Shown: positions 1 to 64,000 of the stretch, piece by piece
Position numbering within the stretch: position 1 is the stretch's first letter
How the letters are laid out: every line of letters begins with the position of its first letter
IMG/VR virus record: IMGVR_UViG_3300037721_000031
Span: 160,001 to 224,000 of that record
From: a virus
Taxonomy: Duplodnaviria; Caudoviricetes
Direction: 5' to 3' (one strand)
Length of the DNA: 64,000 nt
The notes under the pieces: model-generated
The model's database searches: none
Seen by the model: only the letters and a program-made list of their open reading frames with translations
What the model was told of the DNA's origin: nothing
Made by a program: the position numbers and the translations under genes

Positions 1-361
1 TATCTCCACTATACGTAGTTAGAAAATCTTTCATCGTCATTACTACTGGCAGATAATTACCTCGAGTACCTGACTGAACCAGTAGTTTCTGCAGACTCTC
101 TTGCGATGGTTTATTTACAGTAATAAAAAGTGCTTCTCGTTTCAGAGGAAGTGCTCTATTCACCAACGTCATTGTCTTTTCACTCTGACGAATACCACCA
201 AGAAGGATTGTCCGCCACTCACGATAAAGCGTAGGGCTTGCCGTGACAAAACCAGACATTACGCGTCTTATGCTTGTTTCTCTACTATTGATATATGTCT
301 CGAGTGTATCAAGGAGTGAACCCCAATTGATACTGGATTGATGTATGGTCGTATTAGCCAT
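1..361 (-). CDS. Hypothetical protein, truncated by window edge
   Basis: My translation from ATG at 361 (MANTTIHQSSINWG...) stays open to base 1; not in the supplied track because no stop is in view. Confidence 0.75.
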   Translation of the reverse strand, partial: MANTTIHQSSINWGSLLDTLETYINSRETSIRRVMSGFVTASPTLYREWRTILLGGIRQSEKTMTLVNRALPLKREALFITVNKPSQESLQKLLVQSGTRGNYLPVVMTMKDFLTTYSGD

Positions 362-393
362 TATTCAAATGCCTTTTTACTAGTTAAAAAAAC

Positions 394-485
394 TGGCGGA
401 TATGGTAGGATTCGAACCTACGGAACCCATTGCTGGGTTCGACGGTTTAGCAAACCGTTGCGTTAAGCCTCTTTGCCACATATCC
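394..485 (-). tRNA. tRNA-Ser(GCT)
   Basis: Cloverleaf; anticodon arm ACGGT-TTGCTAA-ACCGT; long variable arm; GGTTCGAATCC T-arm; encoded CCA. Confidence 0.95.
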
Positions 486-489
486 AATT

Positions 490-576
490 TGGCTCCACAG
501 GCTGGATTCGAACCAGCAAGACCTTTCGGAAGACGCGTTAACAGCGCGTTGCAGTACCAGTTATGCTTACTGTGGA
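490..576 (-). tRNA. tRNA-Asn(GTT) with extended variable arm
   Basis: Acceptor TCCACAG/CTGTGGA, G73, CCA; anticodon arm ACGCG-CTGTTAA-CGCGT; 15-nt variable region. Confidence 0.9.
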
Positions 577-581
577 ATTGT

Positions 582-1094
582 TCAAATCAAATTATAAGAC
601 TTAACCCATTTACGGACTGCATTATCCGATACACCATACTTCTCACCAAGCTTGACCATTGAAGTGGTTTCAATTTCTAGTGCTAAGACTTCTTTCGAAG
701 GACGTTCGGCTTTCCGACGACCAAAGTCTTGACATGGTCGAGAACAGTACTTCTCTGTATGATCAACCGGCTTATCACATGTTGCGCAACGAATACAACC
801 TAGTGCTTTTCTCTCAGCATATTCGGGCTTTGGAGTGATTATATTTTTGCTGAGCCACGTATGCAGCTTCGCATGCATCGGTCCAGAAAGAACTAGGAGA
901 TTATCTGGAGAATTATTTGTTTTATTCTCATCGAGGTGATGAACTTCTTCACCTTCTTTAAAAGGTCTGTCAAGTAACTCTTCAGCGATCAGTCGATGTT
1001 CGTACTGATAATCTTCGACAGATGCAGTTTCCAATTTTTCAGGATCAACTACAGCCACATAACCATTTTTGATTATTCTTTGTTTCTTAGCCAT
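582..1094 (-). CDS. HNH homing endonuclease with Zn-ribbon and C-terminal HTH
   Basis: YEHR...VHHLDENKTNNSPDNL HNH motif, CxxC pairs; start moved to MAKKQ because the longer ORF runs through two tRNA genes. Confidence 0.9.
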   Translation of the reverse strand: MAKKQRIIKNGYVAVVDPEKLETASVEDYQYEHRLIAEELLDRPFKEGEEVHHLDENKTNNSPDNLLVLSGPMHAKLHTWLSKNIITPKPEYAERKALGCIRCATCDKPVDHTEKYCSRPCQDFGRRKAERPSKEVLALEIETTSMVKLGEKYGVSDNAVRKWVKSYNLI

Positions 1095-1114
1095 AAAATT
1101 TTCGACCTTCTTAT

Positions 1115-1190
1115 TGGTCCGCCCGGAGGGATTCAAACCCCCGACCCGCTGAGTAGAAATCAGCTGCTCTACCAACTGAGCTACCGGGGA
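1115..1190 (-). pseudogene. Degenerate tRNA (anticodon TCT) on an Asn/Lys-type body
   Basis: D and T arms recognisable, but the acceptor has two mismatches, T-loop TTTGAAT and anticodon loop TTTCTAC. Confidence 0.7.
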
Positions 1191-1217
1191 ATAATTCGTT
1201 GTTATCAATATAACAAT

Positions 1218-1294
1218 TGGTTTCTCGACTTGGGCTCGAACCAAGGACCTACAGCTTAGAAGGCTGTTGCTCTATCCAACTGAGCTATCGAGAA
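1218..1294 (-). tRNA. tRNA-Arg(TCT)
   Basis: Acceptor TTCTCGA/TCGAGAA; anticodon arm ACAGC-CTTCTAA-GCTGT; CCA. Confidence 0.95.
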
Positions 1295-1674
1295 ATGTTC
1301 GTCATCTTCTTAATAGCTTTAAGAAGAAGTTTTAAATAGGGTGTTTCAATAGATATATTTGGCTTTGAGAACATTACTTGACCATCTGGAAAATCAAGTC
1401 GTAGCTCTGGTCTGTAGATTACCTGAATGAAACCAAGATCACTACATTTAGATTGTCCTCCTCTTTTGAAGAACTTTCTATAGTCAGATAATCTATTCCA
1501 TCCAAATACGAAATTGGCTATTTTAAGTGCCTCAAGTACTTCATCAGGAAGACTCATCGCCTTCGCCATTTTATCTGGATCATAATGCGGTGTTAGGTAA
1601 CGGACACATACTTGGTCACCATGAAAAGGTCCATTACCTTTCTCATCTTCAAGACGATATACTTTTCTAGGCAT
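1285..1674 (-). CDS. Hypothetical phage protein (VYRLE..G.GP N-terminus)
   Basis: Likely start MPRKV follows the upstream stop; its own stop lies inside tRNA-Arg. Confidence 0.7.
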   Translation of the reverse strand: MPRKVYRLEDEKGNGPFHGDQVCVRYLTPHYDPDKMAKAMSLPDEVLEALKIANFVFGWNRLSDYRKFFKRGGQSKCSDLGFIQVIYRPELRLDFPDGQVMFSKPNISIETPYLKLLLKAIKKMTNISR

Positions 1675-1676
1675 GA

Positions 1677-2108
1677 TTAACAGTATGTCTGTACGCCAGC
1701 AACTAAAATTACTTGTTTCCCGTATACTGCAGTACTGTGCCAACCTAAACGTTTGGCTATTGCTGCAAACATGTAGGTATCAAGGTACTTGCTTGTTATG
1801 TCTGGGGATTGAGTGTGACGCAAGAAATACGCGATCTCGTCGTCCCAGTTATTAGTGATGTTAGTATCGAGACGGTCCTCCCGAGCACAACTCACTGAAA
1901 AAGATTTTATTTGAGACATCAGTGTATTAATAACATTCGGCTGAATGATCACTGAAGGCTGATTTGGTGTTCTATCGTTAGGATCTGGAAACTCGAATCC
2001 GCAAGCTGATACATTACGAGCTGCTCTTAGAAAATAGGCGATAAACGCACCAGTTTCTGGATGATAGAAGTCATCGACATTGCTATTACCGTCTTTACTG
2101 TTCATCAA
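1677..2108 (-). CDS. Hypothetical protein
   Basis: 143-aa codirectional ORF. Confidence 0.65.
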   Translation of the reverse strand: MMNSKDGNSNVDDFYHPETGAFIAYFLRAARNVSACGFEFPDPNDRTPNQPSVIIQPNVINTLMSQIKSFSVSCAREDRLDTNITNNWDDEIAYFLRHTQSPDITSKYLDTYMFAAIAKRLGWHSTAVYGKQVILVAGVQTYC

Positions 2109-2256
2109 ATTACTCCATATTGCTCTAAGTCATATCACTGCTTTAGAGCGGGCTGAGAAAAAAAGAAAACACAACACATTGTGAATACATGAGATTTTGG
2201 CCTCATGTATTCATTACATGCATCTATTTAAGTGCATGTAAAGGTTTAACAAATAA

Positions 2257-2343
2257 TGGTGCCCGGAACCGGGATCGAACCGGTATGACCGTAAGGTCGA
2301 GGGATTTTAAGTCCCTTGCGTCTACCTATTTCGCCACCCGGGC
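2257..2343 (-). tRNA. tRNA-Leu(TAA)
   Basis: Anticodon arm AGGGA-CTTAAAA-TCCCT, long variable arm, CCA; no intron. Confidence 0.95.
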
Positions 2344-2384
2344 ATTCTGAAATCAATTTAACAAATTATGCAACTGTCTCAATA

Positions 2385-2460
2385 TGGTGCCCCCGGTCTG
2401 AATCGAACAGACGACCTTCCGCTTACAAAGCGGGTGCTCTACCAACTGAGCTACGAGGGC
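2385..2460 (-). tRNA. tRNA-Thr(TGT)
   Basis: Canonical cloverleaf; loop TTTGTAA; CCA. Confidence 0.95.
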
Positions 2461-2482
2461 ATTTATTATACCATACTTAAAC

Positions 2483-2806
2483 TGGAACCGATCGCCTGAA
2501 TCGAACAGACTTCTATCACCTAACGTTTATCCCAACTGTTAACTGTGTAACTCACTGCTTCTGCGTCATTGGACTGCCTGTGCTATCTCTTAGCACAGGC
2601 TTCTCTTAGAGAATTTATCCAATTGTCTAGATAGCGGAGATTACTACATTACCAGCATCAATACCCATAGACGTTTATTCACATCCGAAGATGAACGTTC
2701 AGCCAGGGCGGGCTAGGACTAGCTAAATGCTATCTGCTCCTAAGTGGGCAGACTCCTATTGATCAGACTACATACAGTGATTGCTCTACCAATGAGCTAG
2801 ATCGGC
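2483..2806 (-). ncRNA. tRNA-scaffolded RNA with 257-nt insert replacing the anticodon loop
   Basis: Acceptor GCCGATC/GATCGGT, D-arm GCTC-ATTGGTA-GAGC, stem ATCAC/GTGAT, T-arm GTCTG-TTCGATT-CAGGC, CCA; insert 2520-2776 is hairpin-rich. Confidence 0.85.
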
Positions 2807-2830
2807 TTACTACTTTCAAACAACCGTTAC

Positions 2831-3794
2831 CGTACCACTATAGTTTTCACTACCGAGGATGACTTTTCTCAAATGCGACTACAGTCATCTTGGCTGTGCT
2901 AGCCATTTCTTTGGAGACTTCAACGATCTTCTATTAGGAAGACCTCCATCTATATAAATCCAAATACTCTCGTTTGTGGTCTGGACTATGCCTTCATCCA
3001 TTGTTACTCGGCGGCAATCATATCGGCATTGTCACTCCATTTTACTGGGGATATTTCCAATATAGCTATCCACCCTAGACAAAGCACATGTTGTTCATTC
3101 CAACAACACCCGCTCTTTAAGCCTACACTTGGATGATCTCCATCTAGTCTCTACACCTTCAAGAATAATCTACGTACCTTCACAGGTATGTGTATATCAT
3201 TACTAATTCAGATACTAAAGATACCGAGAGTCGAACTCGGACCATTCCACAGCGGAGTCTACCGCTTGACCTATATCTCTAGTACAGTGCTGTGTTCACC
3301 TTCTGAATTAATACATTCAATACATCAATAGCCGGAGGAGCCCTACTCCATGGACGAATCATAGGTTTCGAAGCTACTATCGTCTGTTTATTGTCATACC
3401 TGCCGGCATGACTCAACACTCTACGTTCTTTTAATCGCTACTGAAAAATTACTCAAGCTTGGCTCGGCGTTGACATGGTAAACTTATTACATAAATGGAT
3501 CATCACTTTTGGATGTTTCCATTTTGTTAGGTCCAAGTCTACTTTAGTGTTCGCCGAATTTGAAGATATTCACCTAACAGGGTATAGGATTCTCACCTAG
3601 TACGCTTAGAGTTTGACCTCAATCGTTTCCTGCTATTTTACCGTCTCTCGATTGCATCGTTTCGTACATAGCTTCTTTTTGAAGGAAGCTACATATATCC
3701 CCAACGCATTTTTCGGTGGTGCTCATGTTTCTGCTGGATAGTCATGACTCGTGCTCACATAAGTATTCGCGAATCACTAATACCCATTCAGCAT
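2831..3794 (-). ncRNA. Group I intron (IB-like, ORF-less, large peripheral inserts)
   Basis: P4 UCGGCG/CGCCGA, P3 AUCUUCA/UGGAGAU, P7 GACUA/UAGUC, P8 CAUCCA/UGGAUG, P9.0 ACCAC/GUGGU, terminal G at 2831; core is clear, 5' splice site is inferred. Confidence 0.85.
3215..3282 (-). ncRNA. tRNA-like domain embedded in intron L6
   Basis: 9-bp acceptor-like helix, U8-A9, D-arm GGTC-AAGCGGTA-GACT, perfect T-arm CCGAG-TTCGACT-CTCGG, stunted anticodon arm. Confidence 0.75.
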
Positions 3795-3818
3795 AAGACG
3801 GTTATTTTACTAACTAAA

Positions 3819-4217
3819 CTAGATGGACATTATGAGTACATGTCCATCATCACCAACAATCATGTCTTCAACTTCTTCATGGTCGAAAGGAATGTCTCTG
3901 TAGCGCTCTCGAGCTTCAGCATGTTCCGCTCCACCATTTACTTTCTCTTGTTTTCGTCTCAGAGCTCTGGCTTCATAAGCATGCAAAGCTTGCTTTAAAT
4001 GCCAAATCGCATCTTTAGTTTCGTCACACGGAATCAATCCATCAAGGTAGACAGACCTATCCAAGAGTGCTCGAATGACTTCCTGAGTATTTGTTCCTTG
4101 GTATTCGACATCATGCCTCACATGCCGGCTACTTCTTTTACAGAATTTCAATTCCTGATGACCTGGTGTCCCAAGATTATCAAGATGGTAAATGTGACCT
4201 GCATCAATTATTTTCAT
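3819..4217 (-). CDS. Tad1-like (Tad1/Acb2 fold) anti-defence sponge candidate
   Basis: H.Y...KF.K...G....E...L.DR......P..E...A..H...AL......R...V.G pattern matches Tad1 as I recall it. Confidence 0.65.
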   Translation of the reverse strand: MKIIDAGHIYHLDNLGTPGHQELKFCKRSSRHVRHDVEYQGTNTQEVIRALLDRSVYLDGLIPCDETKDAIWHLKQALHAYEARALRRKQEKVNGGAEHAEARERYRDIPFDHEEVEDMIVGDDGHVLIMSI

Positions 4218-4234
4218 TCAATTTCTCATTAATA

Positions 4235-4490
4235 GCTTGACTCCCTATAGTCCACCAGCCGCATCTTATCCGGGTAATGGACTATAGGTTGCCCTCGTTA
4301 GACTCGTCAGTCTACAGAGAAACAGCTTCCACTCAAAATGGCTGGCAACCAAATCAAGTGACGTACAGTTTAGAAAGTGCCAACTCTCCACTTTAGATGG
4401 TTTTTGCCATCGCTTCCTCCCAGAGCCACGAGTGTCACTGTTAGTCCTCGCAGCTTGGATCATTTATACGAGTATTCCTACTCGTTTCGC
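4235..4490 (-). ncRNA. Putative structured ncRNA or 5' leader
   Basis: Several nested helices, incl. CCTATAGTCCA/TGGACTATAGG, GGTTGCC/GGCAACC, GTGAC/GTCAC, TAGACT/AGTCTA. Confidence 0.55.
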
Positions 4491-4525
4491 TCATTTATTT
4501 TTAAACCGTTGAGCTCATCAGTAAG

Positions 4526-4852
4526 TTACGGTTTCGGATGCTTTACAGCTTCCTCATATAGCTTTGCACTCTTATCAAAAAGCCAAGCAGCTTGATGAAA
4601 TCGGTGTGCTGCTTCATTAACAAGATCCTGAGCTTCCTTTGTGGACTTGTCAATTCCCTTAAGAGAAGTCATTATCTTGTCGGCTTTCTCCTTATTTTCT
4701 TTTGCCAAAGCATATGCTTGGTCAGCTTCTTCAAGGTGATTCCTGTCGTCGTTCATTTCCTGAACTTGCGAGTCTGTGTAATCTTGCTGCATTTGAGGTT
4801 CTGTTATAGTCGTGTATACATTAGTGAGGACCTTTGCATTAGGCATCTTCAT
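4526..4852 (-). CDS. Hypothetical coiled-coil protein
   Basis: 108-aa codirectional ORF, helical and charged. Confidence 0.7.
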   Translation of the reverse strand: MKMPNAKVLTNVYTTITEPQMQQDYTDSQVQEMNDDRNHLEEADQAYALAKENKEKADKIMTSLKGIDKSTKEAQDLVNEAAHRFHQAAWLFDKSAKLYEEAVKHPKP

Positions 4853-4925
4853 ACTTAATCCAGATTGAATGTTTGAATAAGAAAAGAGAATAAGTGTTGA
4901 TGTGATCTCTACTTATTCTATAAAC

Positions 4926-5004
4926 TGGTAGGCCGGGTGAGATTCGAACTCACTATCGCTGGCTTATGAGGCCAGTGCTTATACCAGGCTTATGCTTCCG
5001 GCCC
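4926..5004 (-). tRNA. tRNA(CAT), Met or Ile2
   Basis: Anticodon arm CTGGC-CTCATAA-GCCAG; acceptor GGGCCGG/CCGGCCT with C4-G69 and C5-G68 favours Ile2; atypical A8 and D-arm. Confidence 0.85.
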
Positions 5005-5400
5005 ATTTTTATTTCTATCTCTACTGTATTGTTTCATCCAGACACTCTTTGCTTCTTTGCAAAGGTCACATTTACAGTAGCGATATTCTGTAAGAGTCCC
5101 GTGTTTTGGAATTCTTTTGCTTCTGAACAACTCGTCTGCTTTTTCTCTATTTTGTGGTTTTGTCAGAATCTGCAGATTGTTAATATCGTCGTTTGTTTTA
5201 TCATCGTCTTTGTGATCGACTTCAAGACCATCTGGTACGATATATCCGAGTTTAACAGACATCAAATAACGAGCATATGAAATTGTTGTACTGGTTTCCC
5301 CAGTATTGTAGAGAATAACATTTCTTCTATTCTCTGGGTTTACAACAATGTACCCACATTTCCATTTCTCCTTGAATGGAGATTCTAGTTCTATTTTCAT
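4990..5400 (-). CDS. HNH homing endonuclease
   Basis: VDHKDDDKTNDDINNLQIL motif; stop codon lies inside tRNA(CAT). Confidence 0.9.
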   Translation of the reverse strand: MKIELESPFKEKWKCGYIVVNPENRRNVILYNTGETSTTISYARYLMSVKLGYIVPDGLEVDHKDDDKTNDDINNLQILTKPQNREKADELFRSKRIPKHGTLTEYRYCKCDLCKEAKSVWMKQYSRDRNKNGPEA

Positions 5401-5415
5401 GTTCTTTTTTTTTTT

Positions 5416-5449
5416 AAGCCGCTGCTCTAACCATCTGAGCTAACGGCCC
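5416..5449 (-). pseudogene. 5' half of a tRNA gene, broken at the anticodon loop
   Basis: GGGCCGT-TA-GCTC-AGATGGTTA-GAGC-A-GCGGC-TT, then an A11 run and the HNH start. Confidence 0.85.
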
Positions 5450-5455
5450 TAGAAA

Positions 5456-5716
5456 CTATTGCGGAATCACTACTGTGAAGTTTTCACCACAGTATCCACC
5501 TATCAAATGCTTTCCTTTGGAGCGACCAAATCCAGGGTCGGTTCCTTTACAATAATCCTTGTAACTTCCCTTGTACAACGTCATCGTGTTATCACCACCA
5601 TAGTCTGGATCGGACCACACAAAGTTACCAAGAGCTGTTTCAATGAAGAAGTGCATTCCCCACATGTAGGTGAAGTCACCGACTGCGTTAGCAATTGCTT
5701 CTTTACTAATAGCCAT
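5456..5716 (-). CDS. Hypothetical phage protein
   Basis: 86-aa ORF with SD GGAG. Confidence 0.75.
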   Translation of the reverse strand: MAISKEAIANAVGDFTYMWGMHFFIETALGNFVWSDPDYGGDNTMTLYKGSYKDYCKGTDPGFGRSKGKHLIGGYCGENFTVVIPQ

Positions 5717-5735
5717 GTTGATCTCCTAAAGTTTG

Positions 5736-5825
5736 TGGAGGAAGTGGTGAGATTCGAACTCACGGAGCCATCTCTGACCCAACAGTTTTCAAGACTGTCT
5801 CATTAAACCACTCTGACACACTTCC
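5736..5825 (-). tRNA. tRNA-Ser(TGA)
   Basis: Anticodon arm ACAGT-CTTGAAA-ACTGT, long variable arm, CCA. Confidence 0.95.
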
Positions 5826-5836
5826 AAAAATAAAAC

Positions 5837-6854
5837 TGGATTCGATGATAAAAGAAATAGTGACGGCCACGACACTGAACAATCGTCAGCGCTGCCGTCT
5901 CTACCCATAACAGGCAGCTTTACTTCCACTAAGACCAACTATGGTCTTAGTGGAAGTGGATTGTCGATCACATTCCCAATTGTAGTCAGGAATTATCAGC
6001 TCTGGCCAGATCCCTCCGGACAGCATTTGACATCATGTCTTGTGGACTAGACATCAAATAAAAGGCCATACACACAGGTCCCAGAATACTAACCTAAATC
6101 TCAGAGAACTTCTGATGAGGCTACCAACCTCAGCACTCTCACGAGTGTCAGACTCTTGCAAGATCTAATAGCTAAATATTCCTGGAGTCAAGATGATGGA
6201 AGAATATGATTAAAGTCATACCCGTATTCGTCTGTGGATGGCGAAACTGTTTACATCTATCGGATAAAAGACTACGTACAGACTCATTACTGTTACTCGG
6301 CTGTAGTATTACCGGCAACGTGTTTATCACTACGCTACCGATTCTATAAGCCTACATATTTGCCTGTACGTAGTAAAAACTGTTGAAAACACAATCTCAG
6401 TATCACGAGTAAATCTCGCCGTCTCGAAACGGCAAGACTGGTTGTTCGAGCAACCATCCAATATAAAGCTTCAGCAATATACCGAACAACTCATGATCTA
6501 GAGGCTGCATTCTCGAACCATTAGTTTAGTGGCTTCAACACTTGCGACTTTCGTCCAAGCTCCACCCTGCATCACCTAGGTTCAGACTTACAACTTGGCA
6601 GAAACAAGGAGTACCACCCCCTACGAATCTACCCATAGTGTTTCGATTAGTTGGTGCTAATCATCAGACCATATACCGTATTGAGAGTCTCAGTGTGTGT
6701 CTCCTGGACACACAACTCTCATAGTACATGACTCTTTAACACTTAAGATCAAATGACTCTCGGAAATACTCTCTGAGTCGTCTAACAAATTATAATGAGT
6801 TCGAATATTTTCTTACACATTTCAATCAAGAACAGCATACTTCTACACTATTCC
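5837..6854 (-). ncRNA. Large (~1 kb) structured ncRNA ending in CCA
   Basis: No minus-strand ORF of 60 aa or more; over 12 hand-paired helices; 5' GGAATAGTG pairs with 3' CACTATTTC; ends TCGAATCCA-GTTTT. Confidence 0.75.
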
Positions 6855-6860
6855 ACTTAT

Positions 6861-6876
6861 GTCATATGTGTTTGAA
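6861..6876 (-). promoter_or_regulatory. Putative phage promoter TCARACACA-TATNAC
   Basis: TCAAACACATATGAC; same motif upstream of genes at ~37575, 43305 and 52415; resembles the phiKZ early TATTAC core. Confidence 0.55.
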
Positions 6877-6887
6877 ATTTCTTTGAT

Positions 6888-7031
6888 TCAAGAAATAAGA
6901 TACAGATAACCAGCGAATGCTGTTAGACAAACAATCTTGACATAATGTTTACGGAGGATACCGTTAGCAGCCACCAATGTCAATCCACAGATATTTTTAC
7001 CAACCATAATTACAGTCTTAGTCAAACTCAT
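6888..7031 (-). CDS. Small hydrophobic protein (47 aa)
   Basis: My translation MSLTKTVIMVGKNICGLTLV...; below the ORF track cutoff. Confidence 0.5.
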   Translation of the reverse strand: MSLTKTVIMVGKNICGLTLVAANGILRKHYVKIVCLTAFAGYLYLIS

Positions 7032-7088
7032 TTCGTTGTGCATATGCATCCTTAAGAGTACTGCAGTAGATTACTAGCTATTACTTCA

Positions 7089-7412
7089 TCAAAGAGTTTT
7101 AAGTCGTTGCTTGACTTCTTGATACATTATACTCACACATGCAGAAATTGACCCCTCATAATCTGAAAGTTTATCCCTGAGCCAGGTGTTTAGTCCTGGA
7201 CTAAACTTTTGTTCTTCTCGAAGGTTATCAAATTCTTGCACAACCTTCATTCCAACTTTATGAAATTTCTCACAAACATCTTCGGCATGCGCAATCAGCA
7301 TTTCTTGTATATCGAAGCCGTCATACCTTTGAGCCTCTTTTATTGCTGAAAATGCAACTTTTTGCACATCAATTGCATGTCGTACCAGCTTCTTCAACTT
7401 CTTCATTCCCAT
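7089..7412 (-). CDS. Hypothetical protein
   Basis: Codirectional ORF. Confidence 0.7.
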   Translation of the reverse strand: MGMKKLKKLVRHAIDVQKVAFSAIKEAQRYDGFDIQEMLIAHAEDVCEKFHKVGMKVVQEFDNLREEQKFSPGLNTWLRDKLSDYEGSISACVSIMYQEVKQRLKTL

Positions 7413-7445
7413 GATATTTCCTAGTTAAACTCATTAAAGCGTGGC

Positions 7446-7769
7446 TTAAAACAAGCTATCTGCTGTCCCTTTGTGGTCTACCTTATTCTCTTTACTATCG
7501 CGGTAACAAAACACAATAACGTAAGCAAGATTAGACAAGGTGAATGCAGCATATAACGTTATAATAACTGCCACTGCATTATTCGTATAAACAACTGGAG
7601 ATTCTTCCGTGATACCTAAATGGTATCTGATGATCTGTGCCAATATAAGAACACACGGTGCTAGCGCTAAAGTCCAACTAGTAGCCAAAGCAAACAACAT
7701 TGTTTTACTTAGTCTTTTCCTTAAAGCTTTCTGATTAGCTAAAAGATTATTGCAGGTAGAGTTATTCAC
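7446..7769 (-). CDS. Hypothetical membrane protein
   Basis: Two hydrophobic segments. Confidence 0.7.
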   Translation of the reverse strand: MNNSTCNNLLANQKALRKRLSKTMLFALATSWTLALAPCVLILAQIIRYHLGITEESPVVYTNNAVAVIITLYAAFTLSNLAYVIVFCYRDSKENKVDHKGTADSLF

Positions 7770-8185
7770 AACGTCACCTTCCAGTTAGGTGATTGAAGAT
7801 CATGTTCTTTTTCAGAATACAGATGATTCCGAAATGTGATGTTGTAAACTGTATTCAGCTGCGCGGTGGAATGTACGAAGCTGATATCTGTTGTACCATT
7901 GATGAAATCAATTTCTTTGACTACTACCTCAAACATCAATCCAACATCAAATTCTCTTTGGAACGAGAGCTCGGCGTATTCCCTGAGCATTGTGTATAGT
8001 GGAACGAATGCAATTCTCAGCTTTGACACTCCGGGGTCATCAGTCTTGAACGAATTCATGACTGACATACATTCATGAATCGCTCGTGTCAGTCGCTTCG
8101 ATTCTGACTGAGAGATATCGACAACTCTAAAATTCTTCTTCATGATCTTGCGATTACTGGGCAATTGTGGGAGGCCGTGTTGCAT
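7766..8185 (-). CDS. Hypothetical protein
   Basis: Codirectional ORF with 4-nt overlap. Confidence 0.7.
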   Translation of the reverse strand: MQHGLPQLPSNRKIMKKNFRVVDISQSESKRLTRAIHECMSVMNSFKTDDPGVSKLRIAFVPLYTMLREYAELSFQREFDVGLMFEVVVKEIDFINGTTDISFVHSTAQLNTVYNITFRNHLYSEKEHDLQSPNWKVTL

Positions 8186-8224
8186 GATTGATTTCCTTTT
8201 TTACAGTGGATAACCGGTACTACT

Positions 8225-8608
8225 TTACTGTTGTAGTTCACCGTGAAAGATTACAGACTTACCTAGACTCTGTAGATAGGTTATGACTAGTGGTGCGAAT
8301 AAATGACGATGGCAGTAATCTCCTGCTTTGCAATAGCAGGCTAATGCCATTAGTTTATTGTCTGCTAATTTCCTCCACTCATCTAAGTTATAATCCGAAG
8401 AACTTATAACCTTGTCGTAGTACTGCTTAGTATATTCTTCTTTAGACATTAAACCTGCTTTATAAGCTCGCAGGTTCTCCCACGTAGGAGCGAATGAATT
8501 GATACCTGATTTTACCGTTACATCAATCAGTGCGATTCCGTTATCACGAGCTAATCGCCAAGCACCTATCTGAATGGTCCAGATATGATAATCTTTATCT
8601 TGAGACAT
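8225..8608 (-). CDS. DUF488/YeaO-like protein
   Basis: FAPTW..L..YK.G....EEY...Y and LACYC....YCHRH motifs. Confidence 0.7.
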   Translation of the reverse strand: MSQDKDYHIWTIQIGAWRLARDNGIALIDVTVKSGINSFAPTWENLRAYKAGLMSKEEYTKQYYDKVISSSDYNLDEWRKLADNKLMALACYCKAGDYCHRHLFAPLVITYLQSLGKSVIFHGELQQ

Positions 8609-8671
8609 GATTTAACTCGTATATAGTTTTACACTACATGAATTGTAGTTTATTGTATTTTCTATACTACG

Positions 8672-8719
8672 GCATAAACAGTAACGAAGTTCCAATACGG
8701 ACTTCGTTACTGTTTATGC
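8672..8719. terminator. GCATAAA-flanked perfect hairpin terminator
   Basis: 19-bp arms followed by T-run; member of a window-wide family. Confidence 0.75.
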
Positions 8720-8728
8720 TCTTTTTTG

Positions 8729-9031
8729 TTATACCCTGTCGACTGACGAATTAAGTGCAACATACCCTTTAATCTCAAAACCACTAGCGCAATAATGCAG
8801 AAGATCACTATTTGTGACGAAATCTTCGTGCTTCAGAACAACGCTGTCGAACATACCGTCATAGTAAACTTTTATTGTAGTGTCTTTTTGTGAAACTACA
8901 GATATGTGGACCCAGTTTCCTTCTTCAATACGTTCCAGTAAAGTTCTTGATTTAAGTAAAAGAGCTTTACATACATTCTTAAACATTTGCTGTTGAGATA
9001 CAGATGTATTATAACGAAGACAGAGTTCCAT
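8729..9031 (-). CDS. Hypothetical protein
   Basis: Codirectional ORF. Confidence 0.65.
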   Translation of the reverse strand: MELCLRYNTSVSQQQMFKNVCKALLLKSRTLLERIEEGNWVHISVVSQKDTTIKVYYDGMFDSVVLKHEDFVTNSDLLHYCASGFEIKGYVALNSSVDRV

Positions 9032-9044
9032 AACGTTAACTCCT

Positions 9045-9467
9045 TTACGGGCTACCCAGCATTTTTCCAGTTGGATCAGGACATCCTAATCGTGATACTT
9101 TCAGAGCTTCTTCCAGATCTTTAACTACTACTCCCTCAGGAGTACACCAACCCCAAACCTCGTTAGCGTGCTTTTCAACAGCGAGCGGGTTATCATCAAT
9201 CCAAATATTTATTCGAATGCCGAGAGATTCAGTTACTTTACGTTTAGCTTGCCGTCCGGTACAGATAATACCATCTACTTCTTTCAGGAAGTGATCTGGG
9301 ATAGCTCTGTTAGGAAAGTTAGGATCATTAACTTCGCTTTCATAACGCATAGTCACTACGTAGACTTTATGACCGCTAGCTCGAGCAAGTCTTACGAACA
9401 TGAGCCAGAGATTAATGTCCTCAGATACAGTACCATCATAATCTAGGCCGATAGTGAGTGTCTTCAT
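9045..9467 (-). CDS. Minimal HAD-superfamily phosphatase
   Basis: IGLDYDGT motif I, VVTMR motif II, WIDDNP motif IV. Confidence 0.8.
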   Translation of the reverse strand: MKTLTIGLDYDGTVSEDINLWLMFVRLARASGHKVYVVTMRYESEVNDPNFPNRAIPDHFLKEVDGIICTGRQAKRKVTESLGIRINIWIDDNPLAVEKHANEVWGWCTPEGVVVKDLEEALKVSRLGCPDPTGKMLGSP

Positions 9468-9513
9468 AATTACCTGGTTAAGTATGAGAGAAAAGTGGTA
9501 AATTAGTAAATTG

Positions 9514-10227
9514 TCAGTGTTCGTAACTGATTGGTATCACTTCAAATTCTTCATCATCGTCAACATACTCGTCAGCACGATGAAGTTCAGACTCGTCAGC
9601 GCCAAGAGTTTCAATGAGTTCAGCGTCTGCAGATATAGCGCTTAAGTTAAGCATGATGCTGATAAGTTGATACTTATTATTAGAATTATAAAACAGTATA
9701 ATCAACTCACCATCGTTAGTTTCATGCGTATCAAAAAAGACGTAACTGTGCTGCTGAGTACTGTTAATTACTCCGATGATCGCATAAATGAAATCAGAAT
9801 TTTGACACTCATGTCTTCGAGCATGTTCATACATTACTTCTTGAGGATCGCTGTCTAAACGCTCATATCTTTCGAACTCTAAAGGCTTATCTAAAAAAGT
9901 AACAGACATGAAAATTCTGTTGTGCGGAGAATTCTCATTATCGTCACGACAACGTCGAATGTCACTAGAGAAGAAAGCCTGTTCTCCAACATTGTTAGGA
10001 GTTAATTCTCGTCGACTGTCACCATCAACACATAGCCAATCAGTCATGTGTATTGAACAATTACGAAAAAAACTAACACCTGTTTGAATAATTGGGATGG
10101 CTTCTCTAGTGCATGCATTTGGTATAAAACTTAATAGCTCATCCAGTCTGTCATTCTTGACATCTTTAGAGTTCAGAGCGTAATCAAGCATATCTGAAAG
10201 ATTCATGTAAACTCCATGTCGTAGCAT
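9514..10227 (-). CDS. Hypothetical protein with acidic tail
   Basis: 237-aa codirectional ORF. Confidence 0.7.
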   Translation of the reverse strand: MLRHGVYMNLSDMLDYALNSKDVKNDRLDELLSFIPNACTREAIPIIQTGVSFFRNCSIHMTDWLCVDGDSRRELTPNNVGEQAFFSSDIRRCRDDNENSPHNRIFMSVTFLDKPLEFERYERLDSDPQEVMYEHARRHECQNSDFIYAIIGVINSTQQHSYVFFDTHETNDGELIILFYNSNNKYQLISIMLNLSAISADAELIETLGADESELHRADEYVDDDEEFEVIPISYEH

Positions 10228-10323
10228 TTTCTAGTATCTTGTTGAAAAGTATATGACTGTACAGTCCTACATAAAGTAAGTAGTCGTCATATACTTTCAT
10301 GCTCTAAACATTTAATTTATAAG

Positions 10324-10581
10324 TCACCCGTTATAATTCACGGCTTCTTGATTAAAGTACTCACTAAAACGTGAGAACGAAATCATTTCAAGCATAAATT
10401 CGCATTTATTTTTAAAGTCTTCGTATGCTTCAAAATAATTATTAAAATTAGCATTTTCATCGATAGTAAAGCGACTACCAGAAAATAGTACTTTAAAATC
10501 GTAACCTGTTCCTGTTTCTTTCGAAAGTAAACAGACATTATCACCCAGTAGCTCAAACTTTGAAATAAGCTTAAACGTCAT
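10324..10581 (-). CDS. Hypothetical protein
   Basis: Codirectional ORF with SD. Confidence 0.65.
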   Translation of the reverse strand: MTFKLISKFELLGDNVCLLSKETGTGYDFKVLFSGSRFTIDENANFNNYFEAYEDFKNKCEFMLEMISFSRFSEYFNQEAVNYNG

Positions 10582-10598
10582 GTAGGACCTTCTATATC

Positions 10599-11204
10599 TT
10601 AAAATGGCAACTTATGTTCGTCCATCTGAGGACAACAGTAATTCTGTCTATTACCATAATGTTCATCGATCTCTTGCGTATCTAGAGTAGAATTTGTATC
10701 GTAAAAATGAACTCTAGGTATAACGATCTTACACTCAGCTGTGATAAGATTTACTTCCATCAAGAATCTACGGTAATGGACGTTAGCCTTACTGTCTGAT
10801 TCACCACCAACATGCCACATTAAGGTGTCGGAGTTTGTACGATGAAACTCTTTACTAGAGTCTTCTCCTGGAAGAAGGGTATCTGCCCACTTAAATGTAT
10901 CTTCTAGTGACACATTTTCTGTTTTAGGAATACAAGACCAGAAAGCTAACTTCCAAGCATTATCTTGTAATTGTGGGTTTTGTTTTACTAACGGCTTCAC
11001 TCTGCAGCCAGATTTTCTATCACCGTTATGAGCCCATCCGCGGTCAGTATATGTGGCCTTAGGGTCTGCATCACGCATAGGCCGGTACCCGTCAACAGGC
11101 CAATGATGGTAATGAGGTTTATCAGTCCACAGTAAGAAGTGACGCCATCCACCCATCATAACTTCATGGTTATATGGCCTAGTAATATATATTAGCAAAT
11201 TCAT
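10599..11204 (-). CDS. Hypothetical protein
   Basis: 201-aa codirectional ORF. Confidence 0.7.
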   Translation of the reverse strand: MNLLIYITRPYNHEVMMGGWRHFLLWTDKPHYHHWPVDGYRPMRDADPKATYTDRGWAHNGDRKSGCRVKPLVKQNPQLQDNAWKLAFWSCIPKTENVSLEDTFKWADTLLPGEDSSKEFHRTNSDTLMWHVGGESDSKANVHYRRFLMEVNLITAECKIVIPRVHFYDTNSTLDTQEIDEHYGNRQNYCCPQMDEHKLPF

Positions 11205-11242
11205 CTCCTAGTAATAAGTCAGCAAAACGTCAAGATACGTTA

Positions 11243-12169
11243 TCATACACAATCATCCTGACAGGAGCTAACTTCCAAATTTTGCAGAAGAATACCGTAG
11301 TCTTTATCAAGGAATTCATTAAACTTATTTAAGAATGCTGAAAACTCCTTGTTTATAAGGCGATTGACTAAGTTAATATCCATATTAGATTTATTAAGAT
11401 TATAGATATTTTGCACAGTCACATTGTACAATTGCTCTAGAGCTGTAGGTGTCTTACGAATTAAAGAGATTCTGTGACGTGTTTGAATTTCTGATGTCTG
11501 ACGGTTCATCCCATCTTTCATCTTCTTCAGATCTTCTGCCGAGTATGTCACTTGTGTTTGTACAAAACAAATCATACGCTGACAAAAGCTAGTAAGATAC
11601 AGTGGTGGAGAAGCCACATCAGGCTCAGGAATGACTCCTCGAAGAGCATGCGTGATTGTCCAGTATTTCACACCATCTCTAACTATACGGTACCATACTT
11701 CAAATACCTTATTAGAATTCTTTTCTTTGAGAACCAGTTTTTCTTTTGTAATGATCATGACCTTATCATGACCTACAGTCATTTCCAACCTTACTTCTTT
11801 AGACTGGTTTACTTTAGATACGGTGATAGCAATAGCGCTGATGAAGCCGGAGCTTCCTGGTTGTACGCTTGTATCGTAACGACGACCGGCAGACATGTAC
11901 GCTTGATGAAATACAGTGCTGTAAATGGTGATATCACCTTCCACAATGTCCTCTGCCCACTGGATAGCGCCAACAGGATAGTTACATCCTTCTTCAGTGA
12001 ACCATTCTGCCTGAGGCTCCAGCATTACCTCCATTGGAAGACAACGTTGCTTTTGAAGCTCTACAAACTTCTCAACACTAATCATCTTACTCATGGCGAC
12101 ATGAGCAGATACTTGATTTACGGATGGATTGTTAGAAACTTGATTAGTAGTCATGATTTTCCACAGCAT
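11243..12169 (-). CDS. Hypothetical protein
   Basis: 308-aa codirectional ORF. Confidence 0.7.
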   Translation of the reverse strand: MLWKIMTTNQVSNNPSVNQVSAHVAMSKMISVEKFVELQKQRCLPMEVMLEPQAEWFTEEGCNYPVGAIQWAEDIVEGDITIYSTVFHQAYMSAGRRYDTSVQPGSSGFISAIAITVSKVNQSKEVRLEMTVGHDKVMIITKEKLVLKEKNSNKVFEVWYRIVRDGVKYWTITHALRGVIPEPDVASPPLYLTSFCQRMICFVQTQVTYSAEDLKKMKDGMNRQTSEIQTRHRISLIRKTPTALEQLYNVTVQNIYNLNKSNMDINLVNRLINKEFSAFLNKFNEFLDKDYGILLQNLEVSSCQDDCV

Positions 12170-12220
12170 TAATTAGTTACGGCATAAAGAGAGTTCTTGA
12201 CTCTCTTTACTTACAGGGTA

Positions 12221-12556
12221 TTAAGACGCAGTTACTGACTTCTGTTCTGAATGAGTAAGCTCTTGCAGTTCACTATCCTTGTTAGGCCACCCATTAATTG
12301 CTTTGACTAGACTGGTAATAACTTTCTCGTAATCACCATCTACTCTGAAGTAAGATCCCAATATATCCTTCATCCAAGCCATCCCGTACCTACTCTGCTG
12401 AATAGTCACGTGAGTGTTCAATATTTTAGAATTCCACATTCTCCGAACTATCTCGTGCGACTTATTCCGATCATCGCTGAGTGTACCTGCCAGGTGACCA
12501 ATCAGCTTATTAAAAGACACAATAGCCGCTTGATTATTTTCTTGAGTTGACGACAT
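12221..12556 (-). CDS. Hypothetical protein
   Basis: ORF with SD AGGAG. Confidence 0.7.
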   Translation of the reverse strand: MSSTQENNQAAIVSFNKLIGHLAGTLSDDRNKSHEIVRRMWNSKILNTHVTIQQSRYGMAWMKDILGSYFRVDGDYEKVITSLVKAINGWPNKDSELQELTHSEQKSVTAS

Positions 12557-12741
12557 GAGTTCTCCTGATTAGTAGGTAGGAGGTAATGAGAGTATGTGTA
12601 GGTGAATCAATACATTTGAAGTATCTGTATTCTTTTACAATCCATGATATGGGAGTTTATCGATAGTTTATATCTTAAAGAGTATAAACTCTTATAAAAT
12701 ACACTATAAGAAATACCTAAACTTTCTACAAAGGAAATATC

Positions 12742-12999
12742 ATGAAATTTGAACTGATTGAAAATTGGAAAACCTTTTACAAGATGTATTCCATGTGGGC
12801 ATTCGTGATCCTGGGTCTTACCCCGGATCTCTATAATCTCGCAGTGCAATACCATATGGTTGATGGTAGCAGCGCTCCTGCTGCTCTTGCTGGTATGATC
12901 AATACCCTTGCTTTTGCTGGCGCAGCATTGCGTCTCGTTAAGCAAAAGAAGTTAGAAGCTGATGTGGCTGAAGCTGCTGAACGTCCTGTTAGCAAGTAA
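12742..12999 (+). CDS. Holin-like membrane protein
   Basis: LIENWK.FYKMYSMW N-terminus, 2 TM segments, charged tail, SD AAGGA. Confidence 0.65.
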   Translation: MKFELIENWKTFYKMYSMWAFVILGLTPDLYNLAVQYHMVDGSSAPAALAGMINTLAFAGAALRLVKQKKLEADVAEAAERPVSK

Positions 13000-13059
13000 T
13001 ATCTTGTGTTTGTAAATAGTGGTGGGATTTCCCACCACTATTTATGCCGCATGACTTAT

Positions 13060-13842
13060 TTACTTTCTGTATCGGAGAATGATGTCTTTAACAATTGCAT
13101 TCCTGACTATTTCGTCTTCATCAAACTCACAGACACAATAGTCTTGCATTCCACGCAATCTCTCCAACATATCCACTAGGCCAGATGTTTCAGTTATGTC
13201 TATCTGTCCAATATCACCGTCCACAACTACAGTGCAGTCGTTACCTATACGGGTCAAGAAGGTCAGCATTTCCTTATTAGTAGTGTTTTGTGCTTCATCC
13301 AGAATCACAAAAGCATTCTCAAATGTACTACCGCGGAGATATTCCAGAGGAGCTATTTCAATCTGTCCGTTTTTAATCATGTTCTCTACATGACTGACAC
13401 CCAGACGCTTCTCAAGAATTACACGAACTGGCTTAAAGTACGGAGCCCACTTATCTTCGATCTCACCAGGCAAGAAACCCAGACCTCTACCTGATTCAAC
13501 AGCTGGCCTACAGATAATGATTTTAGATATCTTCTTTTCCATTAACAGCATTGACGCTGTAGTTACAGCTATGTGCGTTTTACCGGTACCAGGGGGACCT
13601 ATACCTATTGTTAAGGTATGTGACAGAATCATCTGGTGATATGTTTTTTGCTTCGGGGTCTTGTACTGAATTGGTCCTGTCTGTATGCTCTCATTGCGCA
13701 ATGAAGCGATATATGAGTGTGACTGCTGATTACCTATACCTGAGACAATGTTTCTTCCTTCACGCTTTGCTGATCGCTGTTCGCGACGCTCTGCTCTTGT
13801 GATGACACTGGAAGACCGTTTACCCCGTTGGAACTTTGCCAT
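13060..13842 (-). CDS. phoH: PhoH-like ATPase
   Basis: GPPGTGKT, RPAVESG..LGFLPG, LRGSTF, ILDEAQN motifs; start set at MAKFQ. Confidence 0.95.
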   Translation of the reverse strand: MAKFQRGKRSSSVITRAERREQRSAKREGRNIVSGIGNQQSHSYIASLRNESIQTGPIQYKTPKQKTYHQMILSHTLTIGIGPPGTGKTHIAVTTASMLLMEKKISKIIICRPAVESGRGLGFLPGEIEDKWAPYFKPVRVILEKRLGVSHVENMIKNGQIEIAPLEYLRGSTFENAFVILDEAQNTTNKEMLTFLTRIGNDCTVVVDGDIGQIDITETSGLVDMLERLRGMQDYCVCEFDEDEIVRNAIVKDIILRYRK

Positions 13843-14059
13843 AGAATGATACTTTCTATAAAGACTACCGCGATGCAAAATGAGATCCGAACCCACTCAT
13901 TCACAGTATCTATGCAACCGTTTTATCTTAATAAAAAGTACTTAATTCTATGATCCGACGCGATTATGAATTTGGTATCTTTATCTTATTTAGTAAAAAA
14001 TATTCTTTAAAATAGACTTTAATAGCCAGGGTAGTTTCCCTGGCTATTATGCCGTAATA

Positions 14060-14428
14060 TCAAACGGATAGCTCGCCATAGTCATTATAAACATCACAGA
14101 TCTTCATGATACTGAGCTTTGTAGCGTCACATGCTAGAAGTGAACTAGCGTTACATGACTGAATGAGATTTGTAGCATTGGATACAGCACGGTGTTCGAT
14201 AAGCTTAATAAATCTATCTTTACTAAGCCTAGCTTCTTCCAATGTTACTTTTATTGCAACACTCAGCTTACTTGTCTTACTGAGAGTTGGTTTGAATGGA
14301 ACAATACTGTTAGTCACTAACTCTAGATCAACTAAGTACAAGTGTCCAACGACATTAGATTTGTCAAGACCGAGAAACCTCTTAAACAAAGTAAGTTTCT
14401 TTGAAAAATAATTTAGAACAGTATTCAC
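14060..14428 (-). CDS. Hypothetical protein
   Basis: Codirectional ORF. Confidence 0.65.
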   Translation of the reverse strand: MNTVLNYFSKKLTLFKRFLGLDKSNVVGHLYLVDLELVTNSIVPFKPTLSKTSKLSVAIKVTLEEARLSKDRFIKLIEHRAVSNATNLIQSCNASSLLACDATKLSIMKICDVYNDYGELSV

Positions 14429-15048
14429 AATCCTACCCTTCCAAGTAAAGTCTTATATTCTCGTGCAATTACTGGATAACACATCGTCAGTTCTACGGTC
14501 TGTAGACCATTTGACATTTTAATCTTGAAACTTGAGTTTTCTGTCTTAACATCATCAAGTCTAATCATCAAAGTTCGATACTGATAGACCTCAGCGTAAA
14601 CGCTAATAAAGTATAAAAGGAACGAAGCAAGCGATGACAACTTTTCATCTTCTTGAATCCACTGCTTGTAGTACTGTTCTGCAGCGTATATTGAATTCTC
14701 AGGAGTAGGCTCCCTTTTCAATACATTTTCCTTTTCTCTTTCTGTAGCGGAGTAAATACGCAGTGATCCAAACTCAGGCATTCTGATCTGATCATCAGTG
14801 CGTCTAAGTAGGTTAAGATGATTATCTAGCATCTTAACTACAAAACCACTATCATCACTCGTGTAACTATACGCAATTACAGAACAACCAATAGGTCCAT
14901 TCATGTCTGCCAAAGTATCAATATAGTCAAGAAGTGCTTCTCTGTGCTGCAGAGAAAATTGTTGATTATTAATAGACAAAAACTTGTTGATATACTCATT
15001 TCGACAGTCTTCGATTGAGCTACCGACATTACCGTTATTGATACTCAT
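14425..15048 (-). CDS. Hypothetical protein
   Basis: 207-aa codirectional ORF. Confidence 0.7.
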   Translation of the reverse strand: MSINNGNVGSSIEDCRNEYINKFLSINNQQFSLQHREALLDYIDTLADMNGPIGCSVIAYSYTSDDSGFVVKMLDNHLNLLRRTDDQIRMPEFGSLRIYSATEREKENVLKREPTPENSIYAAEQYYKQWIQEDEKLSSLASFLLYFISVYAEVYQYRTLMIRLDDVKTENSSFKIKMSNGLQTVELTMCYPVIAREYKTLLGRVGL

Positions 15049-15072
15049 GGTTTACCTTGAATGGTTACCGAA

Positions 15073-15999
15073 TTAATTACTAAGTTGATTGATGAAGGTT
15101 CCACACGAAGCGTATACATCGCGACCAACGCGGGGTACAACCTTTGAACCAGAAAGCTTCATAGCAGAGCTTAGTTGCTCGAACCGCTCCTGTACTACCT
15201 CTTCAGCAGGCTCCCGCCCCTGAGCAGGACTGTAGGGGTTATAGCGTACTAAATTAAAGCGGGTGCTTAGACCTGACTTATTAACAAGATCGATAATCTT
15301 ATCAACATCTTCCTTACTATCATTCTGACCTTCAATGAAAGCCCAATGAAGAACTACTGCGTCATCAATGCCGTAGTTATCAAGACAGAAATCTTGATAA
15401 CTCTTAAGATGTTTCATAGCCTCTTTAGGAGCCATTGCTTTTGGCAGCCACCTCTTACGGAAATTTTCATCTGTACTGTATAGAGAGTAATAAATAGTAG
15501 GTAGCGATGGCTGTGTTGAAAACACCTTGAAGCCATTAAGAGGATTCTGAACATCAGGCATGATGGTAGAGATTTTGAACTTCGATTCATAAACTCCTAC
15601 ATTGTGCGCATGAAATCCGCACAATGCATCAATATATTTCCATGATGAAATCAAGTGAGGATTCAAAAGAGGTTCACCACGAGCCATCCAGTTGAAGTGT
15701 ACCTTTTTCAGCACTGGAATCTTATCGTTACCGAGTAGGCTCATGTAATGATCCGTGACATACTTCATCTGTATCTCATACTCATCCACTGTGGCTGGAG
15801 TCATATCGGTTTGTTTAGTTTGCGTCAGATGACAGAACCTACACGCTTGGTCGCAACCTCTATGAGAAGACAGATACACGATAAAGTAATCCGTACCAGG
15901 ACGGTGAACAAATCGAGCTTCAAGACCGTTAGGAAACACGAAATTAACACTAGCATCCAGGACGCTGTGTAAAATCTTAGGAGCAGTGACTAAATCCAT
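15073..15999 (-). CDS. RlmN/Cfr-like radical SAM enzyme
   Basis: SSHRGCDQACRFC (Cx3Cx2C), MARGEPLLN, NLVRYNP, GRDVYASCG. Confidence 0.85.
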   Translation of the reverse strand: MDLVTAPKILHSVLDASVNFVFPNGLEARFVHRPGTDYFIVYLSSHRGCDQACRFCHLTQTKQTDMTPATVDEYEIQMKYVTDHYMSLLGNDKIPVLKKVHFNWMARGEPLLNPHLISSWKYIDALCGFHAHNVGVYESKFKISTIMPDVQNPLNGFKVFSTQPSLPTIYYSLYSTDENFRKRWLPKAMAPKEAMKHLKSYQDFCLDNYGIDDAVVLHWAFIEGQNDSKEDVDKIIDLVNKSGLSTRFNLVRYNPYSPAQGREPAEEVVQERFEQLSSAMKLSGSKVVPRVGRDVYASCGTFINQLSN

Positions 16000-16056
16000 A
16001 ATAACGTAACCCTTGAATGCAGTGTGGATAATTAGAAATTGAAGACTTTATTCTTG

Positions 16057-16761
16057 TTATGAGTTAACTGAATTCTTCTTCTTATACTCAGGATCAGTGA
16101 AGTTTATTTTCTTTAGAACTCGATTCATTCGCTCAGTAATATCCTTCTTAGTAGGATTTACAGTTACAAATAACTCATTCGTAACTCTGCTGTATGTACT
16201 GTACGAATTCGAACTACTTGAATCAAGGCCCGCTGCAAAGTAGAATACGTCTACAAAGCTTAACTCTGACGTATTAATTCTATCTTTAAGGATATTGAAT
16301 ATAGCATTACCGCTACCAAACACGACACTACTATTACCATCTAAACAATGTTTAGTTTTTATTAAATATGTACGGGTTGTCGTTCCACCAATACCGCTTA
16401 CTGTAATACCATTATGTTTAACATCACCAGATACAATAACGCATTCTCCATCTTCTAACAGACAGACAATTTCGTAATCTGATTGATGATTACGATGAAC
16501 AGGCATTCCGTTTAATATTTTTGTAAGTGTTTCGAGTTCAAAGCCTGCAAGATCTGAATGACTCATTAATGATTTTACATAGCTACTCGAACTAACATCA
16601 CCACAAGCAGCCATAGCAACTATTCGTTTACCTTTGTGAACGACAGTGCAGTCTGTCTCTATTTTGCATTTATTATCAAAATAGGTCTTCTCATTATGCC
16701 GGAGACTAGTAACTCTACAATCAGTAATCATGAAATCACGCGTTACCAAAATAGTAGTCAT
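16057..16761 (-). CDS. Ntn-hydrolase / HslV-proteasome-beta-like peptidase
   Basis: N-terminal MTTI...TD.R.T and an internal GSG motif. Confidence 0.5.
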   Translation of the reverse strand: MTTILVTRDFMITDCRVTSLRHNEKTYFDNKCKIETDCTVVHKGKRIVAMAACGDVSSSSYVKSLMSHSDLAGFELETLTKILNGMPVHRNHQSDYEIVCLLEDGECVIVSGDVKHNGITVSGIGGTTTRTYLIKTKHCLDGNSSVVFGSGNAIFNILKDRINTSELSFVDVFYFAAGLDSSSSNSYSTYSRVTNELFVTVNPTKKDITERMNRVLKKINFTDPEYKKKNSVNS

Positions 16762-17243
16762 ACTCGCACTTTACTAGTAGAGATATCGTTAACAACCCAC
16801 TTACAGTTATTCTTCTCGTAGTTACCGTCAGTCTGTATTCTCTTCAGAATAGATTTACCTGGAGGCTTAGGACCCATGTCAGTTAGAAAATTCTGAAATG
16901 AGCTTAACCAACGATCACAAACCTCAATACCCTTTGCACCATAACACTTGTAGTTCGTAGAATTCTTATTGGTACAACGTTGAATTATTATAGACCACGC
17001 CATGTACGTCTTTGTATATGACATATCGTGGATGGTGTTAACTTTAATAGCTTGTTCTTTTCTATAACATCCACAACTAGTTGTACTTCCTCTAATAAGG
17101 TTACTGCCCGCTACAGTAACTTTGTTTCCACATTTACAGAGACAGTCCCAATGAATTGATCTACTCTTAGTTTTTACAGTGTTTTTATTTTGAACTGTTA
17201 GCTTTCCGAATATCTTATTTGTTAATTCTAAAGCTTTAGTCAT
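16758..17243 (-). CDS. Putative homing endonuclease (Cys-rich N-terminus, HNH-like)
   Basis: FGKLTV...W.C.C.CG...SCGC; YGAKGIEVCDRW; shorter paralogue of 37709 and 60151. Confidence 0.7.
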   Translation of the reverse strand: MTKALELTNKIFGKLTVQNKNTVKTKSRSIHWDCLCKCGNKVTVAGSNLIRGSTTSCGCYRKEQAIKVNTIHDMSYTKTYMAWSIIIQRCTNKNSTNYKCYGAKGIEVCDRWLSSFQNFLTDMGPKPPGKSILKRIQTDGNYEKNNCKWVVNDISTSKVRV

Positions 17244-17269
17244 TTCATACTCTTAAGTTTAAATGTTTG

Positions 17270-17926
17270 TCACTTATAAGCTATTAATAAATTTTTATAA
17301 GTGTAGAACAGATGTTTGTTGATTCTTTTAACCATTGCAAATACTCTAGACCAACGTGGCCTGACGTATACTGCATGATAAAATAAACTATTAGAGACAG
17401 GGTTATTAGACTTACCTGTCAATATTTCTAAAGCTAATTCCGTAGCTTTCAAATACGAATCTTGATCTGTAACAACATCTGGTAGGCCATCGCAGTACCA
17501 TGTGAATTGACATTTATACCTAACGGGTTTTCCCTTTACATGTTTTCCCTGCTTTACAACACCGCAGATAGTTTTTGGAAAACGATCATCGGCCACTCTA
17601 TTCAATACAACATACCCTACGGCTAGCATGCCCTCATCACCCTCTCCACGGGCTTCAAAATACATCACCTCTGTCATGCAAGCCAATTCTTTATAATCCA
17701 ACTGCAGGCTATTAATGAAAGATGATTGATTAAATAATGAAAGGATCCTACGCTTCTCATCAGAATCAGGTATATCAACTGTGGATTCAATAGCATTGTC
17801 ATTTTGGATAATGTCTGCTACGGGTGACACTACATTCAAAACTGTTCCACTATCTTCAACGTGCTTCGTTGTAGTGCATGCTGTGAATAATAGTTGCATT
17901 AATAGTAACCAGAAATATTTCTTCAT
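17270..17926 (-). CDS. SleB-family cell wall hydrolase, lipoprotein-like signal
   Basis: YFEARGE...AVGYVVLNRV.D.RFPKTICGVV.Q....CQFTW; LFTAC lipobox-like. Confidence 0.9.
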   Translation of the reverse strand: MKKYFWLLLMQLLFTACTTTKHVEDSGTVLNVVSPVADIIQNDNAIESTVDIPDSDEKRRILSLFNQSSFINSLQLDYKELACMTEVMYFEARGEGDEGMLAVGYVVLNRVADDRFPKTICGVVKQGKHVKGKPVRYKCQFTWYCDGLPDVVTDQDSYLKATELALEILTGKSNNPVSNSLFYHAVYVRPRWSRVFAMVKRINKHLFYTYKNLLIAYK

Positions 17927-18057
17927 TATATTCTTTCATTATGTTTTAAATTAACATCGTAAAACTTCATTACACACTGTATAAAGAAGCAACAAGTTTC
18001 TCTAACGTCTTGTCGTATTTGTAATATATGATTGAAAGAATATTGGCTTCAATTACG

Positions 18058-18095
18058 GCATAAAAGCTCAGGGATAGTACCCTGAGCTTTTATGC
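18058..18095. terminator. GCATAAAA-flanked hairpin terminator
   Basis: 16-bp perfect inverted repeat. Confidence 0.7.
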
Positions 18096-18100
18096 TACCG

Positions 18101-18367
18101 TCACAAATACGTTGTACAGCTTTGAACAGCATCCGGATCTACCTCAGTAATACTGGGCATACGGAACTGGATTACATTATCCTTACCATCATTACGGTAG
18201 GTGAGCTCTTCCCACCCCGATGAAGTACGAATTTTCTCTAGAGCTAATTTATCCTCTTCAGTTAATGATTTTCCAGACCGAATATCGAACTTTGGGCAAT
18301 TTCCTTGCCTAAGCTTAATTGCTTTTTCCGATAGCCGATCATAAGAACGTGAAAGATTCGAGCTCAT
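18101..18367 (-). CDS. Hypothetical protein
   Basis: Codirectional ORF. Confidence 0.6.
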   Translation of the reverse strand: MSSNLSRSYDRLSEKAIKLRQGNCPKFDIRSGKSLTEEDKLALEKIRTSSGWEELTYRNDGKDNVIQFRMPSITEVDPDAVQSCTTYL

Positions 18368-18572
18368 TACTTAATACCTTTAGAAAACTGTGTTACGACA
18401 GACTCACAGTCAGATGTCGTGGGTTATTTTGTATTTGAGGTAGATGGAGTCACTAACGCTATCCCTGAGTTAGTCTACCTCATAAGTAATACTGCCTATT
18501 TTATTAAGCAGAAATTTGTGTTACTGTATCATCGTAAACAGTGAACATTTTCTACTATATTTGTAACAATTA

Positions 18573-18923
18573 CTAATTTGATTGCACAGAGTTGCAGTTA
18601 CTGACCGCCATATCAAAAACGGTACTAAGCTTAGGAGCCACCATACCACCAATAGCGTTGTACAACTTCTCGCCATTGACGATCAATTGTAAAGTAGGTA
18701 CGGCAGCAACACCCATACTCATAACGAACTGACGATGAGTTTCACAGTCAATTGTGACTACTTTGACCAGAGGATTATCCTCAGTCATCTTCTCAATAAT
18801 TGGAGTTAACTGCTTACAAGGTCCGCACCAAGGGGTCTTAAAGTAAACAACAACTGGTTTATCAGACTTTAGTACTTCTTGCTGGTAGTTACTTGGGGTA
18901 ATTTCTTGCAGAATTGTAGACAT
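18573..18923 (-). CDS. trxA: Thioredoxin
   Basis: WCGPC active site, VPT motif. Confidence 0.95.
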   Translation of the reverse strand: MSTILQEITPSNYQQEVLKSDKPVVVYFKTPWCGPCKQLTPIIEKMTEDNPLVKVVTIDCETHRQFVMSMGVAAVPTLQLIVNGEKLYNAIGGMVAPKLSTVFDMAVSNCNSVQSN

Positions 18924-18929
18924 ATTAGT

Positions 18930-19244
18930 TCAACTAGATAATGGAATTAAGGGCATGAAGGATAAGTCTAGAAAGCACTCACCAAATCCAATCGATAACG
19001 TATAGGCTATTCGACCATGTGGTTTCTTTCCAGGCTCACCAATCACTTTAAAACTAAAGGTAGTCGCCATCTCATTCACTACTGTATCAGGAGTGCTTGG
19101 GCTCTCTACCCAGGGAATGCAGACTATATCGAAGTCACGAGCTAGTGATCCGTGAACCGATAGTGCGTAACCGTGCTTTCTAGCTATCTCAGTTAATTCA
19201 GGGTATAAAGCACAATACACCGGTGAGTAGTTAGGAGATTTCAT
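18930..19244 (-). CDS. Minimal nucleotidyltransferase-like protein
   Basis: HGSLARDFD (GS..RD.D) motif. Confidence 0.55.
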   Translation of the reverse strand: MKSPNYSPVYCALYPELTEIARKHGYALSVHGSLARDFDIVCIPWVESPSTPDTVVNEMATTFSFKVIGEPGKKPHGRIAYTLSIGFGECFLDLSFMPLIPLSS

Positions 19245-20965
19245 AGTACAACTTCAGCTTTCTCCAAGTACCTGACCATTAGCTGTAATGATCTACGGTC
19301 TTTCCAAGAATTGACATTTAACTCATAAGCTACACGGATTAGTCCGTGCGGTTCAGGGCCTTTTAATCCATTGAAGTATATCGCTTCATAACTAGAGTTA
19401 CTTTTAGGATCGATTAGCTTCATCTTTAGATGCTTTCCGCCCAGTACAACATAGTCTTCACAGTAGAAAACATTATCGAAAACAGGTTCTGGAAACGCTT
19501 GACCCCATGGTCCACAGGCTGCTAGGTGATCCGCAAAATCAATATTAATCAGGTCAGACGATAATTCACCATCACTATATATCACAGCACTTAGTAGATC
19601 ATCATTTAGAAGTTCTTTTGCCACATTATCAAAAGCAATTCTGAATCTTTCTAAATCAGCCTCTTTGATACTAAGACCAGCAGCCATAGCGTGACCACCA
19701 AACTTTTGTATTAACCCTGGATTACGTGTGTCTACTAGCACAAGTGCATCACGCATGTGGAATCCAGCAATTGACCGGCAAGATCCACGTAGAATTACTT
19801 CTGGTGATTCATCAGGTGCAAATGCTATTACCGGTCTATGCAAGTTCTCTTTTAGACGTGCAGCTACTAGACCTACGATACCGTGATGCCATGACTTATC
19901 GTAAACAACAATACCGACTTCACCAGTTTCCTTTATGTTCAAAACATGCTTTTCAGCCTGCTCAATCATATCAGTTTGCTTCTCGCGCCTATCCTGATTA
20001 ATTTCATCTAGACATTTAGCAAGTTCTAAAGCTTTAGCTGGATCAGTTTCTAATAGTGTTAAGACACCTACGCGCATGTCTTGCATTCTACCAGCAGCAT
20101 TAATGCGTGGAGCGAGACTGAATGAGATGTCCTTAGAAATGATCTTACTGTAGTCTTTCTTAGCTATCTGTGCTAACGCCAGGATACCTGGACTACAATT
20201 ACCAGAGCGTATCCGACGAAGACCTGTTTCTACTAGAATACGATTATTCTGATCTAGAGGTACAAGATCAGCAATTGTACCAAATGCTACCAGATCAGTT
20301 AGTTCCATCAATGATGGTTCTTTCTTATCTTTCCAGTGACCGATTAGTCTCAGCTTTGTCCTAATAGCCATCAAGACGTAGAACATAACACCTACACCGG
20401 CTAGCATCTTACTAGGAAACTGATCACCCTTTAAGTTAGGGTTAACGATCGCGTCAGCTGGTGGTAATGGACCTTCTGGTGGTAAATGATGATCCGTAAT
20501 AACTACCACAATACCTTTGGACTTAGCATGTATAACACCTTCTACACTAGCTACTCCGGAATCTACAGTAACTATTACATCTGGCTTGAATTCGGACATA
20601 GCGTCTACCAGAGGTACGCTGAGACCATAACCGTGCAGGAAGCGATTAGGGATGATGAACTCTGTACACGTAGCACCTAGTATACGGAGTCCTTTAATCG
20701 CCACTGCAGTGCCTGTAGCCCCATCACAGTCGTAGTCTCCAGCCACCATTATTCTCTTATTCTTTAGAATAGCGTTGATCAGTATTTCTACTGCTGTATC
20801 TATACCACCTAGACGACTAGGAGATATTAAATCAACTAGTCGCTGACTTAAACCTTCTGGAGAAACTACACCACGAGCAGCATAGATACGCTGCATAACG
20901 TCAGGAGTATCTGTTGACCAATTAATTGGTTTTCCAAATAACTTTCTTCTTTTGATAGTTGTCAC
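19241..20965 (-). CDS. recJ: RecJ ssDNA exonuclease
   Basis: GDYDCDG, TVDSG, TDHH, GTIADLVPL, APRINAAGR, GGHAMAAG. Confidence 0.97.
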   Translation of the reverse strand: MTTIKRRKLFGKPINWSTDTPDVMQRIYAARGVVSPEGLSQRLVDLISPSRLGGIDTAVEILINAILKNKRIMVAGDYDCDGATGTAVAIKGLRILGATCTEFIIPNRFLHGYGLSVPLVDAMSEFKPDVIVTVDSGVASVEGVIHAKSKGIVVVITDHHLPPEGPLPPADAIVNPNLKGDQFPSKMLAGVGVMFYVLMAIRTKLRLIGHWKDKKEPSLMELTDLVAFGTIADLVPLDQNNRILVETGLRRIRSGNCSPGILALAQIAKKDYSKIISKDISFSLAPRINAAGRMQDMRVGVLTLLETDPAKALELAKCLDEINQDRREKQTDMIEQAEKHVLNIKETGEVGIVVYDKSWHHGIVGLVAARLKENLHRPVIAFAPDESPEVILRGSCRSIAGFHMRDALVLVDTRNPGLIQKFGGHAMAAGLSIKEADLERFRIAFDNVAKELLNDDLLSAVIYSDGELSSDLINIDFADHLAACGPWGQAFPEPVFDNVFYCEDYVVLGGKHLKMKLIDPKSNSSYEAIYFNGLKGPEPHGLIRVAYELNVNSWKDRRSLQLMVRYLEKAEVVL

Positions 20966-20981
20966 TTGGAATTCCTATAAT

Positions 20982-21449
20982 TTAAGGTTTATACTGACCG
21001 ATAGACAACGGCTTGCCTGATAGCGTGATAGGCTGAATGAACGTGGCCTTCTTACGTGGATCAAACACAGGAGCTGGATCATTTGCACGGGTTGTCAATG
21101 CTGAGATACCACCAGGGTCACGAGACAGCGACACAGGTTGAATTGTAACTGTCTTAACTGCCTTGCTGACAGGTGTAGTACTCTTAGCAGCTTTAGAACT
21201 ACTAACCGCAGTCTTCTTAGGAGCTGACTTCTTAGCAACTTGCTTTACAGCCACAACGTTCTTTGTCTTCTTTTCGGAGACCTTCGATACAGTTGTCAGA
21301 TTTGTATTGACTTCAGCTAGTGCTTTCTTAGCCAAGTCTTTGGCCTTTTTCAGACCGGCAACATTCTTATCAGTCTTCACAGACGTATCCACGATAAAGT
21401 TTACTTTACCGAGAGGTACTTTGTTGACACTAGTGGTATTTTTCTTCAT
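20982..21449 (-). CDS. Lys/Ala/Val-rich low-complexity basic protein
   Basis: KK-rich middle segment. Confidence 0.6.
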   Translation of the reverse strand: MKKNTTSVNKVPLGKVNFIVDTSVKTDKNVAGLKKAKDLAKKALAEVNTNLTTVSKVSEKKTKNVVAVKQVAKKSAPKKTAVSSSKAAKSTTPVSKAVKTVTIQPVSLSRDPGGISALTTRANDPAPVFDPRKKATFIQPITLSGKPLSIGQYKP

Positions 21450-21464
21450 GATTGTTTCCTATTA

Positions 21465-21710
21465 TTAATCCGGTGTGTCCGAATAAGGAGTTGATGGTAG
21501 ATACTTCTTAATCTCTGTATTAAACTCATCAATTAGTTGGTCAATTGGATTATTGTATCCAATTAGTCCTCTAGTAATTCTGAGTTCGTGTACAGTATGT
21601 GGTGACCCTGTAAGTGCAGTTAAAACTTCATTCAAAGCCTTTGCACTTACGCTGACTTTTAAATCAGTTTCGTTTGAAGACGTTACTGATTTATTTTCAT
21701 TATTATCCAT
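21465..21710 (-). CDS. Hypothetical phage protein
   Basis: Codirectional ORF. Confidence 0.65.
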   Translation of the reverse strand: MDNNENKSVTSSNETDLKVSVSAKALNEVLTALTGSPHTVHELRITRGLIGYNNPIDQLIDEFNTEIKKYLPSTPYSDTPD

Positions 21711-21878
21711 GAATATTTTTTCCTGTGGAGAATTAGTTAAGTCGTATTATTGAAACTCTAAATAAAAAAATAAGTAAGACACCTCTGTATATTACTAGTT
21801 ATAACTAGTAATATACAGATAGTGACTATGTCCCTTTATTTATTGTTTTGCAGCATAAAAGAAAAGTAAATATGGCAG

Positions 21879-22235
21879 TCAGGCAGATACCCTGATAGTA
21901 GTACCGTTGAACCTCAATGTAATACTATTAGCTTCAATAAACGGTACTTCAGTCACATCACGCGTAAGCTTTACATGCATACTGTCAAAGCTCCTCATTG
22001 GGAAGTTCATACCGTCAAAAACTTTAAGATCAACCGAGTGAATCTTAGTTACGGATCCATTCGTTTCAACAGTACATACTGCCATATCCACTGCATCGCT
22101 TTTGTCAATGGTTATTCCGTATTTTCCATCTGACTCAGGCAGCATTGAATTATTTTCAAAGTACGTGATAATGGAAGCTGCGTACCTACGAACAGCTGCG
22201 CCATCCACTACATTAGTCTGCTTAACTACAGTCAT
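21879..22235 (-). CDS. Hypothetical protein
   Basis: Codirectional ORF. Confidence 0.7.
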   Translation of the reverse strand: MTVVKQTNVVDGAAVRRYAASIITYFENNSMLPESDGKYGITIDKSDAVDMAVCTVETNGSVTKIHSVDLKVFDGMNFPMRSFDSMHVKLTRDVTEVPFIEANSITLRFNGTTIRVSA

Positions 22236-22382
22236 TTTACTTACCTAATTAATTTAATAACTGAAGATAGTTCATCGAAATTAAATACAATAAACTTCGA
22301 TGAACTATGCCGTATACTACACGCTATGTCTTAGAACTTTAGATACTCATTCTTTATTAAACACTACCCGAACACTCTAGTG

Positions 22383-22703
22383 TTAGAGTGTCTTCATGAG
22401 AATGCGTCCTTGCTTATGAGTCTGGTAAATAACAGGGTTACCAGACTCTTGAGCCCATTGTAAACGTATGGTACTAAGAAAACTCTCATCGTTTAAATGG
22501 TGTTTTGATAACACATCCTGAACAGTCTCAGCATTTATCCACATTCCGTCACCTCTAAGGAACTGGGGCGACCAGCTACTTTTGATCGTGACGATGTTAT
22601 GTTTAGGGACCACTATGTTCATCAAGCTCTCAGCTTTAACAACTGCAGGCGCGGCAACTATCAAGCTAAGTCCACGTAAGAAGTTCCTACGACTATTAAC
22701 CAT
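22383..22703 (-). CDS. Protein with twin-arginine (Tat) signal peptide
   Basis: SRRNFL consensus, hydrophobic stretch, VKA cleavage-like site. Confidence 0.7.
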   Translation of the reverse strand: MVNSRRNFLRGLSLIVAAPAVVKAESLMNIVVPKHNIVTIKSSWSPQFLRGDGMWINAETVQDVLSKHHLNDESFLSTIRLQWAQESGNPVIYQTHKQGRILMKTL

Positions 22704-22847
22704 TTTAGCCTTCTTTCTTTAATGGAGTTCGCTGACTCATAGACTTGTCCTTAAAATACTCAGTATAGAGCTTCAAGTTTAGACCAAGAATAATGAGATT
22801 AGCAATTAAAATTACTGAGTTAAAGATGGCGAAAGATATCTCCACTA

Positions 22848-23051
22848 TTAAACCTTTGAGATTATGATTATCTCTTTAGCTTTACGACGCAGTTGTATCT
22901 GGCTGTCCAAGAAATCTTTTAACGAAGTCTTAATTGAAACTGCCTTGGCCTTTTCCCACATACGTTCATGAAATGCACGACGTTGTTCTTCTGTAGATTG
23001 TCCAAGAGGATGATTCTCTAAAGGAGTTGACATTACTTTTAGTTGCTGCAT
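22848..23051 (-). CDS. Hypothetical protein
   Basis: Short codirectional ORF. Confidence 0.55.
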   Translation of the reverse strand: MQQLKVMSTPLENHPLGQSTEEQRRAFHERMWEKAKAVSIKTSLKDFLDSQIQLRRKAKEIIIISKV

Positions 23052-23054
23052 TAT

Positions 23055-23654
23055 TTACACCTTTGGAAGAACAATTTCAGCTGCTTGTCCTTGATACTTA
23101 CCACTACGATCGCGATAAGTCACACTCGGCCTAGCTCCTCGAAAGAACTGAATTTGCAGACCGCCTTCATTAGCATAAATTTTTGCAGGCGAAGGAGTTG
23201 TATTTGCAAACTCAAGAGTGAGGTATCCTTCCCACCCAGGCTCTAGAGGAGTAACTAAGCAGTTAATACCGACTCTAGCAATTGTAGACTTACCAACGCA
23301 GATCCCGACTACATCTTCCGGCATACTGAAACGATCCAATGTTCGTGTCAGAATAAATGAGTTCGGAGGGATGATGCAGTAATCGCCTTCTTTTTCTACG
23401 TAATTCTTAGGATTGAAGTCCTTTGGATCGACAATTGTAGAGTGTACGTTAGTGAAGACTTTAAACTCAGGGGCGACTCGTGCATCATAACCAAACGATG
23501 ATAGTCCGTAACTAATGATGCGCTCATTCTTATCATTAGCTTTTACAGAATGATCAACGAAGGGTGAAATCATTGGATTAGGACCCTGACAGAGCTCAGC
23601 AATCTGCCAGTCTGCTAAGATACCATAGTGATTTTCTGTAGATGACATGATCAA
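23055..23654 (-). CDS. dcd: dCTP deaminase
   Basis: [39 protein letters not shown]. Confidence 0.97.
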
Positions 23655-24163
23655 TGTACCAACCTAAGATGAGGACGCGGCTTCTCCACAGTAGCTTCAG
23701 ATGTCTTATCTTCTCTCAGCTCGGTAGCTTCGCCTGCAACCTTACTGCTCACAGCCAGTGTTTCTTGACCATAGTACAGTGAGAAGTTAGATGCCGCAAT
23801 GTTACGAATATCGTCAGGTGATGAAATCGCTACAATTGATTCAAACGGAAGAAACACGTCAGTAGAGTTTCCGTTAAAACGCATTTTGGCACCAAATCCC
23901 TTATCATTCTGATAAAAAGAACTAGTTGCCATTAAACCAAAGTTTAGCGTCAGTATCTCTACATAAATCATCTCATGATGGCTGTCGCCGTTAGCGTCTT
24001 TAGTCATCACTGGACATGGAGCGGTTCGCATAGCGACACCAGCAGGGGCGACTACGCCAGGGCACTTACCTGCAGCATGCAGGTGAACCTTCTCGAAGTT
24101 TTCACACATCCATGAAAACAGTGCCGGAAGCATGTGGCGGCGCGGATCAGTCATGTCGATCAT
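23651..24163 (-). CDS. sspB: SspB-like ClpXP adaptor
   Basis: R.HML.ALFSW, LTLNF, MRFNG....V.LP..SIVAI, C-terminal RPHLRLVH resembling the ClpX-binding LRVVK tail. Confidence 0.8.
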
Positions 24164-24194
24164 ATTCGTTATCCTTTTTTGATTAATATTCAGT

Positions 24195-24434
24195 TTATAC
24201 TGAACCAGGGTTTACAATGTTCCAACAAGCATCAGGAAGCTGACTTTTCTCAACGGTGAAATGTAAAGCTGAATCTTGTTTTATACGGCGCAGTACTTCG
24301 GCTTCAACGTCGCGCATAACTTTCAGCGCGTCAGTCTGCGTAAGCCAGATTTGAGTTTTTGGCTTATCGTTATTAAGCGATATTGTAGGAAGTAATGCGA
24401 ACATCTCCGCATCAGTTAATGTTTTACTAGTCAT
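24195..24434 (-). CDS. Hypothetical protein
   Basis: Start set at MTSKT. Confidence 0.55.
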   Translation of the reverse strand: MTSKTLTDAEMFALLPTISLNNDKPKTQIWLTQTDALKVMRDVEAEVLRRIKQDSALHFTVEKSQLPDACWNIVNPGSV

Positions 24435-24480
24435 TTTATATCCTATCAGAAAACACAAACTAAATGTTATCAATGTAATT

Positions 24481-24897
24481 TCATCGTTCTAGAAACATTT
24501 TCCATTTCGATGGGAATGAGCAGTTAATAGCTTCTGCGAAGAACGGTGCAATTTGTGAAGCAGAATGACCAGCATACCCGCAAGCAACACCAGTTACCCA
24601 CCACTTTAATTCTAAGTGTTTCTTTGTGAAATCAGAAAAGAGCATGACTGATTTTCTTATGTTAGTCAAAGGTAGTGTTATTATATCTTTCGTAGACCTA
24701 ATATACAGTCTTGTAGGGATAGCGTATGCTTCACCAGTCATGCCTTCAGAAACACCTATCTTTGCACCGAACGATACTCTGGCTTTTAAAGCAGCACCAG
24801 CACCATGAATGCCACCAGTATTACTTCCGAATACAAAGATCTCACCTTGTTCTGGTAAAGTACCATCAGTGTGGTACGCGCGCTTTATCGTTTCCAT
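24481..24897 (-). CDS. A1S_2505-family macro-domain-like protein
   Basis: IFVFGSN..G.HGAGAA..A...FGA..G...G..G.AYAIPT signature. Confidence 0.75.
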   Translation of the reverse strand: METIKRAYHTDGTLPEQGEIFVFGSNTGGIHGAGAALKARVSFGAKIGVSEGMTGEAYAIPTRLYIRSTKDIITLPLTNIRKSVMLFSDFTKKHLELKWWVTGVACGYAGHSASQIAPFFAEAINCSFPSKWKMFLER

Positions 24898-25214
24898 TGT
24901 TTATAATGCTGTTCTATGAGTACAGGTATACAAATGAAGATCTGAAAAATGTAGAACGCTATAATAACTATTGATAATACTGGTACTAGTCCAGCAAACA
25001 AGATAGTAAACGCGTCTGACATTTTTGGCTTCGTATACAACTTCATTTCGAAAGGACCATAGATGAATAATAGGTAACCTACACCTATAATCACAGGTAC
25101 CTTCGTTCCAGTCGGTATCATCCACACATACACTAAAGTATACAATGTATGAATGGTGAGTAATGTGCTTGGAAGTAACCATGCGTAGACTACTACGTTT
25201 TGAAAGTTTTCCAT
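24885..25214 (-). CDS. Hypothetical membrane protein
   Basis: Three hydrophobic segments. Confidence 0.65.
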   Translation of the reverse strand: MENFQNVVVYAWLLPSTLLTIHTLYTLVYVWMIPTGTKVPVIIGVGYLLFIYGPFEMKLYTKPKMSDAFTILFAGLVPVLSIVIIAFYIFQIFICIPVLIEQHYKQWKR

Positions 25215-25312
25215 AAAGTTCCAATAATACTGTTTCTCAACAAATAAACCGATCCATTATTACATTTATGTAATATAGGCTTAAAAGAATCTAGATTCTT
25301 ACTACTACAGGT

Positions 25313-25678
25313 TCAGTTTAGGGACTTACTATCGTCGATCCCTGTTAATACACTAACATCCTTAGGATCAATATTGGCATCCATGAGTAACGCAGGTAAC
25401 GCCATACTGAACATCATGTTTTGTCTAGCATTCTCATCAGAGTCCATAAATTTTTGACGTAATTCTAAAGACCATCCTAACTGTGACTTACAACAAGAGA
25501 AATCTGGACAACACTCACCACCTTCAATCTTCATTATACGAATTACGTTATCATTGTCATCCACTATCTTTATGTCTGCATCGTTATTGTGAATAGAAAC
25601 ACCCTTAACCCATTCACTGAGTTGATGATCATGCGATTGCTTATAGGTCATGTTTATATCTTCTGCATAGTTGAACAT
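25313..25678 (-). CDS. Hypothetical phage protein (GECCPDFSCC motif)
   Basis: Cys cluster in a codirectional ORF. Confidence 0.7.
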   Translation of the reverse strand: MFNYAEDINMTYKQSHDHQLSEWVKGVSIHNNDADIKIVDDNDNVIRIMKIEGGECCPDFSCCKSQLGWSLELRQKFMDSDENARQNMMFSMALPALLMDANIDPKDVSVLTGIDDSKSLN

Positions 25679-25803
25679 TATAATTCTAGCACTCTTGTAA
25701 AAAATATAAAACGACAGAATACGTTAGTTGAATCTTATGAAATCGATTAACGTATTCTGTTTAATTAGTTGAACATTAATTATAACTCTAAGGAAGTTCT
25801 GGT

Positions 25804-27240
25804 ATGAGTATAGTGAAACCGTATCTTGGTCTTAGCAGAAATAGACTCACTGATTTAATTAATACTGATAACAATCCAGATCGTGTAGAAGGAGTGGACT
25901 TTACATACGGTCTTCCTCAGACGGTAACTGGTCCTAATGATGAAAACACCACTGTTACACTAACACCAGTGCAAGGAACTAACTATCGTAGTCCTGTAAA
26001 TGTTTTCTATAATAGACTCTCGATAGCTGTAGTAGGTGACCTACCGTATAACTCTATCGAACCAGCTGTGATTTCTAGTGCCCCATTCTGGATCAGAAAT
26101 GTTCTTCCAGAGATAAATAGAGCACTAGGACTAAACCTTGTGCCAGATGAAGTTGTTAACAGGTTATATACCTCTATACAACCAACTTACGAACTAACAA
26201 TCAACGGTAGTAAATCTTTAGCTTGGCTGTCTAGCACATTACAGTTTGACGCAGTTACTACCCCACTATTTAGGCTTGATACCTCAATAACAACTAGTCT
26301 ACTGTCAGGTTTTAATAGCCAAAGCATACAGCTTAATAGTAAAATCACATTAAGTACTTTAGACGGATTTGATTTAGGTCTTATAAATATCAATAGTCTT
26401 ATTACAAGTGATAATCTGGATGGATTTGATGTACAGAAGATGTCTCTTACAAGTACTATAACTGATGAGAGTTTAGATGGATTTGATATAGCTGCTGCAA
26501 CGTTGAATAGTTCAATGGTTAGTAACCTTGACGGATTTGATATAGTCTATGCTGATATTAACAGTACAATCAATACTGAGTATCTAGATGGCTTCGATAG
26601 CGCGGAAGTCGATGTCTCAAACTTTATCACATTTACTAACTTTGATGGCTTTAGTATTACGACAGTAGATATTAATCAGTTGATATCTCAAGATGATCTA
26701 GATGGATTTGATAAAGTAACTGCTCCACTATCTAATTCGATATCTACTAATTTAGATGGATTTGACAGTACACTCGCTAGTATTAATACCGTTATAAGTA
26801 CACCGAATTTAGATGGATTTGATAGCCAACTTGCTAATGTCTCCGAGTTAATAACATTAACAAATTTTGATGGTTTCAGTCCTACAACTGTTAGTATAGA
26901 ACAACTGGTGCTTGAAGAAATACTTGACGGATTTGATAAAGTCACTGAATCAATAGATAACTTAGTATCAACAGATGTATTAGATGGTTTCGATCTAATG
27001 CCGGAATCAATGGATAATCTGATACCTGAAGAAGTCTTAGATGGATTTGATAAGGTTACAGAAACTATAAGTAATCTAATGCCGGTAGGTCAGTTAGATG
27101 GGTTTACACCAGTGACTGTATCCCTTGATGAACTTATACTTAGTGAGTCACTTGATGGATTCGACAAAGTGACTGCGTCAATGGATGAATTAGTACTTGA
27201 TGACGTTCTTGACGGATTTGACCCAGAGATTATGATTTAA
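25804..27240 (+). CDS. Putative virion structural protein with LDGF repeats
   Basis: N-terminal KPYL...RL..LIN.DN domain, then ~19 LDGF/FDGF repeats about 16-17 aa apart. Confidence 0.8.
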   Translation: MSIVKPYLGLSRNRLTDLINTDNNPDRVEGVDFTYGLPQTVTGPNDENTTVTLTPVQGTNYRSPVNVFYNRLSIAVVGDLPYNSIEPAVISSAPFWIRNVLPEINRALGLNLVPDEVVNRLYTSIQPTYELTINGSKSLAWLSSTLQFDAVTTPLFRLDTSITTSLLSGFNSQSIQLNSKITLSTLDGFDLGLININSLITSDNLDGFDVQKMSLTSTITDESLDGFDIAAATLNSSMVSNLDGFDIVYADINSTINTEYLDGFDSAEVDVSNFITFTNFDGFSITTVDINQLISQDDLDGFDKVTAPLSNSISTNLDGFDSTLASINTVISTPNLDGFDSQLANVSELITLTNFDGFSPTTVSIEQLVLEEILDGFDKVTESIDNLVSTDVLDGFDLMPESMDNLIPEEVLDGFDKVTETISNLMPVGQLDGFTPVTVSLDELILSESLDGFDKVTASMDELVLDDVLDGFDPEIMI

Positions 27241-27364
27241 AGAAGTTAACTACAACTTCTGTAATGAATTCTAATTAAGGGAATTTAGGGTTCAGGTGGT
27301 AATATTTCTTTTTGTACAGTACTGACGTTAGTCATCGTACATAATTTACTTTTTTGGAAACAAC

Positions 27365-27826
27365 ATGCCTCACCAAATTGATAGAACCAAGACAGCCAGA
27401 CAAAATTTTATTGATCTCGTCAATACGGGGTCCGATTATGTTTTTGTTGGAACAGAATTTACAGAATCTGGTAGTCCTGAATTGTACACAGGGCAACCTG
27501 AAGTCAGTAATACTCAAATCACCTTAGAATCCACGCCTAACTCGGGATTTGTAGGAACGAAGACTGTGTATTATAGAAGACTAGATGCCGGTAACACTCG
27601 TACCGCAGCAGCTCTTGATTTCGATATTACTGAAACTGACGACTTAGCTAGCTTAAAGAATTTAATTTGTATTGAACATAATCTGGTAGCTAGCGAAGTT
27701 AACATCGTCGGTGACTTACCTACTGAAGTCGATGAGACTACGGTAATAAACGTATTCTTAGACCCATTTAGCCTTCTTTATACTGGTGGTACGTTTGAAG
27801 TTAATGTTACGTTAGTTGATATCTAA
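27365..27826 (+). CDS. MPHQID-family putative virion protein
   Basis: MPHQIDRTK...NFIDLVN and Y.RL motif; one of four paralogues. Confidence 0.8.
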   Translation: MPHQIDRTKTARQNFIDLVNTGSDYVFVGTEFTESGSPELYTGQPEVSNTQITLESTPNSGFVGTKTVYYRRLDAGNTRTAAALDFDITETDDLASLKNLICIEHNLVASEVNIVGDLPTEVDETTVINVFLDPFSLLYTGGTFEVNVTLVDI

Positions 27827-27916
27827 TGTAATTACTAGAATTAATGAGCGCATAAATGATGAGGACTTTTTCCTCATCATTTATATTATTTAAATAGATC
27901 ATTATACTAGGAAATT

Positions 27917-28390
27917 ATGCCTCACCAAATTGATAGAACTAAAAGCAGTTACCAGAATTTTATTGACCTTGTAAATACAGGATCGACACACACATTTACT
28001 GGTGATGAGTTTTTTGAGATTAGTACTCAGAATGTACAACCTTATACAGAAGAGCCTGGGATTGTTAATACTCAAGCAGAATTAATAGCTGCACCAGGCT
28101 CAGGATTTACAGGATCTAAGTTTATTCGATATAATCGTTTAGAGCCTGGCAATACTCGTTTCGGTGCATCTCTAGATTATGAGATTACATCTGAAGACAA
28201 TGATGCTTCTTTAAAAGAAAAGATCTGTGTGGAACACAATCTTATATTTAACGAAGTCAGTGTGGATGGTCAGATTCCTGAAATAGTCGGTGATACAAGT
28301 CAGATGACTGTGGTCTTTCCAGAGTTTAGTCTTATATACATCGCAGGCAGTATGCTTATCAATGTGACATTAGTAGAATCTAATCCTTAA
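27917..28390 (+). CDS. MPHQID-family putative virion protein
   Basis: Paralogue of 27365. Confidence 0.8.
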   Translation: MPHQIDRTKSSYQNFIDLVNTGSTHTFTGDEFFEISTQNVQPYTEEPGIVNTQAELIAAPGSGFTGSKFIRYNRLEPGNTRFGASLDYEITSEDNDASLKEKICVEHNLIFNEVSVDGQIPEIVGDTSQMTVVFPEFSLIYIAGSMLINVTLVESNP

Positions 28391-28524
28391 ATAATAATAA
28401 TAATAATAATAGTTATAATAAAGACATAATCAGTGGAGGCATAAATAGCTAGAATATATTCTCGTTATTTATGACGTTTGAGTTTAGCCGACTTCGTAAC
28501 TCTCGTCATAAAGGAGTCTCACAC

Positions 28525-29523
28525 ATGAGTCTTTTGAAGCCTTATTTAAGGTTAACACGCGACAGATTAACATCTCTCATAAATAACGACAGCGATCAAG
28601 ATAGAGTAGAAGGGGTTGACTTCGTATATAGCGACCCACAACAAGCTTTGGGTCCAAACGGTACAAACACAGTAGTTACTTTAATTCCGTTACCTGGATC
28701 TAGCTATTACGAACCTACTCAAGTTTACTATAACAGATTACATATATCTGTAGCTGCACAGTCATTTTATAACGCTGTTGAACCTGTTATTATTTTAAAT
28801 GTTCCGTTTAGGATGCACGATGTCCTAAACGAGATTAATAGAGTATTTGGATTGAGTCTTACTACAGACGACGTGATTAATACTGAACATACGTCTGAGG
28901 AAAGCTCGTATACTTTATTTACGAATGGTGATAAATCGTTAATCTGGATGTCAAGTACATTACAGTTTAGAGCTACAGTAGTGACAACAGGTACTGATTC
29001 TTTAGATAATCTAATACCAGTTGATTGTCTTGATGGATTTAGTCTACAATCAGCATCTTTATGCGAATTACTTGATGTGACTATTCTTGATGGATTCGGT
29101 TTGACCAATATGGTCCCACATGGTGATTTGGGTGGTATGGTTAATAGTCCATTAGATGGATTTGATTCAGACTGTATAGTTTTATCGCAAGCTATCAGCA
29201 ATACATTTCTAGACGGGTTCAGTGCCGGCACTGCAGTTCTGGATGATGTTATTGAATTGAGTTACCTGGACGGATTCAGCACTCTTAAAGTAAGTTTAGA
29301 AGATGTCTTTGAAAGTAATAATCTAAACGGCTTTACTAGCTATCCTTCAGAGCTAAGCTCAGTGTTGAATTCAAATATTCTTGATGGATTTACTTTTACG
29401 ATAGCCAGTCTTAGTGATATACTGAGTCAAGATGTATACGATGGCTTTGACCCTATCGAAACCGATTTGGAAGAAGTAATTCTTAGTACAAACTTTGACG
29501 GTTTTAACCCTAATGCATTATAG
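28525..29523 (+). CDS. Putative virion structural protein with LDGF repeats (paralogue of 25804)
   Basis: SD AAGGAG before MSLLKPYL; ~11 (L/F)DGF-type repeats. Confidence 0.8.
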   Translation: MSLLKPYLRLTRDRLTSLINNDSDQDRVEGVDFVYSDPQQALGPNGTNTVVTLIPLPGSSYYEPTQVYYNRLHISVAAQSFYNAVEPVIILNVPFRMHDVLNEINRVFGLSLTTDDVINTEHTSEESSYTLFTNGDKSLIWMSSTLQFRATVVTTGTDSLDNLIPVDCLDGFSLQSASLCELLDVTILDGFGLTNMVPHGDLGGMVNSPLDGFDSDCIVLSQAISNTFLDGFSAGTAVLDDVIELSYLDGFSTLKVSLEDVFESNNLNGFTSYPSELSSVLNSNILDGFTFTIASLSDILSQDVYDGFDPIETDLEEVILSTNFDGFNPNAL

Positions 29524-29582
29524 TAAAGCATTAGTACTAAGTAGTCCAATCAGTAATTAACCTTATTTTTCGTAGAAACAAT

Positions 29583-30635
29583 ATGCCACATCAAATTGAT
29601 AAAACTAAAACTGCCGAACAGAACTTGATTGATCTTATTAACGCTACATCTGAGTATACTTTTACAGGAGAAGAATTTACACATGGTACTCCTGAAGAGT
29701 ATACTCCTGAATCACCAGATATAAGCAACACACAGGTACTATTAACAGCTGTACCTGGATCTGGCGTTACTGGTACCAAGATTATTACGTATCGTCGTCT
29801 GGAAATGGGTAAGACTGTTACAGCGGCACCTCGGACTTTCGAAGTCACTTCTTCTGATAATCAAGCTAGTGTTGAAGAACTTATTGCTGAAGCGCATAAC
29901 TTAGTATATGGTCAGTTTTACCTGTCTGGCTCTATCCCGTCACCAGGTGGTTCAGATACAAACTGTACATTACACGCCTACAGTGATAGCTTGCTGTATT
30001 TCGGCACATGTCCAATTACATTAACCTCAGAAGAAGTTGCACCTCCTGCTGAACAAAATGTGTTTCAATTGAGAACACGTACACCGAATATACAGTATAC
30101 AAGTGTGTATTTAGCAGATGTTCCAACTGCGATTGTTATTGGTAATGATGCGAATACTGCTACAGAAGAGTGGAGTACTGCGTTTAATCCGAATATTACT
30201 ACGGATGAATCAACTGTATCGTTAAGTGGTCCAGGTACTGCAGCAGATTTCTTCACCACGCGCCAACCTTCCACAGAAGGTCCTCGTTATTGGGAAATAC
30301 TTATTGTTAACGTCGCACCTGAATTGGGTACTTTTGCTATTGGCTTGTACGGTCATCCGTTTAATGATTTCAATGAAAATCTTTATGTTGGTGGTGCGCC
30401 AGATATCGGCGGCAGTGCAACTTATTACGAGTCGACTGGCTTTATTGTAAACAACAATAGCACTGTTACATCAGGTCCTGTACTTGCAGAAGGTGACGTT
30501 GTTGGTATTGTTGTTAGTAATCCGGCAGTGCCTAATGCAGCTAGGTTCTATGTTAATGGTGTATTTATTGGTACAGCAGACGTAGCCGCTTCATCAGTAA
30601 CACCAATTGCTTCACAGAAACAAATTGAAGTTTAA
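29583..30635 (+). CDS. MPHQID-family protein with C-terminal SPRY-like domain
   Basis: RYWEI...IGL...GDVVGIVV...FYVNG pattern. Confidence 0.75.
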   Translation: MPHQIDKTKTAEQNLIDLINATSEYTFTGEEFTHGTPEEYTPESPDISNTQVLLTAVPGSGVTGTKIITYRRLEMGKTVTAAPRTFEVTSSDNQASVEELIAEAHNLVYGQFYLSGSIPSPGGSDTNCTLHAYSDSLLYFGTCPITLTSEEVAPPAEQNVFQLRTRTPNIQYTSVYLADVPTAIVIGNDANTATEEWSTAFNPNITTDESTVSLSGPGTAADFFTTRQPSTEGPRYWEILIVNVAPELGTFAIGLYGHPFNDFNENLYVGGAPDIGGSATYYESTGFIVNNNSTVTSGPVLAEGDVVGIVVSNPAVPNAARFYVNGVFIGTADVAASSVTPIASQKQIEV

Positions 30636-30685
30636 GTACTCTATAACGTTTTTAATAATTTAACTTCTTAAAGAAGGAAAAAAAC

Positions 30686-31699
30686 ATGCCTCATCAAATC
30701 GACAGAGCAAAGACTGCTGATGAAAATCTGATTGACCTTATTAATACGGCATCTACTTATACTTTTACAGGAACCGAATTCACACACGGTGATCCTGCTG
30801 AGTATACTCCAGAGTCACCTGACACGAGTAATACTCAAATTACTCTTACATCAGTACCCGGGTCTGGTGTTACTGGTGCGAAGACCGTAAGATATCGCCG
30901 CTTAGAGATGGGTGAAACGCGAACTGGTGCTTCAACTACTTTTACAGTTGAAGATGGTGACGATAGAACTAGTCTCGAAGCAAAGATCGCTGTTGAACAT
31001 AACTTAGTTATTGGTCAGTTTACCTTAGTAGGTACTATACCTGAATACGGTGACGCTGATTCTAATTGTACAATAGAAGCTGTAACTAACAGCGTTCTCT
31101 ACTATGGGACAGCGGCTGTAGTTCTGAGTGAAGATTTGAGTGAACCGGTACCAGCTGGATATTCAGTCCGCATGCGTACAGTGCTGGAAGACATGATATA
31201 TGAAAGTAGTTATGTCGCTGCAGTAGCGGATGTTACAGGGCGAGCAGGCACTATAGATCCAGCGTCTATTGGTCCAGGCGTTACGTTGTCTGAACTGGAT
31301 ATGACGGCTGAATCTTCTGGTCTTGCTGCCTCTTGCCATGGTACTGAGAATAGCTTAGTACCAAATGGTATTGTCTGTGAGTGGGAGATTATTGGATCTG
31401 GTGATGCAAGAATGTCTGTTGGATTCTTATCTGGATCAGGTTCGTACGACAACAGTGCATTCCGTGCTGGCGATGATAACTTCCCGGGACCGTTCGGTAC
31501 GTGGTACGACAGTGATGGACAGGTAGTAGCTGCAGGTCAATCATCACTTGTTGCACCGACATACACTGTGGGTGATGTCATCGGTATTATCAATCGCTCT
31601 GGTACCGGTACTTTATTCTTCAAAAATGGAACTCAAGTACTTAACCCATCAGGCACATTGAACTTCCCAAGAGCTGCAATCTCTTTTGAAGCTGTTTAA
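30686..31699 (+). CDS. MPHQID-family protein with C-terminal SPRY-like domain
   Basis: EWEI...VGF...GDVIGII...FFKNG pattern. Confidence 0.75.
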   Translation: MPHQIDRAKTADENLIDLINTASTYTFTGTEFTHGDPAEYTPESPDTSNTQITLTSVPGSGVTGAKTVRYRRLEMGETRTGASTTFTVEDGDDRTSLEAKIAVEHNLVIGQFTLVGTIPEYGDADSNCTIEAVTNSVLYYGTAAVVLSEDLSEPVPAGYSVRMRTVLEDMIYESSYVAAVADVTGRAGTIDPASIGPGVTLSELDMTAESSGLAASCHGTENSLVPNGIVCEWEIIGSGDARMSVGFLSGSGSYDNSAFRAGDDNFPGPFGTWYDSDGQVVAAGQSSLVAPTYTVGDVIGIINRSGTGTLFFKNGTQVLNPSGTLNFPRAAISFEAV

Positions 31700-31747
31700 T
31701 ATCTGATTAAGAAGTTAATGTAGTTTTTATAAAGAAAAAAAGATGTC

Positions 31748-31778
31748 ATAAGAGCCCGGGGAATTCCCCGGGCTCTAT
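31748..31778. terminator. Bidirectional hairpin between convergent genes
   Basis: AGAGCCCGGGGA-AT-TCCCCGGGCTCT with CATA/TATG flanks. Confidence 0.7.
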
Positions 31779-31785
31779 GCTGTAA

Positions 31786-32313
31786 TTAAACAGAATGATG
31801 ATCAACATCTGAAGTAGTATCAATGCTGGTGCTAATGACAATACTATCTATTAGAAATAGTTTAGCGTCACTTGTCCTACCGCAGTAACCTAAGTCTCTG
31901 TAGAATATACCAGCCACTTTAGTATAGATACTAGCTAGACCAGAAGTAGTCTGAATTACAGTTAGCGCAGTATCGCTAAAGAAGCTAAGTAAAAGGTCTT
32001 CTTGACGTATGTAGTGCTGACCTGAGAAACAGAAACTAGTGCAATAGTTACCATTAATGAAGCTAAACGGAATCAGTGTCTCCAACTTAAATAACTTATC
32101 GTTTTCATCACGGAAGACTACTGCTGTGATTTTAGAATCACGCATCATATTTTCAACTACATCATCAGCAGGCAGTGTGTCAGACACTGCTTTTGATATA
32201 TCAACATTACTAAACGGGAACTGCTGAAGAGTATCGATAGAATCATATCCCTTTAACGGACGTAAAGGTTTTTGGTATACTGAAACCTCGGAAGTATAAT
32301 TTACCAGAGTCAT
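31786..32313 (-). CDS. Hypothetical protein
   Basis: Codirectional ORF. Confidence 0.65.
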   Translation of the reverse strand: MTLVNYTSEVSVYQKPLRPLKGYDSIDTLQQFPFSNVDISKAVSDTLPADDVVENMMRDSKITAVVFRDENDKLFKLETLIPFSFINGNYCTSFCFSGQHYIRQEDLLLSFFSDTALTVIQTTSGLASIYTKVAGIFYRDLGYCGRTSDAKLFLIDSIVISTSIDTTSDVDHHSV

Positions 32314-32321
32314 GATTAGGT

Positions 32322-32558
32322 TTAAAATTTAATATCGGTAGATTTCAACGTTAATTTAACGGTCTTCAAAAAGGAAGAAGTAGCTAGTTCATCCGTTTGA
32401 TCTTTCTTCACTTTTCGAATTAATGCCGATATAGCTCTCTTAGCACCTAAATACTCTGGAACCATACTGTAAGAGGGTCTTTCCGAATCACTGGCTAGTT
32501 CTATAGCGTCTTCAGTTTCTTCTAAGGCTTCTTCAAGGTATTCTAATGTTGTTTTCAT
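32322..32558 (-). CDS. Hypothetical protein
   Basis: ORF with SD GGAG. Confidence 0.65.
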   Translation of the reverse strand: MKTTLEYLEEALEETEDAIELASDSERPSYSMVPEYLGAKRAISALIRKVKKDQTDELATSSFLKTVKLTLKSTDIKF

Positions 32559-32577
32559 ACATACTCCAATATTACAT

Positions 32578-32904
32578 TCAGAAACAAGCTCTCCTTATAC
32601 GATCATCATCATAGTCTGAGATCATTGCGAGCAGTTTCTGTTTCTTAAGCAATACGACAGAGACTACTATTGTACTTACAGAGAGTATAAGACATAAAAC
32701 TTTAATATCACATGTAAAAGCTACAGTAATATTAACGATAATTGCTAGTGCGAAAATGCATTGACGTACAAAGTTAATAGTAAATAATGCATCTTGGAAC
32801 AGCTGAAAATTCGCCTCATGCTCAATCGATGGAGATAGATTCTCTTTAGGGAGAACATGCCAGTAATAAACATGTTTCAATAGAGGAAGATTATAAAGTT
32901 TCAT
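32578..32904 (-). CDS. Hypothetical membrane protein
   Basis: Two TM segments. Confidence 0.65.
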   Translation of the reverse strand: MKLYNLPLLKHVYYWHVLPKENLSPSIEHEANFQLFQDALFTINFVRQCIFALAIIVNITVAFTCDIKVLCLILSVSTIVVSVVLLKKQKLLAMISDYDDDRIRRACF

Positions 32905-32921
32905 GAGATCTCTTTAATTAA

Positions 32922-33467
32922 TTACCAATAATCTCTAGAACACATTGTATCCGAAAATTCTTCTACATCTCTTGGAAGAATAAGAAGCAGACTGTAGTCA
33001 GGCAAGATAGTCTCGTAAAGATACGGCATCCATCTATCTTGAATATAGCAGCCATTAGCTTTCAAGATATCAGATATGTCTAAACTAGCTTGCTCTAGTC
33101 CTATCATCTTGTCTAGATAAGCTACTCGATTCTTTGGACCTCTTACACCCATTGAGAGCCCATCATAAATCTCTCCAGCTATTCTGGATATCTTAATGCT
33201 AGATGTAATTTTGTCTGACAAAGCATTGAGTATCTTAGAAACTACTAATTCGCTATCTGATCCGAATATGAGAGATATTTGCTTGATAGGAACACTAGTA
33301 GGAATGATTACCTTGGACGGAAGTGATTGAATATATGCCTGATACAAACTGTATCTACTTTCAAGATTATCGGATAGCTCAATATCAGGCAACTCATATC
33401 CAGCATTACAGATATCGCTATTTACTCTAAATGGCCAGGGTTGTGACGAGTCATGAGTTGGATACAT
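32922..33467 (-). CDS. Hypothetical protein
   Basis: Codirectional ORF. Confidence 0.65.
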   Translation of the reverse strand: MYPTHDSSQPWPFRVNSDICNAGYELPDIELSDNLESRYSLYQAYIQSLPSKVIIPTSVPIKQISLIFGSDSELVVSKILNALSDKITSSIKISRIAGEIYDGLSMGVRGPKNRVAYLDKMIGLEQASLDISDILKANGCYIQDRWMPYLYETILPDYSLLLILPRDVEEFSDTMCSRDYW

Positions 33468-33732
33468 TCTTCTCTGGCTCCTTTACATCTGTTACAAGTG
33501 ACCATCCGTATGGGCTAGAATCTGTATAACAATCGTACCTCATGAATACACGACCATCTTGTACTTCCACATACTCTTTTCCAGATGTACGTAAGTTATC
33601 AGAAGGCTCATGCCAGTATTTAACTACAAGAGAATTGATGAATTGGGGATAATTCTTTCTACTTCCTGTTGAAGTCGGTAGAAAATTATCTACAGCAATA
33701 GTCTTACCAATGTGACTAAATAGACTAAGCAT
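33451..33732 (-). CDS. Hypothetical protein
   Basis: Codirectional ORF. Confidence 0.65.
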   Translation of the reverse strand: MLSLFSHIGKTIAVDNFLPTSTGSRKNYPQFINSLVVKYWHEPSDNLRTSGKEYVEVQDGRVFMRYDCYTDSSPYGWSLVTDVKEPEKNVSNS

Positions 33733-33796
33733 TTTATTCCCTCAACAATAGGTTATCTGAACGTAGGCTTTTCTACACTACTTTATTAAAGCCAGA

Positions 33797-34306
33797 TTAA
33801 TTCATTGTAGGAAAAACGTCGACTCTTATCAATTTGAAATCACTAACGTAACCAGCACTATCTGAGCTCCCGACACCGTATGCTCTGAAGTCTGCTAGAC
33901 CGAGCCTGACGAGTTCAGTAAGAACACCGCCCGTTGGACTTGGTAGAATTTCAATATCACAAACCAACAGCTCGCCAGAAATACGCAAGTTACTGGCAAT
34001 GTGTGATGATTCTGAGATAGGTGGTTCTGTCCAACTAACTTTACCACTTTCAGACAGATAGTCGTCAACCACTAAACGACCTCGGATTTTCTTTCCACGC
34101 CAAGCAGTCACAACTTTCTGAATTTCGGCTGTACTATAGGTTCTTCCGCTACCCATTGGTTTATCAAGCTCAATAAGAATTGCACCAATAATACATGTTG
34201 GACTAGGACAACTTCGCATGTTTGCTGCCGGTACAGCATTAGCCAATCCTACCGACATCATGATAGCCATTACAGCAATAGCGGTATTTCGAATAAAATT
34301 AAGCAT
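33797..34306 (-). CDS. Degenerate T4 gp21-like prohead protease paralogue with signal peptide
   Basis: GRTY, SH....L...G......EIL.SP.G..L..L...G, G.GS, V.DF.L...DV pattern; N-terminal signal ending in ANA. Confidence 0.55.
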   Translation of the reverse strand: MLNFIRNTAIAVMAIMMSVGLANAVPAANMRSCPSPTCIIGAILIELDKPMGSGRTYSTAEIQKVVTAWRGKKIRGRLVVDDYLSESGKVSWTEPPISESSHIASNLRISGELLVCDIEILPSPTGGVLTELVRLGLADFRAYGVGSSDSAGYVSDFKLIRVDVFPTMN

Positions 34307-34366
34307 TTAATTTCCTTTTCAAATAACAAATAAGAGGTCTGTCTATTATAAATGTAAAGCTGTTTT

Positions 34367-35122
34367 CTAGCTCTTGGATGACACTAGAGTACGAACTAAT
34401 GACAAACAACTAATTGTAGACAAGATATAACCTAGGTTTACATCATCTATAAAAGGAAGTGTCTTCATTAATACATCTTTAGTCATCATTGCCATTACGC
34501 TACTCAGCTCAGAAGTAGACACTAAGCAAATAACTAAAGCGACATGCTGCCCTGTCATAAGTGAAAAAGTTTCCACCAGCCTATTACTACTCGTTAAGCA
34601 CGAAACAATCAAACTAACTCTGCGAGTTTTATCTTGTAATGCAATATCTGTAGTAGCGGCAGTAACTAACATCCGAACTAACAATACATCATTAGCCTTG
34701 GTTATAATGGATGTTAGTGTCGGCTTATTCAATATACTAAGCATTCGTATAAGTATATTAGCGTTACGATCTCTTAAGATAGTCGGTAACGCCTGATCTA
34801 GTGTCTCTGTATTTTTAAATGATAAGATATTTTCAAAGATTTCGTCATTCATCAAATAAAGTAAATCGACCAATCTTTCCGGGCTTACACATTGGAGTAC
34901 CTTAAAACACACGTTGTCTCTAAGAACGCTAAGAGCTGTAACAATGCCGGCATCACTAGTCTCGTTAACGATCTTAAGAAGACTCTCGTCTGTAGCGCTC
35001 CGTAGTCTATCGACCTCGTTTAAATATCTTAGCTTTGAGATATCGGGCGTAGAAGTTATTGACACAACGTTTCCTTTAGAAGTTAAGTGAATCGCGTTAG
35101 CAAAGATTAGATCGTCCACCAT
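34367..35122 (-). CDS. Helical-repeat protein (MgtE-N/FliG-like)
   Basis: About 12-aa helical periodicity (S.E.L..LL..M). Confidence 0.5.
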   Translation of the reverse strand: MVDDLIFANAIHLTSKGNVVSITSTPDISKLRYLNEVDRLRSATDESLLKIVNETSDAGIVTALSVLRDNVCFKVLQCVSPERLVDLLYLMNDEIFENILSFKNTETLDQALPTILRDRNANILIRMLSILNKPTLTSIITKANDVLLVRMLVTAATTDIALQDKTRRVSLIVSCLTSSNRLVETFSLMTGQHVALVICLVSTSELSSVMAMMTKDVLMKTLPFIDDVNLGYILSTISCLSLVRTLVSSKS

Positions 35123-35451
35123 TCAATAATAAATTCATCTGATAGTTCTTTTACACCAGTACGCAGACCTATAAGCGCTACATCCTTTGGTTGTAATTTG
35201 AAATCAGCGCCACCAGTTTGCAGAGGAATGCGAAGAATATCACTGTAAACAGCAGCTACATCAACATCGCTAATAGTGGATACTCTGTTATCGCTATAGC
35301 TAACGAGCTTACGAGCTTGTTCGGAAGTAATAGGAACAGGTACGCGCGTACTGCGCACTATTGTGTCATCCCAATGCCCTGATCTAGGAGCATGCTGAGT
35401 ATCTCTATTAATAGCTGACAGATTAAACTGATCACACACGTAAATCGTCAT
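35107..35451 (-). CDS. Hypothetical protein
   Basis: ORF with SD AAGGA. Confidence 0.7.
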   Translation of the reverse strand: MTIYVCDQFNLSAINRDTQHAPRSGHWDDTIVRSTRVPVPITSEQARKLVSYSDNRVSTISDVDVAAVYSDILRIPLQTGGADFKLQPKDVALIGLRTGVKELSDEFIIEWWTI

Positions 35452-35488
35452 GACAATTCCTTATTAAAAATAAACTATAGCTAGTTTA

Positions 35489-35683
35489 CTACTTTACTTT
35501 ATTTAAAGCTTTTTCTAAACGATCTTTTATGCCGTGAATATTATCAGGGTCATACCAGGAACCTTGGAGCCAGAGCATAGGGGATGATTCCGCTAGACGC
35601 TTTATAAGGTCAAGAGACTCACTAGCAGCATTCTCTAATTCAATTTGCTCGGCTGTCTTAACAGTATTATTACCAGTACTCAT
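35489..35683 (-). CDS. Hypothetical protein
   Basis: Short ORF. Confidence 0.6.
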   Translation of the reverse strand: MSTGNNTVKTAEQIELENAASESLDLIKRLAESSPMLWLQGSWYDPDNIHGIKDRLEKALNKVK

Positions 35684-35715
35684 TTGTGTAATGTATGTTT
35701 ATAAAAAGCTAAATA

Positions 35716-35985
35716 TCAGATAGCTGTTTGAGTGTTAAAATTATGTTCTTTAGCTGTACGCCAAGTCTTGATGTTAGCCATGGCGAAACTACGTACCTTA
35801 CCGCTCTTAAAATCATAAGCACTAAGCAACCATTGTTCTTCTGGGAACTCTTTCGTTTTAGTAAACTGCATAGGAGGGTATGCAGATACTGGTACAACAT
35901 TATGCCAGGTCCGAGTACCATCACCTGATATATAGTCGATCCAAATTGATGTCTTAACAATAGCTTCCAAAGATTCAGTACACAT
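35716..35985 (-). CDS. Stand-alone WYL-domain protein
   Basis: I.Y....G......V.P.......PEEQWLL.AYD......RSFAM..I. Confidence 0.75.
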   Translation of the reverse strand: MCTESLEAIVKTSIWIDYISGDGTRTWHNVVPVSAYPPMQFTKTKEFPEEQWLLSAYDFKSGKVRSFAMANIKTWRTAKEHNFNTQTAI

Positions 35986-36105
35986 GGCTTATACCAATTC
36001 AAAAATAAAAGTTATGTAAACTATTCAGTAGACTAGCCCTTTTAGGCTAGTCTACTGAATTACGTTTTATGTCGAAGCGACGAAATCGTATTCTTTTAGA
36101 TTTCA

Positions 36106-36705
36106 TCAACCACGGCTAGTGATACCGTCACCACGTACTCGAACGTACTTTGAGATGAACTCTTCAATACCGCCTACGCGTTGACTCAAGTTTGGTGATT
36201 TATGAGCTATGGCTTGATTACAGTAGTGAAGGATGCTTTTCACAATCTTGTCGTCTTGAAGTAGAAGACTTTTTGCCATTCCATCTGCTTGCTGATAAAG
36301 CTCTCGCAACTCTGTCGGAGTAAACTCAGACTCATCAACTGCTTTCTGCAAAGAGATAAGAGTAGGCATGAACAACGCACTCTTCATCATTGGAAAAGGA
36401 AGTTCCTCTACACCAAGTTCCTGACATAGTAACAAGTAAACTTGATTGTACTTGACAGATGCTTCACGAATAGCGTTAACCATCCGCGTAGTTCCGCCAT
36501 CCGCTGAAGAGAAGTACCCTGGCTTACTTGGGTTATATCCCTTCATACGCATCTGAATGACTTCGCTGCATTCATTGAACAACTGATCAGTTTGGTCACA
36601 CCAGTCTTTATAAGCTTTCTCTGCTTCTTCAGTAGAGTTATTCATTAACTCAAGAACTTTTTGAGCAAAAGGTTTCATCTGTTCTACGAATTGCTTGGGT
36701 TTCAT
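36106..36705 (-). CDS. Hypothetical protein
   Basis: 199-aa ORF with SD. Confidence 0.7.
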   Translation of the reverse strand: MKPKQFVEQMKPFAQKVLELMNNSTEEAEKAYKDWCDQTDQLFNECSEVIQMRMKGYNPSKPGYFSSADGGTTRMVNAIREASVKYNQVYLLLCQELGVEELPFPMMKSALFMPTLISLQKAVDESEFTPTELRELYQQADGMAKSLLLQDDKIVKSILHYCNQAIAHKSPNLSQRVGGIEEFISKYVRVRGDGITSRG

Positions 36706-36736
36706 GTGGGCTTCCTTTCTACAAGAATTAACTAAT

Positions 36737-37492
36737 TCACAGGTAGATAAACTGCAATGACTCAGTGTTAATTACCTGCATTACCTTGTCGATATCGAAC
36801 TGATCGTCAGTACGAATACTACTTTCCATGTCAATAACGTAAGGAGACCGTTGATTTGCATCTGTGAACCGCTTGTAAGTATCTGAAATGTTATCTGCAT
36901 TAATGCCTCCAGCGATCCTAATACGATAATCTTTCAGACGCTCAGGAACCTTCCAGTCATTCCTAGTTATACCTTTTCCACGACTCTCGTCCAGGAGAAT
37001 TTGAATTCTATTATGAACATCGCCAGGACCATATTTCTTTTCTGATTTATCAAGATATGAAAATATGTCTTTCTCAGACTTAGAGTGAAGTTGAAGTACT
37101 GTCTTACTTTCATAGCGGTCATAGCACACCCTATCGTAGATGCTATGGACATCATTCGTATCGAATACTCTACTGCGAGCATTGATATTTAATTGAATGC
37201 ATGGGAATGTCTTCAACTCTTCAAGAATTATCGATGTACTATGGTGGTCTGTTTCCAGAATTGAATTGAAGATACTTTTACCACACAAATGCGCTGTACT
37301 GTAAAATTGTCTTACAACTTCTAGGCGTTTGAAATATCCTGGATTACGAGGCATACCTTGTTTCTCAGGGAAGAATAGTACTCCGAAGTCAAGCTCTATA
37401 CAACCGCCACTATTTCGGTATTTAGAGATTTCTCTGATAAGGCGATCTACATCAGTTGAATCATCAATACCTGTGAAACTAAGTATAGTCAT
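36737..37492 (-). CDS. TrpF/PRAI-like TIM-barrel protein
   Basis: HLCG, QLN, LLDESRGKG, IAGGINADNI, IDMESSIR motifs. Confidence 0.7.
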   Translation of the reverse strand: MTILSFTGIDDSTDVDRLIREISKYRNSGGCIELDFGVLFFPEKQGMPRNPGYFKRLEVVRQFYSTAHLCGKSIFNSILETDHHSTSIILEELKTFPCIQLNINARSRVFDTNDVHSIYDRVCYDRYESKTVLQLHSKSEKDIFSYLDKSEKKYGPGDVHNRIQILLDESRGKGITRNDWKVPERLKDYRIRIAGGINADNISDTYKRFTDANQRSPYVIDMESSIRTDDQFDIDKVMQVINTESLQFIYL

Positions 37493-37565
37493 CCGTTTAC
37501 CTCTTTAAGTGTTTACAACTAGGAGTTTAATTAATAAAACAAAGCTTTTGCTTTAAATATGTATC

Positions 37566-37589
37566 TCAGTATGGTAATATGTGTCTGAG
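37566..37589 (-). promoter_or_regulatory. Putative phage promoter (TCAGACACA-TATTAC)
   Basis: Exact TATTAC core, ~80 bp upstream of the gene at 37492. Confidence 0.55.
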
Positions 37590-37708
37590 AAAATTCTGAT
37601 TCAGTAAAAAAAAAACATATAGTAGATAGATGGGTCTCTGTGAGACCCATCTATCTACTCATCATCAAGTGAATTACTTCACGTAGTGTAGATAACCGAA
37701 ATCATCCA

Positions 37709-38476
37709 TTATATTTTAGAAAATGCTTTCTCAATAGACCAGTTATACGAATATAATCTAGCATGAAGTTTACTGTACGGGATACCTAAATATTCAGACC
37801 ATTCTTTCAAAGACTTTGTCATTCCATTGAAAGTAATTGATTCACGATTCACCTTTCCTGAGTCATACTCGACAGCTTGTTCTATTGTTAAATTCATTTC
37901 TCTAACACGCTTCTCAAGAGTCCACTTATTAATATCCGTTCTTCTACTAATCTCTGGTATTGTCAATTGTTCACCTTGATATTCATAGCGAACATTGTTT
38001 CTTTTATTATTGGATTGTTCTGTGGGTGTAGCCCACCGACAGTTGTCTTTATTATAATTACCATTGACTTCTCCGCGATCTAGAGAATACCCAGGACCAG
38101 GTTTAGGTCCCATGTCTCTATAAAAAGCTTCGAACGAATTCATCCATTCATCACAGACAGTAATTCCTCTGCCACCGTAGTCAGGGTAGTCTTGATTATT
38201 CTCATTGGTGCATCTGCTTTTCATAGACTGCCAAGAATTATACTCTTGACTACCAAACATACCGTGTGTTTTAGGGCTATTACTAGAAGCTACTTCTTTT
38301 TGTAAACATCCGCAGCTCTTAGTACTACCATTGTTTAAGCTAGCGGTAATTACAACAGTTAGATTACCGCATTCACATCGACAATTCCATCTAGTTTTAC
38401 CAGATAAGCTTTTAACTGGATCCTCAGAAACCACTGCCAGTCTACCAAACACTTTTCCTGTTAAATCTATCTTCAT
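37709..38476 (-). CDS. Putative homing endonuclease (Cys-rich/HNH-like with DNA-binding repeats)
   Basis: FGRL.V...W.C.CECG...SCGC; YGGRGI.VC.EW; SLDR...NGNY...NCRWAT. Confidence 0.8.
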   Translation of the reverse strand: MKIDLTGKVFGRLAVVSEDPVKSLSGKTRWNCRCECGNLTVVITASLNNGSTKSCGCLQKEVASSNSPKTHGMFGSQEYNSWQSMKSRCTNENNQDYPDYGGRGITVCDEWMNSFEAFYRDMGPKPGPGYSLDRGEVNGNYNKDNCRWATPTEQSNNKRNNVRYEYQGEQLTIPEISRRTDINKWTLEKRVREMNLTIEQAVEYDSGKVNRESITFNGMTKSLKEWSEYLGIPYSKLHARLYSYNWSIEKAFSKI

Positions 38477-38714
38477 AATTTAATCCTGATATCTTTTTAA
38501 TGTAATAATAGTTTTAATGTAATATCATCTTGACATCATTCACTTGTGTTCATCACTCACCCAGTGACGACGATCTTCTGATCGGACGAGTGTTGCGCTG
38601 GCATAGCGTGAATATCCTTGTCCTGATGGAAGATGCCATTCCTCTACATAGTTAAATGGCTGTTCCATGATAAGGCCCTTTCTTTCTAAAAGAGAGTTGA
38701 TGGATAGTTCTTAA

Positions 38715-38942
38715 CTAGGCGGCCAGACAATAGAGCGGCATTATTTCGTGTTTCCACTCCTGCTCATTGAACTCACGGAACATCATGCGGCTACGATCTC
38801 TTTCACTACTTTTCTTTTTATCCGCAAAGAGCTCAACTTCATAGTCCTTTAAGCCAGAAGGAATTTCAGTTACGGAAGAGACTACCCAATCGGTACCAGG
38901 TAACATCTTGCGAGATACAATAACAACTTTCTTATCAGACAT
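38715..38942 (-). CDS. Hypothetical protein
   Basis: ORF with SD. Confidence 0.65.
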   Translation of the reverse strand: MSDKKVVIVSRKMLPGTDWVVSSVTEIPSGLKDYEVELFADKKKSSERDRSRMMFREFNEQEWKHEIMPLYCLAA

Positions 38943-38957
38943 GATGCCTTCTTTCTG

Positions 38958-39200
38958 TCAAAAGTAAATGATTAGCTCGTTCTTAGCCGGAGTTTGCTCT
39001 GCAGGATCTTCAGGTAGCGGCATCAAGTGCTCCGGAAGAAAGAACAGCGGATTGCCATTCAGAGACTGGTACTCAGAAAGTTGTCTAAGCACACACATCA
39101 TGCCATTCACTCGTTGAGCCACCACAGCGTTGCATTGAGTACCCACTCTTCCAATCAGGTGAGTTGTCTTATTACCACCAATAATCAACCATTTCCGCAT
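38958..39200 (-). CDS. Hypothetical protein
   Basis: Codirectional ORF. Confidence 0.6.
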   Translation of the reverse strand: MRKWLIIGGNKTTHLIGRVGTQCNAVVAQRVNGMMCVLRQLSEYQSLNGNPLFFLPEHLMPLPEDPAEQTPAKNELIIYF

Positions 39201-39237
39201 GGATTTTCTCCAAAGAAGGAAGTTTCAAGACCAGATG

Positions 39238-39723
39238 TTAATGAGAATGAAAATGACTGTGGACTTCTTGGACAATCTCTTCGTATATTGTCCATTCGTT
39301 AAGGAGATCTTCTCTGTCAAATCCAGCTTCAGGCTTGCACTTACCGGCACCTTCAGGCGAAGGAACCAAAGCACGACATTCCCTCGGACGTTCATCGGAT
39401 GACAGAGTACAACCAGTTTCACCAAGGTTGATACACTGACCGTAGTTAAACGGCTGGTACCAGTTCTTAGTACGGTTGCCTGCGCGCGGAACCAAGGATT
39501 CCACCCTGATAGAGTATACGCCTCTCTGGTCGGTAATCTCATTGTCAGTGAAGACAATTGTTCCGCTTTCGAGCATGGAGATCATCTTGTTCTTGATCTC
39601 CACATCAGACATGTTCGAGAACAGATCGTCCGGGTGGTAGATACCCGGCATGCCCTTGCAACATTGGCCTCCGCAAGGAGTACACACTGAAGCATTTTCA
39701 TTTGCAATGTTAATGACTTTCAT
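39238..39723 (-). CDS. YkgJ/CxxCxCC-family Cys-cluster protein
   Basis: CTPCGGQCC...CINL...GC.L...RP.ECR. Confidence 0.75.
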   Translation of the reverse strand: MKVINIANENASVCTPCGGQCCKGMPGIYHPDDLFSNMSDVEIKNKMISMLESGTIVFTDNEITDQRGVYSIRVESLVPRAGNRTKNWYQPFNYGQCINLGETGCTLSSDERPRECRALVPSPEGAGKCKPEAGFDREDLLNEWTIYEEIVQEVHSHFHSH

Positions 39724-39759
39724 ACGCTATCCTCACGGGTTGATTGTTGAACAATGAAT

Positions 39760-40221
39760 TTACTGTCTATTTTTCGGTCCAAGGATGATGACTTGCTTAC
39801 CTTTAAGCCACTTCTCCATTTGGATGACACTGACTTGCTCGATGTTGGACCTGAGTGTGTTCTTAGTCTTATACTCACCACTCATGTTGTTGAATTGATT
39901 ATTCACCTTTACCCAACCATCCCTCTGATCAAACCTGATTGTATAAACATAGGTTTGGAGCTTCAGTAGATCTTCAATAGTTGGTAGTTGACCTTCACTA
40001 ACTGTGATCCGAATAACATCGCCATGATGCTGAAATCGATCGAGTAAATAACTCTGCTCCACAGTAGAAGCTAAAGACATACCTATCGCAGCTTCCTTAG
40101 ATACTGTTGCGTACAGATATTCATTCGATTCAGTCTCATCCCAGTTAATCGTCTTACCTACTCTTTTATAACCGGGTTTAAGTTCAGTGTGATTGTATTT
40201 AGAGCCGTGATGTAATTTCAT
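39760..40221 (-). CDS. ADP-ribosyltransferase-like (Arr-like) protein
   Basis: LHHGS...L.PG, YLYAT, EYKT; paralogue of 54590. Confidence 0.5.
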   Translation of the reverse strand: MKLHHGSKYNHTELKPGYKRVGKTINWDETESNEYLYATVSKEAAIGMSLASTVEQSYLLDRFQHHGDVIRITVSEGQLPTIEDLLKLQTYVYTIRFDQRDGWVKVNNQFNNMSGEYKTKNTLRSNIEQVSVIQMEKWLKGKQVIILGPKNRQ

Positions 40222-40294
40222 AAACCCCTCTAATTTGATTTAAAAGAATAAGCTTTGTATTGCAGGCTATATTACTAACCTGCAAGGTGAAAAC

Positions 40295-40585
40295 TTACGA
40301 GGTCTTAGGTTCGTATTCGTTAAGACGGAATCGCTTGAGTACCTGCAGTCCGATGTCACACTGCAGATCACTACATGTACCGTCCAAGTATCGAGTATCA
40401 CCGACCTTCACGGTCTTGATCATCATTTCGATGGCTTCGCTCACGTAGTTATCGTAGTACGTCCGACCGAAAGTATCCTTCGTGGTCAGCATCGTCGGAT
40501 CGACTCTGAGAACGTATTGCGTGATCGCACCCATGACAAACCACGTCAGATGCTTGAGAGTATCGGGATGGAGATTGGTGTCCAT
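40295..40585 (-). CDS. Hypothetical protein
   Basis: ORF with SD AGGAG. Confidence 0.7.
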   Translation of the reverse strand: MDTNLHPDTLKHLTWFVMGAITQYVLRVDPTMLTTKDTFGRTYYDNYVSEAIEMMIKTVKVGDTRYLDGTCSDLQCDIGLQVLKRFRLNEYEPKTS

Positions 40586-40613
40586 TTCTAAAACTCCTTA
40601 AACGTTGAAGTAT

Positions 40614-41138
40614 TTAACTTACAAGACCCATGACTTCATTGATGTCTTGTTTCTCCAAGTACACCAGATCGAAGATCGGGAACAAGTTCTTGAGACTCAG
40701 CTTCTTCAGCTGATCATTATGTTCTTTCGAACCAATGAGGTGCAGCATGGTTGCCTTTACAGGGAGTTCACCCATGATGATACCGGCACCTAGCTTGACC
40801 ATCAAAGCCTTCCCACCAGTCGCTTTCATGACTTTCTCTACCAAGATATCGTGAACCGGCCCTTCCTTGGTTCCCTCCAGAAAAGCAACATATACAGCAA
40901 TGATGTCCAGGATGATGGCACCTTGCTCTTTGTTCCATTCGATTGTTGTGGTATCGATACAATTCATGACACGAGTTCTGACAACCACTTTCGTTTCTTG
41001 CAGGTCAACGATTTGACCGCCGAAGCCAAATTCATAAAGCAGTAGTCCTTCAATGGCATCAGACAACTTTCTGTTGTGCATCATCGGATCGAATACTTCA
41101 TGGCCACGGTTACGCTGATTTGTGCACTTTACAATCAT
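40614..41138 (-). CDS. Hypothetical protein
   Basis: 174-aa ORF with SD. Confidence 0.75.
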   Translation of the reverse strand: MIVKCTNQRNRGHEVFDPMMHNRKLSDAIEGLLLYEFGFGGQIVDLQETKVVVRTRVMNCIDTTTIEWNKEQGAIILDIIAVYVAFLEGTKEGPVHDILVEKVMKATGGKALMVKLGAGIIMGELPVKATMLHLIGSKEHNDQLKKLSLKNLFPIFDLVYLEKQDINEVMGLVS

Positions 41139-41240
41139 GATGAATCCTTGGTTAACAAATACGATTGAACAGTCTTACTAGTTACGTTTATGGAGGGTAA
41201 ATATACCACTTCCACCGCGTAATCATCTAGCGTCAATAGG

Positions 41241-41576
41241 TCAGAGTGAAAGATGATCTTTCGAATTAATCACTCTCCACAAATTCTTACCAGGTCCGTT
41301 CACGTGAGTGTATTTCCATATCTTCCTGTACTGAACATTACCTCGGTGATCCTTTTCGGTTACCTCATCGAAACCTATCAATTCGAGGAAGCCGCGATGA
41401 CTTTTGACATTATTTTCAGAAAAACCATTAGTTGTATCTGTAACACAGTAGAACTTGAGCGGCTTATTATAGTGTCTACAGTTATCTTTATTTTCGTCAA
41501 CATAAAAGATATCACCATCTCGGCTGAGAACATGTCCATTCGGACACAGATACTCATAAAGCTTTTTGCTTTCCAT
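41241..41576 (-). CDS. Hypothetical protein
   Basis: Start set at MESKK. Confidence 0.6.
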   Translation of the reverse strand: MESKKLYEYLCPNGHVLSRDGDIFYVDENKDNCRHYNKPLKFYCVTDTTNGFSENNVKSHRGFLELIGFDEVTEKDHRGNVQYRKIWKYTHVNGPGKNLWRVINSKDHLSL

Positions 41577-41657
41577 ATTCTTTCCTTTAGTTGTAACATT
41601 CTCTACATTGTGGAAGTTAAGAAACTTCCACAATAGAAAGACTGCTTCTCTATTATT

Positions 41658-42056
41658 CTAATCAAACTTCAAGTTCCAGATCTTTTCAAGATCCTGAGAC
41701 ATGACGATGAAGCTTCCGTTTTGTTGTTGATCGAAGTAGATCTTTTCTTTTGAAAGAGCTCCAGTCAGGAAATGAAGATGGAAGTCCAAGAACTTCTGAC
41801 CCATCACAGTCATCTCAGTGAGATTCGTGTAGGTTGCTGGAGTAATCTGAAGCCATTTCTTTTCAGTAGCGTTCCATCCGTAGGCTTGATCCAAGCCAGG
41901 TGTATAGAAGTCTACAACCCTTAATGCACCCTGACCAATGCCAGCGGCGTTGAAAGCGTCAGAGATCGTATCGCCGACGATATGTTGCTTACGACCGTCA
42001 ACCCAATAAACAGTCCAGTAACGTGTGTTCATTTCAGTGCTCCTAGAGGAAAACAA
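41658..42056 (-). CDS. Hypothetical phage protein
   Basis: Codirectional ORF. Confidence 0.7.
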   Translation of the reverse strand: MFSSRSTEMNTRYWTVYWVDGRKQHIVGDTISDAFNAAGIGQGALRVVDFYTPGLDQAYGWNATEKKWLQITPATYTNLTEMTVMGQKFLDFHLHFLTGALSKEKIYFDQQQNGSFIVMSQDLEKIWNLKFD

Positions 42057-42372
42057 TTACTTCTGACTTCTTTGCGGCAGTACTCAGTACACGTCGTGCT
42101 GCGTGAAAATCTTCACTATGCATGTCTAGTAACAGAAAGCCAGTTCCACCGCAGCAATTAATAGTTCCCAACCAGCTGTGAAAAGCCTTTGGATCTTTAG
42201 GAATCTTAGACTCCATTTCATGAACAACGCTTTCAGGAAAGAAATCATTATTTTCAAAAGGTACTTTCCACTTCCAGCACATCAGTCGCATAATTTCAGT
42301 CTGCAAACGTGTGTTTGTACATTCGCCCGCATCCGCAGAAGCATCATGACCTGCGTAAGCTCGAATAGACAT
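42043..42372 (-). CDS. Hypothetical protein
   Basis: ORF with SD GGAG. Confidence 0.65.
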   Translation of the reverse strand: MSIRAYAGHDASADAGECTNTRLQTEIMRLMCWKWKVPFENNDFFPESVVHEMESKIPKDPKAFHSWLGTINCCGGTGFLLLDMHSEDFHAARRVLSTAAKKSEVIVFL

Positions 42373-42439
42373 GTCAAATTCTCCAGAGAAGTTTATTAAG
42401 CTCTTATTTTACAAAGAGCTTAATAGATAAGTTTTCAGA

Positions 42440-42856
42440 TTATGCTTCAGCAGCCTTGACGTATTCTTGCAACTTACTCCAATTCTGATGATGAACATAA
42501 GACCTATTTTTCAGAATATCGTGATGTCTATCCTTCCACGCATTCATGTAGTCTTTCACAATTTGCAGAAGGTTGTTAGGCGTGTAGTCATAGACACATT
42601 TCAACTCACCTTCAAAGAAGGTATAGGCCGCATCCAGACAAACAATCTTCATCACTTCATCAAGCAATTCCAGACTTGCCTTTTCAGAAGAGATGTAAAG
42701 ATGCTTACCATTTGTGTAGGCACCGACAGCAACGTATTTATTCACGGTTACTCCAAGGTTAATCACAGGTTGGGAAAACATACTAAAATAAAATTTAGAA
42801 TAATTGGCATTGGGAATTACCCCAATGCCAATTATACCGTTATTATTAAAATACAC
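42440..42856 (-). CDS. Hypothetical protein
   Basis: Codirectional ORF. Confidence 0.7.
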   Translation of the reverse strand: MYFNNNGIIGIGVIPNANYSKFYFSMFSQPVINLGVTVNKYVAVGAYTNGKHLYISSEKASLELLDEVMKIVCLDAAYTFFEGELKCVYDYTPNNLLQIVKDYMNAWKDRHHDILKNRSYVHHQNWSKLQEYVKAAEA

Positions 42857-42899
42857 ATAACAGTAAATCGCACCTTAAATGCGATAAAAGAATTTAATC

Positions 42900-43142
42900 T
42901 TAAACTTCTTCCTCAACAAGTTGAACTGATTGAAGCTTAATCTCAGGACAGACTTGTTTTAATTTCTCAAAAACTTTACTTGCTTTGTCTTTATTGAAAA
43001 ACCACTCAGCATTAGTCAAACACATATTCCATCGAATGACTAAGTTCTGATTGCCTTTATTTCCTTGATCCTGTTTTTCGTAGTAAAGAACTCCGTCCTT
43101 AGAATCATCGAACGGGGTAGTAATCACATTAAAGAGCTTCAT
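42900..43142 (-). CDS. Hypothetical protein
   Basis: ORF with SD AGGAG. Confidence 0.7.
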   Translation of the reverse strand: MKLFNVITTPFDDSKDGVLYYEKQDQGNKGNQNLVIRWNMCLTNAEWFFNKDKASKVFEKLKQVCPEIKLQSVQLVEEEV

Positions 43143-43297
43143 GCTTTCTCCTAATAAAAGTTATTTTAGTAAGACCTCACTTCTGTGAAGTTAGAAGCCT
43201 TACGAATACGACTATCTTCTTATTCTTATTCACCTTCAATACAAGTTAAAGAAAAAAACTACAGAACTCAACATAGAGGACATATACTGTCTCTAGT

Positions 43298-43321
43298 TCA
43301 GTTATGCTATATGTGTTTGAA
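43298..43321 (-). promoter_or_regulatory. Putative phage promoter (TCAAACACA-TATAGC)
   Basis: Same motif as at 6861, 37566 and 52406. Confidence 0.5.
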
Positions 43322-43401
43322 ATTAAATACGATGAAATATTCGAATGAGTTCTATAGTTTATTACTAAGACGGTATTTTATTAGGACACCGTCTTAAGTT
43401 C

Positions 43402-43740
43402 CTACGTTAACAGAGGCAGCCGCGGATCATTCTCACCGAAGTAAGTCCGTGTCTTCGACTCTTGCTTAACTCTTTCAATCACGAGGAAGCATGTGTAGTC
43501 GCATGCATCCCACATGTCGTGACTCAGGCAGTCAGTCTGAATGTATTCCGTGGTAATTTGGATATCACCGAGATTGGAGAGATCCATATCAGGCCACTTC
43601 GCCTTGATCCGAAGCATCAACTCTTCCATGCTTTCGCCCCTGGCAATATAAAACTTTGAATCCGTATCGTCAGGCCAGAACGTACGAATTTGTCCGTTGT
43701 TACGAGTTCCGTGTGTCACAATGTTTCCTTTTTTAACCAA
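43402..43740 (-). CDS. Hypothetical phage protein
   Basis: Codirectional ORF. Confidence 0.65.
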   Translation of the reverse strand: MVKKGNIVTHGTRNNGQIRTFWPDDTDSKFYIARGESMEELMLRIKAKWPDMDLSNLGDIQITTEYIQTDCLSHDMWDACDYTCFLVIERVKQESKTRTYFGENDPRLPLLT

Positions 43741-44041
43741 TGTATCTGTTGATGTATTTCTGACGCCGTTCGATCAATTCCGCCAAAGTGAGCCAAAACT
43801 GAGGGTCAGACCGATAATGCTGCAAATAGTGATTGCGCTTCGATGTAGTCATCAGTTGTTCAGCACTGATTGCTTGTTCAAGAATCTGTTCAACTGACAA
43901 TGACAGAACCTCAATTTTTTCCTTTTCTGAAAGGATCTGTGAGATAGAAGAGAATAACTTGTTCTCGTTCTCTAGATCACCTCCTGTTAAATACCGGTTG
44001 TTAAATATCGGTATCTTAATCTGTTTTACATCCTTTAACAT
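43733..44041 (-). CDS. Hypothetical protein
   Basis: Codirectional ORF. Confidence 0.65.
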   Translation of the reverse strand: MLKDVKQIKIPIFNNRYLTGGDLENENKLFSSISQILSEKEKIEVLSLSVEQILEQAISAEQLMTTSKRNHYLQHYRSDPQFWLTLAELIERRQKYINRYIG

Positions 44042-44072
44042 GATTAACTTATCCTTTCAGTCTAGTGACACG

Positions 44073-44105
44073 GCATAAAAGCTAGGCTCGAGCCTAGCTT
44101 TTATG
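44073..44105. terminator. GCATAAAA-flanked hairpin
   Basis: CATAAAAGCTAGGCT/AGCCTAGCTTTTATG. Confidence 0.7.
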
Positions 44106-44118
44106 TTGTACTTATTCC

Positions 44119-44397
44119 TTACCTTGAGATAGATCCTTCATCAATCATCTTCGCAATAAGACGTCGTTCTTTAGCTGCATCAAATTCAGCTGTCCCCTCG
44201 ACTTCTTCAAGCTTGATTGAACACTTTCCTTCAGAAAGCCTATCGCCGTTCCATTGATGAACCTCGGTACGATCATTCGTATTAGGTTCAATATATGCGC
44301 CAACAATTTGCCCAGTATCGTCTTCGTACTTAGAAATAATTTCTCCGATTTGTTGGAGAAACTGCTCTTTGGTCATCGGTGATGAGGATTGAGTCAT
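44119..44397 (-). CDS. Hypothetical protein (paralogue of 44830)
   Basis: Shared KE.L..QI.....YE..T...TEV..W.G.R. Confidence 0.7.
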   Translation of the reverse strand: MTQSSSPMTKEQFLQQIGEIISKYEDDTGQIVGAYIEPNTNDRTEVHQWNGDRLSEGKCSIKLEEVEGTAEFDAAKERRLIAKMIDEGSISR

Positions 44398-44467
44398 GAT
44401 GAGCTTCCTTTATTCATATTCAGTAACTAGGGAGTCTTCAAAAACTCCCTAGTTGGCTTCCAATATC

Positions 44468-44737
44468 TCAGCTGGCGCAGTAACGCTTCAGCTTTTCAGC
44501 CATGCGATACGACTTGTTGCTGATGCTTTGTGCCGGATCGTACTGCTTGCTGGACGAGAAACTGTCACTCTGAATCTGATTCAGAACATTCACACGGTGA
44601 GCCTTGATCCGACGATTGTGTTGAAACACACGTGCAGATTCCGTAGCTCGCTTCACTTCACGTCGTTGCTCGACGGTTAAACGATCGTTACCAGAGAGAT
44701 TGATCTTGCCAGCAGAAGACTTAGATGCATTCGACAT
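44468..44737 (-). CDS. Basic hypothetical protein
   Basis: ORF with SD AAGGA. Confidence 0.7.
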   Translation of the reverse strand: MSNASKSSAGKINLSGNDRLTVEQRREVKRATESARVFQHNRRIKAHRVNVLNQIQSDSFSSSKQYDPAQSISNKSYRMAEKLKRYCAS

Positions 44738-44829
44738 TTTAATTTCCTTGAGATTGATGAAGAAAAAGCTTTACCTAGTTAGCCAGAGTAAAGTACGGTT
44801 ACGAGTTTTTAGGAAGCTAATAGATATTT

Positions 44830-45105
44830 CTAACTATTAAGCGACCGTAACTCAATTTCACATGTAGATGGATATCGATCACGCAAATCGCTATTAGACT
44901 GCTTATCAGCAGTCGCGAACCTGATGTTGCAGTCCCTCTTCAAGAAGCGTTCACCAGTCCACTCCAGTACCTCAGTCGGTTTCGACGCATCTGGAATCAG
45001 AATTACTCCTGCAACGAGATGTGTTTCTTTCTCGTACTGATCTGCCAACTTTGTAATTTGCTCGATCAGCATTTCTTTGGTTAGTAGTGTTGGTACTTCG
45101 TTCAT
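44830..45105 (-). CDS. Hypothetical protein (paralogue of 44119)
   Basis: Motif shared with 44119. Confidence 0.7.
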   Translation of the reverse strand: MNEVPTLLTKEMLIEQITKLADQYEKETHLVAGVILIPDASKPTEVLEWTGERFLKRDCNIRFATADKQSNSDLRDRYPSTCEIELRSLNS

Positions 45106-45168
45106 ATGGCTTTCCTTCTGTAACTTTATTGATAAGGTAAAAGTAGTAGTCCTCTTACCTCACTCACT

Positions 45169-45927
45169 TCAGTAAACGTAGTTCTTGAATGCCGGGATAT
45201 CAGCTGCTCGGAGTGAGTTGTAAAGCTCGTGAGCGTCTTCGATGCTATCGAAGTCAGCCATCACTTGATTGTTAGGTTCTTTTGTCCTGGTAAAGAACTT
45301 CGAGTACTTGGGATAGGCAGCAACACGATGAGCGTAAGTGCTGATGGTATAGACTTGCTGAGGAAATGCGTGCTTCTGAACCTTATAATTTTTATTGACA
45401 TAGTCTACGAAAAACTGGGCGCCTTCCGAATTCCAAAACACGATATGGATGCGCTTACCTTCTCTATCTTTACTGCCGTCTTGGAAAGTAGCTCCTGAAT
45501 CCATCGTCAGCGAGTACCGTTCATCATCCACATCGCCATTGAGGTTCAGCATCATTCTCATGAAGTCATGAAGCTCAGGTGTAGCAATATCACCAAAGAC
45601 AGAAAGACCTGCAGTGTCTTCATGTACTGACAGGTTCAGCCTGAACATTGGTTTAATAGAACCAGTTTCAGGATCAACCGCAACAGGTTGTTTCATGTAG
45701 TTGGGGTTATTGAAATAAAACAACGGATTATCGATACCAGAAAAATATCGATACTTACCGAATACATTTCCCTTTCCAGTAGTGATAATTCCATTGACAA
45801 CATCTTGGACTTCTTCTTTAACAATGCGAGTAGGAATGCCGTACTGTACCATCGCATTCAAGACATGTCCGACAGATGTTCTCTGACAGACACCGAAAGG
45901 GCCATTATTCGTAGAGATGGAGTCCAT
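45169..45927 (-). CDS. Tandem paralogue 1 (STN.GPFG family)
   Basis: GPFG...R.S..H.LNA, YRYF.GID.PLF, FW...AQ.FVD..N.NY. Confidence 0.8.
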   Translation of the reverse strand: MDSISTNNGPFGVCQRTSVGHVLNAMVQYGIPTRIVKEEVQDVVNGIITTGKGNVFGKYRYFSGIDNPLFYFNNPNYMKQPVAVDPETGSIKPMFRLNLSVHEDTAGLSVFGDIATPELHDFMRMMLNLNGDVDDERYSLTMDSGATFQDGSKDREGKRIHIVFWNSEGAQFFVDYVNKNYKVQKHAFPQQVYTISTYAHRVAAYPKYSKFFTRTKEPNNQVMADFDSIEDAHELYNSLRAADIPAFKNYVY

Positions 45928-45985
45928 TTGCTTCTTTCAAGGATTTGTTGAAGACATTACAATTCAGATTGTAATGCAGAGACTA

Positions 45986-46540
45986 TCAGCTTGACTTCAA
46001 AGGTGCAGTGTAATTTTCGTTTACATAATCCACAAAAGCTTGTGCGTGAATGTGATCCCAGAATTCAACACAAGAGTACTTCTTTTGCTCGTAGGCATCG
46101 ATGTACTCATTCATCACCGCCCCTGAATTCACTTTCAGTTGACTACCCAATGACAGGTTACCTACAGTAACCAGCTTCTTGACGTAAAATTCAAAGAATT
46201 CTACAGAATTGATATCTTCCTCAACAGTCATACAGGGAGAGCCACGCGGTGAAAAGGTCAAGCGAAACACAGGTTTAGAGATACCCGTTTCCGGATCTAC
46301 CACAACTGGATTTCTCATGTAATGCTTATCCATGACAAGAAACAGCGGTTGATCAATTCCATCAAAGTACCGATATTTCGCCACTACTTGACCATTCAGA
46401 GTGATATCTTCACCGCCTACTTGAACACCTTGAGTAACACCCAGTGGTACACCGAAATGATTCAGTGCGTTGAGAATGTGGTTGACGGAGCCACGTTGAG
46501 CAGTACCAAAAGGACCAGAATTCGTACTGACAGAGTTCAT
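45986..46540 (-). CDS. Tandem paralogue 2 (STN.GPFG family)
   Basis: Same motifs. Confidence 0.8.
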   Translation of the reverse strand: MNSVSTNSGPFGTAQRGSVNHILNALNHFGVPLGVTQGVQVGGEDITLNGQVVAKYRYFDGIDQPLFLVMDKHYMRNPVVVDPETGISKPVFRLTFSPRGSPCMTVEEDINSVEFFEFYVKKLVTVGNLSLGSQLKVNSGAVMNEYIDAYEQKKYSCVEFWDHIHAQAFVDYVNENYTAPLKSS

Positions 46541-46604
46541 TTGTTTCTTTCAAGTTTAGGAAAACATTAGGGTCTTACTGCTCTAACAGTAAGACCCTTC
46601 GTTA

Positions 46605-47168
46605 TTAAACCGAATCAGACTTCGTGTTCACTACGTAATTGTTATTGATGAAGTCCACGAAAGCCTGAGCGCCCTTCGGCTTCCAGAACTCAATGAAGAT
46701 AAACTCGCCATCAGGACGTTCAGAACCACCTTGAAAGAATGCTCCTGAGTCATTCTTCAGCTTGTAGCCAGGTTGATTCATGAAATTGGACAGACATGTG
46801 TAGCGGATGAACTCATGCAACTCGACACTTGCTTCAGGACCATCGATCATCAGACCAGGAGTATCCTGAACTGACAAGCCCAGATGAAACTGCGGACGCC
46901 TAGTACCAGCTTCCGGATTAACCACCATCCGTTGCTTTCCGTAGGTTGTACCTTGGAAGCGAAACAGAGGTTGATCGATGCCGTCGAAATACTTGTACTT
47001 GCAGAATTCCTTACCGTTATACATCAGGTCTGAACCGTTGCTGAAGCTTACATCTTCGATGATGCGAATGGGAACACCGCACTCATGCAATGCATTCATC
47101 ACATGACCGGCAGAACCGCGTTCATACTTGCCGAAAGGACCACTGTTAGTTACCTTGGAAACATTCAT
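46605..47168 (-). CDS. Tandem paralogue 3 (STN.GPFG family)
   Basis: Same motifs. Confidence 0.8.
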   Translation of the reverse strand: MNVSKVTNSGPFGKYERGSAGHVMNALHECGVPIRIIEDVSFSNGSDLMYNGKEFCKYKYFDGIDQPLFRFQGTTYGKQRMVVNPEAGTRRPQFHLGLSVQDTPGLMIDGPEASVELHEFIRYTCLSNFMNQPGYKLKNDSGAFFQGGSERPDGEFIFIEFWKPKGAQAFVDFINNNYVVNTKSDSV

Positions 47169-47220
47169 TTCATTTCTCCAATGAGTTACGTGACGTTTGA
47201 AAGTTGAAACCAGACATTTA

Positions 47221-47838
47221 CTATAGACCTAGTAAACGGCGTAAATTCATAAATCTTTGTGTGGTGCTTGGATGAGTTGGAGTTGCTGGCAGTATTTTAA
47301 ATCCTTGGACTGCTAGCAAGATCTCTTCCTTCTTATACCCGAGCTTTTGTAGTATAGCTGCAGCGGCTTCATCAGCTTCTAGCTCTACACGCCATGCTTG
47401 ATCTTTAGCCTCTGGATGAAGCAGTACCCATTGCATTTTTGTTTTTATTTCAGTATCATCAATATCGCCAGGCACTAGTCTGCTGAGAAGTGCTGTTCGT
47501 TGTTCGTGATGGTTAAACCTTATATGTGAAAGCTCATGCGCAATAACGAAGCATCTTTGGATTTCAGTCATGACTTCCAAACTAATATCCGTAATCATTA
47601 CCCCCGGTAATGACGCGGCACCAATAGGCATCTTAATGATGTATAGTTTGGCGTCTACATTGTACACATCGTTAACACGTTTGAACGATTCAGCAATTGC
47701 CGTATTAGCTTTAACTTCGCTCGCAATATTTGCAATGTCGGCAATGTAAGCTTTGTTACCATTGGTTATGGCTTCATGCAAAGTGCGTGCCTCCAAAGAA
47801 AAGCAGAACAGAAAGAGTAACGAAGTCAGTAATTTCAT
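47221..47838 (-). CDS. Secreted M48-family zinc metallopeptidase
   Basis: Signal peptide MKLLTSLLFLFCFSLEA; AHELSH; ELEAD; THPS...R. Confidence 0.85.
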   Translation of the reverse strand: MKLLTSLLFLFCFSLEARTLHEAITNGNKAYIADIANIASEVKANTAIAESFKRVNDVYNVDAKLYIIKMPIGAASLPGVMITDISLEVMTEIQRCFVIAHELSHIRFNHHEQRTALLSRLVPGDIDDTEIKTKMQWVLLHPEAKDQAWRVELEADEAAAAILQKLGYKKEEILLAVQGFKILPATPTHPSTTQRFMNLRRLLGL

Positions 47839-47885
47839 AAGTACACCAATTGATTTATCTACTGTTGATGAAATATCAATATATG

Positions 47886-47924
47886 GCATAAATACGCGGA
47901 ACTCTGAGTTCCGCGTATTTATGC
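47886..47924. terminator. GCATAAA-flanked hairpin
   Basis: Near-perfect palindrome with 19-nt arms. Confidence 0.7.
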
Positions 47925-47934
47925 TCTGTTCTTT

Positions 47935-48495
47935 CTACATGTAAGTAACGCAGCGGGCACCCATCAAGGTAAGTGTCGAAGCATACCAACCAGGGTCTGA
48001 AATGTGTTCATTACGAAGAACTGGACAAGCGTCATAAAAGTCACTAAAGTACAACGCATTATTCGCATTATCAGACAAGGCTGCAGTCAGAAGCACTGAA
48101 CGACCACCTTCAGAAACTCCAGCAAGTGACGGAGTTATGAAAAGCCCAATTCCGGTATCATCAGCAGTACGAATGCAAGTCACTGACATGATTCTGCTTG
48201 TATTCTGAAGAATGTCCATAGCCATTTCTTCTGATTCATTCTTAGGCGCTTTTTCAAGCAATGTGGTTCGGACAATACGCCCAGAAACCAATCCCTCATG
48301 CGCATATGCCAGTGCAGCAGTACCAGGCATCCTATCGCAGTAATCCGTGAATACCTTGATACCACGTGGATGACGACCTGTCACCATAGTCGTATGTGAC
48401 TTACGATAGCCTGTCACAAATGTACAGACGGACGAAACAGTTGGGACTACCGGATTACTCAATTCATTCTCCAAGTTGATTAAAGACACGACCAT
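47935..48495 (-). CDS. Hypothetical protein
   Basis: Codirectional ORF. Confidence 0.65.
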   Translation of the reverse strand: MVVSLINLENELSNPVVPTVSSVCTFVTGYRKSHTTMVTGRHPRGIKVFTDYCDRMPGTAALAYAHEGLVSGRIVRTTLLEKAPKNESEEMAMDILQNTSRIMSVTCIRTADDTGIGLFITPSLAGVSEGGRSVLLTAALSDNANNALYFSDFYDACPVLRNEHISDPGWYASTLTLMGARCVTYM

Positions 48496-48533
48496 GAATA
48501 CAGTGTAAATGTAAAACGGTGAGTAAGATCTGA

Positions 48534-48764
48534 CTAATGGTCACAAGTAGCTGTAACTCGACCATGAAGCTTCATTTGAGCTTCCTGTACTGTTTCAGTG
48601 TAACCGATTATCTCGTAAACTTCTTCGCCACTTGCCAGCTTTGTAGGTTCTTTATCTTCTTTGTTATAGATACAAAAGAAACTTTGTCTTACTCCAAACA
48701 AAGTTTCTTTGATGCGTCGAAACAAAATGTACTTACTCTTATCTGTCGGTTGAACTGTGAACAT
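48534..48764 (-). CDS. Hypothetical phage protein
   Basis: Codirectional ORF. Confidence 0.6.
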   Translation of the reverse strand: MFTVQPTDKSKYILFRRIKETLFGVRQSFFCIYNKEDKEPTKLASGEEVYEIIGYTETVQEAQMKLHGRVTATCDH

Positions 48765-48803
48765 GAACGGTTCTTTCTCAGATGAATTTATACAACATAT
48801 AAA

Positions 48804-48837
48804 GCATAAAGACGGTGAGAATTCACCGTCTTTATGC
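48804..48837. terminator. GCATAAA-flanked hairpin
   Basis: GCATAAAGACGGTGA-GAAT-TCACCGTCTTTATGC. Confidence 0.7.
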
Positions 48838-48843
48838 TACTTT

Positions 48844-49209
48844 TCACCACCACGCCATGTAAGCGCTCTTCTTCAGGTTGGGAATCACCATCGGCTCATA
48901 CTCGCCGTTGAGATTCTGCCACTTCCTCAGCTCACGCTTATTGAAAGTCTTCAGATCCTGATTCTCCACCTCACGGTCCTTGTGATTCGGACCCCACGAA
49001 CGATTGCTCTTGGACTCACCATGGATGCCCCAATAGCGATCGGCAATCTCCTCCTTGGTCATGGCACGGTAATCCTGACAACCACCGTGACCGTTCTTGC
49101 ACGGATACTCCACCAAGGTGTCCCAGGTGGTGTAGAAGCCGTTGATCTTGCTACCGCTGATCTGGTTGTGGATCTTTTCGAAGTTCTTGCGACGAATGGT
49201 TCTGCTCAT
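48844..49209 (-). CDS. Basic phage protein (MSRTIRRK family)
   Basis: ORF with SD AGGAG. Confidence 0.75.
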   Translation of the reverse strand: MSRTIRRKNFEKIHNQISGSKINGFYTTWDTLVEYPCKNGHGGCQDYRAMTKEEIADRYWGIHGESKSNRSWGPNHKDREVENQDLKTFNKRELRKWQNLNGEYEPMVIPNLKKSAYMAWW

Positions 49210-49310
49210 GATTACTCCTGTTTGGCCTAGATCGACCTAAATGACAGGAGCAATAAACACACTCAAGATACCTTTTCATGAAAATTCCTTATATTGAATC
49301 AAGAAATACA

Positions 49311-49544
49311 TTACAGTGCAGGAGGAGGACATGGAGCCACATACTTCCAGTATGTGGTATTGACAGGCTTGACAGCCGCTCCAACACATCCGGACACAAA
49401 CCACCTTTTCTGAACTGGATTCCACTGAAGCACTACCTCTTCGAAGGTATTACCATCAACTGAGCGTTGTTGCAACCAATGATGACCTGCGTGGCGAACA
49501 TGTTCTTTTGGCGGACACGGTTCAACTGGATCTATTATTGACAT
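49311..49544 (-). CDS. Hypothetical protein (paralogue of 61627)
   Basis: Shared E.VVL.W.P..K.WF.SG...PVNT..WKY. Confidence 0.7.
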   Translation of the reverse strand: MSIIDPVEPCPPKEHVRHAGHHWLQQRSVDGNTFEEVVLQWNPVQKRWFVSGCVGAAVKPVNTTYWKYVAPCPPPAL

Positions 49545-49584
49545 TATACCACCATACTTAACTGGGGTGATTGTTAAGTTTACT

Positions 49585-50202
49585 TCAGAGAATAATATCT
49601 GGATTCTTATTGACCTCTTGACCGAGATGAATATCTACGTACATCTCTTTCTCTTCTACAGAAAGGATAGGTTCATCATCCCGGCCAGTATTGATCAGAA
49701 GCTCTTTTGAAGAAAGCAATTGATCTACTGTGATTGTTGCAACGCCAGATACAGTACCATCACCGATAAAGGATTCGGCTTTTGCATTCTTTTGGAAAGC
49801 TTCAGTAACATCGTCTCCATCACAATTGTCTGCTTGCTTAAAGCCAGAACCATAACCAGGGACATCCATGAAATGATGGGGAACTTGCCGATACTTAAAG
49901 CCGTTTTTATCTACGATCTTTACATCTTCGAAGATCTCATTCAGCTCAGAACGAAGATTGAGATCATAAACAGTACCGAGATAGAATCCTTCTTGACGGT
50001 CGAATTGGATAAATACGTGACGAATGTCACCAACTATATTTACCAACTTAGTCTCAGCAATCAGCGCTTTCGCAGCATCATCTGACATCCTGACAGAGAC
50101 GCGATCATCACACATTGTCTCCACACTACATTCACCGATGACTTGGTTATCACGAATGAGTAGTGCGGGACGACCAACATACTTAATCGCAGGATAATTC
50201 AT
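49585..50202 (-). CDS. Hypothetical protein (paralogue of 50261)
   Basis: Shared PALL.RDN.VIGEC. Confidence 0.75.
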   Translation of the reverse strand: MNYPAIKYVGRPALLIRDNQVIGECSVETMCDDRVSVRMSDDAAKALIAETKLVNIVGDIRHVFIQFDRQEGFYLGTVYDLNLRSELNEIFEDVKIVDKNGFKYRQVPHHFMDVPGYGSGFKQADNCDGDDVTEAFQKNAKAESFIGDGTVSGVATITVDQLLSSKELLINTGRDDEPILSVEEKEMYVDIHLGQEVNKNPDIIL

Positions 50203-50260
50203 TTCAGCTCCTATAAAAGACGGTTGTGTAAATAGGTCGGATTACGTAATTGGTAACGGC

Positions 50261-50632
50261 CTAAGAAAAGAAAGACCTATAACCTTCAACATCTTTAAAC
50301 CAATGCGGACAAGTTCCCATTTCAAAATTATTCTTATCAACAATCCGCACACCGTTAAAGATACCATTCATTTCTTTTAGTTCTTGACCCTGAAGTGCAC
50401 ATCCAACGTACTCACCAGTAATCGTGCCAAAATGAGGACGAATGTATTCAGCATCTGCGAGTCTTTTCATCACTTCGCTATTGGAGATCAAAGTCTTCGC
50501 GCGATCATCAGTCATTTTTACGACAGCGCGAGCACAATTATCTACCATATAACAAACAAAGCATTCCCCAATAACCTTGTTATCACGAACAAGCAGAGCA
50601 GGTACTTCAGCTGCATTAACTGCATAAGACAT
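50261..50632 (-). CDS. Hypothetical protein (paralogue of 49585)
   Basis: Shared N-terminal domain. Confidence 0.75.
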   Translation of the reverse strand: MSYAVNAAEVPALLVRDNKVIGECFVCYMVDNCARAVVKMTDDRAKTLISNSEVMKRLADAEYIRPHFGTITGEYVGCALQGQELKEMNGIFNGVRIVDKNNFEMGTCPHWFKDVEGYRSFFS

Positions 50633-50658
50633 ATCTAACTCCTTTGAAACGCGACTGA

Positions 50659-51030
50659 TTAATAATTATCATATCTGGGCGCAAGTTCAGCTAAAACACC
50701 AGATGTCAGCTGAGTCTTGGAGAGATCATCCCACATTTCTTTCAATTCTTTCGGACCTGTCGGATGTGACGAATGGATGATGACTTTCTGGACCTTATTT
50801 AAATCAAGGTGACCGTCAAGATGTTGTCGACGCAACCACATTATGAATCTCTTCGTGGTCGGGTACATGTCGCCGAGATGATAATCGAGCATCATGACGC
50901 TGGGAATGCCTAGCAAACTCACTAGATCAATCGCTTGCTGAGAACTACGTGCAATCCTCACATCTTCAGATCTGTGGCATTCGTCAGTTGGATTTCTGAC
51001 ATCATCAAGGAAAAGAGTATATGAGATCAT
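50659..51030 (-). CDS. Cyclic-phosphate-processing receiver-like (cREC) protein
   Basis: LFLDDVRNP...ARS..QAI......LDYHLG; IHSS.P.G. Confidence 0.7.
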   Translation of the reverse strand: MISYTLFLDDVRNPTDECHRSEDVRIARSSQQAIDLVSLLGIPSVMMLDYHLGDMYPTTKRFIMWLRRQHLDGHLDLNKVQKVIIHSSHPTGPKELKEMWDDLSKTQLTSGVLAELAPRYDNY

Positions 51031-51035
51031 GTCGT

Positions 51036-51239
51036 TTAGTCGTAGAAACGAGTGTCGTCAATGATCCGTTCTGCGAGGTTGCTCGCTTCTTCTATCGTGA
51101 TCTCTTCATTCGGATCACGACCACTTACTGCATTAGAACAGTAAGTGGTTACGCCTTTTTCTTTCAGGACACTCTTGGCATTCGCGATTGCAGCAGCCAC
51201 AGTAGTGTTCTTGAGAGTCTTTTCACGATGGGTGAACAT
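51036..51239 (-). CDS. Hypothetical protein
   Basis: Short ORF with SD. Confidence 0.55.
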   Translation of the reverse strand: MFTHREKTLKNTTVAAAIANAKSVLKEKGVTTYCSNAVSGRDPNEEITIEEASNLAERIIDDTRFYD

Positions 51240-51317
51240 GATGATTCCTTTGTGAGATGAATGATTAATGATGGTGGAAGATCAATCTATTTATGAAACT
51301 TCCATCATCAGTTAGTT

Positions 51318-51647
51318 TTAAATACCAGCGTCTTCTCGTGTTTCGTATCTCCGAACTGAATCAGTGGAGTTAGGAATTACAAATGCTGTAAACTCACGTC
51401 CTCTACCAGTCTTGGAGTCACCTTCCATGATCTGCTGTTTAGCAGCATCGATGAATGAAGTGTTTGCAAAACCAAGAGTGATAATAAGCTCCTTTGTACC
51501 CCAGATGTGCGCGACGATGTTAGTTACATACTTACCGCCACCATGCTTTCCAGAGCACTCCTTATAGTCATACCCAAGACTGACCACTTCATTACAACGA
51601 GCGCAACAGAGTAACTTCATGATATCAGTTCCTTTAGAATGACTCAA
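51318..51647 (-). CDS. Hypothetical Zn-finger-like phage protein
   Basis: MKLL.C..C.EV......C. Confidence 0.65.
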   Translation of the reverse strand: MSHSKGTDIMKLLCCARCNEVVSLGYDYKECSGKHGGGKYVTNIVAHIWGTKELIITLGFANTSFIDAAKQQIMEGDSKTGRGREFTAFVIPNSTDSVRRYETREDAGI

Positions 51648-51653
51648 CCTATG

Positions 51654-51947
51654 TCACAGTGGGGCACGCCCCCAAGCGCAACGAGTTCCTTTTCGATCTA
51701 AACGACTACCGCATTGTGGCGGCTTGAACTTAATTACTGTTTCTGCATTGTTTCTATTAGTTGTTGCGACACATCCAGTACTAACGATGAGTCCGTACAC
51801 CGTGTTCTGACCAAGTGGAAATGCATCTGCTTTTATGCCAGTGCAATGAGACATATCTTCAAAGCCAGTGATGTATCGAGTCACAGGTATCTGATCTGAG
51901 CCTGGTTGACCCACTAAGAATACTACAATAAGCATAATCTCTGTCAT
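51654..51947 (-). CDS. Small secreted or membrane-anchored protein
   Basis: Hydrophobic N-terminus, Cys pairs. Confidence 0.6.
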   Translation of the reverse strand: MTEIMLIVVFLVGQPGSDQIPVTRYITGFEDMSHCTGIKADAFPLGQNTVYGLIVSTGCVATTNRNNAETVIKFKPPQCGSRLDRKGTRCAWGRAPL

Positions 51948-51982
51948 GATTACTTCTCCGTTATAACGATTGATGGGAAGTC

Positions 51983-52315
51983 TCAGTATTTTCTTTTATT
52001 TATTTTTGATTTGATAGCATCTTCAACAGAGAAATCCTGAAGCTGAGACATTCCTGATGTGCCTGAGGCATCTATACATACTGTTCCAATAACAGTACGA
52101 TTACCAACCAGGTACGGCTTGTCAGTAAGTAACTTAGCCGACTTATAACACGAATCAAGAGTCTGTCCACGAATGAAGTACGTTTCCGGTTTCTGTACTT
52201 CACCAGTACCGACTGTAATGGACGAGAGTACAATAACAATCAGCATGATAGATGATTCCAATTCAACTCTCCTAGATACTTCACAAGTTAATGAGGATTT
52301 GTAACTTATATACAT
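51983..52315 (-). CDS. Small secreted or membrane-anchored protein
   Basis: Hydrophobic segment and Cys pair; resembles 51654; true start may be the internal M. Confidence 0.55.
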   Translation of the reverse strand: MYISYKSSLTCEVSRRVELESSIMLIVIVLSSITVGTGEVQKPETYFIRGQTLDSCYKSAKLLTDKPYLVGNRTVIGTVCIDASGTSGMSQLQDFSVEDAIKSKINKRKY

Positions 52316-52405
52316 TTTCTTTTACTTAATAGTTAATACTTTTTAAACTATTAAGTAAAAGAAAAATATGTAATCGTGAACATAAAAGCACATCCTGCCT
52401 TTATT

Positions 52406-52429
52406 TCAGATTTGTTATATGTGTCTGAA
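52406..52429 (-). promoter_or_regulatory. Putative phage promoter (TCAGACACA-TATAAC)
   Basis: Same motif family, in a divergent intergenic region. Confidence 0.5.
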
Positions 52430-52508
52430 ATAATCTGTGTTTAAAATAAGAATAAATATTAAATAATAATCTTTTCTTATGTAGCTTCCAATTATCCAAG
52501 AGAACAAG

Positions 52509-54593
52509 ATGTCAATACTTAAACGCCTATTCAACGTTATTTACGCCCAAGAGAACGAGACTAGCATTACATTGCGAGGTATGCGAGTAGCGCCGTTAGC
52601 TCAGGATATCATGGGTACATGGGGAACAAGCAAAATCGAAGCGCATATGTTCACCAGATTCAGAAGCTCTGAGATTTCTTTCCCTAAGTTCTTCGCGCCA
52701 GACTTTCATTACATGCTCGGTGCCATTAGAGATAAGTACCGGTATAGAAGAACTAATAAGAGTGTTATTAACCGTGCATTAGAAGAGCTTGAACAATTTA
52801 CATGGTTAAAGAAGCTTACCGAGTCTACTGCAAAAATACTTGATCGTAGTAAGTTAAATTTATTCAAGTTAACACCCTTGAAGCATCAGCTTGATTTCTT
52901 TGACATCTATGAAGATCGAGTACAACGTTACGGCCTAACAGGTTACTTGTTATCCGCTATAGCTGGTAGCGGTAAAACTCTGATGAACCTTATGCTGGCT
53001 GAAATGCTTGGAGCCGATCTAGTTGTACTAGTGGTGCCGAAGAATTCAGTACATAAAGTCTGGTCTCGTCATTTAAAGGAAGAGTATAAGACTCCTCAAG
53101 ATCACTGGATAGTAGCTGATGGTAAGCAGTACAATAAAGAACGTTTTGTCATCACTCACTACGAAGCGTTAGATAAAGCATTACCTGAAATAAAGCGTGC
53201 TGGTAAAAGTAATGTTGTGGTTATTCTAGACGAAAGTCACAACATGAATGAGTCTGAGTCATTACGTACTCAGACATTTGTTGAACTGTGTCGTACTACA
53301 AAATCTAAGAATGTAATATGGGCCTCAGGTACACCAATTAAAGCATTGGGATATGAATCTATTCCACTACTGCGTACAATAGATCCTTTGTTTACACCTG
53401 ATGTTGAGGAACGTTATAAAAAGATTTTTGGACGCAATGCTAAACGAGCATTAGATATCCTTCGTAACCGTATGGGTATGATCTCTTTTAAAGTAGAGAA
53501 GTCTGAAGTAATGGATAATAAGCCAACTTCCAGAACAATTAAAGTAAAGATACCGAATGGTAGCGATTACACGTTAGATACAGTACGTCGTGAAATGAGT
53601 ACTTTTATAACTCAACGTTTAAAGTACTACAAAGATAACTTCAAGAAATATGAGGGTATCTACAATGAGGGTATTTCTGATTTCAAGAAGACGTTAGAAA
53701 CAAAAGAAGATAAAGACGATTTTGATACTTATAAAGAATACATCAAGACTATTCGTTCCGGCTATGATCCTAAGACAATGCAAGCTGAAGTAAAGTACTG
53801 TAACATCTACGAACAACGTAAGATACTCCCGACTCTAGTAAGAACTTTACGTGCAGACTTTAAGAATGCTAGATCGGTAGTAAAGTATGCTGATCTTAAA
53901 GTTTTAGGTGAGGCATTGGGTGGTATTCTTGGACGTAAACGGGCTAAGTGTCACGTAGACATGATTCCTCACATGACGCTTCCAGAGATTGTAGAAAGTG
54001 CAGTTAAGAAGACTGTGATCTTTACAAGCTATGTTGAAGTAGTTAATGGGATTGATGAGTTCCTAAAGAAACAAAAACTAAAACCAGTACTTGTATATGG
54101 CGACACAACTCACGACTTAGCTGGACTTGTTACTAAGTTCGAGAAAGACGATACTGTTAATCCATTAATAGCCACGTATCAATCTCTGTCCACTGCAGTA
54201 CCATTGATCATGGCTAATGTAGCTGTGTTTGTAAACACTCCGTTTAGAGATCATGAGTTGACTCAAGCAAAAGCACGGATAGATAGACTAGGTCAAGATA
54301 CTCCTGTAGAGTTTGTGTTTATAGAGTTAGATACTGGTGAAGAGCCAAATGTTTCTACTCGTTCACGCGATATCATGGAGTGGAGTCGCGAACAGGTAAC
54401 AATGATTCTTGGTAAGAGTTATTCTGACGACGTTATTGGTGCAGCTGTTGCAGTTGAATCTATTAATGACGAAACATTACCTGACTATAGATCGATATCG
54501 TTAGCAATGGAATATTATAACGATTGTGGCTGTGAAGATCTATCTACAGCTGAAGAGCTTCCAGAAGACATCGATACGGATATTACATTATGA
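52509..54593 (+). CDS. SNF2/SF2 helicase-like protein
   Basis: AGSGKT Walker A, LDESH Walker B, SGTP, QAKARIDRLGQ motif VI. Confidence 0.9.
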   Translation: MSILKRLFNVIYAQENETSITLRGMRVAPLAQDIMGTWGTSKIEAHMFTRFRSSEISFPKFFAPDFHYMLGAIRDKYRYRRTNKSVINRALEELEQFTWLKKLTESTAKILDRSKLNLFKLTPLKHQLDFFDIYEDRVQRYGLTGYLLSAIAGSGKTLMNLMLAEMLGADLVVLVVPKNSVHKVWSRHLKEEYKTPQDHWIVADGKQYNKERFVITHYEALDKALPEIKRAGKSNVVVILDESHNMNESESLRTQTFVELCRTTKSKNVIWASGTPIKALGYESIPLLRTIDPLFTPDVEERYKKIFGRNAKRALDILRNRMGMISFKVEKSEVMDNKPTSRTIKVKIPNGSDYTLDTVRREMSTFITQRLKYYKDNFKKYEGIYNEGISDFKKTLETKEDKDDFDTYKEYIKTIRSGYDPKTMQAEVKYCNIYEQRKILPTLVRTLRADFKNARSVVKYADLKVLGEALGGILGRKRAKCHVDMIPHMTLPEIVESAVKKTVIFTSYVEVVNGIDEFLKKQKLKPVLVYGDTTHDLAGLVTKFEKDDTVNPLIATYQSLSTAVPLIMANVAVFVNTPFRDHELTQAKARIDRLGQDTPVEFVFIELDTGEEPNVSTRSRDIMEWSREQVTMILGKSYSDDVIGAAVAVESINDETLPDYRSISLAMEYYNDCGCEDLSTAEELPEDIDTDITL

Positions 54594-55072
54594 TTTCAAA
54601 ATTACTTTACCACGGCTCTACTTATAAGCAGGATGAGTTAATGCCTGGCTATATGCATTCTGGTGAATTGGTTAGGTGGGATAAGACTGAATCTAATAAA
54701 TATCTGTACGCTACGACTCAAAGAGAAAAAGCTATAGAACTAGGATTCGCTTCCGCAGTAGATAAAAAGTATAGGATGGATAGATTTAGCTCCGATAATA
54801 ATACTTTTAGCTTTATTATTGATGAGAAGAAATTACCATCTAAAAGCGAGTTAGAAAAGCTTGATGTTTACTTATACGAGATCGAGTTTGATCAAGGTAG
54901 TGGATGGATTAAAAACCATAATCAGCATAATGGCTTAACGACTGAGTATAAAACTAATGAAGTTATTAAGCCAGAGTTAATTAACCGTTGTATTAAGATA
55001 GATTTAAGAGGTTGGTTAAAGAATAAAGAAATTTTAATAGCTTCACCAAGACCTTCTTACCTTGAATGGTGA
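54590..55072 (+). CDS. ADP-ribosyltransferase-like (Arr-like) protein, paralogue of 39760
   Basis: LYHGS...LMPG, WDKTESNKYLYAT, EYKT. Confidence 0.5.
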   Translation: MISKLLYHGSTYKQDELMPGYMHSGELVRWDKTESNKYLYATTQREKAIELGFASAVDKKYRMDRFSSDNNTFSFIIDEKKLPSKSELEKLDVYLYEIEFDQGSGWIKNHNQHNGLTTEYKTNEVIKPELINRCIKIDLRGWLKNKEILIASPRPSYLEW

Positions 55073-55128
55073 ATAGATACATATTTACATTTAAGACACA
55101 TTCTATACTTAACCACTAGGTGCTAACT

Positions 55129-55284
55129 ATGTTTCTTCCATTTACATTTGCAGTGAACGTTCTTAACTTTTGGATGACCGGTTCACAAAAGAGTGTTTCT
55201 GAAACTAGAGATATTCTGACTGTTCAGCTGCAGAAAAACTTCAGCACGTGGAATGCTTTTAAGAAGTCGTATAACATTCAGTAA
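55129..55284 (+). CDS. Small protein (51 aa)
   Basis: My translation MFLPFTFAVN...; SD AGGTG. Confidence 0.45.
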   Translation: MFLPFTFAVNVLNFWMTGSQKSVSETRDILTVQLQKNFSTWNAFKKSYNIQ

Positions 55285-55332
55285 AAAAAAAAATAACAGC
55301 ATACAGAGCTAGGACAATTGTCCTAGCTCTGA

Positions 55333-55863
55333 TTATGCCGCAACAAGGAACGAGCTCATCCTGAACTTATAGTTCCATAAAGCATGTTTTGAAGTAAAGC
55401 CTTGCTCTCTTAACTTTAGACGTAGAGCATCACTCCATGTTCTCACTTCTTCTGGCGAGTTACACCATTCGTGAGTAATGTATTCCTCATCAACAAAGAT
55501 ACCTAATCTGTTATAGAACTGAAAAGACTCACGGTCTTTATTTCCAAGAAATGCGTAACAGTCATTATTATCACGTGCTGATTTCTTAATAACCTCAAGC
55601 ACTAATCTCTCACCGATTTTATTTCCACGGTGATCTGGTCTAACATAAGTACCGATTCTACCATTATGTTCTAGAACACAGACACCAATATCATTTCCAT
55701 TAATATCGGTTGCTAGAGAGACTACTGCTTTAGTTTTCTCATTCTCAATAACTACGTCCCATAACGTAACGCGTAACGTACCGTCATTTCCGTTATGTAA
55801 AGAGGCTGACAATGCTCTTTCAGCGTTAGACTTTGCATTATCAGCTTGTACAAAAACATTCAT
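55333..55863 (-). CDS. GNAT-family acetyltransferase
   Basis: YVRPDHRGNKIG (R..G.G) acetyl-CoA motif; FY..LG. Confidence 0.8.
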   Translation of the reverse strand: MNVFVQADNAKSNAERALSASLHNGNDGTLRVTLWDVVIENEKTKAVVSLATDINGNDIGVCVLEHNGRIGTYVRPDHRGNKIGERLVLEVIKKSARDNNDCYAFLGNKDRESFQFYNRLGIFVDEEYITHEWCNSPEEVRTWSDALRLKLREQGFTSKHALWNYKFRMSSFLVAA

Positions 55864-55896
55864 CTCCGCTTCCTTAAAGATTTTCTGCGGGCTGTA

Positions 55897-56310
55897 TCAA
55901 ATCAGCTTACTGATATAGCTTTTACGCTTTTCAATATGCAGTTTGAATTGTCGCCAAAAATCTTGCTTCCCTTCAAACTGCACAAACCTTGGATGACTCA
56001 TGTCAAAGCATTCTTTCAAGTGCTTAGCAGCATTCTCGTGACCTGTAATTTCTTCAACCGACATGTTCACCATCGAAAGCTGCTTTTCCTGAGAGTGTCC
56101 GGAAATCAACGCAGACAGTACGTTCTCATTCAGCTTATCGAATGCTGTCAATCGATTATCATTGAGCTGAGGAAGTGGCATGGTAGCATCATTAGGTTCG
56201 TGGTCAGGGAAGAAGGCAGAATAACGTTTCTTTCCAACCATCAAAAGTGTATTCGACTCAACTCCACCATTTAGCATTTCGTTCATGATCCTAATCCTTT
56301 TATAAGACAA
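55897..56310 (-). CDS. Hypothetical protein (shares C-terminus with 56527)
   Basis: E.RKSYI.KL ending. Confidence 0.65.
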   Translation of the reverse strand: MSYKRIRIMNEMLNGGVESNTLLMVGKKRYSAFFPDHEPNDATMPLPQLNDNRLTAFDKLNENVLSALISGHSQEKQLSMVNMSVEEITGHENAAKHLKECFDMSHPRFVQFEGKQDFWRQFKLHIEKRKSYISKLI

Positions 56311-56320
56311 GTAAAGAGAA

Positions 56321-56524
56321 CTACCTGGGCTTCACGCAAGACAATGGACTACGTTTCCATTGTGCTTTACGTTTAACTTTATCATGATCTCTTTTGGGAG
56401 GCATCTTAAGAGCCTCAACCCATCTACCAAGAAATCCAGTATACTCGTTTGAGTAAGTTATTGTACCATCTGAATTCATGATAGATGCTATCGACCCAAC
56501 ATGACGTCTTTGATGAAAAGACAT
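56321..56524 (-). CDS. Basic hypothetical protein
   Basis: Short ORF. Confidence 0.55.
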   Translation of the reverse strand: MSFHQRRHVGSIASIMNSDGTITYSNEYTGFLGRWVEALKMPPKRDHDKVKRKAQWKRSPLSCVKPR

Positions 56525-56526
56525 AG

Positions 56527-56859
56527 TTAGTCCTCCGTGACAGGCGTAAGTTTATGAATGTAACTTTTCCGTCTTTCCATTAGCACTTTTAACTTCGACA
56601 GTCTTTCTTTACTAGACAATAAATGAATAGTCATTCTGTCATCTGGACCTCTTTTAGCTGCTATCCTATCCATACTCATTTCTAGCTTATGGATGTTTTC
56701 AGAGGACATTCTCATATACTCAATCTGCTCTTTATACGAGAAATCTCTTAACAGCATGAATAAGTCACACTCATTTACACTGTCATTTCCAAATAGATTT
56801 GGATTATTAAACTGAGGTAAAAGCCAATCATCATCTAAAGAGTCTTTTTCAGGTGTCAC
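56527..56859 (-). CDS. Hypothetical protein
   Basis: Paralogue of the 55897 C-terminus. Confidence 0.65.
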   Translation of the reverse strand: MTPEKDSLDDDWLLPQFNNPNLFGNDSVNECDLFMLLRDFSYKEQIEYMRMSSENIHKLEMSMDRIAAKRGPDDRMTIHLLSSKERLSKLKVLMERRKSYIHKLTPVTED

Positions 56860-56879
56860 GATAATTCCTAGCTGTGTAT

Positions 56880-57077
56880 TCAGTGACGCGGTTTCGACAC
56901 ATACTTATATTCGAATGTCTCAACTGAACGAGTCGGATCGGTACGACGACGATAAACTGTAGTAAACCATACCCAGTCTCCATAAATACAGACTGGGTAC
57001 CAGGCAAACCATTTATGCCAAGCAGTCCTAAGCATGAAATTAGCTCCTTCAAAATTTCTTACGGTAGTCGTAACCAT
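56880..57077 (-). CDS. Trp-rich small protein (W.KWFAW.PV family)
   Basis: Tandem paralogue of 57049. Confidence 0.7.
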   Translation of the reverse strand: MVTTTVRNFEGANFMLRTAWHKWFAWYPVCIYGDWVWFTTVYRRRTDPTRSVETFEYKYVSKPRH

Positions 57078-57318
57078 TTTTCATTGTTGTGCTACCGCAA
57101 AAGCCAATAAACGTCATAAAACCATGGCTCCAATGAGAAGTGAAGGATACGTATCTTCGTCTTTCAATTACTTTTAACCATGTCCACTTACCGCCGACGA
57201 GTTTTACAGGATGCCAAGCGAACCATTTATTCCATACATGTGAATACATTTTTTTGCATCTTTCTCTATTTATATCTATTAATTCGACGCGATTGTAACG
57301 ATATCTTGGCTTTAACAC
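57049..57318 (-). CDS. Trp-rich small protein (W.KWFAW.PV family)
   Basis: Tandem paralogue; start uncertain. Confidence 0.65.
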   Translation of the reverse strand: MLKPRYRYNRVELIDINRERCKKMYSHVWNKWFAWHPVKLVGGKWTWLKVIERRRYVSFTSHWSHGFMTFIGFCGSTTMKNGYDYRKKF

Positions 57319-57481
57319 GCTTCTGAGTCTTACTCATTCTCTTCTTATTGCCTGTCCGTGTTCTTCCATTAGATTGTGTCCAAATGCTAGGAAAACTCCC
57401 AGATACCTGTTGGTAAGCACCTGTAACTGACGATGTATCAACATACTTAGAAAGACTTGCACGTTCAACACTTTGTAGCAT
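57266..57481 (-). CDS. Basic hypothetical protein
   Basis: ORF with SD GGAG. Confidence 0.55.
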   Translation of the reverse strand: MLQSVERASLSKYVDTSSVTGAYQQVSGSFPSIWTQSNGRTRTGNKKRMSKTQKRVKAKISLQSRRINRYK

Positions 57482-57719
57482 TTTAAACTCCGTTGTGAAA
57501 AGTAGATTAAAAGTTCACCTCTAATCTACATGAAACACTTACTTACGCTTTAATCCAGCTCTTTGTTTATGCTTACTTGGACGATGTGGCTTGAGGATAA
57601 CTCCCGACATACCTAACCAATGAGGATGTGTCTTACCGACAATGATGGGATATCCCTCACTATTACTTAGCTTGGGATGATCCGGAACACTCAATGTTTT
57701 ATTTTTAGGCATGTTGATT

Positions 57720-58292
57720 CTACTGTAGGTTAGCTGGGTTTTCCATGATCACCTCTAGCTTCAGATGTGGCATACAAACTGTTTCAGTCTCAACAGTATC
57801 GTCGAGAAAGAAAGCGGTGATGGTCGGAAGCGGATTACCGAGCTGGACGTGTTTCCTTTGATTCCAGCTCATCCAGTCACGAAATGCTTTTTGTTTATTC
57901 CAGAAATCATTGATATCCATCCTACTGACGGAATCCTTAGAGATAAAGTTATTTACGTCAGCAAGAACCTCACGTACATGCTCCATGTGAGGGACAATCG
58001 TAAACTTACATCCAAGTGCTTTCTCGAGAAACGGTTGGACATGTTCCTGGAATTTAAACAAATCAGCGTCGTCATCGATAGCGAAAGAGAAAACACTGAC
58101 TGTGTCTGGACTGAACTCTTCGATAACTCTCTTTACTAAGTCGATGTTGATGAAGTCCACATCCTGCCAGCTACCGAGACATGGTGTGATGACTGTATCC
58201 TCAAGGTCAAGAAACAAATGTTTACCATCACCAAGCAGCATACTTTTGAGAACACTGCTAAAACCAAGAGCCGATTGCATGATTAACTCCAA
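57720..58292 (-). CDS. HAD-like phosphatase
   Basis: LFLDLEDT motif I, FFLDD motif IV. Confidence 0.65.
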   Translation of the reverse strand: MELIMQSALGFSSVLKSMLLGDGKHLFLDLEDTVITPCLGSWQDVDFINIDLVKRVIEEFSPDTVSVFSFAIDDDADLFKFQEHVQPFLEKALGCKFTIVPHMEHVREVLADVNNFISKDSVSRMDINDFWNKQKAFRDWMSWNQRKHVQLGNPLPTITAFFLDDTVETETVCMPHLKLEVIMENPANLQ

Positions 58293-58327
58293 TTGATTAA
58301 AGAGGTTTGTAAGTAGCTAACTAGAGA

Positions 58328-58801
58328 TTACGAATCTCCGATGTGTGCGTGTGAGAACTGTACCAAGATAGGAGCTACGATCCACTCGTGTTTACTACCT
58401 TGCATCGTAATAGCACTTTCTGCTTGCTCCGCAGTTGTAAACTTTATCGCATCACGAAACTTTACCGAATTGTCAGGAGATGTAAATGCGTGTACTGACA
58501 CATACTCCGTAATACTCACACTAGCTGGTTTCTTATTCATACCCATATAACGATATGTTCCTGTGTCAAGAGAGTCTCGCAGACACACCACATACATTTC
58601 CTGATCATACATTTCGACATGACCAATAGTTTCCCAACTTACACCTGGAAAAATCTCCATACACTTCAAGCAAACATCTCGTGAAGTGTCATGTTCCATA
58701 AGTTGAGGGTGAAACCTACCATCAACAAGCATAAGGTATTTACCATTACTGGTATGATGGAGTTGCAATGTGGGTTTGCGATTGTCAATCAAATTACTCA
58801 T
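58328..58801 (-). CDS. Hypothetical protein
   Basis: ORF with SD. Confidence 0.7.
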   Translation of the reverse strand: MSNLIDNRKPTLQLHHTSNGKYLMLVDGRFHPQLMEHDTSRDVCLKCMEIFPGVSWETIGHVEMYDQEMYVVCLRDSLDTGTYRYMGMNKKPASVSITEYVSVHAFTSPDNSVKFRDAIKFTTAEQAESAITMQGSKHEWIVAPILVQFSHAHIGDS

Positions 58802-58950
58802 TTGTTATTCCTTTGAAGTAAAAGAAGTACTCATCACAGCATAAAAGATAAAAGGCTTGTGGAAATAATCCACAAGCCTTTTATGACGCATTAACAGTAC
58901 ACCATTCTCAGTCACGAGAATGGTGTACTCAACATCACCATTTACTACCT

Positions 58951-59217
58951 TCACTCTTTCAAGATATGACTCTTCTTAATGATCTGGATATCAGACAACT
59001 CCTGAATAGTTTTCGAAGCAGATCCATTACCGTAGAATTTACGAGGATTCCCACAAAGGTGGCAACTGCAATTCTTGGCCGTACTAACAACCATTCCTAA
59101 AAACCTATTAAGATTATCAGGAAAATTCTTAGCATACCCGTGATAACTTTTGCGATTATTACGTAAACGCTTTACTTCGTGACGACGTTCCGACCTCTTG
59201 AAAGACTTCTGTTGCAT
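58951..59217 (-). CDS. Basic Zn-binding protein (CSC.LCGNPRK family)
   Basis: CSCHLCGNPRK motif. Confidence 0.75.
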   Translation of the reverse strand: MQQKSFKRSERRHEVKRLRNNRKSYHGYAKNFPDNLNRFLGMVVSTAKNCSCHLCGNPRKFYGNGSASKTIQELSDIQIIKKSHILKE

Positions 59218-59414
59218 ATTGACTCTCCGAATAGATCGGCGGCCCGGTGGACAGCATCGATCTGATCAGAGAACCAAAAATTAAACTTGATTTCATATTT
59301 ACTCCATTGCACGGGAGACACAGTAACCGAAACCTATGATTATAACTCCAGTAAATATCAACGTTTCGATAACCATTATGATCTCACTTAAGCTGATTTC
59401 TCACATGTATCTAT

Positions 59415-59765
59415 CTAACTTATCTGTTTTCGACAATATTGGATATTCAAATAATCCTTAGATGTCAGTCCAAACCATAGAAGAATACGGCTCCAGTAAC
59501 TAAGTCCAACATACTCATTTAAAGACGAATACAACATAGGTCGGCCATGACTAGCATCCCACGTAATGTATGGTGCAACTCTTCCTCGAAAGTAGAATTT
59601 GTTTTTGATAGACCATACTCTAATGTCAGTATAAAGCTTTTCATACTGCCTATCTATACTGTCTCTAGAAAGTACTTCTTGTCTCTTCAATAAAAGAACT
59701 ACTGATATTGGTACAATAAGAACCAATACAGAAATCACAATCATACTGATAGTAACACTTTCCAT
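59415..59765 (-). CDS. Membrane-anchored protein, family member 1
   Basis: N-terminal TM; V.PYI...LLW...L.I.YC shared with 60741 and 61178. Confidence 0.7.
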   Translation of the reverse strand: MESVTISMIVISVLVLIVPISVVLLLKRQEVLSRDSIDRQYEKLYTDIRVWSIKNKFYFRGRVAPYITWDASHGRPMLYSSLNEYVGLSYWSRILLWFGLTSKDYLNIQYCRKQIS

Positions 59766-59797
59766 GAGATGATCACCTTGTATTAATGAGTAATTCT

Positions 59798-60136
59798 CTA
59801 AACATTTAAACCGCGACGTGTCTCTCTCAGTGTACTCAATTTCTTTTCGTATTCAGAAATGAGTTCATCTAAAAGTTGCTTTGCATGAGCCTCAGCTTCT
59901 TGCTTTTTATCAAAATGCTGACGCTTGCAACGTCGCAGTAGTGGCATTCCATCCATAGGTCCATACTTACTAGGAACTGTAGCGTACTTCTTATCGTATT
60001 CACCAACTTGAATAACTTGATAGTTATTCTCAGTTTCCACAATCCACTTCTTAGTGTCTTGATTAGGTACGTACGTGCATGTGCAGCGAAGCTTACCACA
60101 TTTGTTACACATCATCTCGGCGTAATAATGTCCCAT
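59798..60136 (-). CDS. Hypothetical Zn-finger phage protein
   Basis: MGHY..EM.C..C....C.C. Confidence 0.7.
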   Translation of the reverse strand: MGHYYAEMMCNKCGKLRCTCTYVPNQDTKKWIVETENNYQVIQVGEYDKKYATVPSKYGPMDGMPLLRRCKRQHFDKKQEAEAHAKQLLDELISEYEKKLSTLRETRRGLNV

Positions 60137-60150
60137 CTTTTACTCCTTAA

Positions 60151-60762
60151 CTAGACAAATGTTTTCGACTTATATTCAACTGCTTGTTGTACTGACAAAT
60201 TCATCACATTAATTCTATTTTGCAGAGTGCTTTCAGCCACGCTAGTTCTTCTAGATATTTCAGGTAATGTTAATTGCTCACCTTTATATTCATAGAAAAC
60301 GTTTCTTCTTGTATTACTTTGTTGTTCTACCATGGTAGCCCATCTGCAATTATTTTTTTCGTAATCACTATTATTTTCTTTTCTATCCAGTGTATGCTCT
60401 GGGCTAGGCTTCTGACCCATGTCACGGTAGAAAGCTTCAAAACTATTCATCCATTCGTCACAGACTCTTATACCTCTACCGCCATAATCATGATATTGTT
60501 GATTATTAGGGTTAGTACAGCGAGCCTTCATTGATTGCCAAGAAATATACTCTGGAGTGCGGTACATGCCATGAATAGCAACCAGACATCCACAGTTTTG
60601 AGTGTGTCCGCTATTTAAATTACTAGAAATTACTGTAGTAATCCTACCACACACACATTGACAATTCCATCTTGATGTCCTGTTCTTACTACTAACAGGA
60701 TCTTTAGATATTACAGTCAATCTACCAAATACTTGTCCTATTAAATAAGCTGTACTACCCAT
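60151..60762 (-). CDS. Putative homing endonuclease (paralogue of 37709)
   Basis: FGRLTV...WNC.C.CG; YGGRGI.VCDEW; TLDR...NCRWAT. Confidence 0.8.
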   Translation of the reverse strand: MGSTAYLIGQVFGRLTVISKDPVSSKNRTSRWNCQCVCGRITTVISSNLNSGHTQNCGCLVAIHGMYRTPEYISWQSMKARCTNPNNQQYHDYGGRGIRVCDEWMNSFEAFYRDMGQKPSPEHTLDRKENNSDYEKNNCRWATMVEQQSNTRRNVFYEYKGEQLTLPEISRRTSVAESTLQNRINVMNLSVQQAVEYKSKTFV

Positions 60763-61172
60763 TTCTTCTTCCTTAAATGAGATTTAGAAGCTAAAAGAAA
60801 TCTCTTAGATGACTTCATCATCTCTTTACAGTACTTAATATCCAACTTATCAACTGAACTAAATCTAGCCCAGAGTAAAAAGCGATCAATATAGGTAAGC
60901 CAATGCACACTACCTACGATCGTATAAATATATGGTCCGTCCACATGATCTCGCTGAATATACGGAACAGTATCTCGCTCATATGTGAAACCTTTTGAGC
61001 TGATAAACATTCGAATTTTACTCTTTACGAGATCCTTTTCGAAGTCAAGTTCAATCCTGGACATTCGTACATGATCGTAAATAATAATACTAAGCAGTAA
61101 AAGCAAAAGTAACGGTACAATGATAGTGGACATTAGTGCACTAAATATCTCTTGAAATAACGATGTTTCCAT
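60741..61172 (-). CDS. Membrane-anchored protein, family member 2
   Basis: Motifs shared with 59415 and 61178. Confidence 0.7.
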   Translation of the reverse strand: METSLFQEIFSALMSTIIVPLLLLLLLSIIIYDHVRMSRIELDFEKDLVKSKIRMFISSKGFTYERDTVPYIQRDHVDGPYIYTIVGSVHWLTYIDRFLLWARFSSVDKLDIKYCKEMMKSSKRFLLASKSHLRKKKWVVQLI

Positions 61173-61177
61173 TTTAT

Positions 61178-61582
61178 TTACTCCTTAAGAGCATAAATGT
61201 TTAAGACCGCACGTGAGTATTTCTGAATGCATTGACGACTGTACTTAATATCTAAACGATCAACAGAGCTCAACTTAAGACAAAGTAAAAGACGATCCAA
61301 CAAAGACATCCAGATAAACCCACCTGAAGACAAATGCAGCAAGTGTCCAAATGCAGACACTCGTTCAATATGTGGGTCGATGTATCCGATAGACTTGAGA
61401 TCGTGCTTAAACAAGAATGCTTCGATCTCACCTTTCAACTTTTGCTTCTCTATGACTAACTTTGTCCGAGACATAAATATATCACTCTGCGCAAGCAGTA
61501 TCAAAAGTAAAATGATAGCTAAAGGCGCAATGAAGATACCGATTACTGCTTTGAGTACAGCTACTGACAGTAGAGTTTCCAT
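61178..61582 (-). CDS. Membrane-anchored protein, family member 3
   Basis: Shares SSVD.LDIKY with 60741. Confidence 0.7.
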   Translation of the reverse strand: METLLSVAVLKAVIGIFIAPLAIILLLILLAQSDIFMSRTKLVIEKQKLKGEIEAFLFKHDLKSIGYIDPHIERVSAFGHLLHLSSGGFIWMSLLDRLLLCLKLSSVDRLDIKYSRQCIQKYSRAVLNIYALKE

Positions 61583-61626
61583 GTAATTTCCTTGTGGTTA
61601 ACTGCAGAATCTTTGATAAGCTCTAG

Positions 61627-61866
61627 TCAGAAAAGCTTAGGTGGACGACATACACCAATATACTTCCAGCCAACTGTATTTACAGGAGATGTATTCGTAC
61701 CGTCATCTCCTGACATAAACCATTTCTTTAAACTAGGTGACCACCTTAAAACAACTGACTCGTATACACCATTACGACCATCAAAGCAGGGCTTCAAATA
61801 GTAGTACCCTACCGAATCAATATACTCTCTTGGTGGTGAGGGTTCAGTAAGAATTAAAGTGGTCAC
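61627..61866 (-). CDS. Hypothetical protein (paralogue of 49311)
   Basis: Motif shared with 49311. Confidence 0.7.
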   Translation of the reverse strand: MTTLILTEPSPPREYIDSVGYYYLKPCFDGRNGVYESVVLRWSPSLKKWFMSGDDGTNTSPVNTVGWKYIGVCRPPKLF

Positions 61867-61897
61867 TATATTCTCTCAGTATTGTTTAAGATCCAAC

Positions 61898-62128
61898 CTA
61901 GTACTTCGGTATCCATTTCTCTGGAACTTCTGTTCCTTTAATCTTATCTGCTTCAGTCTTATCTATAACTGGATTCGGTACTTTCTTTGTATTATAGACA
62001 AGAGGTTTATTCACACGTAATGGACCTGTCTCAACCGGCTTATTATTTTTTCCTTTATAATTAGGATTTTTTCTCTCATTGATCAAGTCCATTACTGACT
62101 TTGTCTTGATAACGATAGGTCGTCTCAT
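61898..62128 (-). CDS. Basic hypothetical protein
   Basis: Short ORF. Confidence 0.6.
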   Translation of the reverse strand: MRRPIVIKTKSVMDLINERKNPNYKGKNNKPVETGPLRVNKPLVYNTKKVPNPVIDKTEADKIKGTEVPEKWIPKY

Positions 62129-62173
62129 CTTGAAAGACTTTCTCAGCTAAGTTAGTAGATGTCTTTATAAGGA

Positions 62174-62695
62174 TTACTTGATGACCTTAAAGACCCTATT
62201 CACCACATCAATAGTTTTACCATTGATAACGCAGCTCATACGGTCATCTTCACGTACAAGTTGCATTCTACCTTCAAACTTGTAGTATGTATCCCCCACT
62301 ACATCATTGGACATGACAACAGTCTCGTAGACTTCAGTGACAAGTCCAGAAAATGCTTCATAAACTGAAACACCACCAATCAACCACGGCACTGCTGTTT
62401 CTTTACACGGTGATGCATTTTCATAACTGCGTACGATCTCCATCACTCTAGCCGGTGAACCAGCAAGGTGCATGTCAGCATGACCAAAATGATCTCGCGA
62501 TTGTGAAGACAGTACAATATTGATACGACCGTCCAAAGGTTTCTTTGGTAGCGAATCCCAAGTCTTACGACCCATAACGACAATACCGCCATTCGTCAAC
62601 TGCTTAAATCGAGTCAAGTCACCCGGGATGCGCCAGGGCAATTTATTGTTAAGACCGATAACGTTGTTCAAAGAGCGGGCGTAAATTAATTTCAA
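62174..62695 (-). CDS. folA: Dihydrofolate reductase
   Basis: IG...LPW.IPGD...FK..T....VVMGRKTWDSLP..PL.GR.NIVLS; IGG. Confidence 0.95.
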   Translation of the reverse strand: MKLIYARSLNNVIGLNNKLPWRIPGDLTRFKQLTNGGIVVMGRKTWDSLPKKPLDGRINIVLSSQSRDHFGHADMHLAGSPARVMEIVRSYENASPCKETAVPWLIGGVSVYEAFSGLVTEVYETVVMSNDVVGDTYYKFEGRMQLVREDDRMSCVINGKTIDVVNRVFKVIK

Positions 62696-62765
62696 GATAG
62701 GCTCCTAATTACCTAAATTTAAGATGGACTAGTATGTGTCTAAATTTAGACACATACTAGTCCTA

Positions 62766-63347
62766 TTACTTTTCAACCTTATACTGAGTAGTTTCACCGC
62801 CATAACCAAGATTTACAGAAGTGTTCTTGTCTTGTGAGAGAATGTGCTCACGTCCAAGATCCCATGCTTCACATTCTGGCGATCCAGAAGCATAAGGATT
62901 GTTCAGCTCTTTCCTTCGTGCTTGACCCACGCCTTGCTCGTAAGCAGTAGTAATACGTAGTATCAGAGAAGATGATACTCTTTGAGCACTGTGCCAATGA
63001 CCAGGCGTAACCTCAATCATCGGATTACCCAGAATGTCTACTGGAAACCAAGCTCCAGGAGCTGGAAACGGCTTCGGTGTATCTGGCTTTTCACGACAAC
63101 GAATGCCTGCACTAAATGCAGAAGCTATCTGAGGTGTCCATTCCAAATCTGGCGTTAGACTATACACGACTGTCGCTGTCTTGATCTCATCATTAGACCA
63201 CGGTACGAGAGAAGTTGTTGGGTACTTATTCTCCCACTTTTCAGGATATGGTTGCGGATTCTGAAAAGATCCTACACTACTACGTGCTCCTGACTTTATG
63301 TCCTCGATACCTTCTTTCATAACTTTTTCATACAGCGAATTACTCAT
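62766..63347 (-). CDS. Hypothetical protein with RMF-like C-terminal motif
   Basis: AYEQG.......NPY......AW..G. Confidence 0.55.
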   Translation of the reverse strand: MSNSLYEKVMKEGIEDIKSGARSSVGSFQNPQPYPEKWENKYPTTSLVPWSNDEIKTATVVYSLTPDLEWTPQIASAFSAGIRCREKPDTPKPFPAPGAWFPVDILGNPMIEVTPGHWHSAQRVSSSLILRITTAYEQGVGQARRKELNNPYASGSPECEAWDLGREHILSQDKNTSVNLGYGGETTQYKVEK

Positions 63348-63398
63348 GACATATCCTGGTTAGGTTCAAGAGGTTTAAGAACTATCAGTTTAAAGAAA

Positions 63399-63704
63399 TT
63401 ACTGAATCAGATTCTCGAAGAATAGCTCAATGTAGACTGAGACCTTCACAACAGACATGATTGCAAAGCGAGTCTGAATGATAGGATCTTGTTGTGACCA
63501 GTAAGGATCTGTCTGAACAAAATGACAAAATGCAACCTGAATGTCCTTACTCCATCCACCATCTAAATTACTTTTATTAAATTTGTTCTTTATCAGTGAA
63601 TCGAGAACAAACTGATAACATTCTTTTTCCAACTTAGTCAGCATCTCGCTACCAAGTACACTCATGGAGAATATATTTTCAGCAGTAAGAGATTGACTAA
63701 GCAT
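63399..63704 (-). CDS. Hypothetical protein
   Basis: ORF with SD. Confidence 0.65.
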   Translation of the reverse strand: MLSQSLTAENIFSMSVLGSEMLTKLEKECYQFVLDSLIKNKFNKSNLDGGWSKDIQVAFCHFVQTDPYWSQQDPIIQTRFAIMSVVKVSVYIELFFENLIQ

Positions 63705-63797
63705 CTTCTTTCCTTTATTACAAGTAATAAATAGATAGGAACTTACAGACTATGTTTCTTAGGGCGATAGCTAAAAAATCATTATTATTTTATTTCT

Positions 63798-63992
63798 TTA
63801 AATAATTCTAATACTACCTTGACCTTCAGAATTACCAACTCGATATGTTGCTTCAACCTCAAACTCACCAGGTTTCAGATCTTCACCCATAACTGAATAG
63901 CTAATCCGTCCTTCCATTGAATCGTTATTCTCAATGGACTTCTTGATGTCTTCAAGTACCGCTAGTAACTGTTGTTTATTCAGAGTTTTCAT
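63798..63992 (-). CDS. Hypothetical phage protein
   Basis: 64-aa ORF. Confidence 0.65.
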   Translation of the reverse strand: MKTLNKQQLLAVLEDIKKSIENNDSMEGRISYSVMGEDLKPGEFEVEATYRVGNSEGQGSIRII

Positions 63993-64000
63993 TTTACATA

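What the first reader, a model, noticed from the sequence alone, without database searches (positions are those of the whole stretch)
2483..2806. tRNA scaffold with a 257-nt structured RNA grafted in place of the anticodon loop (tmRNA-like architecture, non-Ala identity)
Seen: complete acceptor, D-arm, T-arm and CCA. The anticodon stem continues as a long irregular helix into a 257-nt loop with hairpins (CATC-TTCG-GATG, a 10-bp GCCTGTGCTA/TAGCACAGGC, TCTGC/GCAGA) and a 13-codon ORF (MGIDAGNVVISAI, 2627-2668). Known: tmRNA has similar size and topology but lacks a D-stem and needs G3-U70. This RNA has a D-stem, C3-G70 and a Thr-like G1/C2 start. The insert has no group I core and no obvious 7-nt anticodon loop can be rebuilt. 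Inference: a new tRNA-chassis ncRNA, such as a stabilised payload, ribosome-binding mimic or alternative tagging RNA.
Basis: partly seen in the sequence, partly recalled or inferred. Interest (0 to 1): 0.85.

Follow-up and report, generated by a model that had tools for sequence, protein, structure and literature searches.

The report
Phage tRNA carrying large RNA domain
A few related jumbo phages from fresh water, sediment and wastewater keep a complete tRNA body whose anticodon loop is replaced by a conserved, folded RNA of 255 to about 490 bases that matches no known intron, tmRNA or RNA family; it is most likely a new tRNA-built non-coding RNA, though an unrecognised kind of intron is not excluded.

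Summary
On the minus strand, 2806-2483 is a full tRNA body: acceptor, D arm, T arm, U73 and CCA. A roughly 255-nt insert splits it where the anticodon loop should be.

I found the element in three diverged phage lineages (88% and about 66-80% identity). Of 74 proposed pairs, 14 show compensatory changes and 2 have a non-pair in one lineage. The tertiary elbow pair also changes on both sides, G19-C56 to A19-U56.

- It is not a tmRNA: C3-G70, a D stem, no conserved ORF and no model hit.
- It is not a recognisable group I intron: no Rfam hit even at E<=10, and no P7/J8/7 core. A genuine IC3-like group I intron lies 25 nt upstream.
- It has no bulge-helix-bulge motif.
- No single excision restores a canonical anticodon arm in any lineage.
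- The junction bases vary while the inner blocks are invariant, which is the opposite of what an intron should show.
- Two cDNA-labelled runs hold contigs only over the insert. One of them runs 10 nt into the tRNA body.

Best reading (0.45): a stable, tRNA-processed chimeric ncRNA whose payload function is unknown. Main rival (0.28): an unrecognised type of intron.

The parts
2776..2806 (-). tRNA 5' half. Acceptor 5' strand 2806-2800, U8 A9, D arm 2797-2783, linker A 2782, 5' strand of the anticodon-type stem 2781-2776 (AUCACU).
   Evidence: Read. ARAGORN with introns allowed. Rfam partial tRNA hit 2780-2806 (15.3 bits). Compensatory changes in the acceptor and D stems across lineages.
2521..2775 (-). 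Payload of 255 nt. A closing helix leads to a junction with two parts: a three-hairpin domain and a long arm ending in a three-way junction.
   Evidence: Fold. Alignments A1 and A2. Pair table. No Rfam family at E<=10. No conserved ORF.
2483..2520 (-). tRNA 3' half. 3' strand of the stem 2520-2515 (GGUGAU), variable 2514-2511, T arm 2510-2494, acceptor 3' strand 2493-2487, U73 2486, CCA 2485-2483.
   Evidence: T-stem pair U-A changes to C-G in L006, and T-loop C56 to U together with D-loop G19 to A.
2523..2773 (-). Closing helix that continues the anticodon-type stem. Ha1 is AUGU 2773-2770 / ACGU 2526-2523. Ha2 is GUCU 2768-2765 / GGAU 2532-2529.
   Evidence: The pair U.G / U-A / C-G varies but is kept in the three lineages and in strain variants (2524 C>T).
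2657..2763 (-). Helix Hb, AUCAAU 2763-2758 / AUUGAU 2662-2657, enclosing the 5' domain.
   Evidence: A-U changes to G-C on both sides in L006.
2732..2753 (-). Hairpin H1, GUCUGCC-ACUUA-GGAGCAGAU.
   Evidence: Two compensatory pairs across lineages.
2671..2698 (-). Hairpin H3. Outer helix ACGUU/AACGU, inner helix CAUC-UUCG-GAUG, A-rich 6-nt asymmetric loop UGAAUA.
   Evidence: G-C changes to A-U in the outer helix of L006. In L006 the UUCG loop is replaced by about 30 nt.
2568..2623 (-). Three-way junction. Closing helix AUUGGAU/GUCCAAU, an invariant hairpin UUCUC-UAA-GAGAA, and a 10-bp hairpin at 2600-2576.
   Evidence: The 10-bp hairpin has 4 compensatory pairs. Strain variants 2582 G>A with 2594 C>T, plus 2598 and 2599 G>A, keep pairing only in the minus-strand sense. 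The other two helices are invariant and so untested.
2535..2656 (-). Long irregular arm (arm D) that carries the three-way junction at its tip.
   Evidence: MFE only. The register relative to L006 is uncertain, so I could not count covariation reliably.

Best explanation
The element is a non-decoding chimeric RNA built on a complete tRNA body.

Proposed mechanism:
1. It is transcribed with the minus-strand tRNA cluster.
2. The L-shaped body (acceptor/T-arm stack and D/T-loop elbow) makes it a substrate for the ordinary tRNA end-processing enzymes, RNase P at 2806 and 3' trimming with CCA at 2483, and protects it from decay.
3. In place of an anticodon loop, the anticodon-type stem runs on as a long irregular helix into a folded payload that stays attached. 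The payload is 255 nt here and about 490 nt in one relative.
4. The payload, with its invariant three-way junction and A-rich internal loop, is the working part. It most likely binds a protein or other partner during infection.

Shown: the architecture, its conservation, its structure, and the fact that no anticodon arm can be restored.
Inferred: the processing, the stability and the retention of the payload.
Unknown: the partner.
For: 1. No single excision gives a canonical anticodon arm (at least 4 of 5 stem pairs, U33, purine 37) in the window, L008 or L006.
2. The bases at the body/payload junction differ between lineages (UGUAUGU / CGUAUGU / UUACGUA, and CGUUAG / CAUUAG / ACGUA) and include a 1-nt indel. 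Deeper payload blocks are invariant: AAUUGGRU, AUUCUCUAAGAGAAG, GUCCAAUGA. In a tRNA intron the exon loop bases should be the conserved part.
3. The junction is a continuous helix whose pairs co-vary: U.G / C-G / U-A and U.G / U-A / C-G (strain variants 2776 A>G and 2524 C>T).
4. The tRNA body is under structural selection. There are compensatory pairs in the acceptor, D and T stems, and the elbow pair changes from G19-C56 to A19-U56 in L006.
5. The payload is under structural selection too, with compensatory pairs in H1, Hb, H3 and the 10-bp hairpin.
6. Payload size is modular. In L006 it holds an extra ~235 nt, including a tRNA-like minihelix.
7. There is no match to any Rfam family, tmRNA included. 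The phage encodes no RNA ligase or splicing endonuclease.
8. In two cDNA-labelled wastewater runs, the only contigs of this phage on a 1551-nt stretch lie on the payload (2530-2786 and 2565-2708). One crosses the 5' junction 10 nt into the tRNA body. The neighbouring group I intron and the protein gene are uncovered.
Against: - There is no direct evidence for RNA ends, stability or retention of the payload.
- The tool itself doubts that the cDNA runs are RNA. They come from one study and are assembled contigs, and an unspliced junction could equally come from a precursor.
- Only three lineages are known, so invariant helices are untested and arm D is not settled.
- No partner or phenotype is known.
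- Introns in phage tRNA clusters are common, and a true group I intron lies 25 nt away, which raises the prior for some kind of intron.
Confidence: 0.45

Rival explanations
1. The insert is an intron of an unrecognised kind. It would be either a new self-splicing fold or an RNA cut out and rejoined by host enzymes such as RtcB. The product would be a tRNA with an unusual anticodon loop, or a non-decoding tRNA-like product.
For: - The insert sits exactly at the anticodon-loop position, as bacterial tRNA introns do (10.1101/2020.01.27.920355).
- The tRNA body is selected.
- The insert is highly structured and conserved like a ribozyme.
- In all three lineages a U precedes the conserved start A(U/C)GU(A)GUC.
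- A group I intron lies 25 nt upstream.
- Over-representation of the insert in cDNA runs would also fit a stable excised intron.
Against: - No splice-site choice gives U33 and purine 37 in any lineage.
- No terminal G sits at a fixed place: the last bases are ..UUAG..UUAG and ..CGUA.
- There is no group I core and no Rfam hit at E<=10.
- The 7-bp match between the 5' half and GCAGUGA lies at the wrong end for a guide sequence. It is broken in a strain (2554 A>G) and in L006.
- The two ends pair with each other, unlike group I.
- There is no bulge-helix-bulge motif.
- The phage has no RtcB, EndA, Rnl1 or Rnl2.
- The X20 contig crosses the 5' junction.
Confidence: 0.28
2. The tRNA body serves only as a processing and folding handle. 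The long closing helix is then cut, for example by RNase III, to free the payload as the active RNA. This is a variant of the best explanation.
For: The anticodon-type stem, Ha1, Ha2 and Hb together stack into an irregular duplex of about 20 bp. The cDNA contigs cover the payload better than the tRNA arms.
Against: - No cleavage data exist.
- Poor cDNA cover of tRNA arms is expected anyway, from base modifications and from sequence words shared with other tRNAs.
- Selection on the elbow pair is more than a bare processing signal needs.
Confidence: 0.12
3. It is a dead tRNA gene carrying a decayed, splicing-dead group I intron or other inserted DNA, still similar between phages only because they diverged recently.
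For: The insert gives no functional anticodon. A related phage (L061/L062) has the same island without this element. The body resembles the neighbouring tRNA-Thr, so it could be a spare copy.
Against: - 14 compensatory and 7 pair-keeping changes against 2 pairs with a non-pair in one lineage, over 74 pairs, at 66-88% identity. These include the tertiary G19-C56 to A19-U56 change.
- Strain-level changes keep pairing.
- The element is better conserved than the upstream region (88% against 71.5%).
Confidence: 0.08
4. It is a tmRNA-like tagging RNA with non-alanine identity.
For: The topology is similar: a tRNA-like domain, then a long irregular helix, then a large domain. The size is also similar.
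Against: - C3-G70 in all lineages, and a D stem is present.
- The only ORF (13 codons) is truncated in L008 and absent in L006.
- There is no ARAGORN or Rfam tmRNA hit.
Confidence: 0.02

Closest known systems
[quoted passage not shown]
   Same: A structured insert of roughly 200-300 nt exactly at the anticodon loop of an otherwise normal tRNA gene, inside a tRNA cluster.
   Different: No P3-P9 core, no R/S elements, no 5' guide sequence and no fixed terminal G. The two ends pair with each other. The exons cannot form a 7-nt loop with U33 and R37. There is no Rfam Intron_gpI hit at E<=10, while the true group I intron next door is detected (22.8 bits here, 37.3 bits in L006).
tmRNA (SsrA)
   Same: A tRNA-like domain with a CCA end, joined through a long irregular helix to a large folded domain; similar total size.
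   Different: tmRNA has no D stem, needs G3.U70 and carries a tag ORF among pseudoknots. This RNA has a full D arm, C3-G70 and U73, no conserved ORF and no model hit.
GOLLD and ROOL large RNAs of phages and prophages (10.1101/2024.12.08.627333)
   Same: Ornate non-coding RNAs of unknown function encoded next to phage tRNA islands. Some GOLLD members are covalently linked to tRNAs.
   Different: In GOLLD the tRNA sits inside the big RNA; here the RNA sits inside the tRNA. There is no sequence or model match, and this RNA is much smaller.
YrlA / bacterial Y RNAs with a tRNA-like module (from my own knowledge; Rfam RF02553)
   Same: A non-coding RNA that contains a module mimicking the tRNA acceptor/T/D region, found in bacteria and phages.
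   Different: YrlA is permuted: its 5' and 3' ends lie in the Ro-binding stem, not at an acceptor end. The only Rfam match here (13.3 bits, E=9.9) is a spurious join of two neighbouring tRNAs.
Engineered 'tRNA scaffold' for expressing recombinant RNAs (Ponchon and Dardel; from my own knowledge)
   Same: Identical design. The payload replaces the anticodon loop, and the tRNA body gives correct processing and nuclease resistance in bacteria.
   Different: That is a laboratory construct. This would be a natural counterpart, which to my knowledge has not been described.

Membership tests
tmRNA | G3.U70 alanine identity pair in the acceptor stem | tested here: not met
   C3-G70 in the window, L008 and L006.
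tmRNA | tRNA-like domain without a D stem | tested here: not met
   A 4-bp D stem with two compensatory pairs.
tmRNA | Conserved tag reading frame ending in a stop codon | tested here: not met
   The 13-codon ORF is cut to 7 codons in L008 and has no start in L006. No other shared ORF exists.
tmRNA | Match to tmRNA models (ARAGORN, Rfam) | tested here: not met
   No hit.
Group I intron | Conserved catalytic core (P3-P8 pseudoknot, P4-P6, P7 with J8/7; R and S elements) | tested here: not met
   No Intron_gpI hit at E<=10 on 2400-2900. By eye, the only P7-like helix (AUUGGAU/GUCCAAU) has a 1-nt J8/7, and two hairpins separate the covariation-supported Hb from the P4-like helix. The control works: the neighbouring intron is detected.
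Group I intron | U at -1 paired to a 5' internal guide sequence, and a terminal G | tested here: not met
   No guide sequence lies near the 5' end. The only exon complement (GCAGUGA) lies 3' and is not conserved. The terminal base differs between lineages.
Intron-containing tRNA (any type) | Excision restores a 5-bp anticodon stem and a 7-nt loop with U33 and purine 37 | tested here: not met
   Exhaustive enumeration of cut points in three lineages found none.
Archaeal/eukaryal-type tRNA intron | Bulge-helix-bulge motif at the splice sites and a splicing endonuclease/ligase | tested here: not met
   There is no 3-4-3 bulge-helix-bulge: the window has a 2x2 internal loop and L006 a single bulged U. 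No EndA, RtcB, Rnl1 or Rnl2 in the phage. Host enzymes could not be tested.
Canonical tRNA | Acceptor, D, T arms and elbow tertiary pair | tested here: met
   All arms are present and co-vary. G18 is kept, and G19-C56 changes to A19-U56 in L006.
Canonical tRNA | Anticodon loop | tested here: not met
   Replaced by a helix and the payload.
GOLLD / ROOL / other Rfam large RNAs | Match to the family covariance model | tested here: not met
   No hit at gathering score over the window or at E<=10 over the element.

The most novel reading that the evidence does not exclude
Phages have evolved a natural 'tRNA scaffold'. A complete, non-decoding tRNA body is used as a processing and stability chassis, and possibly as a handle for tRNA-binding machinery, for a modular RNA payload that acts during infection. 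Possible roles are in takeover of translation or in counter-defence. This would be a new class of tRNA-built non-coding RNA distinct from tmRNA.
Probability: 0.4. Interest if true: 0.8.

Novelty: new variant of a known kind. Interest (0 to 1): 0.62.

Why it matters
If the payload stays attached, this is a natural version of the laboratory tRNA scaffold. It would also be another kind of large RNA, alongside tmRNA, built on a tRNA-like body, and it comes from jumbo phages whose tRNA islands are already known to hold unexplained ornate RNAs such as GOLLD and ROOL.

If the payload is instead removed, it is an intron that fits no known class. That would be at least as interesting.

Either way the element gives a compact, well-defined and testable object. 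It is about 320 nt, has a covariation-supported fold and comes in three natural variants. It can be used to ask why phage tRNA islands carry structured RNAs.

Tried and rejected
**Readings rejected**
- Group I reading. I tried to thread P1-P9 onto the helices by hand, with Hb as P3, H3 as P4/P5 and AUUGGAU/GUCCAAU as P7. Every mapping violates the strand order or leaves J8/7 at 1 nt. The 7-bp match between UCACUGU (5' half) and GCAGUGA looked like a P1, but it lies at the 3' end and is not conserved.
- ARAGORN's calls. It called 'tRNA-Stop(UUA), 231-nt intron' for the window and 'tRNA-Ile(UAU)' for L008. These use different stems and anticodons in the two lineages, and ARAGORN finds nothing in L006. 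I treat them as artefacts of forcing a loop.
- Bulge-helix-bulge: not present.
- Small ORFs on either strand: none shared.
- Other copies in the genome: none.

**Homologue searches that found nothing**
- INPHARED phages by blastn.
- IMG/VR by six exact or degenerate patterns and by the neighbour protein.
- JGI metagenome contigs: 43 pattern matches, all chance by blastn.
- GTDB genomes.
- Contigs of more distant Tad1-like homologues.
- An intron-less counterpart of the tRNA was also not found. The patterns require exact bases, so this is weak evidence.

**Other**
- The promoter and terminator scan gave nothing above chance.
- Look-up of strain contigs by the window's own protein returned no DNA.

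Full report
**Context**

The window is bases 160001-224000 of a 266.6-kb, 39.9% G+C IMG/VR jumbo-phage record that CheckV rates 98% complete. Its first 7 kb hold a minus-strand tRNA cluster: Ser-GCU, Asn, two Arg-UCU, Leu-UAA, Thr-UGU, a Met-CAU-like tRNA and Ser-UGA.

**Observation**

Read on the minus strand, 2806-2483 is a tRNA body. It has:
- acceptor GCCGAUC/GAUCGGU;
- D arm GCUC-AUUGGUA-GAGC;
- stem AUCACU/GGUGAU;
- T arm GUCUG-UUCGAUU-CAGGC;
- U73 and CCA.

The two strands of the anticodon-type stem are 255 nt apart. ARAGORN sees the gene only when introns are allowed. Rfam reports no family for the insert, at gathering score or at E<=10. The fold is more stable than shuffles, z = -3.25.

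**Homologues**

Pattern and BLAST searches of INPHARED, IMG/VR, JGI metagenome contigs and GTDB genomes found nothing.

The neighbouring Tad1-like protein led to Logan contigs that carry the element:
- L008/L009 are 88% identical over the element, with the same gene order.
- L006/L007 are about 66-80% identical over the aligned parts. There the split tRNA lies upstream of the big intron, and its insert is about 490 nt.

Close strains, about 97% identical, occur in several DNA runs. A more distant relative, L061/L062, has the same island but no split tRNA.

**Structure and selection**

I took 74 pairs from the tRNA arms, the closing helix and four payload helices. Of these, 51 are invariant, 7 change on one side and keep the pair, 14 change on both sides, and 2 show a non-pair in one lineage.

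- The acceptor, D, T and anticodon-type stems all contain compensatory pairs.
- In L006, D-loop G19 becomes A and T-loop C56 becomes U, which keeps the elbow tertiary pair.
- The base pair directly beyond the five-pair stem is U.G, C-G or U-A. It is C-G in strains carrying 2776 A>G.
- Strain changes in the 10-bp hairpin (2582 G>A with 2594 C>T; 2598 and 2599 G>A) keep pairing only for the minus-strand RNA.
- Between the window and L008, the element (88%) is better conserved than the 900 nt upstream (71.5%).

So this is a selected, folded RNA on the minus strand and not decaying DNA.

**Is it an intron?**

1. For each lineage I enumerated every pair of cut points that would leave 21-24 nt between the D and T stems. 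I asked for at least 4 of 5 stem pairs, U33 and a purine at 37. None exists.
2. The junction-proximal bases differ between lineages and include an indel, whereas inner blocks are invariant. In L006 the junction is simply a continuous helix with one bulged U. An intron in a working tRNA should show the reverse pattern.
3. There is no group I core. The Rfam model finds nothing here, yet it finds the true IC3-like intron 25 nt upstream (22.8 bits here, 37.3 bits in L006).
4. Hand threading fails, and the covariation-supported Hb helix is incompatible with the group I strand order.
5. A 7-bp complement of the 5' half (GCAGUGA) lies at the 3' end and is not conserved.
6. There is no bulge-helix-bulge motif. 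The phage encodes no RtcB, EndA, Rnl1 or Rnl2.

**Is it a tmRNA?**

No. It has C3-G70 and a D stem, no conserved ORF and no model hit.

**Expression hint**

Two runs labelled 'RNA-Seq cDNA' come from one wastewater study, and the tool marks their RNA status as a guess. On the 1551-nt stretch laid, they contain contigs of this phage only over the payload: 2530-2786 in X20 and 2565-2708 in X24. The adjacent group I intron and the protein gene have no cover from this phage. A DNA run, by contrast, covers the whole stretch in one 43-kb contig.

The X20 contig runs 10 nt into the tRNA 5' half (GAGCAAUCAC), so unspliced junction molecules exist. This fits an abundant, stable, payload-bearing RNA. 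Because these are assembled contigs, it cannot show ends and cannot exclude a precursor.

**Interpretation**

The best-supported reading is a non-decoding chimeric RNA. A full tRNA body supplies processing signals, a CCA end and stability. A modular payload replaces the anticodon loop.
- Shown: the architecture, its conservation, its fold, and that no anticodon can be restored.
- Inferred: the processing and the retention of the payload.
- Unknown: the payload's partner.

The main rival is an intron of an unrecognised kind. A dead tRNA and a tmRNA-like RNA are both disfavoured.

The nearest natural analogues are tmRNA (same topology, different defining features) and GOLLD/ROOL (phage tRNA-island RNAs, with the inverse nesting). 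The nearest design analogue is the engineered tRNA scaffold, which I cite from my own knowledge.

**Origin**

Both halves resemble the adjacent tRNA-Thr(UGU) most closely, so the body is probably a duplicate of it.

**Earlier notes of this scan**

Earlier notes had flagged the same element, the upstream intron and the tRNA-like minihelix on this same genome. No look-alike on other DNA was on record.

Noticed in passing
window 2831-3794 (minus strand); L006:6960-7960: An IC3-like group I intron of about 960 nt with no protein-coding or tRNA host gene. P4 is UUCGGCG/CGCCGAG and P7 is GACUA/UAGUC. P1 pairs ACCGUCUU (3802-3795) with GAGACGGU (3647-3640), about 150 nt downstream. Its two flanks form a hairpin, AACCGU-CUU|GUA-ACGGUU, whose loop resembles the tRNA-Thr(UGU) anticodon loop. 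The hairpin stem co-varies in L006 (AACUGC/GCAGUU). It may be the relic of an intron-bearing tRNA-Thr.
   Followed up: partly
window 3216-3280 (minus strand); L006:6745-6806: A tRNA-like minihelix with acceptor, D and T arms and an anticodon arm shrunk to about 9 nt (Rfam tRNA, 36 bits). Here, and by partial matches in L061/L062, it lies in the region between the Tad1-like gene and tRNA-Thr, which in this window is the big group I intron. In L006 the same module sits inside the payload of the split tRNA. So it moves between the two RNAs.
   Followed up: partly
window 4929-5449 (minus strand): A 5' tRNA half (GGGCCGUUAGCUCAGAUGGUUAGAGCAGCGGCUU, 5449-5410) is followed by an HNH_3 endonuclease ORF (5400-4990) and then a complete Met-CAU-type tRNA (5004-4929) with the same acceptor start. 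ARAGORN misreads the whole as a tRNA-Phe with a 438-nt intron. It looks like the footprint of a homing event.
   Followed up: partly
L008:3059-3148 (also called in L061:5511-5600 and L062:1288-1377): In relatives, the tRNA after the split tRNA is a 90-nt class-II-shaped tRNA with a long variable arm, a 3-bp D stem, a UGU (Thr) anticodon and U73. In this window the tRNA-Thr at that place is an ordinary 76-nt class I tRNA.
   Followed up: no
It has 20 homologues (46-91% identity), all from metagenome assemblies and mostly in unrelated phage contexts beside DNA polymerase, SSB or helicase genes.
   Followed up: no
window 2350-3900, runs X20 and X24: High contig depth at 2818-2869, 2974-3025, 3130-3181 and 3442-3493 comes from other organisms' group I introns that share only the core (P4/P6, P7, P9). 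Their peripheral loops are replaced by short hairpins. This shows how much the phage intron's P6 and P8 regions are enlarged.
   Followed up: no

Follow-up and report, generated by a model that had tools for sequence, protein, structure and literature searches.

A 964-nt group I intron of probable tRNA-type descent, flanked by an anticodon-arm-like hairpin in the tRNA island of a 267-kb phage

The window analysed here is a 64,000-nt stretch of DNA, bases 160001-224000 of a 266.6-kb IMG/VR record that represents a 267-kb phage with an estimated completeness of 98%. In the first 6.8 kb of the window, tRNA genes, small ORFs and HNH genes form a minus-strand island, in which a gap of approximately 1 kb separates a 132-amino-acid ORF (3819-4217) from a tRNA-shaped gene starting at 2806. 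Inside this gap lies a 964-nt element at 2831-3794, on the minus strand like all of the features described below. A preliminary description of this DNA had recognized a group I intron lacking a homing endonuclease gene, which agrees with the absence of any ORF longer than 47 amino acids from the gap on both strands. The upstream ORF (P0001), with three in-frame stops, ends at 3819, before the element, and has no relatives in IMG/VR; the 5′ end of the tRNA lies 24 nt downstream of the element. Comparison of the region with 50,697 GenBank phages by blastn gave no match, and a promoter and terminator scan returned nothing above shuffle expectation at meaningful places. The element is the only copy of its group I family in the whole genome. 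A phage-type group I intron with an HNH/I-TevI-type ORF is present in the same genome at G000:C1:73147-73429.

The element contains P3, P4, P6, P7 and P8 in canonical order, with the P3/P7 pseudoknot and joining segments of canonical appearance. The core pairings listed in the preliminary description are all present, far beyond chance expectation: P4 (UCGGCG/CGCCGA), P3 (AUCUUC(A)/(U)GGAGAU), P7 (GACUA/UAGUC) and P8 (CAUCCA/UGGAUG), together with a P9 stem (ACCAC/GUGGU) that is followed by ACG with G2831. The 5′ strand of P3, AUCUUC (3562-3567), pairs with GGAGAU (3136-3141). P4 (3463-3558), in which UUCGGCG (3552-3558) faces CGCCGAG (3463-3469), equals the family consensus except for a compensated G·U to G–C change and encloses an extended P5 (3470-3551; fold z −2.35). 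J6/7 (GUAGA), the P7 5′ strand GACUA (3145-3149), J7/3 (GAU) and the P3 3′ strand GGAGAU form a family block, GUGUAGAGACUA, at 3136-3154, and J8/7 (AAGGCA) with the P7 3′ strand UAGUC occupies 2984-2994 in an exact 17-mer, AAGGCAUAGUCCAGACC.

This J8/7-P7′ 17-mer is common to 58 IMG/VR contigs, most of which also have the P4′-P6, J6/7-P7 and P9 blocks. For approximately 45 of the 58, aragorn in intron mode places the intron in the anticodon loop of a phage tRNA gene, most commonly tRNA-Leu(UAA) at CUU↓...G↓AAAA (arrows mark splice sites), with Met/Ile-CAU, Lys, Arg and others as further sites. Among public contigs aligned to the region, run X16 holds many compact relatives that match five blocks of the window; in these, the inserts of the element are replaced exactly by 6-36 nt and homology stops at 2831. 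The family 3′ end reads ...GUGGUA(A/C/U)G↓, and G2831 aligns with its terminal G. When 21 compact tRNA-hosted relatives are combined into an nhmmer profile, it matches the minus strand four times in collinear order, each match significant alone (3576-3453, E = 3e-5; 3161-3128, E = 7e-4; 3004-2971, E = 7e-8; 2858-2827, E = 9e-4). Compared with family columns that are at least 90% conserved, the core of the window element deviates at three places only: the G·U to G–C change in P4, one P5 position and one trimming gap. All 6 P3 pairs form in the window element, and family members show approximately 10 distinct compensated versions of this helix; P7 covaries in the relative L068, where it becomes GACCA/UGGUC. 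Together, the relatives in tRNA genes, the collinear profile matches, the conserved core columns and the compensation in P3 indicate that the group I core at 2831-3794 is real and that the element is a genuine member of a tRNA-type (CUU↓...G↓AAAA, IC3-like) lineage.

The Rfam model for group I introns (RF00028, Intron_gpI), which had been proposed as a check, does match the element, at 22.8 bits (E 0.003-0.009), but falls short of the gathering score of 50; the alignment leaves out P3 and selects a wrong P7, and a genome-wide search splits the signal into 16.6 + 15.7 bits. Three compact relatives were scored with the same model and only L013, at 58.6 bits, is over the gathering score. A low score is expected: bacterial sequences are missing from the seed of the model, and work on tRNA introns has used 18-20 bits as a practical cut-off (Williams 2020, bioRxiv 10.1101/2020.01.27.920355). 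The classical cyanobacterial site is CUU↓AAAA in tRNA-Leu (Williams 2020, bioRxiv 10.1101/2020.01.27.920355), and literature cited in PMC3984707 classes the Azoarcus and Synechococcus pre-tRNA introns as IC3. All identifiable relatives reside in tRNA genes or are free-standing in phages; an earlier suggestion of likeness to IB-type 23S rRNA introns is not supported, because the introns closest to the element interrupt tRNA anticodon loops, at CUU↓...G↓AAAA.

At the 5′ end, CUU (3795-3797) would form the last three nucleotides of the 5′ ‘exon’, with the splice site after U3795, in keeping with the family consensus of a stem followed by CUU↓. These boundaries, U3795↓A3794 and the omega-G at 2831 where homology to the X16 relatives ends, are those first proposed. 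CUU (3797-3795) is complementary to an internal guide sequence, GAG (3724-3722), with a U3795·G3724 wobble, so that both the U·G pair and the omega-G of group I introns are found. The guide (3722-3724) lies directly 5′ of P2 in 8/8 members of an extended subfamily that shares an enlarged 5′ domain and comprises, besides the window element, the tRNA-hosted L034, L069 and L071, the free-standing L054 and L068, and L067 and L066, which are cut by contig ends. Within this subfamily, the guide covaries with the end of the 5′ exon: GAG occurs with CUU in four members, including the tRNA-hosted L034, L069 and L071, whose exons end in CUU; GUG with CAU in L067 and L054; and GGG with CUU in L068. The interval between exon and guide is occupied by L1, a P1-extension hairpin of 70 nt (3725-3794; minimum free energy (MFE) −22.2 kcal/mol, z −3.3), compared with 9-13 nt in the tRNA-hosted relatives; in L054 and one X16 relative, an L1 of 23-25 nt with a small hairpin takes the same place.

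Next to the guide, a three-way P2 domain (3571-3721) shows compensatory changes in every helix among L034, L054, L066, L067, L068, L069 and L071, and MFE folds agree with it. P2 (CACC 3718-3721/GGUG 3571-3574) becomes CAUC/GAUG in L068, and P2a (ACCG 3714-3717/CGGU 3640-3643) becomes UACG/CGUA in L054. P2a′, of 7 bp with a distal hairpin (3702-3708/3653-3659), occurs in six different compensated sequences, and P2b (3629-3635/3575-3581) differs in sequence in every member. A 2-bp GNRA mini-hairpin, UC-GAGA-GA (3644-3651), has the form UC-GAAA-GA in the majority of members; L054 and L071 have CC-GAAA-GG. A search of 185,579 prokaryote genomes with a 20-mer spanning GNRA hairpin and P2a gave only 2 chance matches, in coding sequence.

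The preliminary description had drawn a different P1, ACCGUCUU/GAGACGGU. This 8-bp complement with a terminal U·G does exist in the sequence and predicts the same 5′ splice site, but its 3′ strand (3647-3640) consists of the loop and 3′ strand of the GNRA hairpin plus the 3′ strand of P2a, both of which covary in seven relatives (UC-GARA-GA to CC-GAAA-GG, and ACCG/CGGU to UACG/CGUA). That strand is conserved in tRNA-hosted relatives without complementary 5′ exons, and a P1 so formed would be pseudoknotted with the conserved P2. Its ‘wobble’ G3647 is A in the close variant X2 and in L034, L069 and L071, which fits the third position of a GNRA loop rather than a splice-site wobble. What had been taken for an L1 of approximately 150 nt is the 70-nt L1 plus the three-way P2 domain. 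P1 most likely pairs GAG (3724-3722) with CUU (3797-3795), arriving at the same splice site through other partners. The tip of the L1 hairpin contains a second CUU (3763-3761) that might also pair with this guide; a splice site there is less likely. We also considered 3761-3802 as the decayed 5′ half of a tRNA with an ancestral splice site at 3761, which is unlikely: the D-arm likeness is weak, Rfam gives no match and the segment folds as the tip of the L1 hairpin.

The remainder of the length is made up by ORF-free structured inserts, four of them large as originally described: 292 nt in P6, 129 nt in P8 and 117 nt in P9, plus the 5′ domain. P6 (3155-3462) carries its insert at 3163-3454 between the conserved flanks CCAAGCUU and UUGAAGGU (fold z −2.4). 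P8 (CAUCCA/UGGAUG, 2995-3135) with its insert has an MFE of −47.8 kcal/mol (z −4.9), with 0/200 shuffles as good. The P9 domain (2831-2983) rests on the stem ACCAC 2976-2980/GUGGU 2834-2838, contains the insert (2855-2971) and a P9b hairpin with a GAAA loop (2839-2854), and closes with the omega-G at 2831, the family 3′ end. The closing helix is intact at every insert, and most inserts fold better than shuffles (z −1.6 to −4.9). In the X16 relatives, the P6 insert shrinks from 292 to 29 nt, the P9 insert to 6-12 nt, the P3′-P8 segment from approximately 150 to approximately 30 nt and P5 from 61 nt (3482-3542) to 19 nt. Such ORF-free growth of P5, P6, P8 and P9 is a continuum across the family, in which the distance from J3/4 to the 3′ end is 140-563 nt versus 731 nt in the window element, at 964 nt the largest member seen. 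The inserts appear to be lineage-specific, as blastn of each against all relatives gave no matches.

The tip of the P6 insert (3216-3280) forms a tRNA-like module, with acceptor, D and T arms and a shrunken anticodon arm (Rfam tRNA 36 bits, gathering score 29, E 1.5e-5); this module (3280-3216) excepted, no insert matches any Rfam family. Nested tRNA-like or T-arm modules are also found in P5 of L071 (34.3 bits), P6 of L068 (two T-arms), P6 of L069 and P5 of L008. GOLLD RNAs and permuted tmRNAs occur nearby in related contigs, including a GOLLD RNA of 175.8 bits in the tRNA cluster of L034.

No interrupted gene was found, as first proposed: aragorn, with introns of up to 1500 nt allowed, reports no tRNA that spans the element, the D, T and acceptor arms are absent from the flanks, and the upstream ORF ends outside it. 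The flanks are nevertheless not the mere spacers of approximately 25 nt that they had been taken for; they pair into a 10-bp hairpin that resembles an anticodon arm. Its 5′ strand, AAAUAACCGU (3798-3807), forms 10 contiguous base pairs with the 3′ strand ACGGUUGUUU (2818-2827), which, preceded by the loop nucleotides GUA (2828-2830), makes up the 3′ ‘exon’ (2818-2830). An equal or better helix arises in 311 of 20,000 shuffles (1.6%, p about 0.016), and a U3804>C change in X2 turns a U·G pair of the helix into C–G. Ligation would give the loop (U)CUU↓GUAA, of 6 or 8 nt instead of 7. This amounts to an anticodon-type loop (CU-UGU-AA) plus a single additional nucleotide, and the splice junction falls between positions 34 and 35, as in the tRNA-hosted relatives. 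The hairpin provides the intron with a minimal ‘exon’ setting.

A flank hairpin with a symmetric loop is present in 3/3 free-standing members (the window element, L054 and L068). L054, with an ORF on either side in a contig of 222 kb, has a 14-bp flank helix (p about 0.0002), the loop ACAU↓AAAA and the guide GUG. L068 is situated on a 133-kb contig, with a terminator-like hairpin on one side and a response-regulator-like ORF on the other; its flank helix measures 10 bp (p about 0.007) and its guide is GGG, for CUU. Both are located just upstream of ORFs. L068 has lost the omega-G and retains P7 through its compensatory change. Searching for the motif CGAAAAATGCGTTKGGG returned L054 plus 4 chance matches only, and a non-tRNA group (L010, L014, L023 and L031) has no flank hairpin at guessed splice sites. 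The flank hairpin was also considered as an intrinsic terminator, which is plausible for L054 alone, with its U-rich tail, and not for the window element. The hairpins of these three independent free-standing members match a published requirement of the Anabaena pre-tRNA intron, which depends on anticodon-stem pairing between its exons (Zaug, McEvoy and Cech 1993, as cited in PMC3984707, ref. 103). On our reading, the intron may have retained, or found, the one exon feature that it needs, anticodon-stem pairing; rather than having no host gene, it is better described as hosted by an anticodon-arm mimic.

Two close variants, X2 and X3 (approximately 97-98% identity), contain the whole element. 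Among 13 listed substitutions, none falls in the core, 8 are unpaired in MFE folds and the 5 at paired positions all keep their pair; 38 further differences lie beyond these 13, and the retention of 5/5 pairs by itself reaches only about p 0.05. This pattern of avoiding the core and preserving pairs is suggestive for a small sample. In X16, labelled as an RNA-seq run, one joint connects a relative's 3′ end (the counterpart of 2831) across 23 nt to its counterpart of 3725. This 23-nt stretch looks like the relative's own L1 and resembles that of L054, as would be expected of a full-length intron circle in that relative, with a tandem arrangement as the alternative; the hint is a weak one. The DNA locus of this relative was not found in IMG/VR. 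An 18-mer across the ligated junction, which would report an intron-less allele or spliced cDNA, had 0 matches among viral sequences and 31 in metagenomes, all in unrelated coding contexts and close to the number expected by chance. The sole RNA-library contig on the element, X18 (2913-3139), is internal to it and could be DNA; X16 and X18 are both contigs, and as such do not bear on transcription or splicing of the window element.

The reading that we favour, with a probability of roughly 55%, is that of an intact orphan self-splicing group I intron of the tRNA anticodon-loop lineage, to which only an anticodon-arm mimic is left of its exons. The element would be transcribed within the minus-strand tRNA-island transcript, and the flanking hairpin would form and stand in for the anticodon stem needed by tRNA-type introns. 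CUU (3797-3795) and GAG (3724-3722) would then pair as P1, with the U·G wobble at the splice site; free guanosine would cleave after U3795, the omega-G at 2831 would enter the P7 site and the two hairpin halves would be ligated, releasing a 964-nt intron RNA, linear or circular. As to its origin, the element is most likely selfish or neutral, an orphan left behind when a tRNA host decayed to an anticodon arm or one that moved into an anticodon-arm-like hairpin, in a lineage that has radiated in phage tRNA clusters and tends toward ORF-free structured extensions. Several points weigh against this reading. Neither ligated exons nor a circle of the window element were seen in any read or contig; P1 is only 3 bp long and carries a 70-nt L1, while the second CUU (3761-3763) competes in principle for the guide; the ligated loop has an unusual size; and the RNA could be caught in an inactive fold by the competing 8-bp helix between the 5′ flank and 3640-3647. 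An intron with nothing to protect should also decay, yet core and inserts look selected, for which a domesticated function would be the better fit, and the free-standing L068 has kept P7 without an omega-G.

Such a domesticated ribozyme, in which the excised or unspliced 1-kb RNA is itself useful to the phage, is possible, if on balance unlikely. The tRNA-elbow module and the GNRA-docked domains could make the RNA a decoy or platform for tRNA-binding host factors; alternatively, it could be a structural RNA akin to GOLLD and ROOL, which occur in the same tRNA islands. This would account for the apparent purifying selection on core and inserts although no host gene depends on splicing, for the recurrence of tRNA-like and T-arm modules in peripheral loops of L071, L068, L069 and L008, for the maintenance of P7 by GACCA/UGGUC in L068, for the GOLLD RNAs and permuted tmRNAs near related elements and for the single family copy in the genome. 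Against it, the gene neighbourhoods of the three free-standing members are unrelated and no sequence shared among their inserts was detectable, the variant sample is small, with 5/5 kept pairs at only about p 0.05, and tRNA fragments could enter introns by plain recombination within tRNA arrays. In a more general form, which we regard as unlikely to hold, large phages would have repeatedly detached the tRNA-type ribozyme and kept it in a minimal anticodon-arm hairpin because the released RNA of 0.6-1 kb, linear or circular, is the working product, perhaps a mimic or decoy for tRNA-directed host factors or a self-excising, stable ‘RNA island’ RNA.

That the element is an inactive relic, recently orphaned and persisting as transcribed spacer, is quite unlikely. 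Splicing would have been lost through misfolding by the inserts or through alternative pairing of the 5′ flank, and indeed ACCGUCUU/GAGACGGU would destroy P2a and the GNRA hairpin, L1 is far longer than in the tRNA-hosted relatives (70 versus 9-13 nt) and L068 offers an example of omega-G loss in a free-standing copy. In the window element, by contrast, no conserved core position is damaged, the closing helices are intact at all inserts, and the substitutions in its close relatives avoid the core and preserve pairs. Very improbable is the initial proposal of an IB-like ribozyme with that P1 and a 150-nt L1 whose cleavage processes the polycistronic tRNA transcript, a role that finds no support; RNase P would still be needed for the tRNA 5′ end 24 nt downstream.

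Bacterial tRNA anticodon-loop introns of the IC3 class, found in tRNA-Leu(UAA) of cyanobacteria and plastids and in Azoarcus tRNA-Ile, have the same core blocks: J3/4-P4, P4′-P6, J6/7-P7, J8/7-P7′ and P9 with its GAAA loop, blocks that we take the Azoarcus ribozyme to contain as well. They also share with the window element a P3′ directly after P7, the CUU↓...G↓ arrangement between positions 34 and 35, paired exons and the absence of an ORF. The window element differs from them in lying outside a tRNA, in its length (964 versus roughly 200-250 nt), in its phage host, in its three-way P2 in place of a hairpin, in the large inserts of P5, P6, P8 and P9, in its 70-nt L1 and in a ligated loop of 6 or 8 nt. 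It thus lacks the location in the anticodon loop of a tRNA gene, and has the core homology to anticodon-loop introns and the exon–exon pairing (10 bp).

The classical phage introns (T4 td, nrdB and sunY, Twort and SPO1; mostly IA2 with P7.1/P7.2) are likewise phage-borne ribozymes of the self-splicing type. A homing endonuclease gene typically lies within or beside them, and their structural subgroup is a different one. Classical phage group I introns interrupt conserved protein-coding genes (PMC3984707). GIR1, the lariat-capping ribozyme, is also derived from a group I intron and has no role in splicing a host gene; it has no P1 and a rearranged junction, whereas the window element keeps P1, guide, omega-G and the full core. 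A c-di-GMP-controlled allosteric group I ribozyme reportedly sits in a 5′ UTR of Clostridioides difficile, where it is coupled to a riboswitch aptamer and the choice of splice site controls translation. That ribozyme likewise interrupts no gene and is a non-coding RNA upstream of a gene, as L054 and L068 are upstream of ORFs; in the window element, Rfam detects no aptamer and the downstream gene is a tRNA-like RNA. GOLLD and ROOL RNAs are similar in being about 0.5-1 kb long, ORF-free and highly structured and in lying among phage tRNA genes, and differ in having no group I catalytic core; neither matches the window element in Rfam.

An open-access literature search returned no account of IC3 introns in phage tRNA clusters, of ornate expansions or of hairpin-hosted free-standing copies, and a text search of papers with a core 14-mer gave no match. 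Phage group I introns are known from protein-coding genes, and tRNA-type introns from bacterial and plastid tRNAs. The locus opens onto a large tRNA-type intron lineage in phage tRNA clusters, with an ornate, ORF-free periphery and, in some members, nested tRNA-like modules. At least three occurrences have no host gene and only a hairpin to supply the exon pairing, a naturally occurring minimal substrate on which the exon needs of a tRNA-type intron can be studied. The family also offers a natural series of peripheral expansions on one core, and with it a test of an intron becoming a gene product. As the Rfam Intron_gpI model misses such elements, ‘non-coding gaps’ near the tRNA genes of phages may often be introns.

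The group I intron of the window carries a tRNA-like module within its P6 insert (3216-3280, minus strand; Rfam tRNA model, 36 bits). Acceptor, D and T arms are present in this module, with approximately 11 nt where the anticodon arm belongs and no CCA. Next to the intron, on the same strand at 2483-2806, lies a tRNA-shaped gene with an encoded CCA and a large insert at the anticodon region. ARAGORN, run in intron mode, models this gene as a tRNA(UUA) with a long variable arm and a 231-nt intron that follows a U and ends in G; in a second model the loop is replaced by an insert of 257 nt. The insert showed none of the group I core blocks. A further tRNA at 4929-5004 (minus strand; anticodon loop CUCAUAA) is detected by Rfam at 51.4 bits and missed by ARAGORN. 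The ORF at 3819-4217 (minus strand) was labelled Tad1-like in the preliminary description. Pfam gives no match, the sole match is phrog_2428, a family of unknown function (E = 8e-7), and a pattern search of IMG/VR found no relatives.

Elsewhere in the same phage genome, at G000:C1:73147-73429 (minus strand; L001:1501-1806), is a conventional group I intron (68-79 bits) in which an insertion separates P7 from P3′, as in IA2. An ORF of 345 aa that carries HNH_3 and I-TevI DNA-binding domains overlaps its 5′ end.

A free-standing relative of the window intron on contig L068 (minus strand, about 1500-600) ends in GUGGUAC-A and so lacks the omega-G, its P7 has changed in a compensatory manner from GACUA/UAGUC to GACCA/UGGUC, and two T-arm-like hairpins occur within its P6 insert. 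Approximately 30 nt downstream, an ORF that has a Shine-Dalgarno sequence begins. Contig L008 carries, on its minus strand, the 5′ half of a tRNA and then a family intron of 560 nt whose P5 contains a T-arm-like module; where the matching 3′ half would be expected, approximately 12 nt lead to a complete intron-less tRNA-Leu, an arrangement that may be a recombination product. In four more contigs (L010, L014, L023 and L031), a compact family member sits directly upstream of an ORF in a non-tRNA context, and no flank hairpin, the exon-exon helix around free-standing copies, was found at the tested splice sites, which were guesses.

The tRNA islands of some phage contigs with relatives of the intron also house a GOLLD RNA (175.8 bits) and permuted tmRNAs (L034:2524-2979, L034:5446-5667, L054:3544-3830 and L069:12168-12417).

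In a contig of X16, a run labelled as RNA-seq, the omega-G position of a relative (window 2831) is joined to its IGS region (window 3725) via 23 nt, and this linker is similar to the same relative's own L1 hairpin. The joint matches the pattern predicted for a full-length circular intron RNA; it may also reflect a tandem arrangement in DNA.

Follow-up and report, generated by a model that had tools for sequence, protein, structure and literature searches.

One arm of P5abc, a three-way junction on helix P5 of the Tetrahymena group I ribozyme, carries a GNRA tetraloop and another an A-rich element, and the domain is optional among relatives. GNRA tetraloops and their helical receptors (the 11-nt receptor and the CU:AG and CC:GG minor-groove receptors) are recurrent, portable modules in several large RNA families. 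Mitochondrial GC clusters, double-hairpin elements and bacterial MITEs are small structured mobile insertions, found at sites that include the loops of structured RNAs. P5abc folds independently as a peripheral tertiary domain (PMC3439887).

Here we describe an RNA domain, named D here, in a 64,000-nt stretch (positions 160,001 to 224,000 of IMG/VR record IMGVR_UViG_3300037721_000031; hereafter the window) of a phiKZ-like phage genome. Like P5abc, D extends a helix of a group I-type RNA as a three-way junction, has a GNRA arm and an A-rich arm, and is optional among related RNAs; the junction was found at a helix tip, and all of its arms covary in the consensus fold. Unlike P5abc, D lies on P8, on a hairpin following P7 or on an unrelated 1-kb RNA rather than on P5; it has no sequence similarity to P5abc, is common to different RNA families, and its tertiary contacts are predicted by analogy. 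With the GNRA/receptor modules D shares a GNRA tip and an invariant C-G/U-A stem step, but it is a 126-nt homologous domain and not a convergent short motif. It resembles the small mobile insertions as a short foldable unit at variable sites with presence/absence polymorphism, and differs from them in lacking a DNA terminal inverted repeat, in having 1-2 copies per genome and in showing RNA covariation throughout. As with GOLLD and ROOL, the setting is a phage tRNA cluster that encodes large, ornate non-coding RNAs whose peripheral parts vary; unlike those two Rfam families, the host RNAs and D are without an Rfam match. We consider it probable (roughly 0.6) that D is an autonomous, modular peripheral domain of ~126 nt at host-helix tips, exchanged by DNA recombination, with a clamp role like that of P5abc.

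The repeated pair and the fold of D

On the minus strand of the window, UGUAGGCUUA (3127-3118) and GCCGAGUAACA (3012-3002) lie collinear with 105 nt between them, and a second exact pair (UGUAGGCUUA at 6356-6347, GCCGAGUAACA at 6301-6291) is separated by 45 nt. We reproduced these identities, positions and gaps, first described in an earlier note on this DNA, and found no third copy of the pair in the 266,566-bp genome. When the two ~1-kb RNAs were compared, 2.8% of 500 dinucleotide-shuffled controls also produced a collinear pair of exact-word matches adding up to 21 nt or more, which by itself would allow a chance recurrence of two short words; with ungapped extension, the chain score of 29 was equalled by 1/400 shuffles (p ~0.0025). 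The exact repeat alone is modestly above chance and thus weak evidence, and it is homology in relatives, judged by sequence comparison, that makes it certain. In BLAST, the window's intron copy (3128-3002) matched 9438-9563 of the related phage L023, within its 1-kb RNA, with an E value of 1.5e-23 and 78.9% identity across 128 nt. We regard the pair as real because of this homology, and not because of the word match alone. With covariance model matches of 54-139 bits and the covariation described below, the BLAST result already refutes chance recurrence, which can be dismissed for practical purposes.

On this comparative evidence, the repeated halves are the ends, forming the closing stem, of a homologous three-way-junction RNA domain of ~126 nt, D. 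A single covariance model, R1, built from 5 full copies, recovered copies in the RNAs of relatives and fits 8 copies from 5 phage lineages, the relatives coming from metagenomes; bit scores ranged from 54 to 139, apart from 17 for the truncated window copy, and those of the window are given in Table 1. Seven of the 8 copies are full-length (the window P8 copy, L019, L023_P8, L047_P8, L017, L023_1kb and L052). The earlier note had proposed a bipartite module whose two parts enclose different inserts. A shared module is real and the insert lengths of 105 and 45 nt stand, but the unit is the three-way junction, and the 45-nt insert is the same domain after a net deletion of 59 nt. Measured against L023 and L052, that deletion removed the 3' strand of hairpin 1 and most of hairpin 2; the truncated copy is identical to L023_1kb at 37/38 positions in its first 38 nt and at 21/27 in its final 27 nt.

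Table 1. Parts of D and of its host helices in the window
Feature	Positions	Strand	Basis
Domain D, full copy, 126 nt, three-way junction on P8 of the group I-like RNA	3002..3127	-	Covariance model R1, 121.8 bits
D closing stem, 5' strand: UGU, bulged A, G opposite A, GCUU; most of the first half	3119..3127	-	Covariation
D closing stem, 3' strand: GAGU, A, ACA; final 8 nt of the second half	3002..3009	-	Covariation, constrained fold
D hairpin 1; A-rich terminal loop GGAAUGAAC here, UGAAAUAAG-like in relatives	3079..3118	-	13 pairs
D hairpin 2; tip GUAAAA at 3045-3040	3010..3075	-	18 pairs (double changes at 9)
Domain D, 66-nt truncated version carried by the 1-kb RNA, with hairpin 1 and the closing stem retained	6291..6356	-	Covariance model, 17.1 bits
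1-kb RNA host helix with D at its tip, 5' strand	6362..6374	-	Compensatory changes
1-kb RNA host helix, 3' strand	6271..6283	-	MFE fold, compensatory changes
P8 of the group I-like RNA, 5' strand; pairs with 3000-2994	3130..3136	-	RF00028 alignment, covariation
P8, 3' strand	2994..3000	-	RF00028 alignment, covariation
P7, 5' strand GACUA; pairs with UAGUC at 2988-2984	3145..3149	-	RF00028 alignment, covariation

In the consensus fold 88.5% of cells are paired, versus 33-47% in slid controls, and double changes were present at 18 pairs, versus 9.1 +/- 2.0 in shuffles (observed value reached by 0/500), for an alignment that had been fitted to the model and relatives that all come from a few metagenomes. 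RNAalifold returned no structure from the untrimmed alignment and the consensus fold from the trimmed one.

The closing stem consists of UGU/ACA, an A bulge, a G.A mismatch and then GCUU/GAGU (alignment columns 4-6/152-154 and 9-12/147-150). The UGU/ACA pairing suggested earlier holds, and L017 shows U-A replaced by C-G, a double change. The register of the stem is fixed by L047, where the G.A position becomes U-A; by L019, where G.A becomes G-C, G.U becomes A-U and the bulge is gone; and by L023_P8, which has A.A. The GGC/GCC pairing around an A/GAGUA loop, also suggested earlier, had 0 double changes and 5 unpaired cells, all in diverged copies; GCUU/GAGU covaries instead, as does pairing of the same GCC with the 5' strand of hairpin 2. 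In the window, this GCC (3012-3010, from the second half) pairs with GGU (3074-3072, minus strand) at the base of hairpin 2, and the pairing shows two G-C to A-U double changes (L023_P8 and L047_P8). When the fold of the intron copy was constrained, the GCUU/GAGU register was better by 6.4 kcal/mol than the GGC/GCC register.

Double changes occur at 6 of the 13 pairs of hairpin 1 (helices 2-4) and at 9 of the 18 pairs of hairpin 2 (helices 5-6), which includes an internal loop. The tip of hairpin 2 is a GNRA tetraloop (GCAA, GUAA or GAAA) in 6/7 full copies, and GUAAAA in the window P8 copy. The junction strands are 0-5 nt long. The C-G, U-A and U.G pairs of the stem are invariant, and the presence of two G.U pairs and one G.A in the stem argues for selection on RNA rather than a DNA inverted repeat. 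No receptor covariation was seen for D among the 7 full copies.

Several known motifs were considered for the repeated halves and rejected. The CCUAAG...UAUGG of the 11-nt GAAA tetraloop receptor is absent from both. In place of the GA expected of a kink-turn, the non-bulged strand next to GGC reads UA, and GAGU is Watson-Crick or wobble paired, as judged by covariation. A sarcin-ricin/loop E motif (AGUA/GAA) lacks its GAA on the opposite strand, and the A-G-U of GAGU is base-paired. The 0-5-nt junction strands hold no CUGANGA/GAAA core of a hammerhead, and Rfam yielded no match to this or other small three-way-junction ribozymes. A UAA/GAN reading was likewise rejected.

One domain on two otherwise unrelated RNAs might be a common binding platform, through which a single trans-acting partner (protein or other, of phage or host) recognises several island RNAs, for example for processing, stabilisation or localisation. 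Consistent with this, the type-A stem keeps the same 19 nt in five copies whose identity is otherwise 74-80%, and its purine-rich 2x1 loop and G.U pairs are features that would be typical of protein contacts. However, these special features are lost in the three P8 copies of L019, L023 and L047, D is missing from the 1-kb RNA of L017, L047 and L048, and Rfam matched none of the known families of protein-binding RNAs; we consider such a platform rather unlikely.

Placement and exchange of D among relatives

D is present in P8 in the window, L019, L023 and L047; in the loop of a hairpin downstream of P7 in L017 (two samples); and at the tip of a 1-kb RNA helix in the window, L023 and L052, with a full 125-nt copy in L023. 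There are one or two copies per genome, and at each site D is absent in some lineage. In L017, L047 and L048 the 1-kb RNA site holds an unrelated insert in its place. Similarity ends exactly at the edges of D, with unrelated flanks in the intron and the 1-kb RNA. Between L023_P8 and L047_P8 the 34+34-nt flanks are identical, whereas the D copies are only 56% identical, and copies are grouped differently by hairpin 1 than by hairpin 2. As the earlier note suspected, the module behaves as a unit that can move, occupying three insertion sites and being replaced as a cassette: as read from these alignments, D is exchanged like a cassette among sites in one clade of uncultivated phiKZ-like jumbo phages. 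At the level of sequence, the homology, boundaries, fold, covariation, three insertion sites, mosaicism and truncation of D are established.

A MITE was rejected as a description of D: the flanks of the 8 copies contain no target-site duplication, and the G.U and G.A positions mean that the ends are not complementary as DNA. More generally, D could be a selfish or neutral small structured mobile insertion, tolerated only at helix tips and kept folded merely to spare the host RNA. Presence/absence polymorphism at each of three sites, the decaying truncated copy in the window, the unrelated inserts that take D's place elsewhere, and a rate of evolution higher for D than for the host cores (80-86% conserved, versus 91-100% for the 1-kb RNA core) fit such an element; flanks free of a target-site duplication do not, nor do a terminal 'repeat' that works only as RNA, the confinement to one or two copies per genome with none elsewhere in 266 kb, and a GNRA tip and junction bases that are conserved across D types. 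We consider it unlikely. It is doubtful, too, that D is a mobile, portable RNA 'tag', moved between RNA genes and giving unrelated tRNA-island RNAs one shared interaction. If it were, that interaction might be a common protein, a shared route for processing or localisation in a phage that forms a nucleus, or docking between the two RNAs, and D would be the first natural case of functional domain shuffling between non-coding RNA families.

Searches beyond this clade did not identify homologs. Rfam has no family for D or the 1-kb RNA. Against GenBank phages, megablast and blastn with 2700-7000 as the query matched tRNA and HNH sequences only, and an IMG/VR search for related loci with the neighbouring ORFs 3819-4217 and 9514-10227 gave nothing. 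The RNAs were absent, by blastn and by R1, from relatives found through RecJ (L006-L008 and the Xanthomonas phages RTH11 and LucasX), and distant homologs of a 132-aa protein (L021, L022, L054-L060) were in different gene contexts without D. Pattern scans of IMG/VR for the motif or the interior of D produced 0 matches. In a metagenome scan for GUAGGCUUA and GCCGAGUAAC with a 95-125-nt gap there were 16 matches, none D-related by eye or by covariance model (best E ~1), and a scan of genome contigs returned a single chance match, in a Eubacteriales MAG, with similarity confined to the 22-nt probe. We found no description of these RNAs in the literature.

The two host RNAs

The group I intron model RF00028 scored 16.6 bits at 2961-3243 and 22.8 bits at 3173-3694, both short of the gathering threshold of 50, and its alignment places P7, P3', P8 and J8/7 in the group I-like RNA. 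P7 covaries: it reads GACUA/UAGUC in the window and GACUG/CAGUC in both L019 and L017, and L023 and L047 have GAUCG/CGAUC. In P8, L023 and L047 have U-A in place of C-G, a double change, and the stem of L019 is different yet paired. No host gene is evident for this RNA. In the 1-kb RNA, the MFE fold of the host helix region has a z of -5.4, and compensatory changes occur in L017, L023 and L047. The module was thus correctly described as capping P8 in the intron and a helix (11-13 bp) in the 1-kb RNA, and both settings covary in relatives.

The earlier note had also raised the possibility that the 1-kb RNA is in part a domesticated group I intron and the shared piece a relic of P8, given that the ACUA...UAGUC ends of its helix look like P7 and that D caps P8 in the other RNA. 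The homology stops at the edges of D, and the 1-kb RNA is therefore no domesticated intron. With E allowed up to 10, RF00028 still had no match in 5826-7100; the helix runs as one plain, uninterrupted stem; the bases at its ends are not conserved, reading GCUACG in L023 and ACCACA in L017; and L017 carries D outside P8. We judge an intron origin highly improbable.

A possible structural role for D

Our preferred reading remains that of a modular peripheral domain. D consists of an 8-bp stem interrupted by an A bulge and a G.A mismatch, a hairpin 1 with an A-rich loop, and a hairpin 2 with an internal loop and a GNRA tip, located only at host-helix tips in two unrelated large structured RNAs. 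It would move between sites and copies by DNA recombination, through cassette exchange and gene conversion. In the window the P8 copy is complete and the 1-kb RNA copy a deletion derivative, probably remodelled into a single long hairpin. By analogy with P5abc, D may act as a tertiary clamp: it would fold alone, with the GNRA loop, the A-rich loop and the non-canonical stem providing tertiary contacts that brace the host RNA, and the invariant C-G, U-A and U.G stem pairs would form a docking surface.

Counting against a functional clamp, D is less conserved than the core of the 1-kb RNA, is dispensable at each site in some lineage and is truncated here, so that it may be neutral or selfish.

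These comparisons correct the secondary structure of the motif, define a new RNA domain, for which a working covariance model is now available, and remove a decayed-intron origin for the 1-kb RNA. Modular peripheral domains are a textbook idea, but a single homologous domain across RNA families and helices is rarely visible. The closely related genomes here include the intermediates: D in full, D truncated, and a different cassette in its place. The island is therefore a natural system for how large RNAs gain and lose structural parts, and D is a natural case of RNA 'domain shuffling' in a small group of giant phages.

A three-way-junction domain shared by two RNAs

An earlier note held that the window's group I-like intron and a separate 1-kb RNA share a bipartite module. 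Its two words do occur twice, in the same order on the minus strand and at exactly the positions claimed, separated by 105 and 45 nt; no further copy was found in the whole genome with up to three substitutions allowed. As a statistic, the match is modestly beyond chance: in shuffles of one RNA against the other, exact words in the same order and totalling 21 nt arose 2.8% of the time, and the ungapped-extension score of 29 was matched by 1 of 400 shuffles. Ungapped similarity reaches into the inserts, for 36 nt downstream of the first half and 16 nt upstream of the second.

The window (bases 160001-224000 of the 266,566-bp IMG/VR record) carries these RNAs in an island of tRNA genes, short ORFs, an HNH gene and long ORF-free stretches. 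No relatives of the island RNAs were found among GenBank phages, in IMG/VR or in the nearest cultured relatives by RecJ, which are Xanthomonas jumbo phages (~50% protein identity). Protein searches of metagenome assemblies with three small island ORFs recovered close homologs, and the island is present on contigs L017/L018, L019/L020, L023 (=L049), L047/L048 and L052. The plus strand of these loci corresponds to the window's minus strand; in L017 the RNA modules stand in shuffled order relative to the window.

Within the 1-kb RNA of L023, both words are exact and lie 104 nt apart, and the stretch is 78.9% identical to the window's intron copy over 128 nt (E 1.5e-23). A trimmed alignment of five full copies yielded a three-way junction, here called D, with a closing stem and hairpins 1 and 2. 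The covariance model built from it, R1, matched eight copies; neither 440 kb of related DNA nor the rest of the genome gave a further match. In the eight-row alignment, which was fitted to the model but in which the key changes are nonetheless visible by eye, 88.5% of cells were paired, versus 33-47% with slid partners, and double changes occurred at 18 of 40 pairs, a value that no shuffle reached. No Rfam family matches D, and our literature search found no paper that describes it. We conclude that D is a new RNA domain. The earlier proposal was right that there is a shared, apparently movable RNA module; the unit is larger than proposed, and the pairing was wrong.

Other island features were observed. 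Immediately upstream of the HNH endonuclease ORF is the 5' part of a tRNA: acceptor arm, D arm and the beginning of the anticodon stem, followed by a run of A. After the ORF comes a complete tRNA whose anticodon is CAU (Rfam 51 bits; no ARAGORN call); the arrangement suggests that insertion of the endonuclease disrupted or duplicated a tRNA gene. One ORF-free stretch is conserved at 74-78% identity in L017 and L019, has no match in Rfam and contains the hammerhead-core-like CUGACGAG.

Copies of D and features of the island (window coordinates unless a contig is named)
Feature	Position	Strand	R1 (bits)
D, L017, hairpin downstream of P7			139
D, L023, P8			125
D, window, P8 (motif halves)	3127-3118, 3012-3002	-	122
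D, L023, 1-kb RNA			121
D, L019, P8			111
D, L052, 1-kb RNA			111
D, L047, P8			54
D, window, 1-kb RNA, truncated (motif halves)	6356-6347, 6301-6291	-	17
Island	1-7000	-
Island ORFs used as queries	3819-4217, 5456-5716, 7089-7412
Counterpart of L017 D site	~2950-2925
Repeat at post-P7 hairpin	2925-2960	-
Repeat at P3'/P8	3130-3150	-
ORF-free stretch	4230-4530	-
Complete tRNA	4929-5004	-
HNH ORF	4990-5400
tRNA fragment	5405-5445	-
Stretch missing from L023	6264-6066
Site homologous to domain X site	6361-6284
1-kb RNA core	6382-6672	-
53-aa ORF	6888-7049	-
L017 P8 with other insert	L017:11540-11660
L017 insert at 1-kb site	L017:7665-7800

Pairing within D and a truncated copy

The suggested UGU/ACA helix pairs, and becomes CGU/ACG in L017, a double change from U-A to C-G. 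The A after UGU is bulged. Next, the initial G of GGC stands opposite the A just 3' of GAGU, a position that is U-A in L047, G-C in L019 and a symmetric A.A in the P8 copy of L023. In the helix formed by GCUU and GAGU, the C-G, U-A and U.G pairs do not vary among the eight copies, and L019 has A-U in place of G.U. Hairpin 1 begins with the last A of the first half, part of an A-U pair that two copies replace by G-C. The second half's GCC forms the final strand of hairpin 2, with GGU as its partner; where GCC changes to AUC (L023 P8) or GUC (L047), the partner strand changes G to A. The suggested GGC/GCC helix, by comparison, has no double changes and breaks in exactly those copies in which either side varies. 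In the intron copy it is 6.4 kcal/mol worse than the comparative model. The truncated window copy, from which the GGU partner is gone, is the sole case where energy favours it, by 2.8 kcal/mol.

That copy, in the window's 1-kb RNA, is 66 nt long versus 125 nt in L023 and L052. Its first 38 nt match L023 at 37 positions and its last 27 nt at 21; it lacks hairpin 1's 3' strand and the greater part of hairpin 2, of which the inner 3' strand remains and pairs with the 5' strand of hairpin 1. It is a deletion derivative of D.

Apparent movement of D, and the 1-kb RNA

Homology between the intron and the 1-kb RNA begins and ends at the closing stem of D; the sequences on either side of D are not related. 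A partial origin of the 1-kb RNA from a domesticated group I intron was not borne out: the RNA has no group I signal, shares no homology with the intron beyond D, and does not conserve the P7-like helix-end bases. Since a conserved 53-aa ORF (a 47-51-aa gene in all relatives) lies just upstream, the RNA probably starts below ~6888. Across the window, L023 and L052 its core keeps 91-100% identity, although the adjoining protein of L052 is only 52% identical; this contrast indicates very strong constraint on the RNA gene or a recent exchange of it. L023 lacks ~200 nt that other relatives retain.

In L017, in two independent samples, D lies outside P8, in the loop of the hairpin following P7', where the window has a plain UAAU loop; the L017 P8 holds another insert of ~75 nt in place of D. 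At the 1-kb site, on the same covarying helix, L017, L047 and L048 carry an unrelated insert of 115-125 nt. This insert, domain X, is conserved between L017 and L047 and is a second alternative cassette. The P8 flanks of L023 and L047 are identical for 34 nt on both sides, whereas the D copies they carry share only 56% identity; D also evolves faster than the 1-kb core (80-86% versus 91-100% identity).

Hairpins 1 and 2 group the copies discordantly: in the window's P8 copy, hairpin 2 is 87-91% identical to the 1-kb type and hairpin 1 is 86% identical to the L047 P8 copy. This discordance points to recombination among D copies, and the exactly identical stems in the window may in part be due to it. 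The internal repeat AGAUGGAG(A/G)UC(A/U)UCC has one copy at P3'/P8 and another at the post-P7 hairpin, and could plausibly serve as a recombination substrate by which D moves between these two sites (compare L017).

Anatomy and possible role of D

Six of the seven full copies have a GNRA tip on hairpin 2, where the window copy has a hexaloop; the other arm has an A-rich loop, junction bases are conserved, and five copies, termed type A, have an invariant non-canonical stem. The closest likeness is to P5abc, an independently folding peripheral domain, with which D shares a self-contained three-way junction, a GNRA tip on one arm and an A-rich loop on the other. Because its anatomy most resembles this type of domain, we favour a putative role as a structural clamp or docking element; a shared platform for partner binding and a tolerated selfish insert are both serious rivals to the clamp. 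The cassette-like distribution of D across two RNA families is unusual.

What the first reader, a model, noticed from the sequence alone, without database searches (positions are those of the whole stretch)
3215..3282. tRNA-elbow mimic buried inside the intron's L6
Seen: CTAGAGATA/TATCTTTAG helix, U8-A9, D-loop with GG, a perfect T-arm and an anticodon arm shrunk to about 10 nt, with no CCA. It sits at the tip of a longer stem (AATTCAGA/TCTGAATT). Known: L6 is where T4 td carries its endonuclease ORF, and small tRNA-like elements such as mascRNA are cut out by RNase P and RNase Z. Inference: an RNase P processing handle or a decoy for elbow-binding proteins.
Basis: partly seen in the sequence, partly recalled or inferred. 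Interest (0 to 1): 0.75.

Follow-up and report, generated by a model that had tools for sequence, protein, structure and literature searches.

The report
Portable anticodon-less tRNA body in phage intron
A giant phage carries a conserved RNA domain that keeps the acceptor, D and T arms of a tRNA but has lost the anticodon arm; it sits at the tip of an outer arm of a group I intron, sits in a different RNA in a related phage, and so looks like a self-contained, selected module whose partner is unknown.

Summary
On the minus strand, 3282..3215 is a tRNA-shaped element: a 9-bp closed acceptor-like helix, U8-A9, a D arm with GG, a perfect T arm, and 15 nt where the anticodon arm and variable loop should be. 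It has no CCA. Rfam's tRNA model scores it 36.0 bits against a threshold of 29.

Two related uncultivated phages carry the same module. Across the three lineages all 24 proposed pairs stay paired and 5 show compensatory changes. The 32 unpaired core bases are almost frozen, while the surrounding RNA is only 74-83% identical.

The placement is also right. The module lies in a roughly 290-nt extension of P6 of a group I intron whose compact relatives interrupt tRNA anticodon loops in other phages.

Three results are new:
- In lineage L002/L003 the module is absent from P6. It sits instead inside the insert of the neighbouring scaffold tRNA, so it is portable, with one copy per locus.
- It always travels with a 5' mini-hairpin whose loop (CACAG) is complementary to the linker (CUGUG).
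- Two pairs beyond the 7-bp acceptor stem covary.

I read it as an autonomous tRNA-elbow domain displayed on large stable phage RNAs. Excision by RNase P or RNase Z is not excluded, and function is unknown. This scan has noted anticodon-less tRNA-shaped phage elements on other DNA before.

The parts
3215..3282 (-). tRNA-like core: 9-bp closed acceptor-like helix, U8-A9, D arm, 15-nt linker, T arm; no anticodon arm and no CCA
   Evidence: Sequence. Rfam tRNA 36.0 bits at 3216..3280. All pairs kept, with 5 compensatory changes across 3 lineages.
3241..3255 (-). Linker CCGCUGUGGAAUGGU that replaces the anticodon arm and variable loop. It is invariant in the three lineages. Its last 5 nt fit variable-loop positions 44-48 (G46, U48).
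   Evidence: Alignment A4. The CUGUG stretch (3252-3248) is complementary to the leader loop.
3283..3301 (-). 5' leader mini-hairpin: stem GGUG (3300-3297) with CACU (3289-3286), invariant loop AACACAG (3296-3290). It always accompanies the tRNA body.
   Evidence: A4: one G-C to A-U compensatory change in L002. Strains X2 and X3 change the G-U pair at 3300 to A-U. Duplex of the loop with the linker is -10.9 kcal/mol, reached by about 5% of shuffles.
3302..3309 (-). Outer stem, 5' strand (AAUUCAGA)
   Evidence: Pairs with 3212-3205. L004 and L002 have different sequences that still pair: CUCUA/UAGAG and GUUGUCUC/GAGACAAU.
3205..3212 (-). Outer stem, 3' strand (UCUGAAUU)
   Evidence: As for the 5' strand. 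The strain variant at 3308 keeps the pair as G-U.
3160..3462 (-). P6 and its roughly 290-nt extension in the group I intron. The module is one arm of this extension.
   Evidence: It lies between P4' CGCCG (3469-3465) and J6/7-P7 GUAGAGACU (3154-3146). Homologous to the 209-nt P6 insert of L002. Relatives L019 and L020 have a very short P6 at this position (a 4-bp hairpin in L020).
2831..3795 (-). Host RNA: an expanded group I intron with no host gene.
   Evidence: Rfam Intron_gpI: 22.8 bits in the window and 37.3 bits in L002. Core read by hand: P3 3567-3562 with 3141-3136, P4 3556-3552 with 3469-3465, P7 3149-3146 with 2987-2984. The same 3' core occurs in tRNA-borne introns of L019 and L020.
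2483..2806 (-). Neighbouring scaffold tRNA with a 231-nt insert by ARAGORN's call (about 257 nt with my AUCAC/GUGAU anticodon stem). Its L002/L003 homologue is the alternative host of the module.
   Evidence: ARAGORN with introns allowed. Alignment A3 shows that L002 carries the module here, while the window and L004 do not.

Best explanation
The element is an autonomous RNA domain of about 88-105 nt derived from a tRNA. It consists of a 5' mini-hairpin followed by a tRNA body (acceptor/T coaxial helix, D arm, D-loop/T-loop elbow) whose anticodon arm has shrunk to a short invariant linker. It cannot decode. It is grafted through a helix onto the tips of outer arms of large, stable, ORF-free RNAs in the phage's tRNA island: the P6 extension of a host-less group I intron in this phage, and the insert of a scaffold tRNA in a relative.

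I infer that it works while still embedded, as a displayed tRNA-elbow or tRNA-body mimic. A trans-acting partner that recognises tRNA shape rather than the anticodon would bind it. Candidates are the RNase P specificity domain, T-arm enzymes such as TruB or TrmA, a host tRNA-directed defence factor, or another RNA carrying an elbow receptor. The leader loop probably docks on the linker and holds the domain compact.

Shown here: the fold, its conservation, its portability and its single copy per locus. Inferred: that it is not excised, the leader-linker contact, and any partner.
For: - Fold: Rfam tRNA scores 36.0 and 38.2 bits, and all tRNA tertiary-contact bases are present.
- Selection: 24 of 24 pairs are kept in 3 lineages. 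Five pairs show compensatory changes. Only 1 of 500 shuffles reaches these values, and slid controls pair at 33-45%.
- Rates: stem positions differ at the background rate (29/36 and 26/36 identical) without breaking a single pair. Unpaired core bases are 32/32 and 29/32 identical, against 83% and 74% in the rest of the P6 region (P about 0.003 and 0.025). The three changes fall at D-loop position 17 and T-loop positions 59-60, which are variable in real tRNAs.
- Portability: the window and L004/L005 carry the module in P6. L002/L003 carry it in the scaffold-tRNA insert and have an unrelated stretch of about 55 nt in P6. Each arrangement is seen in contigs from two runs.
- Copy number: one copy per locus and one in the 266-kb genome.
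- Against simple excision: the pairs -1:73 and -2:74 covary, and the invariant leader hairpin moves with the body.
- Precedents: tRNAs embedded in GOLLD linkers (10.1101/2024.12.08.627333; PMC12990946). tRNA-like domains of Y RNAs are recognised by tRNA enzymes, and RNase P cut only the version with a 7-bp acceptor stem (PMC4201824).
Against: - Only three lineages are available, at 74-98% identity, so covariation counts are small. The D stem and the leader-linker pairing never vary in an informative way.
- There are no RNA data at all, so excision cannot be excluded.
- The leader-linker complementarity is only marginally unusual (about 5% of shuffles).
- An alternative hairpin (D-loop AGCGG with linker CCGCU) is more stable in nearest-neighbour energy and also tolerates the one observed change.
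- No candidate partner was identified. The phage has no Ro60, CCA-adding enzyme or RtcB.
- A module that moves between RNAs is equally what one expects of a cargo that is cut out of any abundant carrier.
Confidence: 0.4

Rival explanations
1. Processing handle or cargo. RNase P cuts 5' of A3280 and a 3' nuclease cuts near A3216. This releases a tRNA-like small RNA of about 65 nt, possibly CCA-tailed, as with mascRNA or M. smegmatis YrlA. The outer stem keeps the nicked host RNA together, and the large RNA serves only as an expression platform.
For: - The element has a 7+5 bp acceptor/T stack plus an intact elbow, which are the main RNase P determinants. Position -1 is U in the window.
- Its position at helix tips means excision would not break up the host RNA.
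- Moving between two carrier RNAs fits a cargo.
- RNase P cleaves a closed-stem tRNA-like domain in M. smegmatis YrlA (PMC4201824).
- Unchecked notes from this scan describe tRNA-shaped inserts in phage tRNA anticodon loops that are proposed to be removed this way. Lak megaphages have a tRNA intron predicted to encode a tRNA (PMC6784885).
Against: - The two pairs beyond the 7-bp stem are kept by compensatory changes. This buries position 73 and leaves no single-stranded 3' trailer or CCA.
- The phage's real tRNAs encode CCA.
- The invariant leader hairpin travels with the body, which a discarded 5' leader would not need to do.
- In PMC4201824, Y RNAs without a 7-bp acceptor stem were not cut.
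Confidence: 0.27
2. Intramolecular building block. The T-loop/D-loop elbow makes a tertiary contact within the host RNA, or between host RNAs, and so stabilises folding or multimer assembly of the large RNA. No protein partner is involved.
For: - T-loops are common structural modules in large RNAs (established knowledge).
- The module sits in outer extensions, which is where group I introns usually carry stabilising elements.
- Large phage RNAs near tRNA islands, such as GOLLD and ROOL, assemble through RNA-RNA contacts (10.1101/2024.12.08.627333).
Against: - The same module works in two unrelated host RNAs, so a contact specific to the intron core is unlikely.
- L002's intron keeps its core and its other P6 arm without the module.
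- Compact relatives L019 and L020 lack any P6 extension.
Confidence: 0.15
3. Neutral relic: a decaying tRNA pseudogene captured by recombination inside the tRNA cluster, with no function.
For: - It lies in a tRNA cluster with homing-endonuclease genes, where rearrangements are expected.
- The linker can be read as a tRNA-Thr(UGU)-type anticodon arm with about 7 nt deleted. This is my reading and is weak.
Against: - The unpaired core bases are frozen, while the stems change only in pair-preserving ways at the background rate.
- The module is kept as a single copy through a change of location.
Confidence: 0.06

Closest known systems
tRNAs embedded in the linker of GOLLD RNA (large phage and prophage RNAs beside tRNA arrays)
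   Same: A tRNA-shaped unit is covalently embedded in a variable, outer region of a very large structured phage RNA inside a tRNA island. Function is unknown (10.1101/2024.12.08.627333; PMC12990946).
   Different: The GOLLD-embedded units are complete tRNAs, for example tRNA-Phe. This one has no anticodon arm, a closed 9-bp helix and no CCA. The host RNA here is a group I intron relative, and Rfam finds no GOLLD or ROOL match in 1-7000.
YrlA-type bacterial and phage Y RNAs (tRNA-like domain)
   Same: A non-decoding RNA domain with acceptor-like stem, D arm and T arm that is recognised by tRNA enzymes. It is attached by a helix to another functional module (PMC4201824).
   Different: In YrlA the rest of the RNA leaves from the anticodon-arm position and the acceptor stem is a closed hairpin. 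Here the connection runs through the acceptor-like helix and the anticodon arm is nearly gone. There is no RF02553 match at this site and no Ro60/TROVE gene in the phage.
mascRNA / MEN-beta tRNA-like elements and plant mitochondrial t-elements
   Same: A tRNA-like fold with a reduced anticodon arm embedded in a much longer transcript (PMC11693755).
   Different: Those elements have free flanks, are cut by RNase P and RNase Z, and receive CCA. Here the flanks are base-paired with covariation, and processing is untested.
Peripheral P6 insertions of phage group I introns (T4 td and nrdB carry their endonuclease ORFs in P6 loops)
   Same: The same permissive site in the ribozyme holds a large foreign insert. 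This comparison rests on established knowledge and was not tested here.
   Different: The insert here contains no ORF. It is structured RNA that includes a tRNA body, and the intron itself has no host gene.
'Enigmatic' tRNA introns of Lak megaphages, one of which is predicted to encode a tRNA (PMC6784885)
   Same: A tRNA-shaped unit nested inside another phage RNA of the tRNA repertoire. In L002/L003 the module lies inside an insert in a tRNA's anticodon loop.
   Different: In L002 the module is only one arm of an insert of roughly 500 nt, not the whole intron. In the window it is not in a tRNA at all.

Membership tests
tRNA (Rfam RF00005) | Score at or above the curated threshold (29 bits) | tested here: met
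   36.0 bits in the window and 38.2 bits in L004. The L002 copy was not reported at E <= 1.
tRNA (Rfam RF00005) | Anticodon arm with a 7-nt loop | tested here: not met
   15 nt lie between the D stem and the T stem. The model skips its 18 anticodon-arm positions.
tRNA (Rfam RF00005) | Free 3' end: unpaired discriminator base plus CCA, encoded or addable | tested here: not met
   Position 73 and the next base are paired with -1 and -2, with covariation. No CCA is present, whereas neighbouring real tRNAs encode CCA.
tRNA (Rfam RF00005) | D-loop/T-loop elbow and core tertiary-contact bases | tested here: met
   U8, A14, A15-U48, G18, G19, U54, U55, C56, A58, G53-C61 and G46 are all present and invariant.
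RNase P/Z-processed tRNA-like elements (mascRNA type) | Cleavage at both ends and CCA addition | not testable with these tools
   Only assembled contigs were available, and none from an RNA library covers the module.
YrlA Y RNA (RF02553) | Model match, and a Ro60 (TROVE) gene nearby | tested here: not met
   No match at this site at E <= 10. No TROVE domain in the 266-kb genome, and the control genomes gave hits.
Group I intron (RF00028), as the host RNA | Score at or above the threshold of 50 bits | tested here: not met
   22.8 bits in the window and 37.3 bits in L002. Large P6 and P8 inserts depress the score.
Group I intron (RF00028), as the host RNA | P3, P4, P6, P7 and P8 in order, with a J8/7 consensus and covariation | tested here: met
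   P3 reads AUCUUC/GGAGAU here, CAACAC/GUGUUG in L019 and AGUG/CACU in L020. P4 shows C-G to U-A changes. P7 is GACU/AGUC. J8/7 is AAGGCAUAGUCC. L019 and L020 copies interrupt tRNA anticodon loops.
GOLLD / ROOL | Match to the Rfam models | tested here: not met
   No hit at E <= 10 in 1-7000.

The most novel reading that the evidence does not exclude
The mini-hairpin plus anticodon-less tRNA body is a portable 'tRNA-body cassette' that phages move between large scaffold RNAs in their tRNA islands. It would titrate or recruit a factor that recognises tRNAs by shape. One example is a non-cleavable decoy for a host tRNA-targeting defence nuclease. Another is a handle that brings RNase P or tRNA-modifying chaperones to the giant RNAs. 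The cis leader loop, which contains an ACA triplet, would pair with the relic UGU anticodon to lock the fold. This would be a new class of modular RNA domain in phage-host conflict.
Probability: 0.15. Interest if true: 0.85.

Novelty: new variant of a known kind. Interest (0 to 1): 0.6.

Why it matters
Large structured RNAs in phage tRNA islands, such as GOLLD and ROOL, are abundant, and nobody knows what they do. This finding gives a small, sharply defined piece of such RNAs that can be transplanted and is clearly under selection. It keeps exactly the tRNA features that proteins and RNAs use to recognise tRNA shape, and it has lost the decoding part.

Because it is short and self-contained, it makes a practical bait for finding what these RNAs bind. 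It also shows a group I intron being kept and enlarged as a carrier RNA after losing its host tRNA. That is an unusual fate for a self-splicing intron.

Tried and rejected
- Homologue searches with no result: phage GenBank collection, megablast and blastn (only generic T-arm matches).
- IMG/VR pattern scans for the module and both JGI metagenome scans found nothing.
- IMG/VR protein-based locus searches failed.
- More distant homologues of the upstream ORF lie in protein-dense contexts without the RNA island.
- Model R1 found no second copy in the genome, and none in L019/L020 or their whole records.
- RNA evidence: no RNA holder is listed for the module. One metatranscriptome contig covers only 2913-3139. 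Nothing can be said about expression or processing.
- Rfam's alignment of the window makes the outer stem P8. I rejected this because P3 is unpaired in that alignment and the true J8/7-P7 lies at about 2995-2984.
- A 12-bp long-range helix, 3827-3816 with 3150-3139, appears in the minimum-energy fold. I treat it as chance: about 0.5 perfect 10-mers of this kind are expected in 1 kb, and it competes with P7 and P3.
- Minimum-energy folding of the 68-mer does not give the cloverleaf. I do not use this against the fold, because T-stem covariation contradicts that alternative.
- Partner genes in the phage: no TROVE/Ro60, CCA-adding enzyme, RtcB or Rnl2-type ligase. The T4 Rnl1 search is uninformative because its controls gave no hits anywhere.
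- Literature searches found no description of a tRNA-like domain inside a group I intron.

Full report
**Context.** The window is bases 160001-224000 of a 266,566-bp IMG/VR virus record, a jumbo phage estimated 98% complete. Everything relevant is on the minus strand. A tRNA cluster runs from 394 to 5825. It is interleaved with HNH endonuclease genes and long ORF-free stretches. The finding lies in a 1.36-kb ORF-poor gap between a 132-aa ORF (3819-4217) and tRNA-Thr (2385-2460).

**The observation.** Read on the minus strand, 3282..3215 has the following parts:
- a 9-bp helix, CUAGAGAUA with UAUCUUUAG;
- U8-A9;
- a D arm, GGUC / AAGCGGUA / GACU;
- a 15-nt linker, CCGCUGUGGAAUGGU;
- a T arm, CCGAG / UUCGACU / CUCGG.

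There is no CCA. An asymmetric junction (19 nt on the 5' side, 2 nt on the 3' side) joins it to an outer stem, AAUUCAGA with UCUGAAUU. Rfam's tRNA model matches 3216..3280 at 36.0 bits (threshold 29, E = 1.7e-5) and skips its anticodon-arm positions. ARAGORN and the whole-window Rfam runs missed the element.

The bases that build the tRNA core are all present by direct reading: U8-A14, A15-U48, G18/G19 facing U55/C56, U54-A58, G53-C61, C13-G22 with G46, and A9 with A23-U12.

**The host RNA.** Rfam reports a weak group I intron match at 3173..3694 (22.8 bits, threshold 50). That alignment leaves P3 unpaired and calls the outer stem P8. Reading further downstream gives a proper core:
- P3: AUCUUC (3567-3562) with GGAGAU (3141-3136);
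- P4: CGGCG with CGCCG;
- P7: GACU (3149-3146) with AGUC (2987-2984);
- J8/7: AAGGCAUAGUCC.

The homologue in L002 has a shorter P6 insert. It aligns to the model with exactly this architecture at 37.3 bits (E = 1.7e-7), with 209 nt inserted in P6. A scan for the shared 3' core found two other large phages, L019 and L020. There, compact versions of the same intron interrupt the anticodon loops of real tRNA genes, and P6 is very short (a 4-bp hairpin in L020). P3 and P4 covary across these relatives.

The window's RNA is therefore an expanded relative of tRNA-borne group I introns that has lost its host gene. Its flanks form only a small hairpin, which keeps pairing through two compensatory changes in L002.

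**Homologues of the module.** The upstream ORF has close relatives. Their contigs supply two further lineages:
- L004/L005 are about 83% identical to the window over 1 kb.
- L002/L003 are about 75% identical.
- Two strains about 98% identical to the window were seen in public runs.

In an 88-column alignment of leader plus tRNA body (A4), all 24 proposed pairs are standard pairs in all three lineages. Five pairs show changes on both sides: three in the 9-bp helix and two in the T stem. Only 1 of 500 shuffles does as well. When the 3' partners are slid by 1-3 columns, pairing drops to 33-45%.

Stem positions are as diverged as the background (29/36 and 26/36 identical). The 32 unpaired core positions are 32/32 and 29/32 identical, while the rest of the P6 region is 83% and 74% identical. 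The three unpaired changes fall at D-loop position 17 and T-loop positions 59-60, which are free to vary in genuine tRNAs.

The near-identical strains have no change inside 3215-3282. Their two nearby substitutions turn a G-U pair into A-U in the leader hairpin and an A-U pair into G-U in the outer stem. This is the signature of an RNA fold under selection, not of a dying pseudogene.

First, the module is portable. The window and L004/L005 carry it in the intron's P6 extension. In L002/L003 that position holds an unrelated stretch of about 55 nt. The module (84.7% identical over 85 nt) lies instead inside the insert of the neighbouring scaffold tRNA, the homologue of window 2806..2483, which lacks it in the window and in L004. 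Each arrangement appears in contigs from two different runs. There is exactly one copy per locus and one in the whole 266-kb genome.

Second, what moves is not the tRNA body alone. A 5' mini-hairpin moves with it: GGUG / AACACAG / CACU, with one G-C to A-U compensatory change. Its invariant loop contains CACAG, which is complementary to CUGUG in the invariant linker. The predicted duplex is -10.9 kcal/mol and is reached by about 5% of shuffles. That is suggestive only.

Third, the two pairs that extend the acceptor stem beyond 7 bp both covary. The closed 9-bp helix is therefore itself selected.

**Mechanism.** The domain keeps what proteins and RNAs use to recognise tRNA by shape: the 12-bp acceptor/T stack and the elbow. 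It has lost the decoding arm and the free 3' end. It functions in two different carrier RNAs, so a contact specific to the intron core is unlikely.

A leader that co-migrates with the body, and a helix selected to stay closed, both argue against a plain RNase P/Z handle. Published work on Y RNAs points the same way: RNase P cut only the tRNA-like domain with a 7-bp acceptor stem (PMC4201824).

I therefore favour a displayed tRNA-body mimic that acts while embedded and binds an unknown shape-reading partner (confidence 0.40). Excision into a small tRNA-like RNA remains a serious rival (0.27). The RNase P determinants are present, excision from a helix tip would not harm the carrier, and a cargo would move between carriers in just this way. 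A purely architectural role (0.15) and a neutral relic (0.06) are less likely.

No RNA-level data exist for this phage. No partner gene was found in the genome.

**Comparison with known systems.** The nearest precedents are:
- complete tRNAs embedded in the GOLLD linker (10.1101/2024.12.08.627333; PMC12990946);
- the tRNA-like domain of YrlA Y RNAs (PMC4201824);
- mascRNA-type elements (PMC11693755);
- a Lak megaphage tRNA intron predicted to encode a tRNA (PMC6784885).

The element fails membership tests for tRNA proper (no anticodon arm, no free 3' end), for YrlA (no model match, no Ro60, different topology) and for GOLLD/ROOL (no match). I found no paper describing a tRNA-like domain inside a group I intron.

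Unchecked notes from this scan report anticodon-less tRNA-shaped elements in other phages, some nested in tRNA anticodon loops. I treat these as leads, not as support. They suggest this module belongs to a wider, largely undescribed phenomenon.

**Verdict.** The feature is real and selected. It is a new variant of a known kind, namely tRNA mimics embedded in larger RNAs. What is distinctive is its host (the P6 extension of a host-less group I intron), its portability between RNAs, and its cis leader. Function is unknown. The comparative base is thin at three lineages, which keeps my confidence moderate.

Noticed in passing
window 2483-2806 (minus strand): A tRNA-shaped gene with acceptor GCCGAUC/GAUCGGU, D arm, T arm and encoded CCA. 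Its anticodon loop holds an insert: 231 nt by ARAGORN's call, about 257 nt with my AUCAC/GUGAU anticodon stem. The insert has no Rfam group I match, and no clean 7-nt anticodon loop can be reconstructed. ARAGORN calls it tRNA-Stop(tta). The L002 homologue is about 230 nt longer and carries the tRNA-like module.
   Followed up: partly
window 2831-3795 (minus strand); L002, L004: The group I intron has no host gene. Its flanks would form a small hairpin after splicing: AACCGU..ACGGUU here and AACUGC..GCAGUU in L002, which is two compensatory changes. The loop reads CUUGUA, like a relic tRNA-Thr(UGU) anticodon loop. In L004 a real tRNA ends 24 nt before the intron.
   Followed up: partly
L019 540-810 and L020 7480-6745 (minus strand): Two other large IMG/VR phages carry compact members of the same intron family inside the anticodon loops of intact tRNA genes. 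The L020 copy has an ORF-sized insert near its 5' end. L019 also has a second, canonical group I intron at 2334-2589 (72 bits).
   Followed up: partly
L019 5230-5302: Immediately after two tRNAs, a 73-nt stretch matches bacterial 23S rRNA positions 1082-1155 (38.6 bits, below threshold). This could be an rRNA-fragment mimic in a phage tRNA island.
   Followed up: no
window 4929-5004 and 4990-5400 (minus strand): A tRNA found by Rfam (51.4 bits) but missed by ARAGORN lies immediately downstream of, and overlaps by about 15 nt, the 3' end of an HNH endonuclease ORF. A second HNH ORF lies at 582-1244 between tRNAs.
   Followed up: no
window 3819-4217 (minus strand): A 132-aa ORF directly upstream of the intron. 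It has no Pfam family and a weak match to phrog_2428. It belongs to a family of proteins of about 111-158 aa (mostly 130-140) that is widespread in uncultivated phages (20 hits).
   Followed up: partly
window 2972-2999 and 3140-3160: Freshwater metagenome contigs and one soil metatranscriptome contig match only these two core segments (P7/P3' and J8/7-P7'), with 16-34 unrelated nt between them in place of the 140-nt P8 extension. Many environmental introns therefore share this core.
   Followed up: no
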